A stretch of 64,000 bases of DNA, taken from contig NW_026782001.1 in assembly GCF_031769215.1 (NCBI RefSeq), positions 868,001 through 932,000 of the forward strand, in the 5' to 3' direction. A program made the translations under genes and the position numbers. The notes beneath the pieces were generated by a model. The model was not told where the DNA came from and did not search any database. It saw only the letters and a list, made by a program, of their open reading frames with translations. The DNA comes from Ylistrum balloti (taxonomy: Eukaryota). Below, piece by piece: positions 1 to 64,000 of this stretch; position 1 is the first letter of the stretch; every line of letters starts with the position of its first letter.

Positions 1-29
1 TGTGTAAAGTTGACAGCAAAACAGCAAGG

Positions 30-1169
30 ATGAACCATAGTCCATTGCAAGTAAGCAACAACACACTAACATTACATGAAATAGAATGGCAGGATTTTGT
101 GAAGAAGGACATACCACTGACTGTGTTTCTGTCCAGTCTGAGTGTCATTGGCACTCTGGGAAATGTTATGGTCATTTTGACCGTAGGCCGACGTGACAGA
201 TGGCGAAACTATAGAATACTCATTCAATGTCTAGCCTTTGTTGACTTGCTGAGCTGTTTTTTCAGTATTCCTGGTTACATAGCACTGTCTCGTTTCCGGT
301 ACTCCATCGAATCGGATGTGTTTTGTCGAGGTACGACAATGTTTCATATATTTGTTGGAGCTTTTTCAGTAGACTTGTTGTGTTTTATAGCAATAGAAAG
401 ATTCCGGAAAACATGCAGGCCATTGAAAGAGGACTTCAGTTTAATGCGAGTAAAGTTAGTTTGTATCTGTTTGGCAGGATTTAACATAGCATTGGCTACA
501 CTGGGACTTTTTACCTTCAGTTCCCAACGTATCATGGTGGGTAATCTTATTGGTCACAGCTGTTTGATAAACAAAGAAGGAACATTTGCTAAAATATTCA
601 GCCAGATAATAATCCTGTTTCTCTTCCTTAAAATAATTGTGTGTACAGTATTGTATTGTATAATAGGAAGGACCCTTTTACAACACAGAAAACACCGACC
701 TCACATGGTGCCGTTTAGATATCAAAATTCAACAATTAAGAACATGTCATGTGATCACAATCAGGATCAGTCAATGGAAAGAAACAACGCATGTAGTGTA
801 CGAAGAATGTCCTTAAAAAGTGTGACAAGCTCCGATCTGAATTCTTCCTTTCAAAATCATGGATCGACGAGACATATAAGTTCGAATTTGAGCGGGAAAA
901 CCCTGTACACAAAAAGCGCTAAGATTTCCTTCATGTTTCTCATGTGTACTTGCTTGTCATTTTTATCTTTCGTACCCGTTTTGGTGATAAGATGTATCGA
1001 GAGCTTTGATTGGCAGCTGAGAGCGGATATGTTTAAATATCTTGGTTCAATGGCGGGAGTTCTTTACCGATTCCATGTCCTGAACCACGTGATTAATCCG
1101 ATAGTATATTGCTTGACCAACAGCAATTTTAGACGAGACTGTACTGACTTATGTAAATACCGGAGGTAA
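30..1169 (+). CDS. Intronless class A (rhodopsin-like) GPCR, probable peptide-receptor-like orphan, 379 aa
   Basis: Seven hydrophobic segments with class A motifs: TM1 GTLGNVMV, TM2 LAFVDLL, C3.25 (VFC), TM3 AIERFRKTCRPL (DRY-equivalent), ECL2 Cys, TM5 Y..I, TM6 FLSFVP, TM7 NHVINPIVY (NPxxY), helix 8 FRRD. Single ATG-to-TAA ORF. Confidence 0.93.
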   Translation: MNHSPLQVSNNTLTLHEIEWQDFVKKDIPLTVFLSSLSVIGTLGNVMVILTVGRRDRWRNYRILIQCLAFVDLLSCFFSIPGYIALSRFRYSIESDVFCRGTTMFHIFVGAFSVDLLCFIAIERFRKTCRPLKEDFSLMRVKLVCICLAGFNIALATLGLFTFSSQRIMVGNLIGHSCLINKEGTFAKIFSQIIILFLFLKIIVCTVLYCIIGRTLLQHRKHRPHMVPFRYQNSTIKNMSCDHNQDQSMERNNACSVRRMSLKSVTSSDLNSSFQNHGSTRHISSNLSGKTLYTKSAKISFMFLMCTCLSFLSFVPVLVIRCIESFDWQLRADMFKYLGSMAGVLYRFHVLNHVINPIVYCLTNSNFRRDCTDLCKYRR

Positions 1170-1958
1170 TACACGTGACCTTCGGAACATGAACATAGGA
1201 AGTGTTGGATATTTTCTAGAAGATTTGAACGTAAAAATGCATACTCAAACAGACTCCAATTTCGTTTTCAACGTTAAAAAACGAGAACAATCCCTTCGTC
1301 TACAAAATGTATAAAAACATCATATATCCTGATATTAAAAATCTGTGTTCGTTGTAACGGTTTATTGATTCGTGAAGACTTTCTAGCAAAAGATTACCCA
1401 CGAAATCAGATAAATTGATTTCTGCTTAAGAAAGTGATTGACCGATGTGCACTTATAATTGCGTCTTTCATAATTTTCGTTCAACAACAAAATATGGACA
1501 GGTGTGTCTGTGCTTCAGTTGATATCGACATTTCAAAAGACATTTTATCGTGTACATGCATGGTAAAGACAGTTACATGTAAAAAGTTTTATTTAAATGC
1601 AATTCAGTGAAAACATTAATACAAGCCTTACATCCTTCATCTTTCAACATGGGAAATACTTTATATGTATACTAACGTATAAGATGTTGTTAATTAAAAT
1701 CTTGTGAAATCGATTTGAATGGTTTGTTTTTCTTTTTGGATTTTTAAGTATGACATAGGATACACAAGGTGTAGTTAAATCTTGTGATTGGTAGCATATT
1801 TCTGTTCTTTGCTGCTTCATATATTTAATGAAAATGGATCACAGGAAGTGTGATGGCATGAAGGAGACTGATGAGCTCATTGTATGGCTGGTGAAAGTGT
1901 AAATATCAAATCCCTTGCAATAATGTGGTATCAGCCATTGAGAAAACATGGAGATTGT

Positions 1959-2372
1959 TCTAGTTACAACACGGTTACATTCAGTGACAAAACAGTGAAA
2001 CTCTTCTAGTTACAACACGGTTACAGACAGTGACAAAACAGTGTGACTCTTCTAGTTACAAAACGGTTACAGTCAGTGACAAAACAGTGAAACTCTTCTA
2101 GTTACAACACGGTTACAGACAGTGACAAAACAGTGTGACTCTTCTAGTTACAAAACGGTTACAGACAGTGACAAAACAGTGAGACTTTTCTAGTTACAAA
2201 ACGGTTACAGACAGTGACAAAACAGTGAGACTTTTCTAGTTACAAAACGGTTACAGTCAGTGAAAAAACAGTGAGACTTTTCTAGTTACAAAACGGTTAC
2301 AGACAGTGACAAAACAGTGAGACTTTTCTAGTTACAAAACGGTTACAGCCAGTGACAAAACTGAAGACCGTT
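1959..2372. repeat. 46-bp minisatellite, ~9 copies
   Basis: Unit TCTAGTTACAAAACGGTTACAGACAGTGACAAAACAGTGAGACTTT recurs at 1959, 2005, 2051, 2097, 2143, 2189, 2235, 2281 and 2327. Confidence 0.95.
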
Positions 2373-2605
2373 CTAGTTATAACAAGGATTGTACAAAAGA
2401 CACACAAGATTATACTCAGTGACAGGGAAAAGATAACTGTTCTAGGAATAAGTGACAGGGAAATTGTTCCGGTTTTAACAAGGTCGCTGCCCGTGACGAC
2501 ACATGATAAGATTAGACAGATTGTTCTTACAATCACTGGTAAATTGTTCATTATATGGGGTTTATTCTACTTTGATCGTGTGTACCTCCTACAACCTTTT
2601 AGCGT

Positions 2606-2825
2606 GTGGTCGGGTGGCGCAGTGGTAACGAACACGTCTTTCACCTAGCCGTCTGGGTTAGATTTCCAGAACGGACATGACAAGGAAGTTCAGTAATGTT
2701 GCGCAGTGGTAACGAACACGTCTTTCACCTAGCCGTCTGGGTTAGAAGTTCAGTAAGATCCACTGTAGGCTTCCATCCGGGCCAACATCAATGATTAATA
2801 TTTACTGATATCTTGTTTCGCATTA
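2606..2825 (+). mobile_element. tRNA-derived SINE, decayed, with duplicated head
   Basis: Pol III A box TGGCGCAGTGG (2615-2625) and degenerate B box GGTTAGATTTCC; 46 nt of the head repeated at 2617 and 2701; head is alignable to the SINE at 49240-49388. No tRNA acceptor stem or 3' arm. Confidence 0.7.
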
Positions 2826-3632
2826 GTGGTGGGCGGTAAATGTTTGCAGTGTTCGTAGTCGGGTTACAAGCAGTCATATTATCTCTCTGAGTGGAGGCGT
2901 GAATGTTCCACTTCCATACAACTTCCAGTACTTAATTGTAATACTTTAAGATAAATCAGAAAAGATAAACTAGCATGCCAGTGTTGTTGATATAAAACTC
3001 AAAACCGATGTAAGAAGCACGGGCGGTTCGGACAAGGTGACAAAATGGTTGACGGGTTTAACGATGATGTAACAGAGCCCCTGTAATGGGAGTCACATAC
3101 CGGATGTGTCCTCTCAGTTATTATTATATTCTTTAAGGAAGGGGTCACGTGTTATCCATAACCTGAATTTTTTTACAATAAATCTGTCGATGATGACACA
3201 ATAATCAATATCTAATCAGACAGCAGTAATTGAGTTTTTCACGACTCGTACATACTGAGTGTGTAAGCAATGACAAGTGGAGTTAGAGACAGGGATATGT
3301 TGAGTTTATAGCTTCTATACATAAATATGTTACGACATTGTTTTTTTCCCTGTATCTATTTCCATAGTGTGTTTGTTTCTCGTTTTTATCAGTACTTGAT
3401 TTGCCAAACAATAATTTCCAGTAACAGTACACTTAATCCAGCTTTGACTGTAAAAGATTTATCAATGGACACTCTGTACGGTTATAATCAGCAGTCTGCA
3501 ACTAGGGCGGATTATAGTGAAGCACGTTCGTGGTTCAATTCTACTCATGATTACAAGAATGAGGAAATTACCTTGATATCGCTTTTTAATGTGTTGTGTG
3601 ACTATATTTAAACCAAGTACACTTGTAGAGCG

Positions 3633-6600
3633 CACGATTAGACTGGGTTAAGAAGAGATTTGTGTCATTATCTCCGTACATTGTTACACTAGTAGATCAG
3701 ACGATTAGACTAGGTTAAGAAGAGATTTGTGTCATTATCTCCTTACATTGTTACACTAGTAGATCACACGATTAGACTAGGTTAAGAAGAGATTTGTGTC
3801 ATTATCTCCGTACATTGTTACACTAGTAGATCACACGATTAGACTAGGTTAAGAAGAGATTTGTGTCATTATCTCCTTACATTGTTACACTAGTAGATCA
3901 CACGATTAGACTGGGTTAAGAAGAGATTTGTGTCATTATCTCCGTACATTGTTACACTAGTAGATCACACGATTAGACTAGGTTAAGAAGAGATTTGACA
4001 AGATTAGACTAGGTTAAGAAGAGATTTGTGTCATTATCTCCGTACATTGTTACACTAGTAGATCACACGATTAGACTAGGTTAAGAAGAGATTTGTGTCA
4101 TTATCTCCTTACATTGTTACACTAGTAGATCACACGATTAGACTAGGTTAAGAAGAGATTTGTGTCATTATCTCCTTACATTGTTACACTAGTAGATCAG
4201 ACGATTAGACTAGGTTAAGAAGAGATTTGACAAGATTAGACTGGGTTAAGAAGAGATATGTGTCATTATCTCCTTACATTGTTACACTAGTAGATCACAC
4301 GATTAGACTGGGTTAAGAAGAGATTTGTGTCATTATCTCCTTACATTGTTACACTAGTAGATCACACGATTAGACTAGGTTAAGAAGAGATTTGTGTCAT
4401 TATCTCCTTACATTGTTACACTAGTAGATCACACGATTAGACTAGGTTAAGAAGAGATTTGTGTCATTATCTCCTTACATTGTTACACTAGTAGATCACA
4501 CGATTAGACTGGGTTAAGAAGAGATTTGACAAGATTAGACTAGGTTAAGAAGAGATTTGTGTCATTATCTCCTTACATTGTTACACTAGTAGATCACACG
4601 ATTAGACTAGGTTAAGAAGAGATTTGTGTCATTATCTCCTTACATTGTTACACTAGTAGATCACACGATTAGACTAGGTTAAGAAGAGATTTGTGTCATT
4701 ATCTCCTTACATTGTTACTAGTAGATCACACGATTAGACTAGGTGAGATTTGACAAGATTAGACTAGGTTAAGAAGAGATTTGTGTCATTATCTCCTTAC
4801 ATTGTTACAGTAGTAGATCACACGATTAGACTAGGTTAAGAAGAGATTTGTGTCATTATCTCCTTACATTGTTACACTAGTAGATCACACGATTAGACTA
4901 GGTTAAGAAGAGATTTGTGTCATTATCTCCTTACATTGTTACACTAGTAGATCACACGATTAGACTAGGTTAAGAAGAGATTTGACAAGATTAGACTAGG
5001 TTAAGAAGAGATTTGTGTCATTATCTCCTTACATTGTTACACTAGTAGATCACACGATTAGACTAGGTTAAGAAGAGATTTGACAAGATTAGACTAGGTT
5101 AAGAAGAGATTTGTGTCATTATCTCCTTACATTGTTACACTAGTAGATCACACGATTAGACTAGGTTAAGAAGAGATTTGTGTCATTATCTCCTTACATT
5201 GTTACAGTAGTAGATCACACGATTAGACTAGGTTAAGAAGAGATTTGACAAGATTAGACTAGGTTAAGAAGAGATTTGTGTCATTATCTCCTTACATTGT
5301 TACACTAGTAGATCACACGATTAGACTAGGTTAAGAAGAGATTTGTGTCATTATCTCCTTACATTGTTACACTAGTAGATCACACGATTAGACTAGGTTA
5401 AGAAGAGATTTGTGTCATTATCTCCTTACATTGTTACACTAGTAGATCACACGATTAGACTAGGTTAAGAAGAGATTTGTGTCATTATCTCCTTACATTG
5501 TTACACTAGTAGATCACACGATTAGACTAGGTTAAGAAGAGATTTGACAAGATTAGACTGGGTTAAGAAGAGATTTGTGTCATTATCTCCTTACATTGTT
5601 ACACTAGTAGATCACACGATTAGACTAGGTTAAGAAGAGATTTGTGTCATTATCTCCTTACATTGTTACACTAGTAGATCACACGATTAGACTAGGTTAA
5701 GAAGAGATTTGTGTCATTATCTCCTTACATTGTTACACTAGTAGATCACACGATTAGACTAGGTTAAGAAGAGATTTGTGTCATTATCTCCTTACATTGT
5801 TACACTAGTAGATCACACGATTAGACTAGGTTAAGAAGAGATTTGTGTCATTATCTCCTTACATTGTTACACTAGTAGATCACACGATTAGACTAGGTTA
5901 AGAAGAGATTTGTGTCATTATCTCCTTACATTGTTACACTAGTAGATCACACGATTAGACTAGGTTAAGAAGAGATTTGTGTCATTATCTCCTTACATTG
6001 TTACACTAGTAGATCACACGATTAGACTAGGTTAAGAAGAGATTTGTGTCATTATCTCCTTACATTGTTACACTAGTAGATCACACGATTAGACTAGGTT
6101 AAGAAGAGATTTGTGTCATTATCTCCTTACATTGTTACACTAGTAGATCACACGATTAGACTGGGTTAAGAAGAGATTTGTGTCATTATCTCCTTACATT
6201 GTTACACTAGTAGATCACACGATTAGACTAGGTTAAGAAGAGATTTGTGTCATTATCTCCTTACATTGTTACACTAGTAGATCACACGATTAGACTAGGT
6301 TAAGAAGAGATTTGTGTCATTATCTCCGTACATTGTTACACTAGTAGATCACACGATTAGACTAGGTTAAGAAGAGATTTGTGTCATTATCTCCTTACAT
6401 TGTTACACTAGTAGATCACAGATTAGACTAGGTTAAGAAGAGATTTGTGTCATTATCTCCTTACATTGTTACACTAGTAGATCACACGATTAGACTAGGT
6501 TAAGAAGAGATTTGTGTCATTATCTCCTTACATTGTTACACTAGTAGATCACACGATTAGACTAGGTTAAGAAGAGATTTGTGTCATTATCTCCTTACAT

Positions 6601-7678
6601 TGTTACACTAGTAGATCACACGATTAGAATAGGTTAAGAAGAGATTTGTGTCATTACATTGTTACACTAGTAGATCACACGATTAGACTAGGTTAAGAAG
6701 AGATTTGTGTCATTATCTCCTTACATTGTTACACTAGTAGATCACACGATTAGACTAGGTTAAGAAGAGATTTGTGTCATTATCTCCTTACATTGTTACA
6801 CTAGTAGATCACACGATTAGACTAGGTTAAGAAGAGATTTGTGTCATTATCTCCTTACATTGTTACACTAGTAGATCACACGATTAGACTAGGTTAAGAA
6901 GAGATTTGACAAGATTAGACTAGGTTAAGAAGAGATTTGTGTCATTATCTCCTTACATTGTTACACTAGTAGATCACACGATTAGACTAGGTTAAGAAGA
7001 GATTTGACAAGATTAGACTAGGTTAAGAAGAGATTTGTGTCATTATCTCCGTACATTGTTACACTAGTAGATCACACGATTAGACTAGGTTAAGAAGAGA
7101 TTTGTGTCATTATCTCCTTACATTGTTACACTAGTAGATCACACGATTAGACTAGGTTAAGAAGAGATTTGTGTCATTATCTCCTTACATTGTTACACTA
7201 GTAGATCACACGATTAGACTAGGTTAAGAAGAGATTTGTGTCATTATCTCCTTACATTGTTACACTAGTAGATCACACGATTAGACTAGGTTAAGAAGAG
7301 ATTTGTGTCATTATCTCCTTACATTGTTACACTAGTAGATCACACGATTAGACTAGGTTAAGAAGAGATTTGTGTCATTATCTCCTTACATTGTTACACT
7401 AGATTAGACTAGGTTAAGAAGAGATTTGTGTCATTATCTCCTTACATTGTTACACTAGTAGATCACACGATTAGACTAGGTTAAGAAGAGATTTAGACTA
7501 GGTTAAGAAGAGAAGATTAGACTAGGTTAAGAAGAGATTTGTGTCATTATCTCCGTACATTGTTACACTAGTAGATCACACGATTAGACTAGGTTAAGAA
7601 GAGATTTGTGTCATTATCTCCTTACATTGTTACACTAGTAGATCACACGATTAGACTGGGTTAAGAAGAGATATGTGT
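3633..7678. repeat. 67-bp minisatellite (~55 copies) interspersed with ~10 truncated 31-bp units
   Basis: Long unit CACGATTAGACTAGGTTAAGAAGAGATTTGTGTCATTATCTCCTTACATTGTTACACTAGTAGATCA; short unit GATTAGACTAGGTTAAGAAGAGATTTGACAA. Confidence 0.97.
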
Positions 7679-7728
7679 ATCTTCTTATATTGTTATTGTT
7701 ACGACGCTTCAGCTGCTAAATAATATAT

Positions 7729-10700
7729 AAGTCAAGGACCCAACTACAGAAAAAAGGATAATGACCCGAGGGAAGGGGCAGAGATTGTTGTACGACTAAT
7801 TTGTACACTAAACGGCAGGTAATTGGGGATAAGTTAGGGACTTAACTACAGAAAAAAGGATGATGACCTGAGGGAAGGGGCAGAGATTGTTGTACGACAG
7901 ATAATTGGGGATAAGTCAGGGACTCAACTACAGAAAAACGGATAATGACCCGAGGGAAGGGACAGAGATTGTTATACGACAGATAATTGGGGATAAGTCA
8001 GGGACTCAACTACAGAAAAAAGGATAATGACCTGAGGGAAGGGGCAGAGATTGTTGTACGACAGATAATTGGGGATAAGTCAGGGACTCAACTACAGAAA
8101 AAAGGATAATGACCTGAGGGAAGGGGCAGAGATTGTTGTACGACAGATAATTGGGGATAAGTCAGGGACCCAACTACAGAAAAAAGGAAAATGACCCGAG
8201 GGAAGGGGCAGAGATTGTTGTACGACATGTAATTGGAGATAAGTCAGGGACTCAACTACAGAAAAAAGGATAATGACCCGAGGGAAGGGGCAGAGATTGT
8301 TGTACGACAGATAATTGGGGATAAGTCAGGGACCCAACTACAGAAAAAAAGGATAATGACCTGAGGGAAGGGGCAGAGATTGTTGTACGACAGATAATTG
8401 GGGATAAGTCAGGGACTCAACTACAGAAAAAAGGATAATGACCTGAGGGAAGGGGCAGAGATTGTTGTACGACAGATAATTGGGGATAAGTCTTTGACTC
8501 AACTACAGAAAAAAAAAAGGATAATGACCTGAGGGAAGGGGCAGAGATTGTACACCCAATTTGTACACTAAACGACAGGTAATTGGGGATAAGTCAGGGA
8601 CTCAACTACAGAAAAAAGGATAATGACCCGAGGGAAGGGGCAGAGATTGTTGTACGACAGATAATTGGGGATAAGTCTTTGACTCAACTACAGAAAAAAA
8701 GGATAATGACCCGAGGGAAGGGGCAGAGATTGTTGTACACCCAATTTGTACACTAAACGACAGGTAATTGGGGATAAGTCAGGGACTCAACTACAGAAAA
8801 AAGGATAATGACCCGAGGGAAGGGGCAGAGATTGTTGTACGACAGATAATTGGGGATAAGTCTTTGACTCAACTACAGAAAAAAAAAGGATAATGACCCG
8901 AGGGAAGGGGCAGAGATTGTTGTACACCCAATTTGTACACTAAACGACAGGTAATTGGGGATAAGTCAGGGACTCAACTACAGAAAAAAGGATAATGACC
9001 CGAGGGAAGGGGCAGAGATTGTTGTACGACAGATAATTGGGGATAAGTCTTTGACTCAACTACAGAAAAAAAGGATAATGACCCGAGGGAAGGGGCAGAG
9101 ATTGTTGTACACCCAATTTGTACACTAAACGACAGGTAATTGGGGATAAGTCAGGGACTCAACTACAGAAAAAAGGATAATGACCCGAGGGAAGGGGCAG
9201 AGATTGTTGTACGACAGATAATTGGGGATAAGTCTTTGACTCAACTACAGAAAAAAAAAGGATAATGACCCGAGGGAAGGGGCAGAGATTGTTGTACACC
9301 CAATTTGTACACTAAACGACAGGTAATTGGGGATAAGTCAGGGACTCAACTACAGAAAAAAGGATAATGACCCGAGGGAAGGGGCAGAGATTGTTGTACG
9401 ACAGATAATTGGGGATAAGTCTTTGACTCAACTACAGAAAAAAAAAGGATAATGACCCGAGGGAAGGGGCAGAGATTGTTGTACACCCAATTTGTACACT
9501 AAACGACAGGTAATTGGGGATAAGTCAGGGACTCAACTACAGAAAAAAGGATAATGACCCGAGGGAAGGGGCAGAGATTGTTGTACGACAGATAATTGGG
9601 GATAAGTCTTTGACTCAACTACAGAAAAAAAGGATAATGACCCGAGGGAAGGGGCAGAGATTGTTGTACACCCAATTTGTACACTAAACGACAGGTAATT
9701 GGGGATAAGTCAGGGACTCAACTACAGAAAAAAGGATAATGACCCGAGGGCAGGGGCAGAGATTTTTGTACGACATTTAATTGGGGATAAGTCAGGGACT
9801 CAACTACAGAAAAAAGGATAATGACCCGAGGGAAGGGGCAGAGATTGTTGTACGACAGATAATTGGGGATAAGTCTTTGACTCAACTACAGAAAAAAAAA
9901 GGATAATGACCCGAGGGAAGGGGCAGAGATTGTTGTACACCCAATTTGTACACTAAACGACAGGTAATTGGGGATAAGTCAGGGACTCAACTACAGAAAA
10001 AAGGATAATGACCCGAGGGAAGGGGCAGAGATTGTTGTACGACAGATAATTGGGGATAAGTCTTTGACTCAACTACAGAAAAAAAGGATAATGACCCGAG
10101 GGAAGGGGCAGAGATTGTTGTACACCCAATTTGTACACTAAACGACAGGTAATTGGGGATAAGTCAGGGACTCAACTACAGAAAAAAGGATAATGACCCG
10201 AGGGAAGGGGCAGAGATTGTTGTACGACAGATAATTGGGGATAAGTCTTTGACTCAACTACAGAAAAAAAAAGGATAATGACCCGAGGGAAGGGGCAGAG
10301 ATTGTTGTACACCCAATTTGTACACTAAACGACAGGTAATTGGGGATAAGTCAGGGACTCAACTACAGAAAAAAGGATAATGACCCGAGGGAAGGGGCAG
10401 AGATTGTTGTACGACAGATAATTGGGGATAAGTCTTTGACTCAACTACAGAAAAAAAGGATAATGACCCGAGGGAAGGGGCAGAGATTGTTGTACACCCA
10501 ATTTGTACACTAAACGACAGGTAATTGGGGACAAGTCAGGGACTCAACTACAGAAAAAAGGATAATGACCCGAGGGAAGGGGCAGAGATTGTTGTACGAC
10601 AGATAATTGGGGATAAGTCAGGGACCCAACTACAGAAAAAAGGATAATGACCTGAGGGAAGGGGCAGAGATTGCTGTAAGATAATTGGGGGACTCAACTA

Positions 10701-11804
10701 CAGAAAAAAGGATAATGACCCGAGGGAAGGGGCAGAGATTGTTGTACGACATGTAATTGGAGATAAGTCAGGGACTCAACTACAGAAAAAAGGATAATGA
10801 CCCGAGGGAAGGGGCAGAGATTGTTATACGACAGGTAATTGGGGATAGGTCTTTGACTCAACTACAGAAAAAAAGGATAATGACCCGAGGGAAGGGGCAG
10901 AGATTGTTATACGACAGATAATTGGGGATAAGTCTTTGACTCAACTACAGAATAAATGATACTGACCCGAGGGAAGGGGCAGAGATTGTAGTACGCCTAA
11001 TTTGTACACTAAACGGCAGGTAATTGGGGATAAGTTAGGGACTTAACTACAGAAAAAAGGATGATGACCTGAGGGAAGGGGCAGAGATTGTTGCACGACA
11101 GGTAATTGGGGATAGGTCAGGGACTCAACCACAGAAAAAAAAAACAGGATAATGACCCCAGGGAAGGGGCAGAGATTGTTGTACGACATGTAATTGGAGA
11201 TAAGTCAGGGACTCAACTACAGAAAAAATGATAACGACCTGTGGGAAGGGGCAGAGATTGTTGTACGACATGTAATTGGAGATAAGTCTGGGACTCAACT
11301 ACAGAAAAAAAACAGGATAATGACCCGAGGGAAGGGGCAGAGATTGTTGTACGACATGTAATTGGAGATAAGTCAGGGACTCAACTACAGAAAAAATGAT
11401 AACGACCTGTGGGAAGGGGCAGAGATTGTTGTACGACTGGTAATTGGGGATAAGTCAGGGACTCAACCACAGAAAAAAAAGGATAATGACCCGAGGGAAG
11501 GGGTAGAGATTATTGTACGACAGGTAATTGGGGATAGGTCTTTGACTCAACTACAGAAAAAAAGGATAATGACCCGAGGGAAGGGGCAGAGATTGTTATA
11601 CGACAGGTAATTGGGGATAGGTCTTTGACTCAACTACAGAAAAAAAGGATAATGACCCGAGGGAAGGGGCAGAGATTGTTGTACGACAGGTAATTGGGGA
11701 TAGGTCTTTGACTCAACTACAGAAAAAAAGGATAATGACCTGAAGAAAGGGGTAGAGATTATTGTACACCAAATTTTTACACTAAATGACATGTAATTGG
11801 GGAT
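7729..11804. repeat. 82-bp minisatellite (~45 units) with a central 185/187-bp dimeric higher-order repeat
   Basis: Monomer GGGACTCAACTACAGAAAAAAGGATAATGACCCGAGGGAAGGGGCAGAGATTGTTGTACGACAGATAATTGGGGATAAGTCA; alternates with a ~103-105-bp variant carrying ACCCAATTTGTACACTAAACGACAGG over 8597-10539. Confidence 0.97.
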
Positions 11805-12039
11805 GGACAGAAATAATAGTCACCTACCCAGGCTGAGTACAGGTGTTCAAGGGTAAGTAATGCAGTATTATATTACAGGTTTTTTTTTTATAATGTTCTG
11901 TATATTATGCGTCTGATTACTAACTTGGCTTTTCAACGGCTTGGTATCAGATTTTTTTGGCAGACACGCAATTTCCTTCTTAAACTGACAAAGCTCGATA
12001 TTGCCGTAACATTTGACCAAATCCACCCTGTATCGACTT

Positions 12040-12905
12040 TCACTTACACAAGTTAGTTCATTTTTAAAGTATGTTTGGCCACAAAAAGAAGACCTACATA
12101 GTCAGTGGAATAACAAGAAAAATATGTGCTTGATTCAAAAATGTCTACTATGTCTACTGTCTTCATAGAAACGTTGCAAAATCGTTTAATTTCTTTTACA
12201 GATATATCGATGTCGCTGAATAACAAGACATTTATCAACCACGTCCATCGTATATATCCATTAGACTTGGGAAACAAGGACATAACAGACTCTTCTACAT
12301 CAGCCGCTTATCTCAATCTTTTCCTACAACAAAACCAACATGGACAGCTTTCCACCAAGCTGTATGATAAGCGTGATGATTTCAATGTCCCTATTATGAA
12401 TTTTCCATTTCTGGATAGCATTACCCTGCGTTCCCAACCTATAGTGTTTTCATGTCGCAGTTGATAAAATATTCAAGGGCCTGCTTCCACTAAGTTCCAT
12501 TCAGTCGTTAACTGACAGATAACCTCGCAACACAAGGTTTCCAAATATGTAGATTGATGCAAATTATGATGCAGTACGGTTGTCATAGTGATCTCACTGA
12601 GAATCATTTTATTTCTTTGTGCGATAGGACACTGTGCGTGTTTGATGCACGTTCGTTTGCCTGTTGGTTCCGTTGTTGTATACCTAGTTTTCATTTGAGA
12701 ACATGACATTAGTTTGCTGAATTGACCAAGATTTACATGGCGAATATCGTCGATGAAACCGAAGACACTTAATCTTCCGGAACACCTGGTCCTTATTTTC
12801 CATGTAATTTTTCAGTTGCATCCGTGTACATTTTTCTTTTGTTGACATCTTCCCCACGTTTTATTGAAGTTGAGTTTGGGTTATTATCTTGAGATGCTGG
12901 TATAT
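12040..12905 (+). mobile_element. Decayed Penelope-like retroelement fragment (C-terminal RT/thumb and 3' tail)
   Basis: Frameshifted RT remnants: RYID..SLNN (YIDD region), RIYPLDL..KD.TDS..SAAYLNL, KLYDKRDDFNVPIMNFPFL, then in another frame PTYSVFMSQLIKYSRAC. This pattern resembles PLE RTs common in bivalve genomes. Family assignment is from memory. Confidence 0.7.
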
Positions 12906-13148
12906 TCTTTCGTTTTTAAGGAAAGAAATTGAAAATATAAAGCTTAGTCGTCTGTTACGACCATGCACTGGTGCAAATTTTAGGCGTTCCCATACACGTG
13001 ATTGATGCATGGTAGTGTACAGGTCGGGTGACTTAAACATCCTTACATAAGATGGATTTATGTAGAATCGCTGTTCAATAATAGTGTTGTAAGGACTATT
13101 TGAAACTATATAAATAAAATTACATACATTTTGCGTCCAAATTCGGAT

Positions 13149-13204
13149 GAATCGAAATATTTTTCACTGTCACTTGAATTTCGAGATAACGAATTTCAAC
13201 TGTA
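13149..13204. mobile_element. Single terminal inverted repeat of a Tc1/mariner-pogo-type MITE (truncated)
   Basis: Ends TTCGAGATAACGAATTTCAACTG-TA, i.e. TA-CAGTTGAAATTCGTTATCTCGAA on the minus strand, a TA-flanked CAGT terminus. No partner terminus found. Confidence 0.35.
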
Positions 13205-14304
13205 TGTGCATAGTTTTGAATAAAGGGTTGTGAAGTCAATGAATCCAGTAGAAAGAATGCAGGTCCGTAATAATGTTTTCATTTGTGACAGATGCACGCA
13301 TATGCAAATTATGAACACTTGTCTGGTTAAGAAATTTGGCGTTTTGGAACTTAGGTCTATATGTAGTGGCTTTCGTTTGTATTTTTTACACTCCTCAGCG
13401 GTCTTACACGCAATCATAATCCAGTTCTAGTGTAGTTTGGAACCAGAACGATGATGTTTTTGTTCGGGTATAATGCTTAAAGAATATTTTTGAAAACATA
13501 ATGCTTTAACGGTTGGAAGATTATCTTACACAAAACGAAATACATAGTGTGTGTACATGTCTTCGCCACGTCGTTAATAAAATTTAAAACTATTATATGC
13601 TTTTACAAAACGAAAGAGCTAATTATTTGGATTTTTTGCCATCGAATCTGACACAGTCGTTTTTTGTGCTGTGACGGTTAAAGACTGAGCGAATTTCAAT
13701 ACCAACGAAGATGCCTTATGCAAATTACATATGTCATTCTATGATCATGAGGTCATGGATTCACGTGCGCAACTCACATGCAAATTAGGACAAAGCCCGG
13801 ATGCTGATGAAAATGGCTGTTCGGAGCGGATACAATTTATTATGGAAAGCTATCTAGTAATTGAAATGGTATTGGTAAGGTTCGTGATGTTGGATAATCG
13901 CGATCATCATATCAATTTCATTTCCTCGAATTACTTTCAGGATGTATAATTGTATTAATTGTTATCAAGTTCATGAATTATTAAGCATGACAGCACGCAG
14001 AGTCATAGTGCATAATCTTGTAATATCGCACTTCTGATTCGATACCTTATGATCCAGATTAACTCGCATATTGGTCGCCAATCTATTACTTTTACAGCTG
14101 AAGGATTTCTTTTCGTTAACTTACACATAACTTTACAAATTTACCATCTTTTTCACCATCCAGAAATGTTTGAAATGATCCTCATGCTTAAATATAAGTG
14201 ATCTTTGGGCGAGAATAGGCTGGTGACCAGTAGCGAGTATAACACTGAGGAAAACATGTCCGTGACTTATGATAACTAATTTACACAAATTTTCACAAAA
14301 GAAT

Positions 14305-14310
14305 TTTATT
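14305..14310 (-). promoter_or_regulatory. Candidate distal poly(A) signal of the fj-like gene
   Basis: AATAAA on the minus strand followed by U/GU-rich TTTTGTGAAAATTTGTGT; coincides with the step in CpG density. Other AATAAA copies exist nearer the stop codon, so the end is inferred. Confidence 0.4.
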
Positions 14311-16683
14311 CTTCAATATTTTTTTAAAATCTCAACAATTTCATTCAACATATACAAATAATTTATATGACATAAAACATTACTGTAGTAAAATTGTTAA
14401 AACAAAAATGTTACAGTAGACAAATGCAGGTTGTTTTTTTAGATTTATAGATTTATACTGTATGTATGTGAAATGGTTTAGTTAGGTAATTCATTAAATC
14501 TTTCTCTGAAGTCTTTATTTTAAAAAACGAAACTTTTTAATGTGCTATTATTGAAAACAAAAATAAATTTGAAAAATAATCATCAGTTTGTTACATTGGA
14601 CAAATATGATATTTTGAAAAAAAAATTATTACACTTTTCATAGTCACACTCTTGATCTGGGCAGGGATGTGTATGATGAATTCTGTTATATGTCCCAGAT
14701 CTAGTCTATCTTCTTCAAAGAAGAAAACAAACTAGTACTTTTCAATTAAGATAAAATTGATAAAAATGTATCATGAATGTTCCTGTGATATTTAGATATA
14801 AACCAAATACTTGTCCTGTATATAGATAAATAGTACCTATGTACAATGGATTTCACTAATCTTCATTGTCTCAGGTTTCAGTATTTTGCGGCATGGTACA
14901 TTTTCAGATGTGAACACAATTATTTCTTTTTTGTCCTTTACTACACTGAATGGGAAGTTCAGAAAATTAAAATGAGAAATAAGTGAATATCACAATAGAT
15001 TCTGTTTGGATTTCTTTCAGTAAGAATTTTTCTAATGAAAAATATGTCACATGGTGAAAATGACCTATACATTACGTAATTGATATCATAATGATTTGGA
15101 TTTCTTATATTCTGATTAATGTCATCTTTAAAATGGTTGGGTTGAAGTGATCACGTAATACAATATCAAACAAGCTGGATTTCTTCATATTATGAACGTG
15201 TTCAATAGTTACAAATAAAACTGTCAAATAAATTGTGCTGAAAATATTGACAAGACCAGTTGAAAAGTTTTCTTCAACATTCATTTATATCTTTTCCTGT
15301 AGAATTTTCAGTTAGATAATTTGAATGCGGATAAGAAGCTTTAAAATTTTTGAATTCCTCATTTTTGAATCAGCTGAGCGAATGAAAAGTAATATTTGCA
15401 CTTAGTGCAGTGAATTTTAAACACCAAACCAGTTGTTAAAAAGAAGTATTCACTGAAATGCACAGAATGGCCCCAAGAAAACAGTTCTGTATTTTTTATT
15501 AACATTAGACACACTATGTTTACAGCAAATGATTATGAACAACTATTTGCTGCATGACATCTCCAACAATTAGAAATAAAGTGTTTGACTATGTTGGTGT
15601 AAAGAACATATATGAAGCTTTTTAAAGAGTAACACTTATCTTAAAGATGCTTTTTGAAATTCTAGTTTGGAACTGAAAGCACATTCCTTGTGAAAATATA
15701 TGATTTGACTAGCACAGTACAAAGACATATCTACACTATTAGCTGAGTTATCTCCCTTGTTCCTCAATAACTTCCAATTATCATCAATTACAGAAGAGTT
15801 TCCTCCACTTGATTGAGAGTTTTTGTGTTATGTTATATTCTTTAAAATCTTTTTCTGGAACTTGATGAATGTATTTATACTATTTTGCTATAGATTCAAT
15901 AAAAACCTCTAATAATAAGCATTAGCTAACAGGTCAAATGTGGTATATTTCTTAGGTTTATGGATTTCTTACATTTTACAATATCATCCCACATTAATGG
16001 TGCCCATTTGTGATTTATTCTATTCAGGGGTCATTGTCTTGTTTAAAGGAAATTGTTCAAACCTAATTTTGATAGAATTTCTTGTTTTGGGGTTTTGAAT
16101 CTTCAGATTGTTCTCCAATTTAGGTAGATAACTTGGATGTTTTCCAAAGAGCATCTTCATACTTTAGGGCATATAGCTAACAAAGTCAAGACAAAAAAAA
16201 AATCATCTCAAGTGCAGATTTTGTAGTAATCATAATAAGCAACAAGTATGTGTTAAAACTTGGTTCACACAAAATAGAATCTATTGGCATCAATTTTCTT
16301 TACTGAAAGCCTTTTAAAGTTTATTTTCGTTGCAATGCAGTATAGAACATAATTAATTGATAGTTTGAAAAAAAATATCACAGTTTCAATAATGCAACCA
16401 GGACCAGTTGTACAAAGCATCAACAGCTTTACACTTTTTTTTAAAAAGATTGAGTTACCTTATCATATCAGAACTAAAGATGGTATGTCGATAAGGATGA
16501 CATTGAATTTATGAAGATGAGACGTTATTTTCAACATTTTACATAAAAAAAGTTGGAACACCAATTTCAATTCATGTAGTCAAGGGTGTAATTTAAGACT
16601 CCGGTGTATTGAGCTATCACTTCAGCATAAAATTTGATTTACAAAGTTTTTTTCATGTATGTATTGGGAATATTAATACAAGT

Positions 16684-16875
16684 TAAACAACAATAACAGG
16701 TTTCGAGTATGTTTCTTCAATTTTATCAGATTCTCGTCGGCTTGTTTCATCCTTCTTGGGATTCATTAAGACCAGGTTCTGATGACGAGGTCCTGATGAA
16801 GCATGGGAAGAGCAAAACATGTTGATGAGTATCAAATAGAATTGAAGAAATATACTTGGAACCTGTGGTTGTTTA
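16684..16875. other. Long imperfect inverted repeat (77-bp gap-free stem, 15-nt loop) in the inferred fj 3' UTR
   Basis: 16697-16773 pairs with 16865-16789 without indels: 55 Watson-Crick, 12 G-T, 5 A-C and 5 other mismatches. An outer 8-bp helix pairs 16684-16691 with 16868-16875. Confidence 0.9.
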
Positions 16876-17147
16876 CCTTCTTTTGATCTACACTACGACA
16901 CAAACACCTTGCGTATCTTCAGGTATGCAGTCGGAGAGTAATGGATCCGCCCAATTACAAGTCACGGTGTTGGCTTTACCTCTTGTATCTTATCAGGTGT
17001 ATTGTTTTAAATCTGAAGACATATCGTGTAAGTACTTTTGATAGTATAATATGTTCTCCATTGTATGTATCCTTTCTGTGTAATGCCAGCAATTCTTGGT
17101 ACAATTGATTCTGGTTGAATAGAACTTTAATAATTAGTAACGAGTTG

Positions 17148-17589
17148 TCATCTCAGCTCATTACTCACATTAGAATTACAAGTTTTAACCCAATCAGACA
17201 CTTCCGATACTCTCTCTTTAAATCTCGTCTGGAAAAGTTTGAAAATGGAATCTTTTGGAAACACATCAAGTAAAGGTTCATGTTTTCTAGCGAACTCCAG
17301 AAGTACTTGCTCTGGTTGTAGCATCATATTTAGTCTGACTAGTGATTCCACAATTGTCCTTGGAAATATACAAAAAGTCTGCAGCATGTCACGATGGAAT
17401 TTGAGAAATTTTTCACCACCATAACCGTTGCCATTGTGATACATCAGATCATAGGCATCTAGAAGACCACTTTCATTGTCTATCAACCAAAGTTTGGAAG
17501 TTTTTATAGATTTTCTTAGGTTACGTATATTCTCTGATATAATGCTTGGCTTCTTTTCCTTGTAAGCTGCATCTTGCATGCTGGCAACC
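17148..17589 (-). CDS. fj: fj-like terminal coding exon 5 (DNE metal-binding motif)
   Basis: Acceptor tttttttatttcctacag|G at 17590. Encodes RVASMQDAAY...LWLIDNESGLLDAYDLMY...NELR, with stop TGA at 17150-17148. Confidence 0.92.
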
Positions 17590-20500
17590 CTGTAGGAAAT
17601 AAAAAAAACATATTGATGTTCCTAGTGCATATCAATGTTACATAAAATCAAAATAAATCATGTAGGAAATTTAGAGTATTGAAACCTTTTTCACTAAACA
17701 TTGATAATAAAAAATCATTTTATGACATTGACCAAGAAAAAGGGATACAGTCCATAGGGACCATTTCATTAAAGGTTTAATTTAAATCAGATTAAATGAC
17801 ACCAGAGTATCTTTATCACATGTATATTGGCAATCAATTGAGCTTATTGCTATACTGTAGTGAAGCAAAGGGAAGTAACTCTTGGGAGATCAGAACATAG
17901 TCTTGACTTCTTTTTTTATTTTTGGATAATTTTTCATGATCTTATACTGTAGGTAATGTACTAGTATACAGACATTACACAACCTTTATACACACCTGTC
18001 ATAGTTGCCAGTGAGGTAGTCAAACAAGATCATGCCTCCCCACTGGAATAGTTGGGACAGTTGAGTTGTGGTGAGGTTGGAATTCTTTATTGATGCCTGG
18101 TTTATCACAGATTTCTGCTCATATTTTTCCAGAATAAACTGAGGTATTTTGACTAGAGAGCTGCAAAATAATATAAATTATGTTACCACATGTTCTAAGC
18201 ATCCAATTATTTTTTCCTAGAAATCCAAGTTTTCCGGTTCGAGGTAATGTCAATGTGTCTTCTAATTTGTAATATTGAAATGATCATATGATGATGACAT
18301 CGTTGTACAACTTGTGATGTCAAATAATGTCAGAACTATTTGAATTTTCCATTTGATTGTGCACATTTGACTTTCTATCGCACTTAAACTGATTATGGTA
18401 ATTTGATTGGGGGTGGATTTCTTTGACAGGCATCTTTTGTCCACAATAATTTAATTGTAAGATGTAGGTGTATTTGATAACTTTTTGAAGGTTTTGAGTA
18501 AGTTTGACATGTAAAATGTCTTGTACTCCTGAACAGAAGTCTTAAAATCTTGATCAAGTCAACGTTTAATAAATGTGATTACAAGCTTCTAATGGAAGAA
18601 GGAAAATACCTGTCTGTTTTAGGCTTCAAAGATTGATTTATGAATGATTAATTTTTTCTGGCAACAAACTATTATGCTAATGAACATTATGTATCACTGT
18701 GTAGTTCGGAACTTTATTATGAGTTGTAATTTACCGTGAGCTTTCCATGTTAGGTATCCATTGGATAAGAGCGACAACCTTGCCGTCTTTCCAGTCGACC
18801 TTGCTGTAGTTGGTGGTGAGCCATCTAGGAGAGGTCTGGTTTGTGATGGACAGGACAACTGCAGGCACGCTATCCAGTCCCAGGAGTCGAGAAAGGTAGA
18901 ATGACAGCACCTCACCTGTGTAGCAATAAAAGTTAATCAGATAAGTGAGTTCCTTGTTATTTGCTTGGTACTGTTTTCAAGATCTTCTGTCAATTGAAGT
19001 TTTATTGTTCATCAGTTAATGAATTTCTTTCTTGAATATCTACAAGCAACATTCTTTTAATTTCTGCATATGTTTTCCATCAAAGACAATATTGCAAAAA
19101 TAAACTTTGTTTTTAGGGAGGTTACTTTACAGCACATGATGTTCCAATGGTAAACAATACTGCCATTTCAGATGGAAAGCCCAGCCTTATCTGCATGGTG
19201 TAATATTTTGATGTATATGAAGAAAGTAATTTTGTTGTATGGGTTACTTTTCACTATGTTAAGAAAAAAAATTCTGTGATGTAAATTTCATGTTCACTGT
19301 TGCATTTTAATTCTTACCAAGCACCATTTTGTTGTGAGGCTCTCGGTACCTGGCACACATGTGCCTCCCATCCTCCAGGGTAACAAAGCTGTTCTTAGGG
19401 CGCCCACATTTGTCCCAGGCCGGAGGGTCAAGGTACTGTACTCTCTGATCCCGCACTGACGATATATAGTCTAGTGTCTCTTGGAATGTGTGACCTGTTA
19501 ACAAAAAATTCTTATGTACAAACACCGTCTTTCATACTGATTAGATGTGTGGTTTGGGATATTCCATACACTGTGCAAAGGGAAGTTGTTGTAATGATAA
19601 GAAAATGTAAACAAATTGAAACAGTATTTTTTTGATATGATGCAGCGAAACCCACTTGATATCATGTTCCACCTGTCAGGGGGAAATGTGGTATTAAGCA
19701 GAATGTGACATTAACTGTTGACATATTTTTGTGGATGTCTAAACCCGGATGTTAATTTTCAGATGTGCCAAACTGACTTGTCTCTAAAGAAATTGTTTGA
19801 AGACAATAAATTTGTAATTTGATTTATTTTTCCCACAAGAAAACTGATTTTTTAAAAACTTTTATTTGTTTATTCTTTAAAATATCAAAACTGCTATCAT
19901 AAAGTATCGTGAGCAACATTCTGATATTATGACCAATTGGGTTTCCAATCTTTATTTCATATGATATGTTTTTCACCCTGACGAATCATGCTAGAAAAAT
20001 GAGCAAAGCCCAGTGAAGCTTTGTGGGGCAGGTGTGATAATTTTCTATGATAAATTATGCTTAATCCAGGCTTCATTACATGAACCTGAAGTTCAAATCA
20101 GTTATTTTAGCATATTAAGCTTTGTATCAGAAATGTGTTCTCGTAAATTTAGAAATGACGACATTTACAATGACGACATTGACATGCCGTGGTTTTGTGT
20201 CTAATGGGCCATTGTAAAAAGAAATAAAACAACACAATTTATCAAAACCTACGGTTCATGGTTGATTATTTTCAGAAATGTCTCTTGCAAAATAATCTTT
20301 TTTATTTTGAAATTGATCCTGGTATGCATACTAAAGACTTATTTTCGAGAAGTTTTGGAGGACTTAGCGGCATGGAGGGTATGAGGTGTTAGACATACAT
20401 TGGTTGATCACAAAATAAGAGACTTGTTGATTTTGCAGTTATTAAAAAAAAAATATAAGCATTTTGATTATTTTTTTAATCGTGTAGTCAGTTTTACCTA

Positions 20501-23500
20501 GCATAATGAGTAATGCTGTGTTCAACTGTTTATACTTGGTAGTTATGTTTCCATGATAATAGATTTTAAAAGAAATGAAAGTAAACAATACTTTAAACAT
20601 ATCTATCAATATTTTTCAGAATGTGATTCATTGAAATGGGTTTCTCATTTTGTAAAGACTTCAAAAATGTGAATACATGGGAGATAACTAGAGTTATATC
20701 AAGATATGATTTAAAGGGTAAGGGAGACCACTCTTGTTGTCTTGAGTCAATTAATGTGCCTATTCATCTAATCCTTTGATATAATTGGTTAAAGGAGTTT
20801 TTTGGTATTGTTATATGGCTGTCTGTTCTATATAACAGTCCTTGTGACACTATTAACACTGAGTCTACAAAATCAATTAATAGGAATGAAACACCAATTT
20901 CTGTTCAGTTTGAAGTACATGTGAATCTGGTGATGATGTGCTACACAGGAGTAAGTGTTTGATGTGTCATAACTCAATACTGAAGGTTATTTGGCTTTTG
21001 AAGTCAGAAGTATATATAAATAACATTCTAAGTTGATAAAATCTGATACCATTTTTCTGCCATTAATGAACAGCCTTTTTATGATTCCTAGTAAATTCTA
21101 CATGAAAATAAGTTCGTCAAGCGGAACGTTATGTAAAATTGTTCGCAGATTGATTTCCATCAAGGGATGGTATAGTGTTTATGTTGGTTATCTACCCGTG
21201 TGTGGCCTACTTTGTAATTTCCTATTTAGTCAATATGTGTTTTGCTTATCAAAGGCAGTAAGAGTTCACCACATATGGAGTGAATCATAATCGTGGGGCT
21301 GTGTATAACTATAAGAGCAAATTGGCCATTATGTTTTTTGGTATGAAAATTAAGTGTCAAAACCACAATATTTCTAATGAATACCAGTCTCTGTGGTGGC
21401 TGATGTCACATTTGATAAACATATGTGACATAAAAATGTTGATTCAGAATGAGAGAGGAAATTTTAATGGAAGAAGATCATATAAATTACATTTGGAGTC
21501 CTGGTGCCAGACATAAAAAAATAGATTCATTTATTCATACATGGTCAGTCTTGATATTATAAACGTTCAGCTGTGAAATACTGTTATTTCTAAAAGCTTT
21601 CAGAAATGGATGCTGAATCATTGTACTTACTAGGATATATCAAAAGTTCAGTTCTTTGTAAAGTCAATTTGCAACAGCACAAAGTGATGATAACCCAACT
21701 TTTAAGGGATATTTTCACCAGATATAATGTGCTTTTGAGGTAGGGTGTCATAAGTGCTTGGCAAAAATATAATTAATTTTCTTTTGTGGAAACAAAGCTA
21801 ATGAAATGAGTTTAGGATGTATCTAATAGCAATCTTAGAATCAGATTTTTAATTTTACATTAATAAATGTTGGAATGAATCGGTGACTGACCTAGTAAGT
21901 AATTAGAATCCAAATTGTAATTAGCTGATAAGGAGAAATCCTTCCTTGAGCTAGTTATCTTAGGGATGGTAGTATCGGATCACTCACCATGCTGTTCTCC
22001 TTCAGGGAAGGTAATCAGCTTTTAATGAATATGGATGGTGGTGTATGTGTGTGAAACTATATGTCTGTCATCAACATATTGATTGATGGATGTTAAGTTC
22101 AGCCAGAACCCTCTTCTACAAATGAGGCACCACAGATGATTTCATCATATAGTTTCACTTCCTGGGTTGTGGTACGGTCCACAGAAACATGAGGTCCCAC
22201 AAGTATATACTAGCTCATATAGTGGTTTGATACAAACTTATGGTGTCCTCATATATGATAACTTATTTACACTCGTGGAGCATGAGGGATGAAAGTTGAT
22301 GATAGGCTTTTACAACAACTTCTATGTCCACAGCTGAGGATTAGCGGAGATGACATAATTTATAAAATAATGTTAACCAATGTGTGTATAAATATTTATA
22401 CTTTAGGTGTTATTTCCAAGGGGTTCAGTTACTCATCATTTTTGAAGAATGGAAATGAAATTGCGAAAAAAATACACACATTGTCAATAGAATTAAAAGA
22501 GACGAGAGACCTAGGGGCCTAAATGGTCACCTGAGTGAACTTATACACAGAAACAGTTGGAATGAATATGTAGTATAGAGAAGAGAAAATAAGAAGTGTT
22601 ATTTGTTAAGGGAGAGAAGAGTTTTACCTTAAGACCCTTCCATCTATGAAGAGTATTTGATTCTACCCCATTTAGATATTTTTTGAAATTTCAGTAGATT
22701 TTAAACTTTTTGACTATGCCCATCAACTCCTGGGGTTCAGCCAGGGTCATTATGTGCTAAACGTGGAACTGCCGTCTTATCCAAACAATACTTGTCAATT
22801 TCTATCTATTTCCTATTGAAAGTAAACAAACTATGCTTGAAAAAGGTAAGCTTCCTATGTAAACTGTATTAAAACTTTACCCTTTCTAAAGGGGAAGTGT
22901 AAAACCCCTGGCCATGAAATTTACAATTTGGGTAAAGGTCTATACAACACTTCCATCCCTTAAGTATAGTTTATTCTACCCTATTTTGGTATTAAAAAGA
23001 TTATTTTTTAAAATTTCAGTCAATTTGCTCCTTTTTGGTCCTGCCTCTCTGGCCTCTTGGGGTGGGGATCATATAATTTACAAGTTTGGTTTACATGTGG
23101 CTGTGGAAGGCTTCTGCCAAATTTCATTGAAATCAATATAGGGGTTTTCCAGGAGAGGTAAAATTATAAAATGTTTACAGAAGCATGATGGATGCTGGAT
23201 GTCAGACAATGGATGGTGCCGGACTAAATGGTATTGCAAAAGGTCGCCATGAGGTGTTTTCACAGGTGATCAAAAATACATTGTTTCACGAAATCTTTTT
23301 GCCAAGCTTTCAATAAAACTGAAAATTCATACCATCAGAAAATTCATTTTAATTTACAATATTGAAAAGAAATCAATTTATCTGTTTCTTTTTGTAGACA
23401 GAAAAGTATCAACAAACAATTAGGTTGTTGTTAAGCATTGCTTACAGTTAAAAACATGTTGTTTGTGTGATTTGATTTGTATATTTTTTTAAAAGATGGT

Positions 23501-26500
23501 ACAAAAATGTTTGATTTTTCCACTTTATACCAGTAGTAGTAGAAACTATTTATCACATGATGATATTCATGATTATAAAGAACTTAGATCAAAGAAATAA
23601 TGCAGGAAGAATGCTTTCAAGGGAGATAACTGTATAACACAGGTTTCATATTTAGGGAGTTGGACATTTTCCGGGTTTGACATCCTTGAAACAGCAAAAG
23701 TTATGCATTTGGAGCAGTATTTGGCTGAAAACAGCAGGGTAGTTCAGTTGGTTAAATACGGTACTATCAATGTATGATGCCATACAGTTTAGAAATAGCA
23801 TACTGATGATTGATTCAAAACTGCCACAAAAAAGTGTTTATAAAATTAATGCAATACCATGAGATTAAATTAATTCAGAAAATGACATCTGTCACCATAG
23901 GCTTTTGATTCAACTGGATTCTAACAGAAAAGTGATCACTAAATTTTTTTCCTGAAATCTGTTAACAACCCAGTGTTAGAAATTATAACAGCTGAAATCA
24001 CACTGGTATGTGTTTTTGGTGAATGTATACTTCACCACTCGTGTTAATATCAATATTTAGACATGTATACCTGGGTGCAGTATTAAGATACATTGTTATT
24101 TAGACATGTCTTACTTTACTGTTCAGTATTAAGATACATGGTTTTGTAGACATGTCTTACTTTACTGTTCAGTATTTAGATACATTGTTTTGTAGACATG
24201 TCTTACTTTACTGTTCAGTATTAAGATACATGGTTTTGTTGATATGTCTTACTTTACTGTTCAGTATCAAGATACATTGTTTTGTAGAGATGTCTTATTT
24301 TACTGTTCAGTACATGTATTAAAATACATTGTTTTGTAGACATGTCTTACTTTACTGTTCAGTATTAAGATACATTGTTTTGTAGACATGTCTTACTTTA
24401 CTGTTTAGTATTAAGATACATTGTTATTTAGACATGCTGTACTTTACTCTTCAGTACATATAGTAAGATACATTTTTGTATACATCCTACTTTACAGAAT
24501 TAAATTGTTACATTGTTAAGTTGATAAAACTTACTTTACTGTCTATTAAGTAGGTTTTGTAAATAAATCTTACTTTACCATCAAGTATTAAGATACATTG
24601 TTGTAAACAAATCTTACTTGACTTCAGTATTAAGATACAATGTAGCACTGTCCAGGATTAAGATACATTATTGTGAAGACAACAGTCTAATACCTTTCGA
24701 CCTGTGCTGTTAACAACTGCCTTGGGAAGTCAGCATCTGTAGTATTTCACACCAAGGACAATTGACCACGAGTCATGACCTACAGAATTGACCGTCTGTG
24801 GTGTTGGGTAGGGTGTGAGGTAAATTAGTGGTAGGTGACATTAATCTACATTAGGGCTGTTTTCAATAGGGCCTTTTAATTGAGGTGTGGAGAAAGCTTA
24901 GTATCAAATGAGCCACAGTCTTTGGGGACAGGAAAGGCCTACATTATTTATCAGACAATTCACTCCAGACAAATTGGTCTTGTACTACAATCAATGATTC
25001 ACACACTGTGTAGGATAGAAACATAAGGCTTTCTGACAAATAGTTCTTTAATCACCATTACAGTGAGAATTCTTAATTTGGCTTTGTAATTTTGTCACCA
25101 TTTATTCTCCAATGTTTGGAATAGAATAGGTTTGTAACAGGAAGTTTCAATATATGTTTGGTATAACCCTATCTGTATAAGTTCAGTTATAGTCTACCTT
25201 TTCTTTTATACTGTCTTTGTAAAGATTTTCTTTGTGTATTTGAAAAGTTTGAAGATGTGATATATTTGGAAATCATTTCATTTACTTCTTCTAGCAAAGG
25301 CAATAAAAGATAGGAATTTGCTTCAAATGACTTCTTTTTGAACTGTTTATTACTTCCTGATAACTAAATGGGAATTTGTGACGCCCTATGGTGTTACTTG
25401 AATCTACTGAAACCAAATAATGCTTTTGATTTCAATCTCTGAATTTTCTAGCTTCTTGCTTCCAAAAGTGATACTCCCTTAGGCGTGCAGCATCGGGGTT
25501 TATATCGCCTTTCTCATGTCGACCAATTCTCATATTTATCTAAAAGGGAGTCAATAACTAGACGAAATAGATGATGTTACACAGGGTTAAAGTATCAAAT
25601 GGTAAATATACCATATTTATCTGCAAATAAACCCCCTTCTTCATTTTTGCAGTATTATCAATTTCAAGATAGTAAGATAAAAATTATAAGCAAGCAAACC
25701 CTTATCATGCCATTTTAATATTGGAATTTTACACCTTAGGCCGTTGTTTATTTGAGGATAAATTTAATAAGAGTTTAAGTGTCTTTGTTTTGAGGTCATT
25801 GAAACAAATGTCAATACCATACAGAATTTCTTGCTCATATAAAACCACTAGAAAGATCCCTATGTTTCCAAAATACAGGTACTCGTTGGTTAAAGGTCAG
25901 TCCCTCTAAAACTTGACCTTTAACATTCTTTAGCACCATTCTCTGTCAAAATGTCACACACTGCTGTAATTTGTATTTGATGATGGTCTGTAATACCTTT
26001 AAAATGGCTAATTTTGTTCACTTTGAAATTGTGGATATATTTCAACAATTTATGCTTTCAGTGTTAAAAGTTTGATTGGCTTCATCACATTTGGAATAAA
26101 CTTAATTAAGATGTAAAATGCTGCGGTAACCATAATTTAGATATGGACTGTTATTATATAAACTCTTGCACTAACCTTAATTTAGGTAAGTCCTGTTATG
26201 GTAACCATGATTTAAGTATAGACTGTTACGGTTACCTTGATTTAGATATAAACTCTTGCACTAACCTTAATTTAGGTAAGTACTGTTATGGTAACCATGA
26301 TTTAAGTATAGACTGTTACGGTTACCTTGATTTAGATATAAACTCTTGCACTGACCTTAATTTAGGTAAGTACTGTTACGGTAACCTTAATTAAGGTATA
26401 GACTCTGGCACTGACCTTATATTACTTTAATTACAGTCTTGTCTACTTATGTCATTAGAGTACAGGTAATATTGTTAGGATGTTTCTAGTGTACAGGTAA

Positions 26501-29500
26501 TAGTGTTAGGATGTTTCTAGTGTACAGGTAATATTGTTAAGATGTTTCTAGTGTACAGGTAATATTGTTAGGAGGTTTCTAGTGTACAGGTAATAGTGTT
26601 AGGATGTTTCTCGTGTACAGGTAATAGTGTCAGGATGTTTCTAGTGTACAGGTAATAGTGTTAGGATGTTTCTAGTGTACAGGTAATATTGTTAAGATGT
26701 TTCTAATGTACAGGTAATAGTGTTAGGATGTTTCTAGTGTACAGGTAATATTGTTAAGATGTTTCTAGTGTACAGGTAATAGTGTTAGGATGTTTCTAGT
26801 GTACAGGTAATAGTGTTACAATGTTTTCTGCCTGAAATTTTCATCTCCATAAAACAAAGGATAATGACATTTGTTGAATGTGCTGGGAACAGTTTTATAA
26901 TTACTTCCCTACAACCTGTCATTTAATCTGCCTGTATGGATAAAGGTTAGTTAAATGTGATTAAAGTTTATAGAGACTGTTTGAGACTACTTTGCCTTAC
27001 ATTGTGTTAAAATGGGCAATAATATCGATCCTTAAGATATTTATCAGAAACCAGTGTGTAAATCTATACACTGACTTTCAAAGGTATATCACACAAACGG
27101 GTTATATCAGATTTTAATGGTAACTATGCTTTGACACACTGGTTTTCCTTAACCGTTTACTGGCATGGTTGAACTACTTTGTTCACATAACCATCAATTT
27201 TAATCGGAGTTTGGATTTTATCGCTAGTTTGCATGTCAGAGGGTAGTTCCTTGTATCTTTTAGCTGACGTTAGTCCCAGAGCTGACTAATCTCAGAGAAG
27301 ATGTTTTTATCCACCATTGCATCCATTAAAAGTCACCACAAGGAGGTGACACCATAGAAAATATGCCCAAGTCACATAAAATATTTCCCGCTGGGTAGCC
27401 CAACTCTTTAGTGTTTCCAGTGAAAAAAATACATCATTTATAGCTTTCGTTTTTATTTGAAAATCATTACTGGAATCTTGGTTTGAAAAGCCTGGTGTAT
27501 AGATATTGTGTCGTTGATTTCTGTAGTAAATAGGATTACGACTCAGCACAGAAAATATATTTGAATTCTATGTCTCCCCTCCGGTTATTACCATCTGCGG
27601 GAATTACAGAGTTCACCGGTGTGTGCATCGCATGTACATGTATTTTATTGGCTCCCTCTGGTGGTGACTTAGGGCAGGTCACAACAGTGACATTCCTTTA
27701 CATAGCCTGTTCACTGGAGCTCTTTATTGTGATATTCAGAAATCTAGCTAACAGAAGTCTTGTATTACAGATTTTTTCCCCTCTACATACCTGAACGTGG
27801 TGAACAGAAAAATGTAATTTTACTATATTATATCAGCATTATACAAGACAAGAAGACAATAAACATCTTTTGATAGATATGATATTTATATTCTTAGGTC
27901 TTCTACTATTTGATACATTGGTATCAAATTTATAATTCAATATAAGATGAAACAAATTTGATTAAAATGAATTAACATTTTGCATGAATAGAAAATTCGG
28001 ACAAAAGGTAAGAAGTTTCACAGGTATAATATTATACAATGTACAATAATAGATTTTTTAAATTCTTTCCTTGTTTAACATTGTATTTTTTCAGACTTTT
28101 GGAATTCATTAAAGGTGTAGAATGTTTATGAATGGGGTCAGAGATAATTTTATCTGTTAATCTCTCATCTTTTCGTGTAAAAGTAGGGGGATAAAGCAGG
28201 ATATGATTTCTTAGCATCATGTGGTTATTAATGTAATTTACGCTTTGAACAATACCTTCTATACAAACAGTGTGTTAGCTCCATTTAGGTATTTATGTAG
28301 TTGTGCTTTCTTACATAGTGATATCAAAATCAATGTTCATTATAGAAACCAGCTTTTAACAATGCTATCACTCTAGGCGCTGCTTTAGAAAAAATTCAGA
28401 GGACCTGACTAGGTCTCTGAATTTTTTCATATTGATAAAGAGGAAAGATCTGACAACCATAAATTATGTTGAGTCTTGATCAAAGAGACTCCCATATTGA
28501 TATTTAAATTACAATAAACATTTTATTTTGAAGTACAATTAACAAACTGATGCCATCATTGATCACAGATTGTTTGAATATGACCATACGCCGATAATAA
28601 AAAAAGATTGGCAATGATGTTAAATGTAATTTTGTTTATTGATGTGTTTTTTTAAAGATATCATGAATGCTTATATAATCAAATGCAACATGAAGTGCTC
28701 CAGGAGGACAATTAATTACAATTGGTGTCTCGGAAGATAAAAGTGATTCCTTGATTACAATGAAAAATATGAATCACACTTGCATGCATGTACATGGGCT
28801 ATACAGATCTATACAGTATCAGCCCTCATCGTTCCAACCATGCAAGCCGATCATAACTGTTTTAATCACCATCAAATAATGGCATTTTGTCACACATAGT
28901 TTGACATTATATAGACACTCTCAAGGGCAATCTTGCTAGAACGTAATATGCTTTTGTCAGCTATAAGGAACACTTAATTAGGTCAAACCGTACTGATTTA
29001 GCTGAGAAACCTTAAAACTTCTGATCGATATAGTCAGTATTTTGTTATTTTCTTCAGGGGGCTGATTCCCAATGAAATGACAAGAGTGATGAATTTCGTT
29101 GGGCTAATCTAGAAAATGGCTGATTGTATCAGACTGATTTTGTTTAGACATGTCTAATTTCCTTGTGGTGAAGATTATAGATTCCCCCCATGATAATACT
29201 ATCATCTGTAGCAGATTCATGTTGGTCCAGTATGCAGCGGAACAGTTTAGTCATCTCTCCGTAAGGCTGGAGAATATTTGATGTATGTTTGGTAGTATTG
29301 TACACTGTTTTTATGATGGATCATTTCCTCCGATTACAGATTTGTCCCAGCGACAGACTGACTTTAGCAGTGTGGTGTTGGATAGTTTAAACTCATCTAT
29401 TTAGGAAAGGCAGAGGACAAAGCTGGTTGTGTGTTTGATGCATGCCTTTGATTATTACAGGGTGATTTTATTCGATTGAGTAATTTTCTTGTGAATGATT

Positions 29501-31525
29501 AGAGAATAATTTGTTTCTGTTTCAAGAATGCTGGTTCAGTTAAAACGAGAATGAAAATAAAAAAGAGGACGAAAGTTTCAATTCATTTTACTTAATATTC
29601 TTTGATTAAATTGGGCATTTATTGATATATTCAATATTCAATATATGGATATATTCAGACATTAAGAGTCTAACAGGCACCTAAATATTTGCCATTAATA
29701 CTCCGTAATTTGAGAAAAATCAGCTCAATGACATTGTAAGCGGTTGTTATATAACACTATTATGACATCACAGTCGAATGTGTTTTTGTTATTTTCCTTC
29801 ATGGTAGAATAATCAGGCAAAATTGATTGTATTCAGAGTTTGGAGAAAAACCTACAAAAAATTCATCATTCCTATATGTAATTTGATTCTGAAATCTTTA
29901 ATACGATAAGTGCAATAAGATCGGGCACAGACAAAAAACTGGTTGTAAATCTAGAGATCTTAATTCATCAATTGTTTATGATGTTGTTCAGCTGAGTATG
30001 TACCTGTATGTACAGTTGGTATACAGGTAGTCAGGTCTGATGAACTGTTAAGTACACCATATATTGATTTTGTATTTATGTTTCTTAATTTTTTTTGTGA
30101 TTGTTATATCAAAAGCGAAATGAAACAAAAGTTCAACATTCTGATTATAACATTAATGTGTTTAAAAAATACTGTTATTTGATAATTGATTTATAGCCGA
30201 AAGACGTTAGATTGTGAGGTTGAGATTTTCTTTTAACAAGAAAAAAAATAGATAAAATTATACAAATGAAAAATAAAAAACAGAGCAATTTCATTAGGAT
30301 AATGAGATACAGGAGGAAGTTAGAAGTCTTCTATAAATGAATTTAGATTCAGCGATATCTTAAAAATGGCAGCAAACTTTTACTTGATATCAGACTGATC
30401 TGTTCCTATTCATTTCTCAGAACTTTGAGGCAGATTAAATGGCAGTGCACATGTTTGAAACTTTATCATGCCAATTTTTTTATGACAGAGATTGAGTTCT
30501 GTACCAAGACCTCTTCAATCACCGAATGTTTGAGACATGGCAGGATATCTCATGCAATATTCATTGGAAAATTTAACTTTTTGGGATCGAGACAAAAATC
30601 ACTTAAGTGCTATCCCTGGTGTAATTGTTACAAAACCAAAATTGTAAGGGGATCCACAACCATCTCTCATCTGTCATAGCTCTGACAGGATTTCTTTATT
30701 GATTTCTGATTGTAAATCCAATGATAACTTACCTTTTGGAACTAGATTCTCCACAGTCGGAGACCAGTATATTCCATCCTCGATAATGTCTGTTATTGTC
30801 AGCTCATGTTGTACGCTGTCCTTTGAATTACCTTGACGTTTAAGTACAAGGCTGTTTTTATCTGGTACTACCTTATAATGTAAAGGCGGTTTGATAAATC
30901 CACTGAATTTGCCTTTGGATTTACGAAGTTGACTCTTAACTTTGAATTCATTTGTTTCTACTTTTTCATCTTTTAATCCATCATCATAATCATCATCCTC
31001 ATCTTCTTCTTCCTCCGTTTCCTCTATCACAACCTTTTCAATGTCCTCTTCATAATCATATTCTTCACTTTCGTCCCTTCCATTGGTAACATGATCTGTA
31101 TTTTTGCGGTTAGGAAAATGCTTTACTTCAACTTTCATTTCCACATCATTTGTTCTCAGAAAATTAGATCTCCTTTCCGTCAATTTCACAGTTTCCTTTA
31201 AGTTCACATTTTGATAATTTCCATTGAGTTGTAAACCTCGAGGCCTGCTATTACTGACCATTATTTGGCCACTATCTGAATCACTATGAAATTTCTCAAT
31301 TGCGGCTTTTGGTTGACGCTGACTTCTTGCAATGATATGATTTCCGCCTAATTCTATATCTGAATCCATCAGAAGCTCTGAATGGACAACATTTTCAATG
31401 TTATCAACACTATCAGATCGCTGTAGTTGGTTGACCATGATATTTAATGTCAAAACAAAACTTAACAGGAAAAATGTCATTGTAAGTAATAACGTCTTGC
31501 GTTTATGCACTCGTGAAAAATACAT
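17148..31525 (-). CDS. fj: Four-jointed-like Golgi secretory-pathway kinase, joined model of 5 coding exons (1758 nt, 585 aa)
   Basis: Exons of 793+177+181+165+442 nt join in frame through canonical GT-AG sites with matching phases (1,1,2,2). The product has a type II signal anchor plus Fj-family motifs: GIYWS, CGR..N...LEDG..MCARYR, GEVLSFYLSRLLG..VP, QWIP, QW..MILFDYLTGNYDR, LWLIDNESGL. Confidence 0.9.
17996..18160 (-). CDS. fj: fj-like coding exon 4 (catalytic-loop region)
   Basis: Acceptor attttgcag|C at 18161, donor ACAG|GTGTGT at 17995. Encodes RSLVKIPQFILEKYEQKSVINQASIKNSNLTTTQLSQLFQWGGMILFDYLTGNYD. Not present in the ORF track. Confidence 0.9.
18735..18915 (-). CDS. fj: fj-like coding exon 3
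   Basis: Acceptor ttgctacacag|GT at 18916, donor CACG|GTAAAT at 18734. Encodes GEVLSFYLSRLLGLDSVPAVVLSITNQTSPRWLTTNYSKVDWKDGKVVALIQWIPNMESS; this is a different frame from the 18694..18915 track ORF. Confidence 0.9.
19318..19494 (-). CDS. fj: fj-like coding exon 2
   Basis: Acceptor tttgttaacag|GT at 19495, donor CTTG|GTAAGA at 19317. Encodes GHTFQETLDYISSVRDQRVQYLDPPAWDKCGRPKNSFVTLEDGRHMCARYREPHNKMVL. Confidence 0.9.
22500..23276 (+). mobile_element. Non-autonomous Helitron/Helentron-type element with internal satellite-like repeats, in fj intron 1
   Basis: 5' GAGACCTAGGGGCCTAAATGGTCACCTGAG and 3' AAAAGGTCGCCATGAG...CAGGTGATCAAAAA form subterminal inverted repeats plus a 3' hairpin; inserted in an A/T context. 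Internal degenerate repeats with CATGAAATTTACAATTT / CATATAATTTACAAGTTT resemble the oyster Cg170/HindIII satellite as I recall it. Confidence 0.65.
24078..24690. repeat. 46-bp minisatellite, ~8 good plus several decayed copies
   Basis: Unit CAGTATTAAGATACATTGTTTTGTAGACATGTCTTACTTTACTGTT at 24078, 24124, 24170, 24216 and onward. Confidence 0.9.
26121..26420. repeat. 30-bp monomers organised as a 90-bp trimer, ~3 copies
   Basis: Monomers CTGTTATGGTAACCATGATTTAAGTATAGA / CTGTTACGGTTACCTTGATTTAGATATAAA / CTCTTGCACTAACCTTAATTTAGGTAAGTA repeat in order. Confidence 0.9.
26457..26820. repeat. 31-bp minisatellite, ~12 copies
   Basis: Unit AGTGTACAGGTAATAGTGTTAGGATGTTTCT. Confidence 0.95.
30733..31525 (-). 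CDS. fj: fj-like coding exon 1: cytosolic tail, signal anchor, acidic stem and start of kinase region
   Basis: ATG at 31525 with A at -3; hydrophobic LLLTMTFFLLSFVLTLNIMV after the basic HKRK; ends IEDGIYWSPTVENLVPKG at donor AAAG|GTAAGT (30732-30727), phase 1. Confidence 0.85.
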
Positions 31526-34500
31526 TGTTTTTTCTTTTTGTAAACTGATTATAGGATTAAGTCATTTCTTTTTTTCGCACAGAAAATGTCATTTTGCTAC
31601 TGCTATAAATCTATACACACTGGTATGATAAATCTCACAGTTGTTGCACATGTCGTTTCCATGGCTTCCAAACAAGAATTCAAATGAGACCTGCATGCCA
31701 TCAGTATTTTATTTCCATGCATCCTTCACAAATGGAATTGACATTTAGTGTGCGGAATCGCTTTTGATTTTGACATCGGCTGCTGAGTTGGATTTCAGTA
31801 TCAACACCAGATGTAGAATGTATTTCCAATCCACACATTAAAAATCCCAAGTTCTCTTTTAATGTTTTCCGTATATATACCATACAGATTCCAAGTTTTC
31901 TTGATAATCTATTCCATGCTTGGCAAGCAATCATAGGATTTTCTTGAGAGTAGGATATGAGAAACAGATAAACACAGTAGCTGTAACTTGTAACACAACC
32001 TTCTGAGCTACGCAGTGTATTCTATAGATTTACCTGCTGGCTGAGGAAAAAAATCATTGGAGTTGACACGTCACACAGAAACACCTGTGTCTTTACACTG
32101 GCAAGCTAGTCCTGTACTGTGGCTGCTAGGGAATCTGATTCTTGGAGAGCTATTGGATTTCCTTGCCTTTATTCCCCTGTGCTCTCCCTGAGCTCAGTGT
32201 TCACTTGAGTAGCATGTTCAGATTACGGTCTGTTGCCACTCTCGGGAGTTTCCATGAAAAATTCTCCGATAATTTTCTGTGTTGGTTTGCTGGCACTTCC
32301 TTCTGAATGAGTGAGCGCCTTGATAGAGAAGTGTAGACATCAAACATGTAAAAATAAATCTCCACTATAATTAGGTTCTCACTGCTTTTGAATTACACAG
32401 GAGGTTTGTTGACAATGGAAGCCGGCTGTACCAGGGACATTCAACAGTAAGACTCTCTCCTGCAGGTTTTTGTTGACACAGGTTCTGTATAGTATATAGA
32501 ATCAGCCTTCAATGAGTGGTGTTGACTTAGGTTCCAGTTCTGGTCTCCTCAAGACTGGTATATACTTTATTGACTCAGAGCCTGTGTAGTGCTGTACTAC
32601 GTGGACAGTGAATTGAGAGCGCCTGCTGCAAATGTTTACCCTCCCGTGTGACGCAGTCCTTGATCCCCCCACCCTCATTCACACCGTCACACACAGCCAC
32701 TAACAACAGTCAATAGAATTCGACAGCTCGAAGAGGCGAATAAATTAACATTGTCACCGCTGACGCGACAGAGGTGACAGCCCTCTGTGGTCCTGAAATG
32801 ACAACAACTTAACACAATAAAGCCTCAGGAATGGACAAGTCACTTGTCCCGTGGGGTGGGGGTATTTGTTGTTGATGTCCCAAGTAAGTGATAAGTTCGG
32901 GTTTCCTTTTACACTTAATTCTGTCTCCTAGGATCAGGTGGAGTACATATCCCCTGGGGTAGGGCTGGTACAAAGCCTGTAGTCTTGGAAATGATGTTAA
33001 ATCTCCTATTACACTTCCCTTTCACTGGGAGTCTGACGAGAGGTCATTCAACAACTGCTGCTGTTGTTCGTGGGTTCACAACCTGTGTGAGAAAACAAGA
33101 AGGGAATTATATTTAACAAAAAAGTATCATACACTTTTACAGAAATAACTGAAAGTTTAATATTTGGATAATATAATCATACTCTTATCATCATAAAAAC
33201 AAACCTGTTTAGTGTCTCAATGTTAAAGAACAACAAAACAACACATATTTTCAGGTTTTACAAAAATGGGTATGAAAATTGTTTTGTGTTTGAATAAATA
33301 ACAAATCCAGTTTTGATTGGTGTTGGTTTTTGTGAAGAAGCCATGGATTTCAACCCTATGATGAGAGAAGTATGAATGAAAATTCTCTTGAACTAAACTG
33401 CATGTTTTTATCGTTTAGATGGGGGATGAGAAACTATGAACTACTATCAATATTCCATTTTCCTTTTGTTCAGCAACATATTGGTTGTAAATGAATTAGA
33501 CAATGGTGTCGTTGCACCCTGGATGTATTTAGTGATAAAAGAGGAAAGTTTGGCTTCAACATAGACTATTTATATAACAAAATTGCTATTAAGTTCAAAG
33601 AGAGATATGTCAGATATTTTTGTTCATTAAAATATTTACCCGGAGGAAGTTGCAAATATGTTTCATTGGATAAGGTAATATTGAGTAGAGGAAAAATCAA
33701 TTCTTTTAATAGGTTGTGTGAGTTATAATTCAATATTCTCAATGAAGTTCTACATGGAGTGTAGCACTTATTAGATTAAACAGAGTATGTGTGTAACTTG
33801 TAATAAATCAGGTTATCATTTAATGGATGATATGTAGGAAGCAGACGGCAACATCTACAACATATATTATTGTTGCTACAGTGATCACATACTGAATTAA
33901 AATCTAATTTACAGCAGAACATTTAGGACTTAGAGGTATTAGTATGAAGTGTTTCACCAAGCCTGTTCTGATAACATTCACCAACTCCAGAATTCTCCCC
34001 AGGCGAAGATGTCTCCGGGGGAAATACACGTTATAGTGAGAGAGGAGACGAAATGGTGATCCTATCGTCCTGCTACTTATTTAACTTTCAAATACGGCAA
34101 CACATTAGATATACAATATCAGGAATTTAAATATGAATAGGATTACTGTACTGAACCTTTATCTTCACTATTATAATAGCTAATCATTGAAGATGGCATG
34201 CTTGCCGGTAGACATTTTAAGTGAAATCTTACATATTCTCATATCACATTTTGAAATTCTGTTTGTCATAGAAAACCTTGCCTTTGATCGAACCCGCTCC
34301 CTTTTGATATGAATTCAACTAGTTCCAATATTTGATGCAGACTATTCCATGTTACGATATAGGTGTGACATGTTATCAATTTGATTGCATGCCAAAAGAC
34401 AATCTTGCATGCTGTGTTGGACGCCTGGTCTCGGGTCTGCTAACCAATATGAGGATAGGATGATTTCTGTATTGGTTTTTGTGTTCCGTAATTGGATTGG

Positions 34501-37500
34501 TCATATCATCACTATCAGCGAAATGTTTAAATAGTCACCCACATTGACTGGAACATGATTTGATTACGTTTTAGTACCCATTTGATAATTGTGATGGTCT
34601 CCTGTTCTCTGTTCTCTCTTTTTGTCAAACACTCCTTTCTCTTATTTCTCTGGGTTTTCTTTCTTCCTGGGCTCTCTTTTTTCCTTCTTCTGATACCATA
34701 CACCGTTTACCTTAAATAATAACACCCCTCCGTTGGTACATAGTAGCCACCTACCCCCTCCCTCCCTCCTTCTTCTCCACTATCACAATTTCCTTGCATC
34801 ATCCTGTTAGTGTGAAAACTTGCGATGAGTAATAAAGGTCCTGATTTGATAATAAATATTGATGCATCATGCAAAAATAGAAAAGTAGGGATGATTGTCC
34901 CGTAGGGTGTATAATCTCCCGAGGAATGGCCTGTACAACATTTACATAAAATACCACACTTAATGGATACCCGCGAGATGTCTGCCTTCATTTCTATGGA
35001 AATTGGAATCAGGTGATGTTCTGTAATGATTTTGCAAGGAATGGTTGGAGAAAGAAAGAAAAATTTTCCACTGAATTTATGTGAAATGCAATCTAATGAA
35101 ATAGTATTAACCATGAATAATAACAAATAGCCAGACACGGTGAACTGAAATTACACCAGGTTGCTGTAAATTCTGGGAAAATTTTAAGTCCTATTAATAA
35201 GATTGGTTAGGTGTCCAGAGTAATTCTTATCAAGAACATTTGCCAAATTTATGGAAGATATAGCATCTCATGGAGTCTTATTACGGATTGGGTATCGTGG
35301 GCAGACAATTTCTGGGGAAATAAAACTGGTTTGTTGTTAATTAAAGTGATCCTTTCGGAATTCTAATCTCATTCCATAGCCTGGCCAAGAGTCAAATTTT
35401 CATTATAAACGTAAAATTGGATCATTATTTCCTTAAATTTGGAGACGATGGAATTTTTCAATTTTGCACCATAGCATTCATGTTTCCTAAAGCCTTTAGA
35501 TTTTAGATTTATCAAATATTTACACAGGTTTTTAAACCAACCACATGTTTTTCATTCTAATGTATATCCCATGACTAGTGGCAAAAAAGGCTTCTACGTC
35601 AAAGGCATGCAGTCCATGGTGCAAAGAAAACACTTAGGCACCTTGCCCTACAAAATTAACCCCTAGGGTATCATGACAGATTGAAAGAGAAAACAGTGCC
35701 TCATGTAGCGAAAATATTCCTCCGAGAATCACAAGGAGAAAAGTCAAACACTTGTTGGTGCCATTAGGTGCAAGGTTAGCTAAAATGAGTTCAGTTTTTT
35801 TTTTAACTTGTAGCATTTGGAGACATTATGATACTGAGCGTAAATTTTTCAACAAAATGCGGAGACCATATCTCCATTAGGTTATTGCAGTGAAAGTGTT
35901 ATTGTATTGCATGTGAGTGACTGGTATTTCAAGACAAGGTAGCTAGATTGCTGCAGGACCAGTCACCTTTTCTTGTCACATATTTCTTACTCACTAATAG
36001 GCTTCTGTTGAGAATTCATTTCCAATTCTTGAGAAAATGTAATTAGTTGCTGTTTCTTAAAGCCCACATTATATTGCCATGGAGGAAAATAGCATTACAA
36101 AAGAATAAAATAGCATACAGCAATTTTGTACTCAGTTCAATGAAATACATCAGGCTCTAGTCAGGAGTATTGATGTTTAACAGGAAATTTAAATGAAATG
36201 GGTTTTCAGAAAGGAAACCTTCAATTTAGTCCATTTACATACTTCACATAAAATTGCATGTTTTGTTAAAATGATTTGCTGTGTTACATTACTTTAGAAA
36301 TTGAATTCAAATGTAAATGTTCGCTAATGGCGAGGTTTTATGCCTAAACGACTACCAATACGATTTGGATAAGGTCTTTGAGAGTTCTGAGGAAACTTAG
36401 TAGTGAAAAATGTCTGTGTATCTTTCACTATTAGCTCTGAATGGTCTGAATTTTTAAAATTTTGAATATATTTGTGAGTTTTTTAAATTTCTTATGAGAA
36501 TCGCACAATACAAAGAATGTTTGTGTAAGGTATTGTTAGTTTTGTTCTAGCTGAGGATCTTTGACAATTAGAAAAATAGGAGTTATCTGAATTTAGCTTC
36601 ATGAAGATCATAATGTTCTGACGGTTTGCACTCGGTGACATTTAGCCCTGCTTTATAGTCCCTAAAGGCCTAAAGGGCTGTTTCTTATAGTCAAAGTGTG
36701 CTATCTACCCAAAAGTAAACAAAATCCAAGACCGGGTTCACGATTTTCAGAAAATCTTTCTTTAATTTCTCAATTTATGATGGAACAGACTGCTGTACAA
36801 TTATTAGGAGAAAAAAAACCCACTGTTATTTTATCAAATGAGAAACTTATCTAATGTGTAAAGCCAGGAGGTGGGTCTAATTGAGGACAATCAAGTAAGT
36901 TTTGTTTTTTATTCTACCAAACAGCAAATGGATGAACTTATTACCAAGCATGGGCTTACTGTAGTGTACACAAACTAAAAGTAATTCTGATACCTATAAA
37001 AATCAGGTTAACAGCTGTTTATCAACATAGAAGATGGGTTTTAAGTTCAGTGTGATGGATGGGTTAGGGTTCCTTTGTGTAAGAGGCTTCCTGGACTTGG
37101 AAATTACTTCTGGAAAGACTTCTGTTCTACACTGTAATGGACTGTAAACATTATGTGTTTCTGTGAAGGGATGCTTTGTATTGTTAGTAAATATGGTGAC
37201 AGACAGCCCCGTTATGGCGTTTGGCTAGGAAGGGTCAGTGATAGTTAGAAAAAAGTTTGGATGGGCTGACAGGAAATGGGCTTGACATCAGATTTTTGGA
37301 CTTGTACCTAAACTGCTCATTGATTAGAGATCAAAGTTCTAGAGAAATTCCAGATACTATTCTTTTTCATAGGATTCATTGCCATGGTAAAAGTAATGGT
37401 AGTCTAGTGATTACAGCTGAACCATCATCAATAAGGGAGCTGCCATCTTGTATTATATTCTGTAATTGGCTCCAAGATGAGTGCCAGATGAAGACATCCA

Positions 37501-40432
37501 AGATCCATAGCTTTTAATTAGTCAGTACTAATTGACATTGTCAGCTGGCGAGTCACACTGAGAAGTGTTTCAAAGACATCACCAAAGAACATGAAAAATG
37601 ACCAATCGGATTACAGGGTTCCCTTATGTGTAGAATTCCTAGAGAAACTTTTTTTGAAGATACATGTTCTGAGAGGAGGACAAAGGACGACAAATGTGTC
37701 TGTGTCAGTGATAATGGGTCAAGAAAAAGGCAGATGGTGAAAATGACCCTATTTAAATCCTAAATTGGTGTGGAAAGGATTTATTTTCATTATGGTAATT
37801 ACATTTGGAAATATCGCAAAATATTAAATTAATGGACCACAACTGACAATTTTTGTCCTGAACAATAGGAGAGATGATTTGTTACAATTGTATGGTGACA
37901 GGATGTCATCACCGTCATTGTACCATATAAATAAGACTGTAATCATCTAGCACCTCTTTTCACCTACACTTAACAATCAATTACCACCTTTCATCACATC
38001 AAGTGATGCAGCTTTAAGTTGGAATCAAATGATATTAAACCTCATTTAAGGATGAACGCTATATCTTTCCAGGACAAATGCACCTCCTATCGCAAAAGAG
38101 CTCTGAGTCAATAGCTGTATATGTGAAGAAATCAATATCCAACATAGAACTGTGTGTAAGCTATAACCTGTAATAACACAAAAAGTAACTCTTATCTGAA
38201 AGAACAACACAATCACAGTGAATCTGTTGGTATGAAGGACTTTTTTATCGTGATGATATACATTGTTCATTTCCACCCCAACAAAGGGAGTGTTTCACCA
38301 TCATAATAATTTGAATGTGGTATTTGTGTTAAAAATTATCATAAGAATACTATATATGAGATTTGGCTATTCCGATTCGAATATCATCATTACTTAGTGT
38401 TTAATGTAAATGATATGGAAATAGGTTTTAAAATACCCTGAAAAAATTTGATAAAATTATCAGTTGGGCTGCCTACGTTTATTGAGAGAATTTGAAAAAA
38501 AATATGTGACTGGGATATCTTGGAATTAGGTGATAGAGTTTTCATTATTGGCTGATATTTGTCATTGCCAAGTCATCAGTTTTTACATTATTGAAAATCA
38601 GTGTTGAATTTGTTGAAATGATCGTCACTAATTGTTTTATGATATAACACTGTAATCTTTTGCTTTGCTATCTTTGCTGGTCTTTCTACTATTTCTGTTT
38701 TTATTGTACAATTTCTCAAGCTCAAATGTCACCTTTTTTTTGGCACAGTATGTGTAATTTTACTTTTTTAAGTTCATTTCTTTGAAATTTCCAATTTGCT
38801 GTTTGGGGCATATCTACAGAATATCATAAAATATTCATGTATATTGATTTTCCTCAGATGTAAGTGGTTTATTGGAAAGACTGTTTGTTCTTGACTTTTT
38901 TTATCAAAGACGCCAGTTTGAATTGCATTTTGGTGGAGAGATAGTTAAGTTTATCTCTAGAGGACAGACATATGGAAGAGAGATTTGAAGATTGGTCAGG
39001 GCTGGATGGGTGGGGATAGTCATCCTAGCAAACATTATACTGACAAAGATCTGGAACACCTATAAATCGTACTTGGAGATCTATTTCACACCAGAGCTTG
39101 CTTGAAATCTATAGAACATCTGTTCTTGAAAAACTGTGGAGGATTTCAGCTGAGTGGCTTTACCGTAAAAAATGAAAAGCATTTGAAGAGCGACATCCCA
39201 TGATTTTATATTAAAAATTCATATTTCTGTTATATATACAGGATGCATCTCATTGTCCTGATAGCTTCATAGTTATGATGCAAATTTCAGAGACCATTAA
39301 CTTGAAACCCCAGCCTTTGTTGAGGGGAGGAATTGCTTTTCAATGGGCTACATCAGAAATGTATTCTACTAAAATGTTGATAACATATTAACTATTAATA
39401 TCAAACAACTGATACTGAGAACACAAACCTCCGACATATGAGTCACTTGTTAGCTCCGGAGGTGATACCAGATGATGAAATTTAAATGAGATGTTAGACA
39501 CATGGACGAAAATCACTTCCCTCTAATAAAAAACACAATATTTCATATACAGTCCGAGATATTACCAGACAGATCATAAGAAGATTAATGGAAAGATTAA
39601 AACAGATTCAAATTTATGAAAATATTGATGAAAATTTTTGACATCAGCTTGTATGGAACAACAGGTAATTGAAGGGGGGCCTTTTATAGGGAAGGTGATG
39701 AAAAGGTTGTAATATATGTGAATTATAGGACCTTAGATACTGCAGGAGGGTAATGACTGCATAGAAAACACCTTGTAATGCTGTACCCTCCATGGATCAA
39801 TACATCATCTGACAGCTGTAAAAATGGACTGAGAAAGATATTGGAAGAGTGAGTGAATGCCTTTCAGTTAAATAACAAGTCATAAATTTAATGTAAAACA
39901 GAAGACATTGAGTGTTGGTATTCCAAACTGTTTTTACATTTAGTCATAAATCTGACAAGTAAATCTAATGGAATGCATGGATAAAATGGAGGAAAGCACT
40001 GAAACATTTGGCTTGGATCAGTAGAGATGTTGTTTTTAGAATTAATCATAAATCTGCGATTGATTTTTGCTTGAATTTCAGTAGGATGAACTGTTTTCTT
40101 AGTTGGCATGAATCAGAGTGTGACTTTCAGCTGCTATATATTAACATGGATCCAAATAGCTAGTAATATATTGCTTCCATGGTTACAAGGGAAAGTATTA
40201 TCAGATCTGATCTTCGGGAAAACAGTGGAAAGTTAGGTAGACGTAAACTATACTTGTGTGAGACTTCTGTCAATCAGACCAGTAGTAACTTTTCTACCAA
40301 GAAAAACCATAAAAACCATTTTATACAAAACCTGACAAAAGAGCAGTAATAATTTTGACTAGCATGAGTAAATATGACACCTTGTATAAAAAAACCATTA
40401 GTACACATAGATTAAAAATGGTGATGGAGGTA

Positions 40433-40511
40433 GGACTCTGTCCACTTGGGAAATGATTCATAACCAGGCTCGGGACTCTGTCCACTTGGACAATGATTCA
40501 TAACCAGGCTC
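40433..40511. repeat. 40-bp tandem duplication
   Basis: GGACTCTGTCCACTTGG(GA/AC)AATGATTCATAACCAGGCTC occurs twice. Confidence 0.9.
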
Positions 40512-43500
40512 TTCCTGCAGTACATTTCCATATTTATCAGTAATAAGCCCATGTTGTTGTGTGCCCATCCCTTTCTGGTAACATCTACTTACTGATGTAA
40601 GCTTCGTATGATAATCTTTACTGACATTTCTACAGATTTAATGTGTTATCTTGGTATTGGAAACAGTGAAGTAGCCTTCCAGATATAAGACATTCACCAG
40701 TAGATAAAACGTAATATATCATTTATTTTGTTAAGGTAGTAGGCTCTCATTTAAAACCGCTGGTTCTGATTTTTGAATTATCCTTTTAGAATATTCTAAC
40801 CCTTAATTTTAGTAATATTTAATAAATTGATTTGTAATGTTTATTTTTTCACAGTGACATTAAACTATTGATGTGTTTTAAATGGGTCTCCAGATGTATT
40901 GTTATGATGTGTTGGCAACCCTATGACTTTTGTCAGCCTAGAAATGTTTTTGATATACAACACAAGATTTTACTGGGATCCGTTTTAGCTGATTTATAAC
41001 TTTTAGTTAAACTTATTTCAAGTTAGACTGCCCCCAGGATCTTGAGAGTCACAGAGAGTGGTGATGTTCATAGACAGATTTCCCCAGCAGGGAACGCCCT
41101 CATACAATTCACATTTAATATTGAACAGGTAAAGGACAACACACCTGTATTTATGAAGTCTGGATTATTTTATTTACCTGTTAAATTAGCCAGAGCAACT
41201 ATTTTATATCATATTGGGAGGTATACAAAAGTAGAGTAATTCAGAAAGTTTCAGTACTGTGTTTTTCAATTGTTAAAAGATATGTTACATCTCCTAGTAT
41301 TTTATTGCTGTCTTTAAGGTGGCCTGCAATACTTCTCTACCTGTGCTCTCCTGCCACAAATTTTATGAGGAATTTTCACAATAGGAAATCCTTTGAGAAG
41401 CGATGGAAGCAGAGTGATGAATACGAAATAGCTGTGGTTTATATGTGGACCGGAGTGTGTGTAGCTCTGATCCTCTCCCAGTAATATTTGTCAAAAGTGT
41501 CGCCCTGTAAAAGTTACAGATGAAAGGAACCTCACAGCAGGCAAGGCTAACACCAAACTATAAGGGTTGAATGGGTTCTCTCTATACATAGACACTGTGA
41601 CCACAACAACTCCAATCCTTTAGCTTTAGTACAGTATCTTGTGATCATGAGTTGTACAATATAAAATTGACACATTCTTCACTGTCTCCTATCTAGTACA
41701 TGTGTGAGGGTCAACAGCTCATTACAAGTCTGACACTGTGAGGATTTCTGTCATATCTTTTCTATAGAAAGAAAGAGTCAACTTTAAGAAATATTTGATT
41801 AATTCTGATATCATAAACTGTGATAAAATTAATGATTCTGTGTCTTACAATGAAGTAGAGTTCAGTAAAATTGTGTTGTGAAATAATATGCTGTAATTAC
41901 TTATAGGTCTACAAAGTAGCCATGTACTTGGCTATTGAGCGATACAGTACAGGGCGTTAAACCCTGGAATCTAGAATTGTATAAATGTAGGGGAAATATT
42001 ACTCTCCTATCCAAAAGAACACTTTTTACAGAAAACTCTGACAGTTATCTAACAAAACTCCTGCTTATATCTCCCATAAAATTCTTATTTACATTATATT
42101 ATGCACCCTATAATTTCTAAAAGAAGTACGAAAAGAAGAAAAAAACATTTTTGTGACAGGAAACTTTGACAGTGTCCTTTTGTGCTAATGTTAGCATTGA
42201 AACGTTTTTATGTGTATTTTTTCTAAGGGAACATAAATTTAGTTATAAAGCTTTTATAAGAGTATATATTTGATCGAGTCATGGCAAGATACTGTGCGAG
42301 ATATAAGGTCTGTCTTTGTGTTTAATTTCAGAGAGCACCTGCACATTTGATGATAAAATATTAAAACAGTAGGGATCACTTTTTATTACAGCAACAATAT
42401 GTTAGAGATTTGAGTTGAATTTTTCTGTGGTTTTCAGCATCAAAAGATAGCATGCCTTCAACTCTAGCGAATTTTGTTCTTTGGTCTAGTATGTTGTATC
42501 CGTGTGATATCATAAATCAAGAATATATACTGTTAAGCATGACCTTCATTCTGGATTAAAAATCATATTTTAGTTATCATTTATACAAGGATAAAGTATT
42601 CTCACTTTTTAAGTGCAAATCGAATATAGCAATTTATTTCAACAATTGGAAAATACTATATCAAAATAGAAATTTTATTTAAAAGTCAGTTCAGTCATTC
42701 ACATGCATTTTGTAATGGAATGTGTCACTTTTAGAAGCTTGTGATAATTCCAAGTGTCTGTTTTTAAACTGTTGTTTATTTTCTGGTTAATGAAAGTTCT
42801 ACTTTGTGTCGGTTGGATGAAGTAATGTTAAACAATTTCCATTATTTAGTTTTACTTGGAGAATGAGAAGAAATCTTTCTGCTAGAATGTACATGAGAGA
42901 GTAATACAAATGGCAGACCACAGAGCTATTTTATTATATCAGGTAAGGCATGAGGTACTCGAGTTGACTGAAGTTTTACAGTTCTTCCCCATATACTCAC
43001 ACCATACCTGTCACAAACCTGATGGATGACTGCCAGCTTTTATACAAAGATCAAAACATATACCCTGTGCATAAAGTTGTTGTGTATTAATGGAAGTTGA
43101 GAGTATATTAAACGAGGAGATGTTTGTGTCAATTTTGTTATTACGGTCACTTTTTAATCCCTTCACAACCCAATATTGCGATAGATATGTTAATCTTTCC
43201 TCCCTACATCCCAGTGTTGAAGAGTTCATTTGAGTGAGTTGGCGCTGTTGTATGGCGAGAATGTTTTGTTGCTGTGCAGCGGAAATGTTGTGTGGGGTAA
43301 GATTAGGACAATGACGCGTGTCTACTACGATTGTTGGATGAAGGAGAGATGACAAAGTAATCTGTTTCATAGTAAGATATGAACTTGAGAAAACTTTCAG
43401 ATTTTGGAATTACCAACATCAATTACTGTTGAATTGAAGCATCCATTTTAATTCGTAGTAGTATTTCTATCCATCGTTTGTATAGGTGTAACTTATAACT

Positions 43501-46500
43501 CATTGTTTTTATCAATGTAAACATTGTAGCCAATTCTATGTTACTGTATGGGATTATTTAACAGTATATCAAACTTTGATAAAATGGTTTCTATGGCCAA
43601 ATTAACTTAAAACAACAATATTTAAAGAAAATTGCCTGAAGTGATGAAAGCAATTGCTTGATGGCAGTTATTAATTGTTTTACATAAGATATCCTTTTAT
43701 AATTTAAACTATTTAATAATGATAAGGACAGGGAAGTAAGACTACAAGGACCCTTTTGTACATGTGTATCTTGTGTTGAGGTAGAAACTCGGGGAGCAGA
43801 AAGTCAACTCCAATTGTCTTGTGATATGATGAGCATGCCCATGGGAATGAGGCTGACAGTTTTGATACCAATGCTGTCATACACAATGATGAAAGTTGAT
43901 CCTGCTTGCCCTCCCAACAGCATATGGACCTGCATGTGCATACGAATTGCATGTGGGTTGCAGCGTTGATGATTGATGTGACACAGCTGATGGATGTGAC
44001 ATGGCATGCATGCATGTCATTAAGGAATATTGAAAGACAATGGCTGTCCTTGAGGTAGGCAGGGCATGTCCGGAGAGGAAACCTTGAGTCGTGATTAATT
44101 CATTGATGACATGATGTGCAGACAGGCCTTGAGCGTTACCGATTAATATAAGAGGGCTGACATGCAAACAGTGACTTTGCATGTCATGCAGATGCAGATG
44201 GAAAGGTCGTTGGAAATCACAGGAGAGAAGGAAGCAGATCGACATGTCTGGACATAAGACTTATGGATTCCATAAACATGACTTTCATGTTTACTCATTA
44301 CCGTGTTGTACTGGTTTTACAAAATCAGACAGACAAGATCTTATTCAATGATTTCTATATTGAAGCAATATACAACACACTATCGACAAAAACTATCACA
44401 ATCTACATTGAGAATTGTCTAAATGAAATGAAATTCTGTTCATAACCCCAACCCCATCTTCATAAAAACAAACATCTGACTTCAATTAACATAAAAATTG
44501 AAGTAATTCTAATGAACAATTTCTGTTGTAAGCGAAACTTGTAATGTAATTAATGCTTCATGACAGCTAACATATCTGACAATGAAATATAGCCAAACTG
44601 AAAGCAATTAATAGGTATGGGAGTGAGCAAAGAGGCTGAACTCATGAAGACTTGCATCCAGGCACAGCTGCATGGACAGACTTACAGAACACTACATCAT
44701 TAGTAATCATTGGAACGTTTCACTGACGGGTGCACCATTGTGAAAATGTATTGTGTCAACTGGAGAGGTCTTTTTTACATTCCAGGTATACATTAAGTGC
44801 AGAGGCATAGACAGTAACTGGCAATACTGTACATGTCATAACATGTGGGATTTATCAGGGCTGCTTTGAGGGATGTGCCATGCAGAATCTAGTGTTATCT
44901 GTCACTAGGAGCAGAGATAGGCAGGGTATGTGCATCTACAGCTCTAAACAGATGGCACATTTCACAAAAACACCGTAATTACATTGTAATGGCCTCATTA
45001 GTAAACTGCTGACGAAAATTTACCTCTAATAGGTCACCATAGAAATAAAGGTCATCTGCGAAAGGTGAACTCCTGACTGAAAGGTCACCTAGCAGGTGTT
45101 ACTATGGAAACCTTAGCCCGGTATAGGGGCAAAGAAAAACTGATAGTGAGGTTTGCCACATACCACCATACAGGGATGGACCAACTCTTGACAAAGGCAA
45201 TAAAAATCCTTCAAAATCAAAATAGAACAGTGATACATCTGTCAATAAAAGCTATATTTCTGTACTGGTATGAATTCCAAAGTAGATCTGCCCTGTGATG
45301 AAATTTCAAATAAATCAAATTTCAGATTTTTAAAACTTTGCTGAAGATTAATGTGGAGATTTCCTTTTGAACACTAAGGATACATATGTTAAATAAATTG
45401 GAGGATCTCCCTTTCTGTTAACAGGGTGTACTAAGGCGAAATGAAATAGAAGCACAAACAGAAACAGTTATCACGGAACAGGAAGCAAGGTTTGGGTGTC
45501 AAAAACAGATGTTTCTCTTAACCAGGAAAAAAACTGGGAAAGATTTACATGTCGAGAAGCAGCATTTAGTTTCCTGGGTGGGATTCCTGATAGTTTTTGT
45601 CTGTGAGTTAATTAGGTTTTGAATAAAATGTGTTGATGTACTTTGAGGGGGGAATTCTCTGTGATACCCTACGATAATCAGATATCAGAAAGACAGAGCT
45701 CAGCTGCCACTCATAGGTATGATAAAGATAGACTTCCAACTCCGATAATGTAAGTGAGTGAAGACATTTGTGGACAAAGATCAGCTTCATTCAAACAACA
45801 GAATCTTTTGTTTACATTTAGTAAATATACATGTTGTTTCTGCTGTGTTTGGTGTCTGAATAATTCTTTTTAACGAATCATTTTTATTTTATATAAATTA
45901 TCTCAGGATTGGAAGTAATGCCTTCCCCATATTTTTTGACAGTATATCAGTAATTCTAGGTCTGTGGTAATGATTTTAATCTTTTTCCTATTGGTTTTTG
46001 CTATATAGTGCTTTCTGAATGCTTTCTTTTTGTTTTTTGAAAATTGTGTCTTTCTAATTTTTTAAAGAAAATCCTGCCTATCATGATGGCATTTCTTTAG
46101 TTGTTTCAGGATTAGTCCTATCTATTCCTTCTGTTGAGGTTACACTCATGCTTCCTTGTAATCTGTATTGAATCTCATATATTTTTGGTTGATTAAGGGT
46201 ATTTATCACGAGAAGTGATAAGAGAAGTTAGATAAGATATTTCAGGTGACTAGTTATTGACAAAATGAAGAAAGTTGTAAAGTTTAGCAGCACTAGTAAG
46301 ATAAGTCTATTACCAGTACAGAATCACTTCAGATCCTTTACACTGGACACAATAATAACAAAACATTAAATAAATCAATTAAGACAACAGTTCCAATTTT
46401 TATTTAATTTCAGACTTATATAAAAGTTCTTAATCTTCATAATGCTTATTAATTTTGAAAGATTTTGCTGTCGGTGCCGAGGTTACTCATTCTAGAAGGT

Positions 46501-48397
46501 TGGTCCTGATAGTTTACAATGCTTTGGAAATAAATGAAAGACCTCTTGTCCCTTGTCTTTGGACCATGTTTTGTTAATCAAGAAAGTCATTGCTTGTCAT
46601 AGGAATCATGTAAAGCAACATTTTTTTCTGGTTGTAAAGTTGTTACATTTACGCTATTAAGCCATTTAAATAGAATCAGGTTCTAGTGGGGTTTTTTTGG
46701 TACATCATCTGTAGCCTTTATCTTATTGGTGTCATTGTATAACAGGGAAGGCGTCTTTTCTGTAATTTACTGTAAATGACTTTAACTGTTTATGGTCTCT
46801 GTTGAGTACAGATTTTATTACGGTCCAATGAACACTAAACTTTTATTGTCAATGGTCGACCAGGTTTATTGTTTAAATTGAATATAGCTGTTATATGAAG
46901 TGATTTTATCGACACTACAAGTCTTTTGAAAGATACAATCTACACATACTTCTAGCTTGTGAATTGTAGCGACAGAGGTTTAGATTGGAATGTACTGGCC
47001 ACATTAGTTTTCCCTATAGGCAGTAGGATTTCTCTGTGTAGCCGATCATCCTAAAATCTTATACCAATACCTATGTTTAGACGTTTACAGAGGGCATTTG
47101 GGAAATCAAACATAGGGGTAGCAAAAGTTTCAATTACTATCGCAAAAATAAATTTCTGAGGATTTAATTTGAAAAAAACTTCTGTTGTCGCTGTGAATTT
47201 TATAGTCATGGAGTGCTTGCTTCTCTGTTGTTTGGAATTGAATTTCAAAAAAACTTTAAATTTCACAAGGATTTTGAACATCCAGTATTTTTATATACAC
47301 TGACTAGATACAATCAGTTTGTACAAATAAATATTGTTTTATTTTGATTTTAAATAGAAACCTCAGTGCTTGCTTCTCTGTTGTTTGGAATTGAATTTCA
47401 AAAAAATCTTTAAATTTGCACAAGGATTTTGAAAACATTCGATATTTTGTTTGTTATTTACAGTATTTTAAACATCATTCTCTCATATCGTTGAGCTCTT
47501 AATTCTTGGGGAATTTTACCCCCAATTCATAATAATAGAATATTCCCAATTTGTTTCAGCTTCTCTCATATCGTTGAGGGTTTGTTTGTTATTTACAGTA
47601 TTTTAAAATCATTTTCCCGATTCAGAATTTGTAATTTATAAATGATGTGTGCCAGTTTTCTACACTATAAAGGTTCCATTATATAAACTAGGTTTTCTCA
47701 CTTTGAGAGAAGGGTTTCTCATACCTCTAAACCTATACTTATTGTAATTATCTGCAATTTCATTGTAGTTGTGTACGAATTTACTGTTTTGACTACAGTT
47801 CCCATATTTGTTGTGAAATTCTTATACAAATGAATACAGGCACTAATTTCTGTTTGCTGTAGAGTGTTGTCTGTAAAGGTCTTTGATTGTATATTGAATA
47901 TATGATAATGTTAATTATAAGTAGGATATTGAGATTGTCCAAGAGCCAACAGGAAGTGTGGAACACCTGCACAGACAAAAGACTATAAGCTGCATAAACA
48001 AGGACAATAGAACTAGGTGTATGTACTAGACTAGCGATACAATACTTATAGTATGACAAAATATAATGTTAGATCAAACATATAATATCATGCAAAGATA
48101 TACAAAAATATGGCAACTTGTATTTAGGATCACAATTTTAACTTTAGTCATTTAAGATCATTTCTGTGTGTAGTTTGGAGGGACACTGGTGAGGTCCCCC
48201 ATACCTTTTCAGGTCCCATGGGGGAATTGTCATCATCTAGGTGTAAGAACTTGGGAGCAAAACATCCAACAACAAAGACCCCCACCGCATCTCCCTAAAT
48301 TTATTTAATGAACTTTAATGTTCGTAAGAAATGACATAATGATATTGATTATTATTCTAAATGTATTGAGAATTATGTAGATATCATCTCATCAGAA

Positions 48398-48757
48398 TGT
48401 ATAGTCTGAATATCTGTGTAAGGTACAGTGAAAGGTGTGTATAGTCTGAATATCTGTGTAAGGTACAGTGAAAGGTGTGTATAGTCTGAATATCTGTGTA
48501 AGGTACAGTGAAAGGTGTGTATAGTCTGAATATCTGTGTAAGGTACAGTGAAAGGTGTGTATAGTCTGAATATCTGTGTAAGGTACAGTGAAAGGTGTGT
48601 ATAGTCTGAATATCTGTGTAAGGTACAGTGAAAGGTGTGTATAGTCTGAATATCTGTGTAAGGTACAGTGAAAGGTGTGTATAGTCTGAATATCTGTGTA
48701 AGGTACAGTGAAAGGTGTGTATAATCTGAATATCTGTGTAAGGTACAGTGAAAGGTG
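48398..48757. repeat. 40-bp minisatellite, 9 near-perfect copies
   Basis: Unit TGTATAGTCTGAATATCTGTGTAAGGTACAGTGAAAGGTG; a single substitution in the last copy. Confidence 0.97.
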
Positions 48758-48920
48758 GATTGTTACCTTAACAGATTTAATTCCTGGAAATTGTACAAAT
48801 GTACATGAGCATTATCTTTAGGTAAAAACAACATGCACTGACTTATCAAAATCTAATAAATGTACAAGGATTGACTGCCATAGACTGACTGCCATCATTA
48901 GAACTGGACCGACTGCAATT

Positions 48921-49186
48921 TGAGATCTAATAAATGTATGTGGGAAGACCTTCACCTTGAGATCTAACAAACATACATAGGACGACCTTCACCTTGCGAT
49001 CAACAAACATACATGGACAACCTCCACCTTGAGCTCTAACAAACATACATGGGAGGACCTTCACCTTGAGTTCTAACAAACATACATGGGGCAACCTTCA
49101 CCTTGAGATCTAACAAACATACATGGGATGACCTTCACCTTGATATCTAACAAACATACCTTGGACGACCACCATCTTGAGATCTA
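48921..49186. repeat. 37-bp minisatellite, ~7 diverged copies
   Basis: Unit TGAGATCTAACAAACATACATGGGACGACCTTCACCT. Confidence 0.9.
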
Positions 49187-49239
49187 GATTCAGATCTTTC
49201 AAAATAAGTTTTCTTCCATTTGATACTAATACTTGATGG

Positions 49240-49388
49240 CAAGTGTTGTGAAGGGTCTTACTGTGGGAGGAAACTGAAAATCCCGGGGAAACCCAGGTTG
49301 TTCAGCAAGTGACCACACCTGTCGTTTGTGGAATCAAACCTGGGATGCCTTGGTGAAAGGCAAGTGCATTACCACTGTGCCACCGGTG
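49240..49388 (-). mobile_element. tRNA-derived SINE
   Basis: On the minus strand: A box TGGCACAGTGG, B box GGTTTGATTCC, then GGGTTTCCCCGGGATTTTCAGTTTCCTCCCAC, resembling the widespread SINE core GGGTTTTCTCCGGGTACTCCGGTTTCCTCCCAC. Confidence 0.8.
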
Positions 49389-52300
49389 ATCTAGTAGACC
49401 TCAGCCTGGATATTGTGTCTAAATAGTCATGATTTCCATGGCAAAAGCACACAAGGAAATTATTGCGTGTACAGACATAGAATTACTTTGTATGTATTCT
49501 TAAACAGCCCGCCTATCATGTGAACGGGGAATGTATATCTGAGTGGTGAGACTGACATGCAAGCCAGTCATTTTGTTAGACAGGAATCTGTATGGATTAA
49601 ACATGCTACATACCTTGGTCTGTCTTGAATCTGTTCAAAAGTTGTGTGTTTAAAACGAAAATCCAAAACCATGTGAGAAGGGAAGCTTTGAGGTGATAGA
49701 ATTCACGAACCAATTGGAAACAATGTCAGTTTAGATTTAGGAGTAACAAAAAAGGATTAATTCCCATAATCCAACAAAGAAATGATCTGTGTTCAGTTCC
49801 ACACATAGCAGTGCGATTTCACAGATGTCATTAATAGAAATTGAACGTTAATGCGTTTGAAATGACTGAAAAATTAAAACCGAGTTCATTCTCACCTTGC
49901 AAGTGAAACTAAATGAACATCACACTTTTGCAAAGAGCTTGGTTTTCTATGATTTCATTAGAAATTTATCATGTGCCATTGGTCTTTAATCCAAGTAACG
50001 AGGAAGCCATCTGCCCCCTCCTAGAGCACTGTCCTCCGTGATTGTCATGCTAATTGTGTTTCTGATCAATAGAACCCTTCAGCATATTCTACAGATCCTT
50101 GCATAGTCATCTTTTACGGCTTCTGGCATATTCCGTTTGTCAATCAGGCACAATGAAATCCGTCAGGGTGCCATCAGGTCATGTGACGAGGACCGACATC
50201 AGATTTTATTGTAATTTGGTGCTCTCACCACTATTCAGACGCCTGCGACTAAATATTACCGGAAAATGCTCCATGTTATTCCAACTCTTTTGGATGGTGC
50301 TCATGGGATGAATGCAGACCAAGAGTCGAGAAGGAAAGAATGGAGTTGATTGTAATGATAACTCCAGGGAAACTTTACAAAATAGAATTCACTTCTGAAT
50401 ACTGGAGACAAAATGGCACTGAAACAGTTACTTCTGTCCACAGATCAATATGTACTGTGTTCTCTCCTCATGTACTGTATTTTAAGTGAACTTTGAAAAT
50501 CGTGTTTTACACCACCTTCAATACCATCAGAAGTAAATTTTTTAACAGCTTGTAATTACACTGATCTGTCCATTGTCCAGCAAATGTTCCACTAAAAGCA
50601 CATGGCTGAATTTTGGTGTATAACCAGATTATCTAGGGTCACAAAGTTCCCTCACGTAAATTTTATGAGCCAGCGTAAACCTAGAACTTCCTATACTTGT
50701 CACACCTTTGAACTCTACACGTAAAATCAACACATGATTCAGATTCCCTATATACCCACGATTCTGATCTCGGGGATATCCCAGGTGCAGGCTTATTCCA
50801 CATGTACCTCTATATGACTGTAATATATATATGCTTTTTTTGTCTTGTGAGTGGGTTTCTGTCTGTATGTGATTTCCGCTCGAGTGACAACCGTGTTTTC
50901 TATGCTTGACTGATCTACAATACAACCACAATAGATAGATGTGCCCTTATCGTGTTGAGCCGTTACCTGTTGCTTTGTTCTTGGGTACCGATCAAAACTA
51001 TGTTGTAGCAGGATTCGGTTACTAAACCACCTGAAGTTTAATAGGCACCTCACATGCAAACGGATGTCTGGGCTACAATGTGGTGCTTCTGTACGTGATG
51101 TGCACTCGACCCAATGTAATTCTATCATAGTTAAAAACATCATGCAAAAACGGGGAAAAAAATCAGTTGGCACATTTGTCTTCACGACATGAAACGCACA
51201 ATGTGCAATATTGACTCAATGAAACACAAAAACAGTACGTTTGTCTTGAAGGCTTGTAATAAACAACATGTTATATACAAACACAAGAATAGCTGACGAC
51301 ATCTGATAGGCCATGCGTGCACAGTCATCATGCGATGTCATTTTTCTTTTCAGAAACCCAAGGCAGAAATAGAATATGAACACCAAGTGAGATCATTGAA
51401 ATGTGAGAGATGTTCGTGACATTTGTCGTGTAGAAAACCTAGAAGTACATCATCAGTAATAAATACGTAGTTGGAAGGCAATATCTGATACACCACTAGA
51501 ATCCAAGTCACAAGGATGGTATTTATCTTAACCTAAGAAGTGCTTCATAAAGACTATCCAATATTCTTTAAGCTTCGCTTGGCTTTGTTGTAAATCATAA
51601 GACTGTTGTTAATCTTAAGCCAACTTGAACATCTGTTTTGGCAAATTTAAAATAAATTCATTTTTATTTCATATATATAAATAACATTTTTCAGAAGTGG
51701 TGAATTTAAAAATAAAATTTTCAGATATAAAGTCGTAGAAACATTCATAAAAATAAAACAGGCCATTTACATTATAAAATTCTTCTAATGTAAAAACTCT
51801 GTCATATTAAAGTTTGCAAAATTTAAAAAGAAGATTCACTGTGAAAGATAACTTATCTTTTAGATGCTCTGATCATCAATGGTGGGAAATCTAAGCTGTC
51901 GATCTTCAATCATTTACAGATAAGCTAGCCAGTCTCTTAAAAATTATTTGATAAACGTTGCAAAGTGAGTCCTATAGAAAATTTATATTTGACAAAATAT
52001 TGGATTATCATCTTTTAGATGATATCCTTGAATGAGGATGTTTTTGTTATAAAGCACATGAACAAAGTGAACCACTACATGGCTGAGGACTCATTTTATA
52101 AAAAAATATTGTCAGAGTATGTCATCATGTTTTCAGAAGTAGATTTGTATTAAGATTAAAGATATCCATTTATTTTTTAACACATATATGTCTTCAGTGA
52201 ATGAAAAGCAGCTGTGAATCTTCAATACATACATTAGCAGATAAAAAAATGATGTTGTACATTTATACAGCTGAGTATAGGCTTGTGTAACGTGAGAGAA

Positions 52301-53213
52301 GTCTGTATCATTCTTTATTTCTACTTTCAGTTTACATTGATTGGAATCAAGGAGACATTGATAGATACAAAATATATATTTCTGTTTCTAATAAAAGTAT
52401 CTGTGATATTGTAACCATATTAATTTGCTCACGTTTAGTTACAGTGATCATATATGTCCGTATAAGGTATTCAGTGGATGATTCCAGTAAGATTCTATTT
52501 TAAGACAGATCAAATAATCCACTAAATGTTTCTAGTAGCTTGAGGGATTGGGGAAAAAACAATTTTATCAAAGGAGTTTTTGAACAGATTTGACTGTGTT
52601 AAGAACGAGATGACCCTAATGTAGTGTTTACCTGATGGCTCTTTATCAGGTATGTGTTCATTAGCTCTTCTCACCTGAAGAACTTTTAAACTCAGACCTT
52701 TGACAGAATCATTAAAATCTCATCTTGCTATCTTTCGATCTGGAACCTTGGACGTTGATAGATCACATTTTAACAAAAACCGCTAAGAACATGATCCGTT
52801 GTATAACAAAACCTTGGATAAACAAAAACAGCCTTGAACAGGTTTGTTATATAATACAAGTGGGAATAAACAAACAGCAGGATATCAATCATTGATGTAA
52901 CAGAAGTGTAAAAGTACGAGGACACGGTTGGTAATAACATAACGAGGTTGTCCTGTTTGTGCCAGCGGATAATTAATATCCCACCTTGGTATAATCAAAT
53001 CTCCAACAGATACACACCTGGAAACATACCAAGAGGTCATACCTATAGGGCCGTGCTAACTACTTGGTTATGTATTTAGTAGCACAAGTATTGTCTGGTT
53101 TATATTAGATTTCTTTCCATCATAAATGTCTGATACTTGATCAAGAAAAAAAGTTTTGGAGACAACATTTACCATGGTATGCATGTATACAGTCTTGTTG
53201 TATTGCCCAAGTG

Positions 53214-54055
53214 ATCATGGTGCTTCCTCATGTCATCATGGTACTTCCCCACTTCATCATGGTACTATCCCACTTCATCATGGTGCTACCCCACTTCATC
53301 ATGGTGCTACCCACTTCATCATGGTGCTACCCACTTCATCATGGTACTTCCCCACTTCATCATGGTACTATCCCACTTCATCATGGTACTTCCCCACTTC
53401 ATCATGGTACTATCCCACTTCATCATGGTGCTACCCCACTTCATCATGGTGCTACCCATTTCATCATGGTGCTACGCCACATCATCATGGTACTTCCCCA
53501 CTTCATCATGGTGCTACCCCACATCATGATGGTACTACCCACTTCATCATGGTACTACCCCACTTCATCATGATGCTACCAACTTCATCATGGTGCTACC
53601 CCACATCATGATGGTACTACCCCACTTCATCATGATGCTACCCCACTTCATCATGATGCTACCCCACATCATCATGGTGCTACCCCATTTCATCATGATG
53701 CTACCCCACATCATCATGGTGCTACCCCATTTCATCATGGTGCTACCCTACATCACCATGGTGCTACCCCACATCATGATGGTACTTCCCCACTTCATCA
53801 TGGTGCTACCCCACTTCATCATGGTGCTACCCACTTCATCATGGTGCTACCCCACATCATGATGGTACTACCCCACTTCATCATGGTGCTACCCCACATC
53901 ATCATGGTGCTACCCTACATCATCATGGTGCTACCCCACATCATCATGGTGCTACCCCACATCATGATGGTACTACCCCACTTCATCATGGTGCTACCCC
54001 ACTTCATCATGATGCTACGCCACATCATGATGGTACTACCCACTTCATCATGGTG
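53214..54055. repeat. 21-bp (some 20-bp) minisatellite, ~40 copies
   Basis: Unit CATCATGGTGCTACCCCACTT; accounts for the overlapping MVLPHFI/HHG/SSWCYP ORFs in the track. Confidence 0.96.
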
Positions 54056-55473
54056 TTGTCCAACTTAAACTTGGGATACCTAACACTAGCAGTAAAGCCA
54101 ATTTCAGGGTAGTGTTACCTGATTAAAGCATGGTGTAAAATGCAATTTGGTGGTACTACAAAATTGCAATGCTGTGTAACCAAACTTCACAGCGTTACAC
54201 AATCTTTTTATTGTTTTACATACTTCTCTACTTGTGATTACCTTAGAGACATTAATTTTTAAATTTTGCAAAAGATAATCTGCAAAATAATGTACAACAA
54301 TTTGATAATATTTCACTCAATGTAAATTTAACTACTGCACAACCAATTACTTTCGTGGGGATATATTTTGGTGTAATTCATGTGTACTCATAAAGGATAC
54401 TGATAAACAGAAGTTTACATGATTATGGTACTAATGGATTTTGTGAGCAAGATTTCTCCACAAAATCAAATGCTGGTGAAAGTTGTTTTTGTTTGAAAAC
54501 CATAAAATTTGAACCCCACAACAATATGTGATTTTACAGTATTCTAAACAGACATTGGTAGGATTGTCCATAAACCATTAGAATAATGGATTTCAGGACA
54601 TTAATTAGTTTTTGATATTTTTATGTGATTTTTTTTTTCATTTATCATTCATTGTGGTCTTTAAACATCATGTTATGTAACAAAAAGTCAAATTCTATAA
54701 CAATTATTGTCACCACTGAAGCATCTTCACTGCTTCCATTCTGTGACGTTTGTGTTTGTATTGATGTTAAGAGATATTTTATGTGATGTAGCTCCCTCAA
54801 TAAATAGAGAACAGATTAAAGTCTATACAGTGATTTTTCATCATTAATTCTTCATGATTTCTCTAAATCTGACAATAAATGTCAAGCTTACCTGCAGTTA
54901 ATTAAACAAAGTGTGGTGTTAACTCCTGGTATATAAGAGTCCTTTATCCAAGAAACTTTTATGGTAATTCTGCGTAGACTGATCAAAGACGTGGCAGCAC
55001 AACTAAAGCATCAACACAAACTGTTCCGTCTATTTTATGGACTTGGCTAACTATAAGATTATAAAAGTAAGCCACAGACACCTGCCCGAGTGGCCAGGCG
55101 AGATGGTTACAGGTGTATATAAGTGTTCCTTGGTCACGGGTCACTTAACACATGTCTTGGTTGACTTAAATAAATACTTGTTATCTATTCTCCCTGACAC
55201 CTCCGTATGGCTCCCGGCTGCAGACCTAAAGTCCAGGTGTTGGTTCTCGACACCTCTACCACAGACTGCCTCTGTGATGGTCACACCCGTTTAAATACTC
55301 CATCAGTGGTGTTTCAGTTGTGGTTCTGTGTGTATATACGGACAGATCTCAAATGGGGCTCTACTGAGTGGTAGTATCACACCAGTATAAATGTCATTAC
55401 CACAAAAATGCTGGTCAACAAAAAATTGTCACAAGTCAGAGTCAACATCTAATGTGAAAAAGGTGTGAATTAT

Positions 55474-55830
55474 CACCCTTACTAGGGCCCAGGTTAGCCT
55501 TGATATTCCTGTAAATGGTGATAGTCATCACCCTTACAAGGGCTCAGGTCAGCCTCAATATTACTGTAAATGGAGTTGTCACCCTTACAAGGGCTCAGGT
55601 CAGCCTTAATATTACTGTAAATGGAGTTGTCACCTTTACAAGGGCTCAGTTCAGCCTTAATATTACACGATTTAGTGATTATCACCCTTAAAAGGGCTCA
55701 GGTCAGACTCAATATTCCTGTAAATGGAGTTGTCACCATTACAAAGGCTCGGGTCAGGCTTAATATTACTGAAAATGTTGATATTTAAAACCCTTTTAAG
55801 GCTCAGGTTAGCCTCAATATTCCTGTAAAC
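55474..55830. repeat. 51-bp minisatellite, ~7 copies
   Basis: Unit CACCCTTACAAGGGCTCAGGTCAGCCTCAATATTACTGTAAATGGAGTTGT at 55529, 55580, 55631, 55683 and 55734. Confidence 0.92.
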
Positions 55831-57234
55831 TTATCTGATGACAATGTTAATTAACAGGTAACCACACCAAATAGTAGTAAACTTACCTGACGACAGTGTT
55901 AATTAACAGGTTACCACACCAGATAGTCGTAAACTTACCTGACAGTGTTAATTAACAGGTAACCACACCAGATAGTAGTAAACTTACCTGACGACAGTGT
56001 TAATTAACAGGTTACCACACCAGGTAGTAGTAAACTTATCTGATGACAGTGTTAATTAACAGGTAACCACACCAGATAGTACTAAACTTACCTGACGACA
56101 GTGTTAATTAACAGGTAACCACACCAGATAGTAGTAAACTTATCTGATGACAGTGTTAATTAACAGGTAACCACACCAGATAGTAGTAAACTTACCTGAC
56201 GACAGTGTTAATTAACAGGTAACCACACCAGATAGTAGTAAACTTACCTGATGACAGTGTTAATTAACAGGTAACCACACCAGATAGTACTAAACTTACC
56301 TGATGACAGTGTTAATTAACAGGTAACCACACCAGATAGTAGTAAACTTACCTGATGACAGTGTTAATTAACAGGTAACCACACCAGATAGTAGTAAACT
56401 TATCTGATGACAGTGTTAATTAACAGGTAACCACACCAGATAGTAGTAAACTTACCTGACAGTGTTAATTAACAGGTAACCACACCAGATAGTAGTAAAC
56501 TTATCTGATGACGGTGTTAATTAACAGGTAACCACATCAGATAGTACTAAACTTATCTGACGACAGTGTTAATTAACAGGTAACCACACCAGATAGTAGC
56601 AAACTTACCTGACAGTGTTAATTAACAGGTAACCACACCAGATAGTAGTAAACTTACCTGACGACAGTGTTAATTAAGAGGTAACCACACCAGATAGTAG
56701 TAAACTTACCTGACAGTGTTAATTAACAGGTAACCACACCAGATAGTAGTAAACTTACCTGATGACAGTGTTAATTAACAGGTAACCACACCAGATAGTA
56801 GTAAACTTACCTGATGACAGTGTTAATTAACAGGTAACCACACCAGATAGTAGTAAACTTACCTGACAGTGTTAATTAACAGGTAACCACACCAGATAGT
56901 AGTAAACTTACCTGATGACAGTGTTAATTAACAGGTAACCACACCAGATAGTAGTAAACTTACCTGACGACAGTGTTAATTAAGAGGTAACCACACCAGA
57001 TAGTAGTAAACTTATCTGATGACAGTGTTAATTAACAGGTAACCACACCAGATAGTAGTAAATTTACCTGATGACAGTGTTAATTAACAGGTAACCACAC
57101 CAGATAGTAGTAAACTTACCTGACAGTGTTAATTAACAGGTAACCACACCAGATAGTAGTAAATTTACCTGATGACAGTGTTAATTAACAGGTAACCACA
57201 CCAGATAGTAGTAAATTTACCTGACAGTGTTAAT
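55827..57234. repeat. 52/49-bp minisatellite, ~27 copies
   Basis: Unit AAACTTACCTG(ATG/ACG/-)ACAGTGTTAATTAACAGGTAACCACACCAGATAGTAGT. Confidence 0.97.
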
Positions 57235-59880
57235 TTTGTTGATTAAGTAATGTTATATCTGCAGTCTGTTCACCAGTTTTCTTAAAGAATGAACTAAACA
57301 TATTGTCAACCATTTATTAATACTACCGTTTATGTCCATAATTGGCCTCCAATTCAATTATCTTATTACCTGCCTTCACACGGTGAATATCCAGGTGCTC
57401 TCCGAGCAGTTTTCCCATGCGTGTAGGTATTTTTGGCCCTATAGATTCACAGTATTTTTTTACAAGGTTTATACCTGGTTAGCTAAGTTATGGAGGGATA
57501 TTTTTTATCTCTTAGAGAGCCTTGTAATGGACACTGTTGCTCGGAGGGTTTCACCACATTTTAGTGAACTCGTAAAAAAATGTACCCACCTTATATTCCT
57601 TACTCTGAACTTAACTTAAAAGAGAAATGTAATCTACACCCCCTCATCCAATGGGTAATTGTCCTGAGCTGGGCAATAAAATGGTTTAAAACGTTATTAT
57701 ATATCTGTAACGTAGAATCATGTTTGGACTTTAAAATTTGTATCAAACTGTTAAATGAGTGCAAACATTTTCATAGGGATTATATACAAGATATAAAATT
57801 TTCATGAGATAAGAACTTATGTCTTTAACGAAAACTTAATTAGATTACAAATATTAATGAGGCTTTAATTCATACCAAAAAGTCATTGTTTCGAAACTAA
57901 GAATAATTAATGTATTTTGATATCTTTGTGTATTTTTATCAAGACTATGTCAAATGATAAATTGGTGTGGTTGTATACAATTTGTATAATTTGTGAAAAA
58001 AGGAAGTTCTAGATGTATATTTAAAAAGAAGACGTGCTATTGTTTATACCTACAAACACTTTAATATAAGAGGGCAGCAAATCATACTGTAAAACACACA
58101 ACATCAGAAGTGGTTGGGGGAGGGGGGGGAAGATAAATCATGTTGAAGTTAAGGTATTAACAGGTGCAAACATTTGCAGGTAAGGCTTAAAAAGGTGTTC
58201 TTATTTATACGTAATAGAGTAATGACGCCCATAACAGTTTCAATGTCATTGACTGAACACTTAAATAAATGGACCGTGTTTGTATATATCAGTAATAAAT
58301 TACAGACTGGGATGTGTTCCTGGGAAAATCATAAATTTTTTCGGGTAGTTTTTGTAGGTAGGTGAGAAACCTGGAGCCATTTGAAGTTTTTGTCAATATG
58401 GTAACCTAGTTACTTAAGTTCCTCTTAAAAATTTCGAATATAAAAATTTTTAAAAAGTTGACAGTTGTTGGCTGTATGTACTTTTCAGACATATAGATAT
58501 AAAAATACTGCTCAACAGAAAACTGCTAAATTCCAATCGCAAACATTTTCTTTTTGTCAGTGTGATGAATCGTAATCTTTGTTGATTTGCAGTTCTCAAT
58601 TAAGATATTAAAACCTTGGGCTACAATACGGGAAAGTTTTAAAAGAAAATGAAAATCGATCTATTCAGATAATTCTGTATAGAAAACAATAATTAAAAAT
58701 AACTTTTTTTGTATGTTTTTTGGTTTGGGAACAAAAGATTGTTGGTTTTTTTTGTTGGTCAGGCAGTATTAAGTTTAGGAAGATCTCGGACACATGACTT
58801 TCCTTCCTGATCTTTTGAAACTGTTTTTTCAGGTTGGTAAAAATATATTTCATAATGTGATTTATATAGTATAGTATGTTTATGACTTCTTTTTTTACCA
58901 AACGTACTTTGAACTATATATATCATATCAATTTTAGAATATTTCATTGTTGTGTTATATAAACCAGTAGCTGTATAGAACATGTACCTTAAACACATTT
59001 GTAACTGTCAGTAACTAGGTATAGACTATAGAAATGATGGTTCTGATATCATCACATCTGGCAATAGCTTATGCCTGAAAATAAGCCCACCAACACCTAT
59101 TGGAGTTTCAAAATGACAGTAATGTCTGCTATATCATTGTCCCATGATAAGCCCATTTCCTGATCTGAGTCTGAAGTTTTGATTCCAAGGCATATTGGAG
59201 GATACAGGCAGTGCTTCCAGTATCACAGAGACCCATGTGTTGTGTATAGAATTTAGTTCAGAAATCTGTACATGTTTAAGACCAAGACAGGTGACATGGA
59301 ATCAGCGCCAAAAATGAACAGAAACCTATACTGTAAATGTAACGTGTTTTAGTGGTAATTGTATTTCAGCACTTTTCATGATGAACACATTCTGTGAAAT
59401 TATGATTACAATCATTGTTGATACAATAATTCATCATTATGCAAATTTGTTCAAGTTTAGGTATGCTCTAGAATTTTAATCGACAAAATAGAACGTTGAC
59501 AGTAATTGTCTTTATTGTATTTCAGAATTTTCCATTATGTGACAAATGTTATGTCCAGAAATGTGGTTTATTGGTTGATTTATTGATGGTTTTTGCTATA
59601 AACAAATGTTATGTCCAATAGCAAGGTTGTTTAGCCAGTTAAATGGCCACTTACCTTATACTACTTACTAGAACAAATGTACTGGCACTTAGAATGAACG
59701 AGGATATCTTTCACTCTGGCTTAGTCAATCTTGCTGCTTACTAATCCTAGCATGCTAAAGGAACATTTATCTATTAGAGAAGACAGGAATCTTCATTTCC
59801 TTTTTCTACACATGAATTAAACATTCCCTCAAAGGACACAAATTCATCATCAACACAGTTGATATAGTGGTAGTACATAC

Positions 59881-59971
59881 CTAGTCCCTGAGGTGGTGAG
59901 GGATCTGGGGTTGTCCATTTGTCTGGTGCTATGTTCCCCACCTTGATGAAGCCTCACTGGACCTGCTGGAC
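59881..59971 (-). other. Candidate 91-nt exon on the minus strand (gene assignment unknown)
   Basis: Strong acceptor TTCCTCTCTTCGCTTGTAG|G and donor CTAG|GTATGT around a GC-rich island in AT-rich DNA; one open frame (PAGPVRLHQGGEHSTRQMDNPRSLTTSGT). Confidence 0.4.
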
Positions 59972-61189
59972 CTACAAGCGAAGAGAGGAATACATGCTGT
60001 AAATTGATCCATACCCAGATATATGTATAAAACCTCCACATTTAATATCCTCTCAGACAGAAGAGATAAAACAAAATTGATTTTGTGCTCGTTTGTAATA
60101 TCCCCTATGGTCGTGTCCATTCCTTCACACCTTCCCTATAGCCCATGTGCTTTATCACGACATTATCATTCTAGCCTCGTTTTATATCACACTAGCTTAC
60201 AACAGTTTGTTTTCATTTAAAATAATACATAATTAGATATTTTTAAAGACATTTTCAGATACGTATATATATGTTTTTCTTCTGTAAAGTGGTATTTTTA
60301 AGGTATTAAACCTGTAAATATATTGTTTCTTGTAGTATCATTATTCAGACAAAGATGCCTAGTTGACAAGGCTTGGATGTCAATGCAGGTCTAATGCTGT
60401 TCCTAGATAAGCCCACATTCTGAATGTTTGTTGTTGGCCAAGCAGTAGTCCCAGTAACCAGGAGACTTAAACCAGGGTAAAGAAATCTGCCGACATGTGG
60501 AACACTTTTGTCGCCAAATGTTGTCAATTAATTGTTGTACTGTCTGCTTTATGATTTTTATGTTAAACTTCATTCTATATTAATCATATTGATGTTTACT
60601 TTGACAATATCAACACAAGAAAAAAATAATACATTTGTCACAGTTGACATAATGGTGGGAAAAATGGTTGATTACGATATTGGGAATGTTTATTCACTAA
60701 GCTAAGATATCCTAAATGACAATGTGCATATTTCAATCAAAGGGCAGGTGAGGAGATGGTATCAGAATGTGTTAAAGTACAGGTGAGGGACAAGGTCATT
60801 TGAGGATACAAAGGGGAGATTACTCTAAATAAACACTATTTATCCTTCAGCAAACATGAGACATTCAATTCACATGTACAATTTAATCAGTACAGAAGGA
60901 ATGGTAAGATGGGATAAGAAAGCTTTCCGTATCATTGTCCTGGTGTCTAGACACAAAGACAAGGGCAAATAACTTGAAATAAAAGATGTCCTGATTTCTA
61001 ATGTTAGCATGCGGTCTCTATGATAAAGGTTTACCATCACTGGCCATAATTACATATTTATAAACTAAACTCATGCAAAACATGAATGTTATTCCTGCAG
61101 ACATTTGGAAGTTTTCTTGGTTGTTTTTAGTTCTTGCTAAAGCTATAAAGTCATATGAAGATGTCTATGGATGACAGGATCACTTAACT

Positions 61190-61461
61190 GTCATCACACT
61201 GGAATATTATGTGGACATGGTAGTATGACACCCTATCCAGTCACACCATACTGACTACATGGAAACTTTTATAGTGTCATCACACTGGAATATCATGTGG
61301 ACATGGTAGTATGACACCCTATCCAGTCACACCATACTGACTACATGGAAACTTTTATAGTGTCATCACACTGAAATATCATGTGGACATGGTAGTATGA
61401 CACCCCATCCAGTCACACCATACATGGAAACTTCTATAGTGTTGTCACACTGAAATATCAT
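61190..61461. repeat. 86-bp tandem repeat, ~3.3 copies
   Basis: Unit GTCATCACACTGGAATATCATGTGGACATGGTAGTATGACACCCTATCCAGTCACACCATACTGACTACATGGAAACTTTTATAGT at 61190, 61276 and 61362. Confidence 0.92.
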
Positions 61462-64000
61462 AACCTGAACTTGGAAGCAATGTGACACCCCATCAATTCA
61501 CATGATTGTACTGACACAGAGCTCATATGTCTTTATACAAGGAGCAAAAATATCATTTCATGACTTTGGTGTGTCATTGTTAGAGACAGAACCCGTAACT
61601 TTCCTTACTTTGACAGATGCCCAACTCAAGGTTGAAAATAAGGAGGTGTTGAGGAAAAGTTCACTTTGATGAACACTAAAACTGATCTGTTACCCATACT
61701 GCAACACGTTGGAATTTTTTTCCCCTTTTCTGCTTTACTTCGTACTGATAGATGCCTGCATGTTGTTGTTGCTTTACTAAGTTTGGAGAAGACATTAAAT
61801 CCACAACAAACCAGCAGAAAATATTGTTGTCGCATAAACCCCATAAAAATGCGGGCTGAAAAGGAATTCTATCCACCTCCATTTACTGATATTTCTTCAT
61901 TTACTAAATGATCATATACGATCTAACAGTGTGAATGATGTGTGGAAATATTAACATTTCATTATCCAGTTTTTATTCAAAGCTCAAGGATCATGTTAAT
62001 ATTGACTTGGATGATTACAGCAAACTGTAAATGTAGAAATAGATTTACCCAAAAAACTTGTTCAACAGGTTTAGGTATTTGAATACTTATTATTTGAATG
62101 ACATTGAAATGTTTTTGATAAGAAAATTGTCATGATTCTTTATGTAGCCATACTTGTGCAAATATTTGATTTAGCAAATAATTTGCACATACATGCATGT
62201 CATGAATGTGTGTTTACTTAGACTCACAGACACTGGAGTAGGGATATGTAATTAATGTTCGGACAACATTTTTACATTTAATATCTACAGGAACCGTTAC
62301 AATGTATTCTCATTTCAAATTTACGGCAACTACCAGATTACGAAACTAACGGGTACAACTTGGCTTGTACACTGCAGATTTTGTCAATCTGTCAAAGACA
62401 ATCTCAAGTCGGGTTGCATATAGTAATTGAACTGCTTTTGGTTAGCATTCATGGGCATATGATGCCAAACAGGATGAGGCCAAATTCAGTGCGGAGTTGT
62501 CTTTTCATGGTAATTTGCCTGTAGCCAGTTGGCATTCATATCAGGTAATTAAACAACTGACTATGTTAAGGTTGTACACTATGGTAACTATATAGATGAG
62601 AGAAAGGAATCCCTCTGGGGTGAGATTTAGGAATTTTCTCTTCTGTTTTCACTCAAAATCGCATTGAAATTCTTCGAAGATGTTAATTACGAAGAATCAT
62701 CTGAGGAAAAGGTCGAGAATTCTTTTACCTTTCAAGAATTTAACTATTTTCTAATTTCTTCTTACCTATACATATTATTGTTACTTCAATCATTGTTGTG
62801 GTTGTCAGAGTATTAAAAGTGACCTGTTTGTTTTCAGTTTTCATGTATTTTGGTTCCAACATATCCAAGCTAACAAAGCACAGACAACAACCTCATTGCA
62901 ACACTAAATTTTACCATAGACAAGCAGTGAAGAACAATTTTCAGATTACATATGAGGTTAAAACATTCTTGTGTCAATACATGTGGTATCAATCTATTAA
63001 GCAGTTTCAAACTGATTCAACTTGTTTAGTTTGGAGCTCTTCTGTAAAGGAAATACATGTTATAGGAAGGTAGCATATATCCTTAATTCAATGTCAGTTA
63101 TCAAGGATATACAATTTAGTGTCTGTGCCTACAAGTCCCTGTTGACATAGGCAGTATTTTACATTGAAGTCTGTGATTAGAACAAGCTGTGGCGTTTCAC
63201 ACTTGGTTAACAAGTTATTGGGTGTAATTGTGAAATCTGATCTCCCCAATCACCAGGTTCGGATACACAGAATGCATGCATGTGTGAGAGGGAGTCAGTA
63301 TGGGTTAGGTACCGTACTCCTTGGCATGTAAGGCTGATATTGTTTCTACAAACATGAAAAATATGAGATATTCCAGACATAAGGTTTGGAAGGGCTGCCT
63401 TGAAGAGCTAGTCTCATGTATCTGTGGACTTTCGGTCAACCATGGACTTTATCAAGTTTGCATAGTTTTGTGTCCAGAATATGTCACTCTTGACTTAATT
63501 ACAGTCAAAATCAGCTAGAGTTGGCAGTTTCATAAAAAGGCAAAAAATTCTTTATCAGCTACTTTTGATGCTGGGACAAGATGGTGGCAACCTTTCCTAA
63601 ATGTACAGCACAAATGTACATTTTTGCATTCAGAGTAACACAGGTTTTAAATTGTCCCAGTTTATTCTATGTTTCAAAGCCAGAAATTGAATCTGGTTGT
63701 ATGTTAGTTAAGGTTGCTGTTTCACAAAATGCATTTAAAACATGTTTCAACACCTCAGTCTAAAAGCTGCCTTTTCTGGAAATCAATTTAAAACTAGAAC
63801 ATTTCCAATTTCTGTCTATTACATTAGAATCCTGTACAAGGTGTTTTACACAAAGCCTGAGTAAATATCTTGATACAGAGTAAGCATTACTTCTATGATT
63901 CAAATCTGCATATTTTCTGAACTGAACACACGTCATGTTGTGGGAACCAGTAGCTGTATATTCAGGAAATATCAAATGGCATACATCATATTCTGTTGTG

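Follow-up and report, generated by a model that had tools for sequence, protein, structure and literature searches.

The question posed by this locus is why one eight-letter word, TGGATTTC on the plus strand, should occur five times in a single orientation downstream of the coding region of a minus-strand gene in the scallop Ylistrum balloti. In mRNA sense the word reads GAAAUCCA. An earlier sequence-only reading of the 64-kb window (the whole stretch of DNA that was analysed, 64,000 nucleotides) had taken the five copies for 8mer sites of the microRNA miR-1986 in the 3′ UTR of a four-jointed (fj) gene, which the miRNA would strongly repress. All five copies were recovered at the positions given there, on one strand (Table 1). 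Four of them fall within 337 nt, in keeping with the tight grouping that had been described, and the opposite orientation is indeed absent from 14285-17147.

Table 1. Coordinates of the four-jointed-like gene and its 8mer sites in the window, and of sense 8mers at orthologous loci (the latter in nt after the stop codon).
Feature	Position	Strand	Remarks
Exon 1, coding part	30733..31525	-	ATG 31523-31525; N-terminal hydrophobic anchor, acidic stretch, DGIYWSP
Coding exon 2	19316..19498	-	Joint 18913/19316; upper boundary uncertain by 2 nt
Coding exon 3	18735..18913	-	Spliced joints
Coding exon 4	17995..18160	-	Spliced joints; includes FDYLTGNYDR
Last coding exon	17148..17588	-	Stop TGA 17148-17150; LIDNESG and C-terminal part of kinase
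3′ UTR of four-jointed-like gene	14285..17147	-	~2.86 kb; 3′ end inferred from conserved poly(A) signal
8mer site 1	15961..15968	-	1,183 nt past stop; within transcriptome contig 15554-16223
8mer site 2	15176..15183	-	1,968 nt past stop; positional conservation with Pecten and Mizuhopecten
8mer site 3	15097..15104	-	2,047 nt past stop; conserved block AAGAAATCCAAA (15095-15106) common to Pecten and Mizuhopecten
8mer site 4	15007..15014	-	2,137 nt past stop; context AAAGAAAUCCAAA; transcribed
8mer site 5	14847..14854	-	2,297 nt past stop; ~544 nt before poly(A) signal
AATAAA poly(A) signal	14305..14310	-	Inside conserved block AAGAATAAAATTCTT (14299-14313)
Ylistrum (window), sense 8mers	1183, 1968, 2047, 2137, 2297		5 UTR sites
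Pecten, sense 8mers	1691, 1761, 1817, 2271		4 UTR sites
Argopecten, sense 8mers	1152, 1271, 1457, 1686		4 UTR sites
Mizuhopecten, sense 8mers	2024, 2119		2 UTR sites
Haliotis (abalone), sense 8mer	870		1 site; UTR end not mapped

The gene runs from 31525 to 14285 on the minus strand and is a predicted secretory-pathway kinase of the Four-jointed family. The last exon (145 aa) aligns at 100% identity with residues 441-585 of NCBI protein P0160, recorded as ‘extracellular serine/threonine protein kinase four-jointed-like [Ylistrum balloti]’, and shares 94%, 90% and 89% identity with the orthologues of Pecten, Mizuhopecten and Argopecten, respectively. The identification was made by a HMMER representative search together with record names. 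Single exons searched against Pfam, the ESM Atlas and PDB sequences left the gene unidentified, and a direct Pfam search with the window protein returned FAM198 alone, at 26.7 bits. Precomputed matches to Pfam PF28411 (FJX1_middle) are present on the scallop orthologues, among them the above Ylistrum protein with the identical last exon. A D-N-E motif has been reported as required for Fj kinase activity. This motif is present here, with LIDNESG in the last exon aligning with LLDNEAG of frog FJX1.

Transcription of the region is documented by run X2, whose contigs span 14371-16705 as well as 16981-17525 and are joined by splicing to the upstream exons. The joints (17588/17995, 18160/18735 and 18913/19316) have CT..AC ends, equivalent to GT-AG on the minus strand. 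No run is recorded as RNA, and it is by these joints alone that X2 is recognised as transcript-derived. The contig of exon 2 continues into exon 1, its loose end at 19496 matching the window from 30735 onward. The X2 contigs extend past 15970 to 14371, such that all five sites are transcribed; they carry no strand information, and the UTR is presumably read from the minus strand. The contigs leave a hole at 16706-16980, just where an 85-nt inverted repeat (16689-16873) lies. Short-read assemblies can be expected to break at repeats of this kind, which would account for the hole, and the UTR presumably continues across it. Ylistrum, Pecten and Mizuhopecten share the AAGAATAAAATTCTT block around the poly(A) signal letter for letter, and Argopecten has a very similar one; the 3′ end was therefore placed near 14285. 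Contigs and conserved AATAAA block together uphold the earlier assignment of the five copies, in mRNA sense, to a transcribed 3′ UTR. The poly(A) signal follows the sites at distances of 540-1,660 nt, and the poly(A) site follows four of them at 540-870 nt. Proximal AATAAA signals are found at 16325, 16019 and 15500, and short isoforms ending at these could be without most of the sites.

We then asked how unusual the cluster is. In dinucleotide-preserving shuffles of the 2,863-nt UTR stretch 0.09-0.10 copies are expected against 5 observed, and none of 2,000 shuffles held more than 2 copies of TGGATTTC. The word is thus rare, as the sequence-only reading had it, although its expectation of ~0.05 was too low by about half. 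Across the whole 64-kb window there are 11 matches of the 8-mer (3.57 expected), a number reached in 0 of 100 shuffles. Could the cluster nonetheless be an effect of chance or composition, or the remnant of a repeat or transposon? The stretch is AT-rich (29% GC), and 3.7% of its shuffles contain at least 5 copies of some non-low-complexity 8-mer; repetition of the 8-mer is, on its own, only modestly significant. What lends the cluster weight is rather that the word matches a known seed and that it recurs in other scallops. Word triplets do also exist in satellites genome-wide: a scan for triplets with gaps of 60-90 nt listed 620 matches, every one in tandem repeats or satellites. The concern that the word clusters elsewhere is borne out to that extent, yet site-word triplets are no commoner than those of a reversed control word (880), and the scan informs on clustering within repeats rather than outside them. 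At the locus itself no tandem repeats overlap the five sites, 14800-16000 is single-copy (self-match only in the 648-Mb genome), and the flanks are unrelated to one another, just as had been described. Among the differences listed between the window and DNA assemblies X1, X6 and X7 (~1.1% diverged) there are no changes at the five sites, but with only 0.4 expected this carries no information.

Orthologous loci were compared with 10-kb flanks, counting sense 8mers downstream of the stop codon (locus L012 contains runs of N, which were left unchanged). The UTRs of the four scallop genera hold 15 sites against 0.29 expected and no antisense 8mers. All 7mer matches in these UTRs are full 8mers, none being 7mer-only. 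Apart from homopolymers, GAAATCCA is the sole 8-mer with two or more copies in each of the four UTRs, and it ranks first of 840 words of equal composition (mean total, 0.23). No 8-mer containing two or more G/C letters reached 2 copies in all four UTRs in any of 1,000 shuffle sets. A chance, compositional or repeat origin is effectively refuted by the independent clusters in three other genera, and we regard it as having almost no probability left.

The 8mers have been selectively retained in UTRs that otherwise align at 45-55% identity. Ylistrum, Pecten and Mizuhopecten share just ten identical ungapped blocks of at least 8 nt, two of which are 15176-15183 and 15095-15106, against a background of 1.3% of 8-mer windows conserved. 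The global UTR alignment is unstable, in that a second, tail-anchored alignment misplaced both of the sites aligned by the first, and the case for conservation rests mainly on the alignment-free counts. The other site positions vary by genus, which suggests turnover under continued selection. Site 5, which lies within transcriptome contig 14371-15574, is lineage-specific in the scallop UTR alignment. A second conserved island of the UTR contains an 8mer for miR-2, CTGTGATA, and miR-2 genes are present in the genome. Therefore, conservation of seed matches in this UTR is more general.

At all five places GAAAUCC is the reverse complement of GGAUUUC, the seed of miR-1986 (nt 2-8), and an A stands opposite miRNA nt 1 in 5/5 sites here and in 10/10 sites of the other scallops. 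A search of the 648-Mb genome found a single exact copy of the miR-1986 22-mer, on the minus strand at C144:794539-794560 (control, 0 matches). Here the 22-mer lies on the 3′ arm of a hairpin of -40.1 kcal/mol (z -5.4). This locus shares contig and strand with the gene and lies ~88 kb beyond its 3′ end. The predicted mature form, whose 5′ end is UGGAUUUC, is identical at 22/22 positions to bgl- and hru-miR-1986-3p (PMC7328434), and therefore the seed is GGAUUUC and the 8mer site GAAAUCCA. The miRNA sequence and seed from which the sequence-only reading had started were thus correct on both genomic and published evidence from snail and abalone. Against the Rfam family mir-1986 (RF03753) the hairpin scores 45.5 bits (E 8e-7) over the full model length, and a mir-1990 hairpin is found ~540 nt away (68.3, gathering score 63). 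The locus accordingly resembles lgi-, hru- and bgl-miR-1986 in its identical 3p arm, hairpin precursor and clustering with mir-1990, and differs from the family in scoring below the gathering score of 50. The description of miR-1986 as mollusc-specific does not stand, MIR-1986 being cited as a Lophotrochozoa-level family in PMC12257675. miR-1986 and miR-1990 have been reported as male-biased in the gonad of one oyster, a finding cited in PMC8945268.

Taken together, these data point to a functional multi-site target of miR-1986, acquired and maintained in scallops, a reading that we hold with good though not complete confidence. Ordinary action of miRISC on the UTR is the most likely mode. Argonaute loaded with miR-1986 would bind the five canonical 8mers of the AU-rich UTR cooperatively and, wherever miR-1986 is expressed, the mRNA would thereby become less stable and be translated less. 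The local AU content around the 15 scallop sites is 65-82%. The predicted duplexes are seed-only, at -9.5 to -15 kcal/mol, and are without 3′ supplementary pairing; target-directed miRNA degradation, which we had considered along with such pairing, was rejected on this ground.

The target positions opposite miRNA nt 9 and nt 10 are A in 12/15 sites each. This fits the adenosine and AU flanks that mark effective miRNA sites, but the same letters could be read as part of a motif for an RNA-binding protein acting on stability, localisation or translation, with a consensus of about AAGAAAUCCA and a merely coincidental match to the seed. Such a consensus would run 2 nt upstream of the seed match, with A at -1 and -2 (12/15 each) where pairing with miRNA nt 9-10 (C, C) is impossible, and strand-specificity would be expected of any element that works at the RNA level. 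However, the invariant core coincides, letter for letter, with a canonical 8-nt site, the A opposite nt 1 included, and miR-1986 is deeply conserved and encoded in the Ylistrum genome. By our estimate roughly one 8-mer per few hundred is the 8mer site of a conserved miRNA, and a coincidence is unlikely; the flanking adenosines are, moreover, already familiar from miRNA sites. We know of no RNA-binding protein with a motif of the AAGAAAUCCA type, and consider this reading improbable.

Sense copies of the word are also found upstream of the gene, at -636 (4/4 scallops) and -271 (3/4) from the ATG in a region of 76-86% conservation, and the word recurs once farther upstream at 33344. The miRNA model does not require these copies in the upstream kilobase, and they would suit a transcription-factor site at the DNA level, TGGATTTC/GAAATCCA then marking a downstream enhancer as well as the promoter region. 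Yet the word resembles a Rel/NF-kB site only in part, the terminal CC being absent. The orientation in the four UTRs is 15:0 in favour of mRNA sense, whereas transcription-factor sites usually tolerate both, and the 3′ copies stand in sequence that is transcribed and otherwise unconserved. The upstream copies, in turn, lie in uniformly conserved sequence, where retention is uninformative, and may belong to a 5′ UTR exon. A DNA-level role for the cluster therefore strikes us as very unlikely, more so than a protein-binding motif, and the miR-1986 target remains the preferred reading.

Which four-jointed gene is it that carries the sites? The best match of frog FJX1 in the genome is an intronless 492-codon ORF at C282:902946-903860 (E 7e-77, 39% identity, 266 bits), compared with 29% identity and 139 bits for the window protein. 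The 8-mer has 0 copies on both strands of 9.9 kb at the C282 locus. An unrooted maximum-likelihood tree of 31 proteins resolved two clades at 100/100 support, with which a quick tree agrees. One (clade B) unites frog FJX1, insect and crustacean fj, one Limulus copy and the C282 gene. The other (clade A) holds the window gene, all the mollusc proteins named ‘four-jointed box protein 1-like’, proteins of Lingula, Owenia and Lineus, and second copies of chelicerates, a myriapod and crustaceans; no insect or vertebrate was found to have the clade A paralogue. Since arthropods and Ylistrum are represented in both clades, the duplication predates the protostome ancestor. Judged by these comparisons, the window gene is a four-jointed-like paralogue and not the canonical fj/FJX1 orthologue, so that of the earlier claim of an fj gene the membership in this kinase family holds and the orthology does not, the C282 gene being closer.

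Drosophila fj and vertebrate FJX1 are Golgi kinases of Fat/Dachsous cadherin domains. The window gene is like them in DGIYWS, FDYLTGNYDR, IDNESG, the N-terminal hydrophobic anchor and PF28411, and unlike them in its separate clade; it also has five coding exons where the true orthologue on C282 is intronless. Because the gene is a paralogue, the description ‘Fat/Dachsous-type Golgi kinase’ given by the sequence-only reading can be extended to it by inference only, and any downstream effect on signalling would be a further step along the same line. A ‘four-jointed’ transcript, paralogue unspecified, marks neural and ciliated clusters in oyster embryos (PMC12551290).

Outside the scallops, sense 8mers downstream of the stop codon number 0 in Mytilus, Crassostrea virginica, Mercenaria, Octopus, Liolophura and Lingula, and the abalone Haliotis has a single one (Table 1). 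Recurrence in orthologous UTRs, proposed earlier as a check on the sites, is therefore found in Pecten, Argopecten and Mizuhopecten but not in most non-scallops. Among the taxa sampled, the site cluster is restricted to scallops. As other molluscs bear the miRNA and are without sites in their orthologues, the interaction would not be ancient, and the regulatory gain would date to the scallop lineage.

In summary, we lean, by a small measure, towards a history in which the ancient lophotrochozoan miR-1986 gained a dedicated multi-site target, an old Four-jointed paralogue, in the scallop lineage, where 2-5 8mers have been kept, with turnover, in four genera. The pair has four supports: the 8mers are multiple and perfect, they are strictly strand-specific, they recur in four genera although UTR divergence is near saturation, and they are missing from the paralogue and from orthologues outside the scallops. 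The picture of a miRNA-target pair is, we believe, largely right, and its comparative support is unusually strong. No paper in the literature that we searched treats miR-1986 together with four-jointed, as the sequence-only reading had supposed, nor did that literature contain described targets of the MIR-1986 family. Next to nothing is known of what lophotrochozoan-specific miRNAs do, and target predictions in molluscs are mostly of single weak sites. If true, miR-1986 would be a lineage-specific switch on a secretory-pathway kinase, with possible consequences for planar polarity or growth, and this would supply the first testable function for both the miRNA and the kinase paralogue. Moreover, molluscs and non-insect arthropods retain a second, unstudied clade of Four-jointed-like proteins, which goes under the annotation label ‘four-jointed box protein 1-like’.

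The arrangement has parallels in the Drosophila K-box and Brd-box, which are likewise short, strand-specific words of 3′ UTRs; the present UTR even holds the K-box-type word CTGTGATA. Those boxes were found by repetition and conservation and were later explained as complements of the miR-2 and miR-4/79 seeds. They are spread over a gene family, the Notch targets, whereas here one word has been multiplied in one gene. In this respect a closer likeness is to the pairs lin-4/lin-14, let-7/lin-41 or HMGA2, and bantam/hid, in which conserved seed matches for a single miRNA are clustered in a long 3′ UTR. All of these pairs are proven genetically and biochemically; the miR-1986 pair is predicted, and further differs in its seed-only 8mers, its lophotrochozoan miRNA and a cluster confined, among the sampled taxa, to scallops. 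By analogy with such pairs, the concentration of conserved sites suggests dedicated, switch-like repression, and the four-jointed-like gene may thus be a dedicated multi-site target of miR-1986 in scallops.

The miR-1986 8mer site word in mRNA sense, GAAATCCA, also occurs outside the 3′ UTR of the four-jointed-like (fj-like) kinase gene. Two conserved copies lie upstream of the ATG (see table), within a kilobase that is 76–86% identical across the four scallops (Ylistrum, Pecten, Argopecten and Mizuhopecten). Between these copies is a conserved CAG|GTAAAT. As this motif resembles a splice donor, a 5′ UTR exon may be present upstream of the ATG. Moreover, Pecten and Argopecten each carry one extra sense copy within the coding portion of exon 1, approximately 605–611 nt from its beginning (position 10612 of the Pecten locus L010 and 10606 of the Argopecten locus L011), and at this position the word is missing from the window.

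The mir-1990 and mir-1986 hairpins are located on the contig and strand that hold the fj-like gene, and approximately 88 kb separate them from the 3′ end of this predicted target. With a spacing of ~540 nt on the same strand, the two hairpins probably constitute one polycistronic cluster. The canonical fj/FJX1 orthologue, found on another Ylistrum contig, is intronless with an open frame of 492 codons, and no miR-1986 8mer was found in the 9.9 kb locus fetched around it.

Features of the fj-like locus and of related Ylistrum loci (window positions unless prefixed; G000, Ylistrum balloti genome; C144, the window's contig; C282, another contig; L001 and L020, fetched loci)
Feature	Position	Strand	Remarks
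Intronless ORF, 379 aa	30-1169	+	Resembles rhodopsin-type GPCR; convergent with fj-like gene
Satellite array, ~4 kb	7812-11767		Between fj-like gene and next gene
Conserved UTR block CTAGTCAAAT	15703-15712	minus	Kept in three scallops
Conserved UTR block CTGCATTGCAAC	16329-16340	minus	Kept in three scallops
Conserved UTR block TGAAACTGTGATATTTT	16372-16388	minus	Kept in 4/4 scallops
CTGTGATA, miR-2 family 8mer site (K box)	16376-16383	minus	Within TGAAACTGTGATATTTT
Inverted repeat, 85 nt, 72% complementary, 15-nt loop	16689-16873		fj-like 3′ UTR, ~270 nt past stop
GAAATCCA upstream copy	31789-31796	minus (sense)	271 nt before fj-like ATG; kept in 3/4 scallops
GAAATCCA upstream copy	32154-32161	minus (sense)	636 nt before fj-like ATG; kept in 4/4 scallops
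mir-1990 and mir-1986 hairpins	G000:C144:794539-795210 (L001 1501-2171)	minus	Outside window
Canonical fj/FJX1 orthologue	G000:C282:902946-903860 (L020 5935-7413)	minus	

Turning to the neighbourhood, the Argopecten locus contains a 7tm_1 gene (L011 26869-28041) whose relative position and orientation match those of the GPCR-like ORF, and therefore the neighbourhood of the fj-like gene is syntenic between the window and Argopecten. The satellite array is built of 82–83 bp units with higher-order periods of 185 and 372 bp; it is purine-rich on the + strand, with a GC content of 0.43 and strong GC and AT skew. Within the 3′ UTR, the inverted repeat sits in a stretch that is inserted relative to the other scallops, and it coincides with the hole in the spliced transcriptome contigs. 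This repeat may be a foldback element.

Comparison of the orthologous 3′ UTRs yields few blocks common to all four scallops, TGAAACTGTGATATTTT among them. As to the miR-2 site that it contains, the Ylistrum genome has a miR-2 cluster with four exact copies of the miR-2 23-mer, on contigs C412 and C494. CTAGTCAAAT includes CUAGUCA, a putative 7mer-A1 match to the seed of the miR-279 family.
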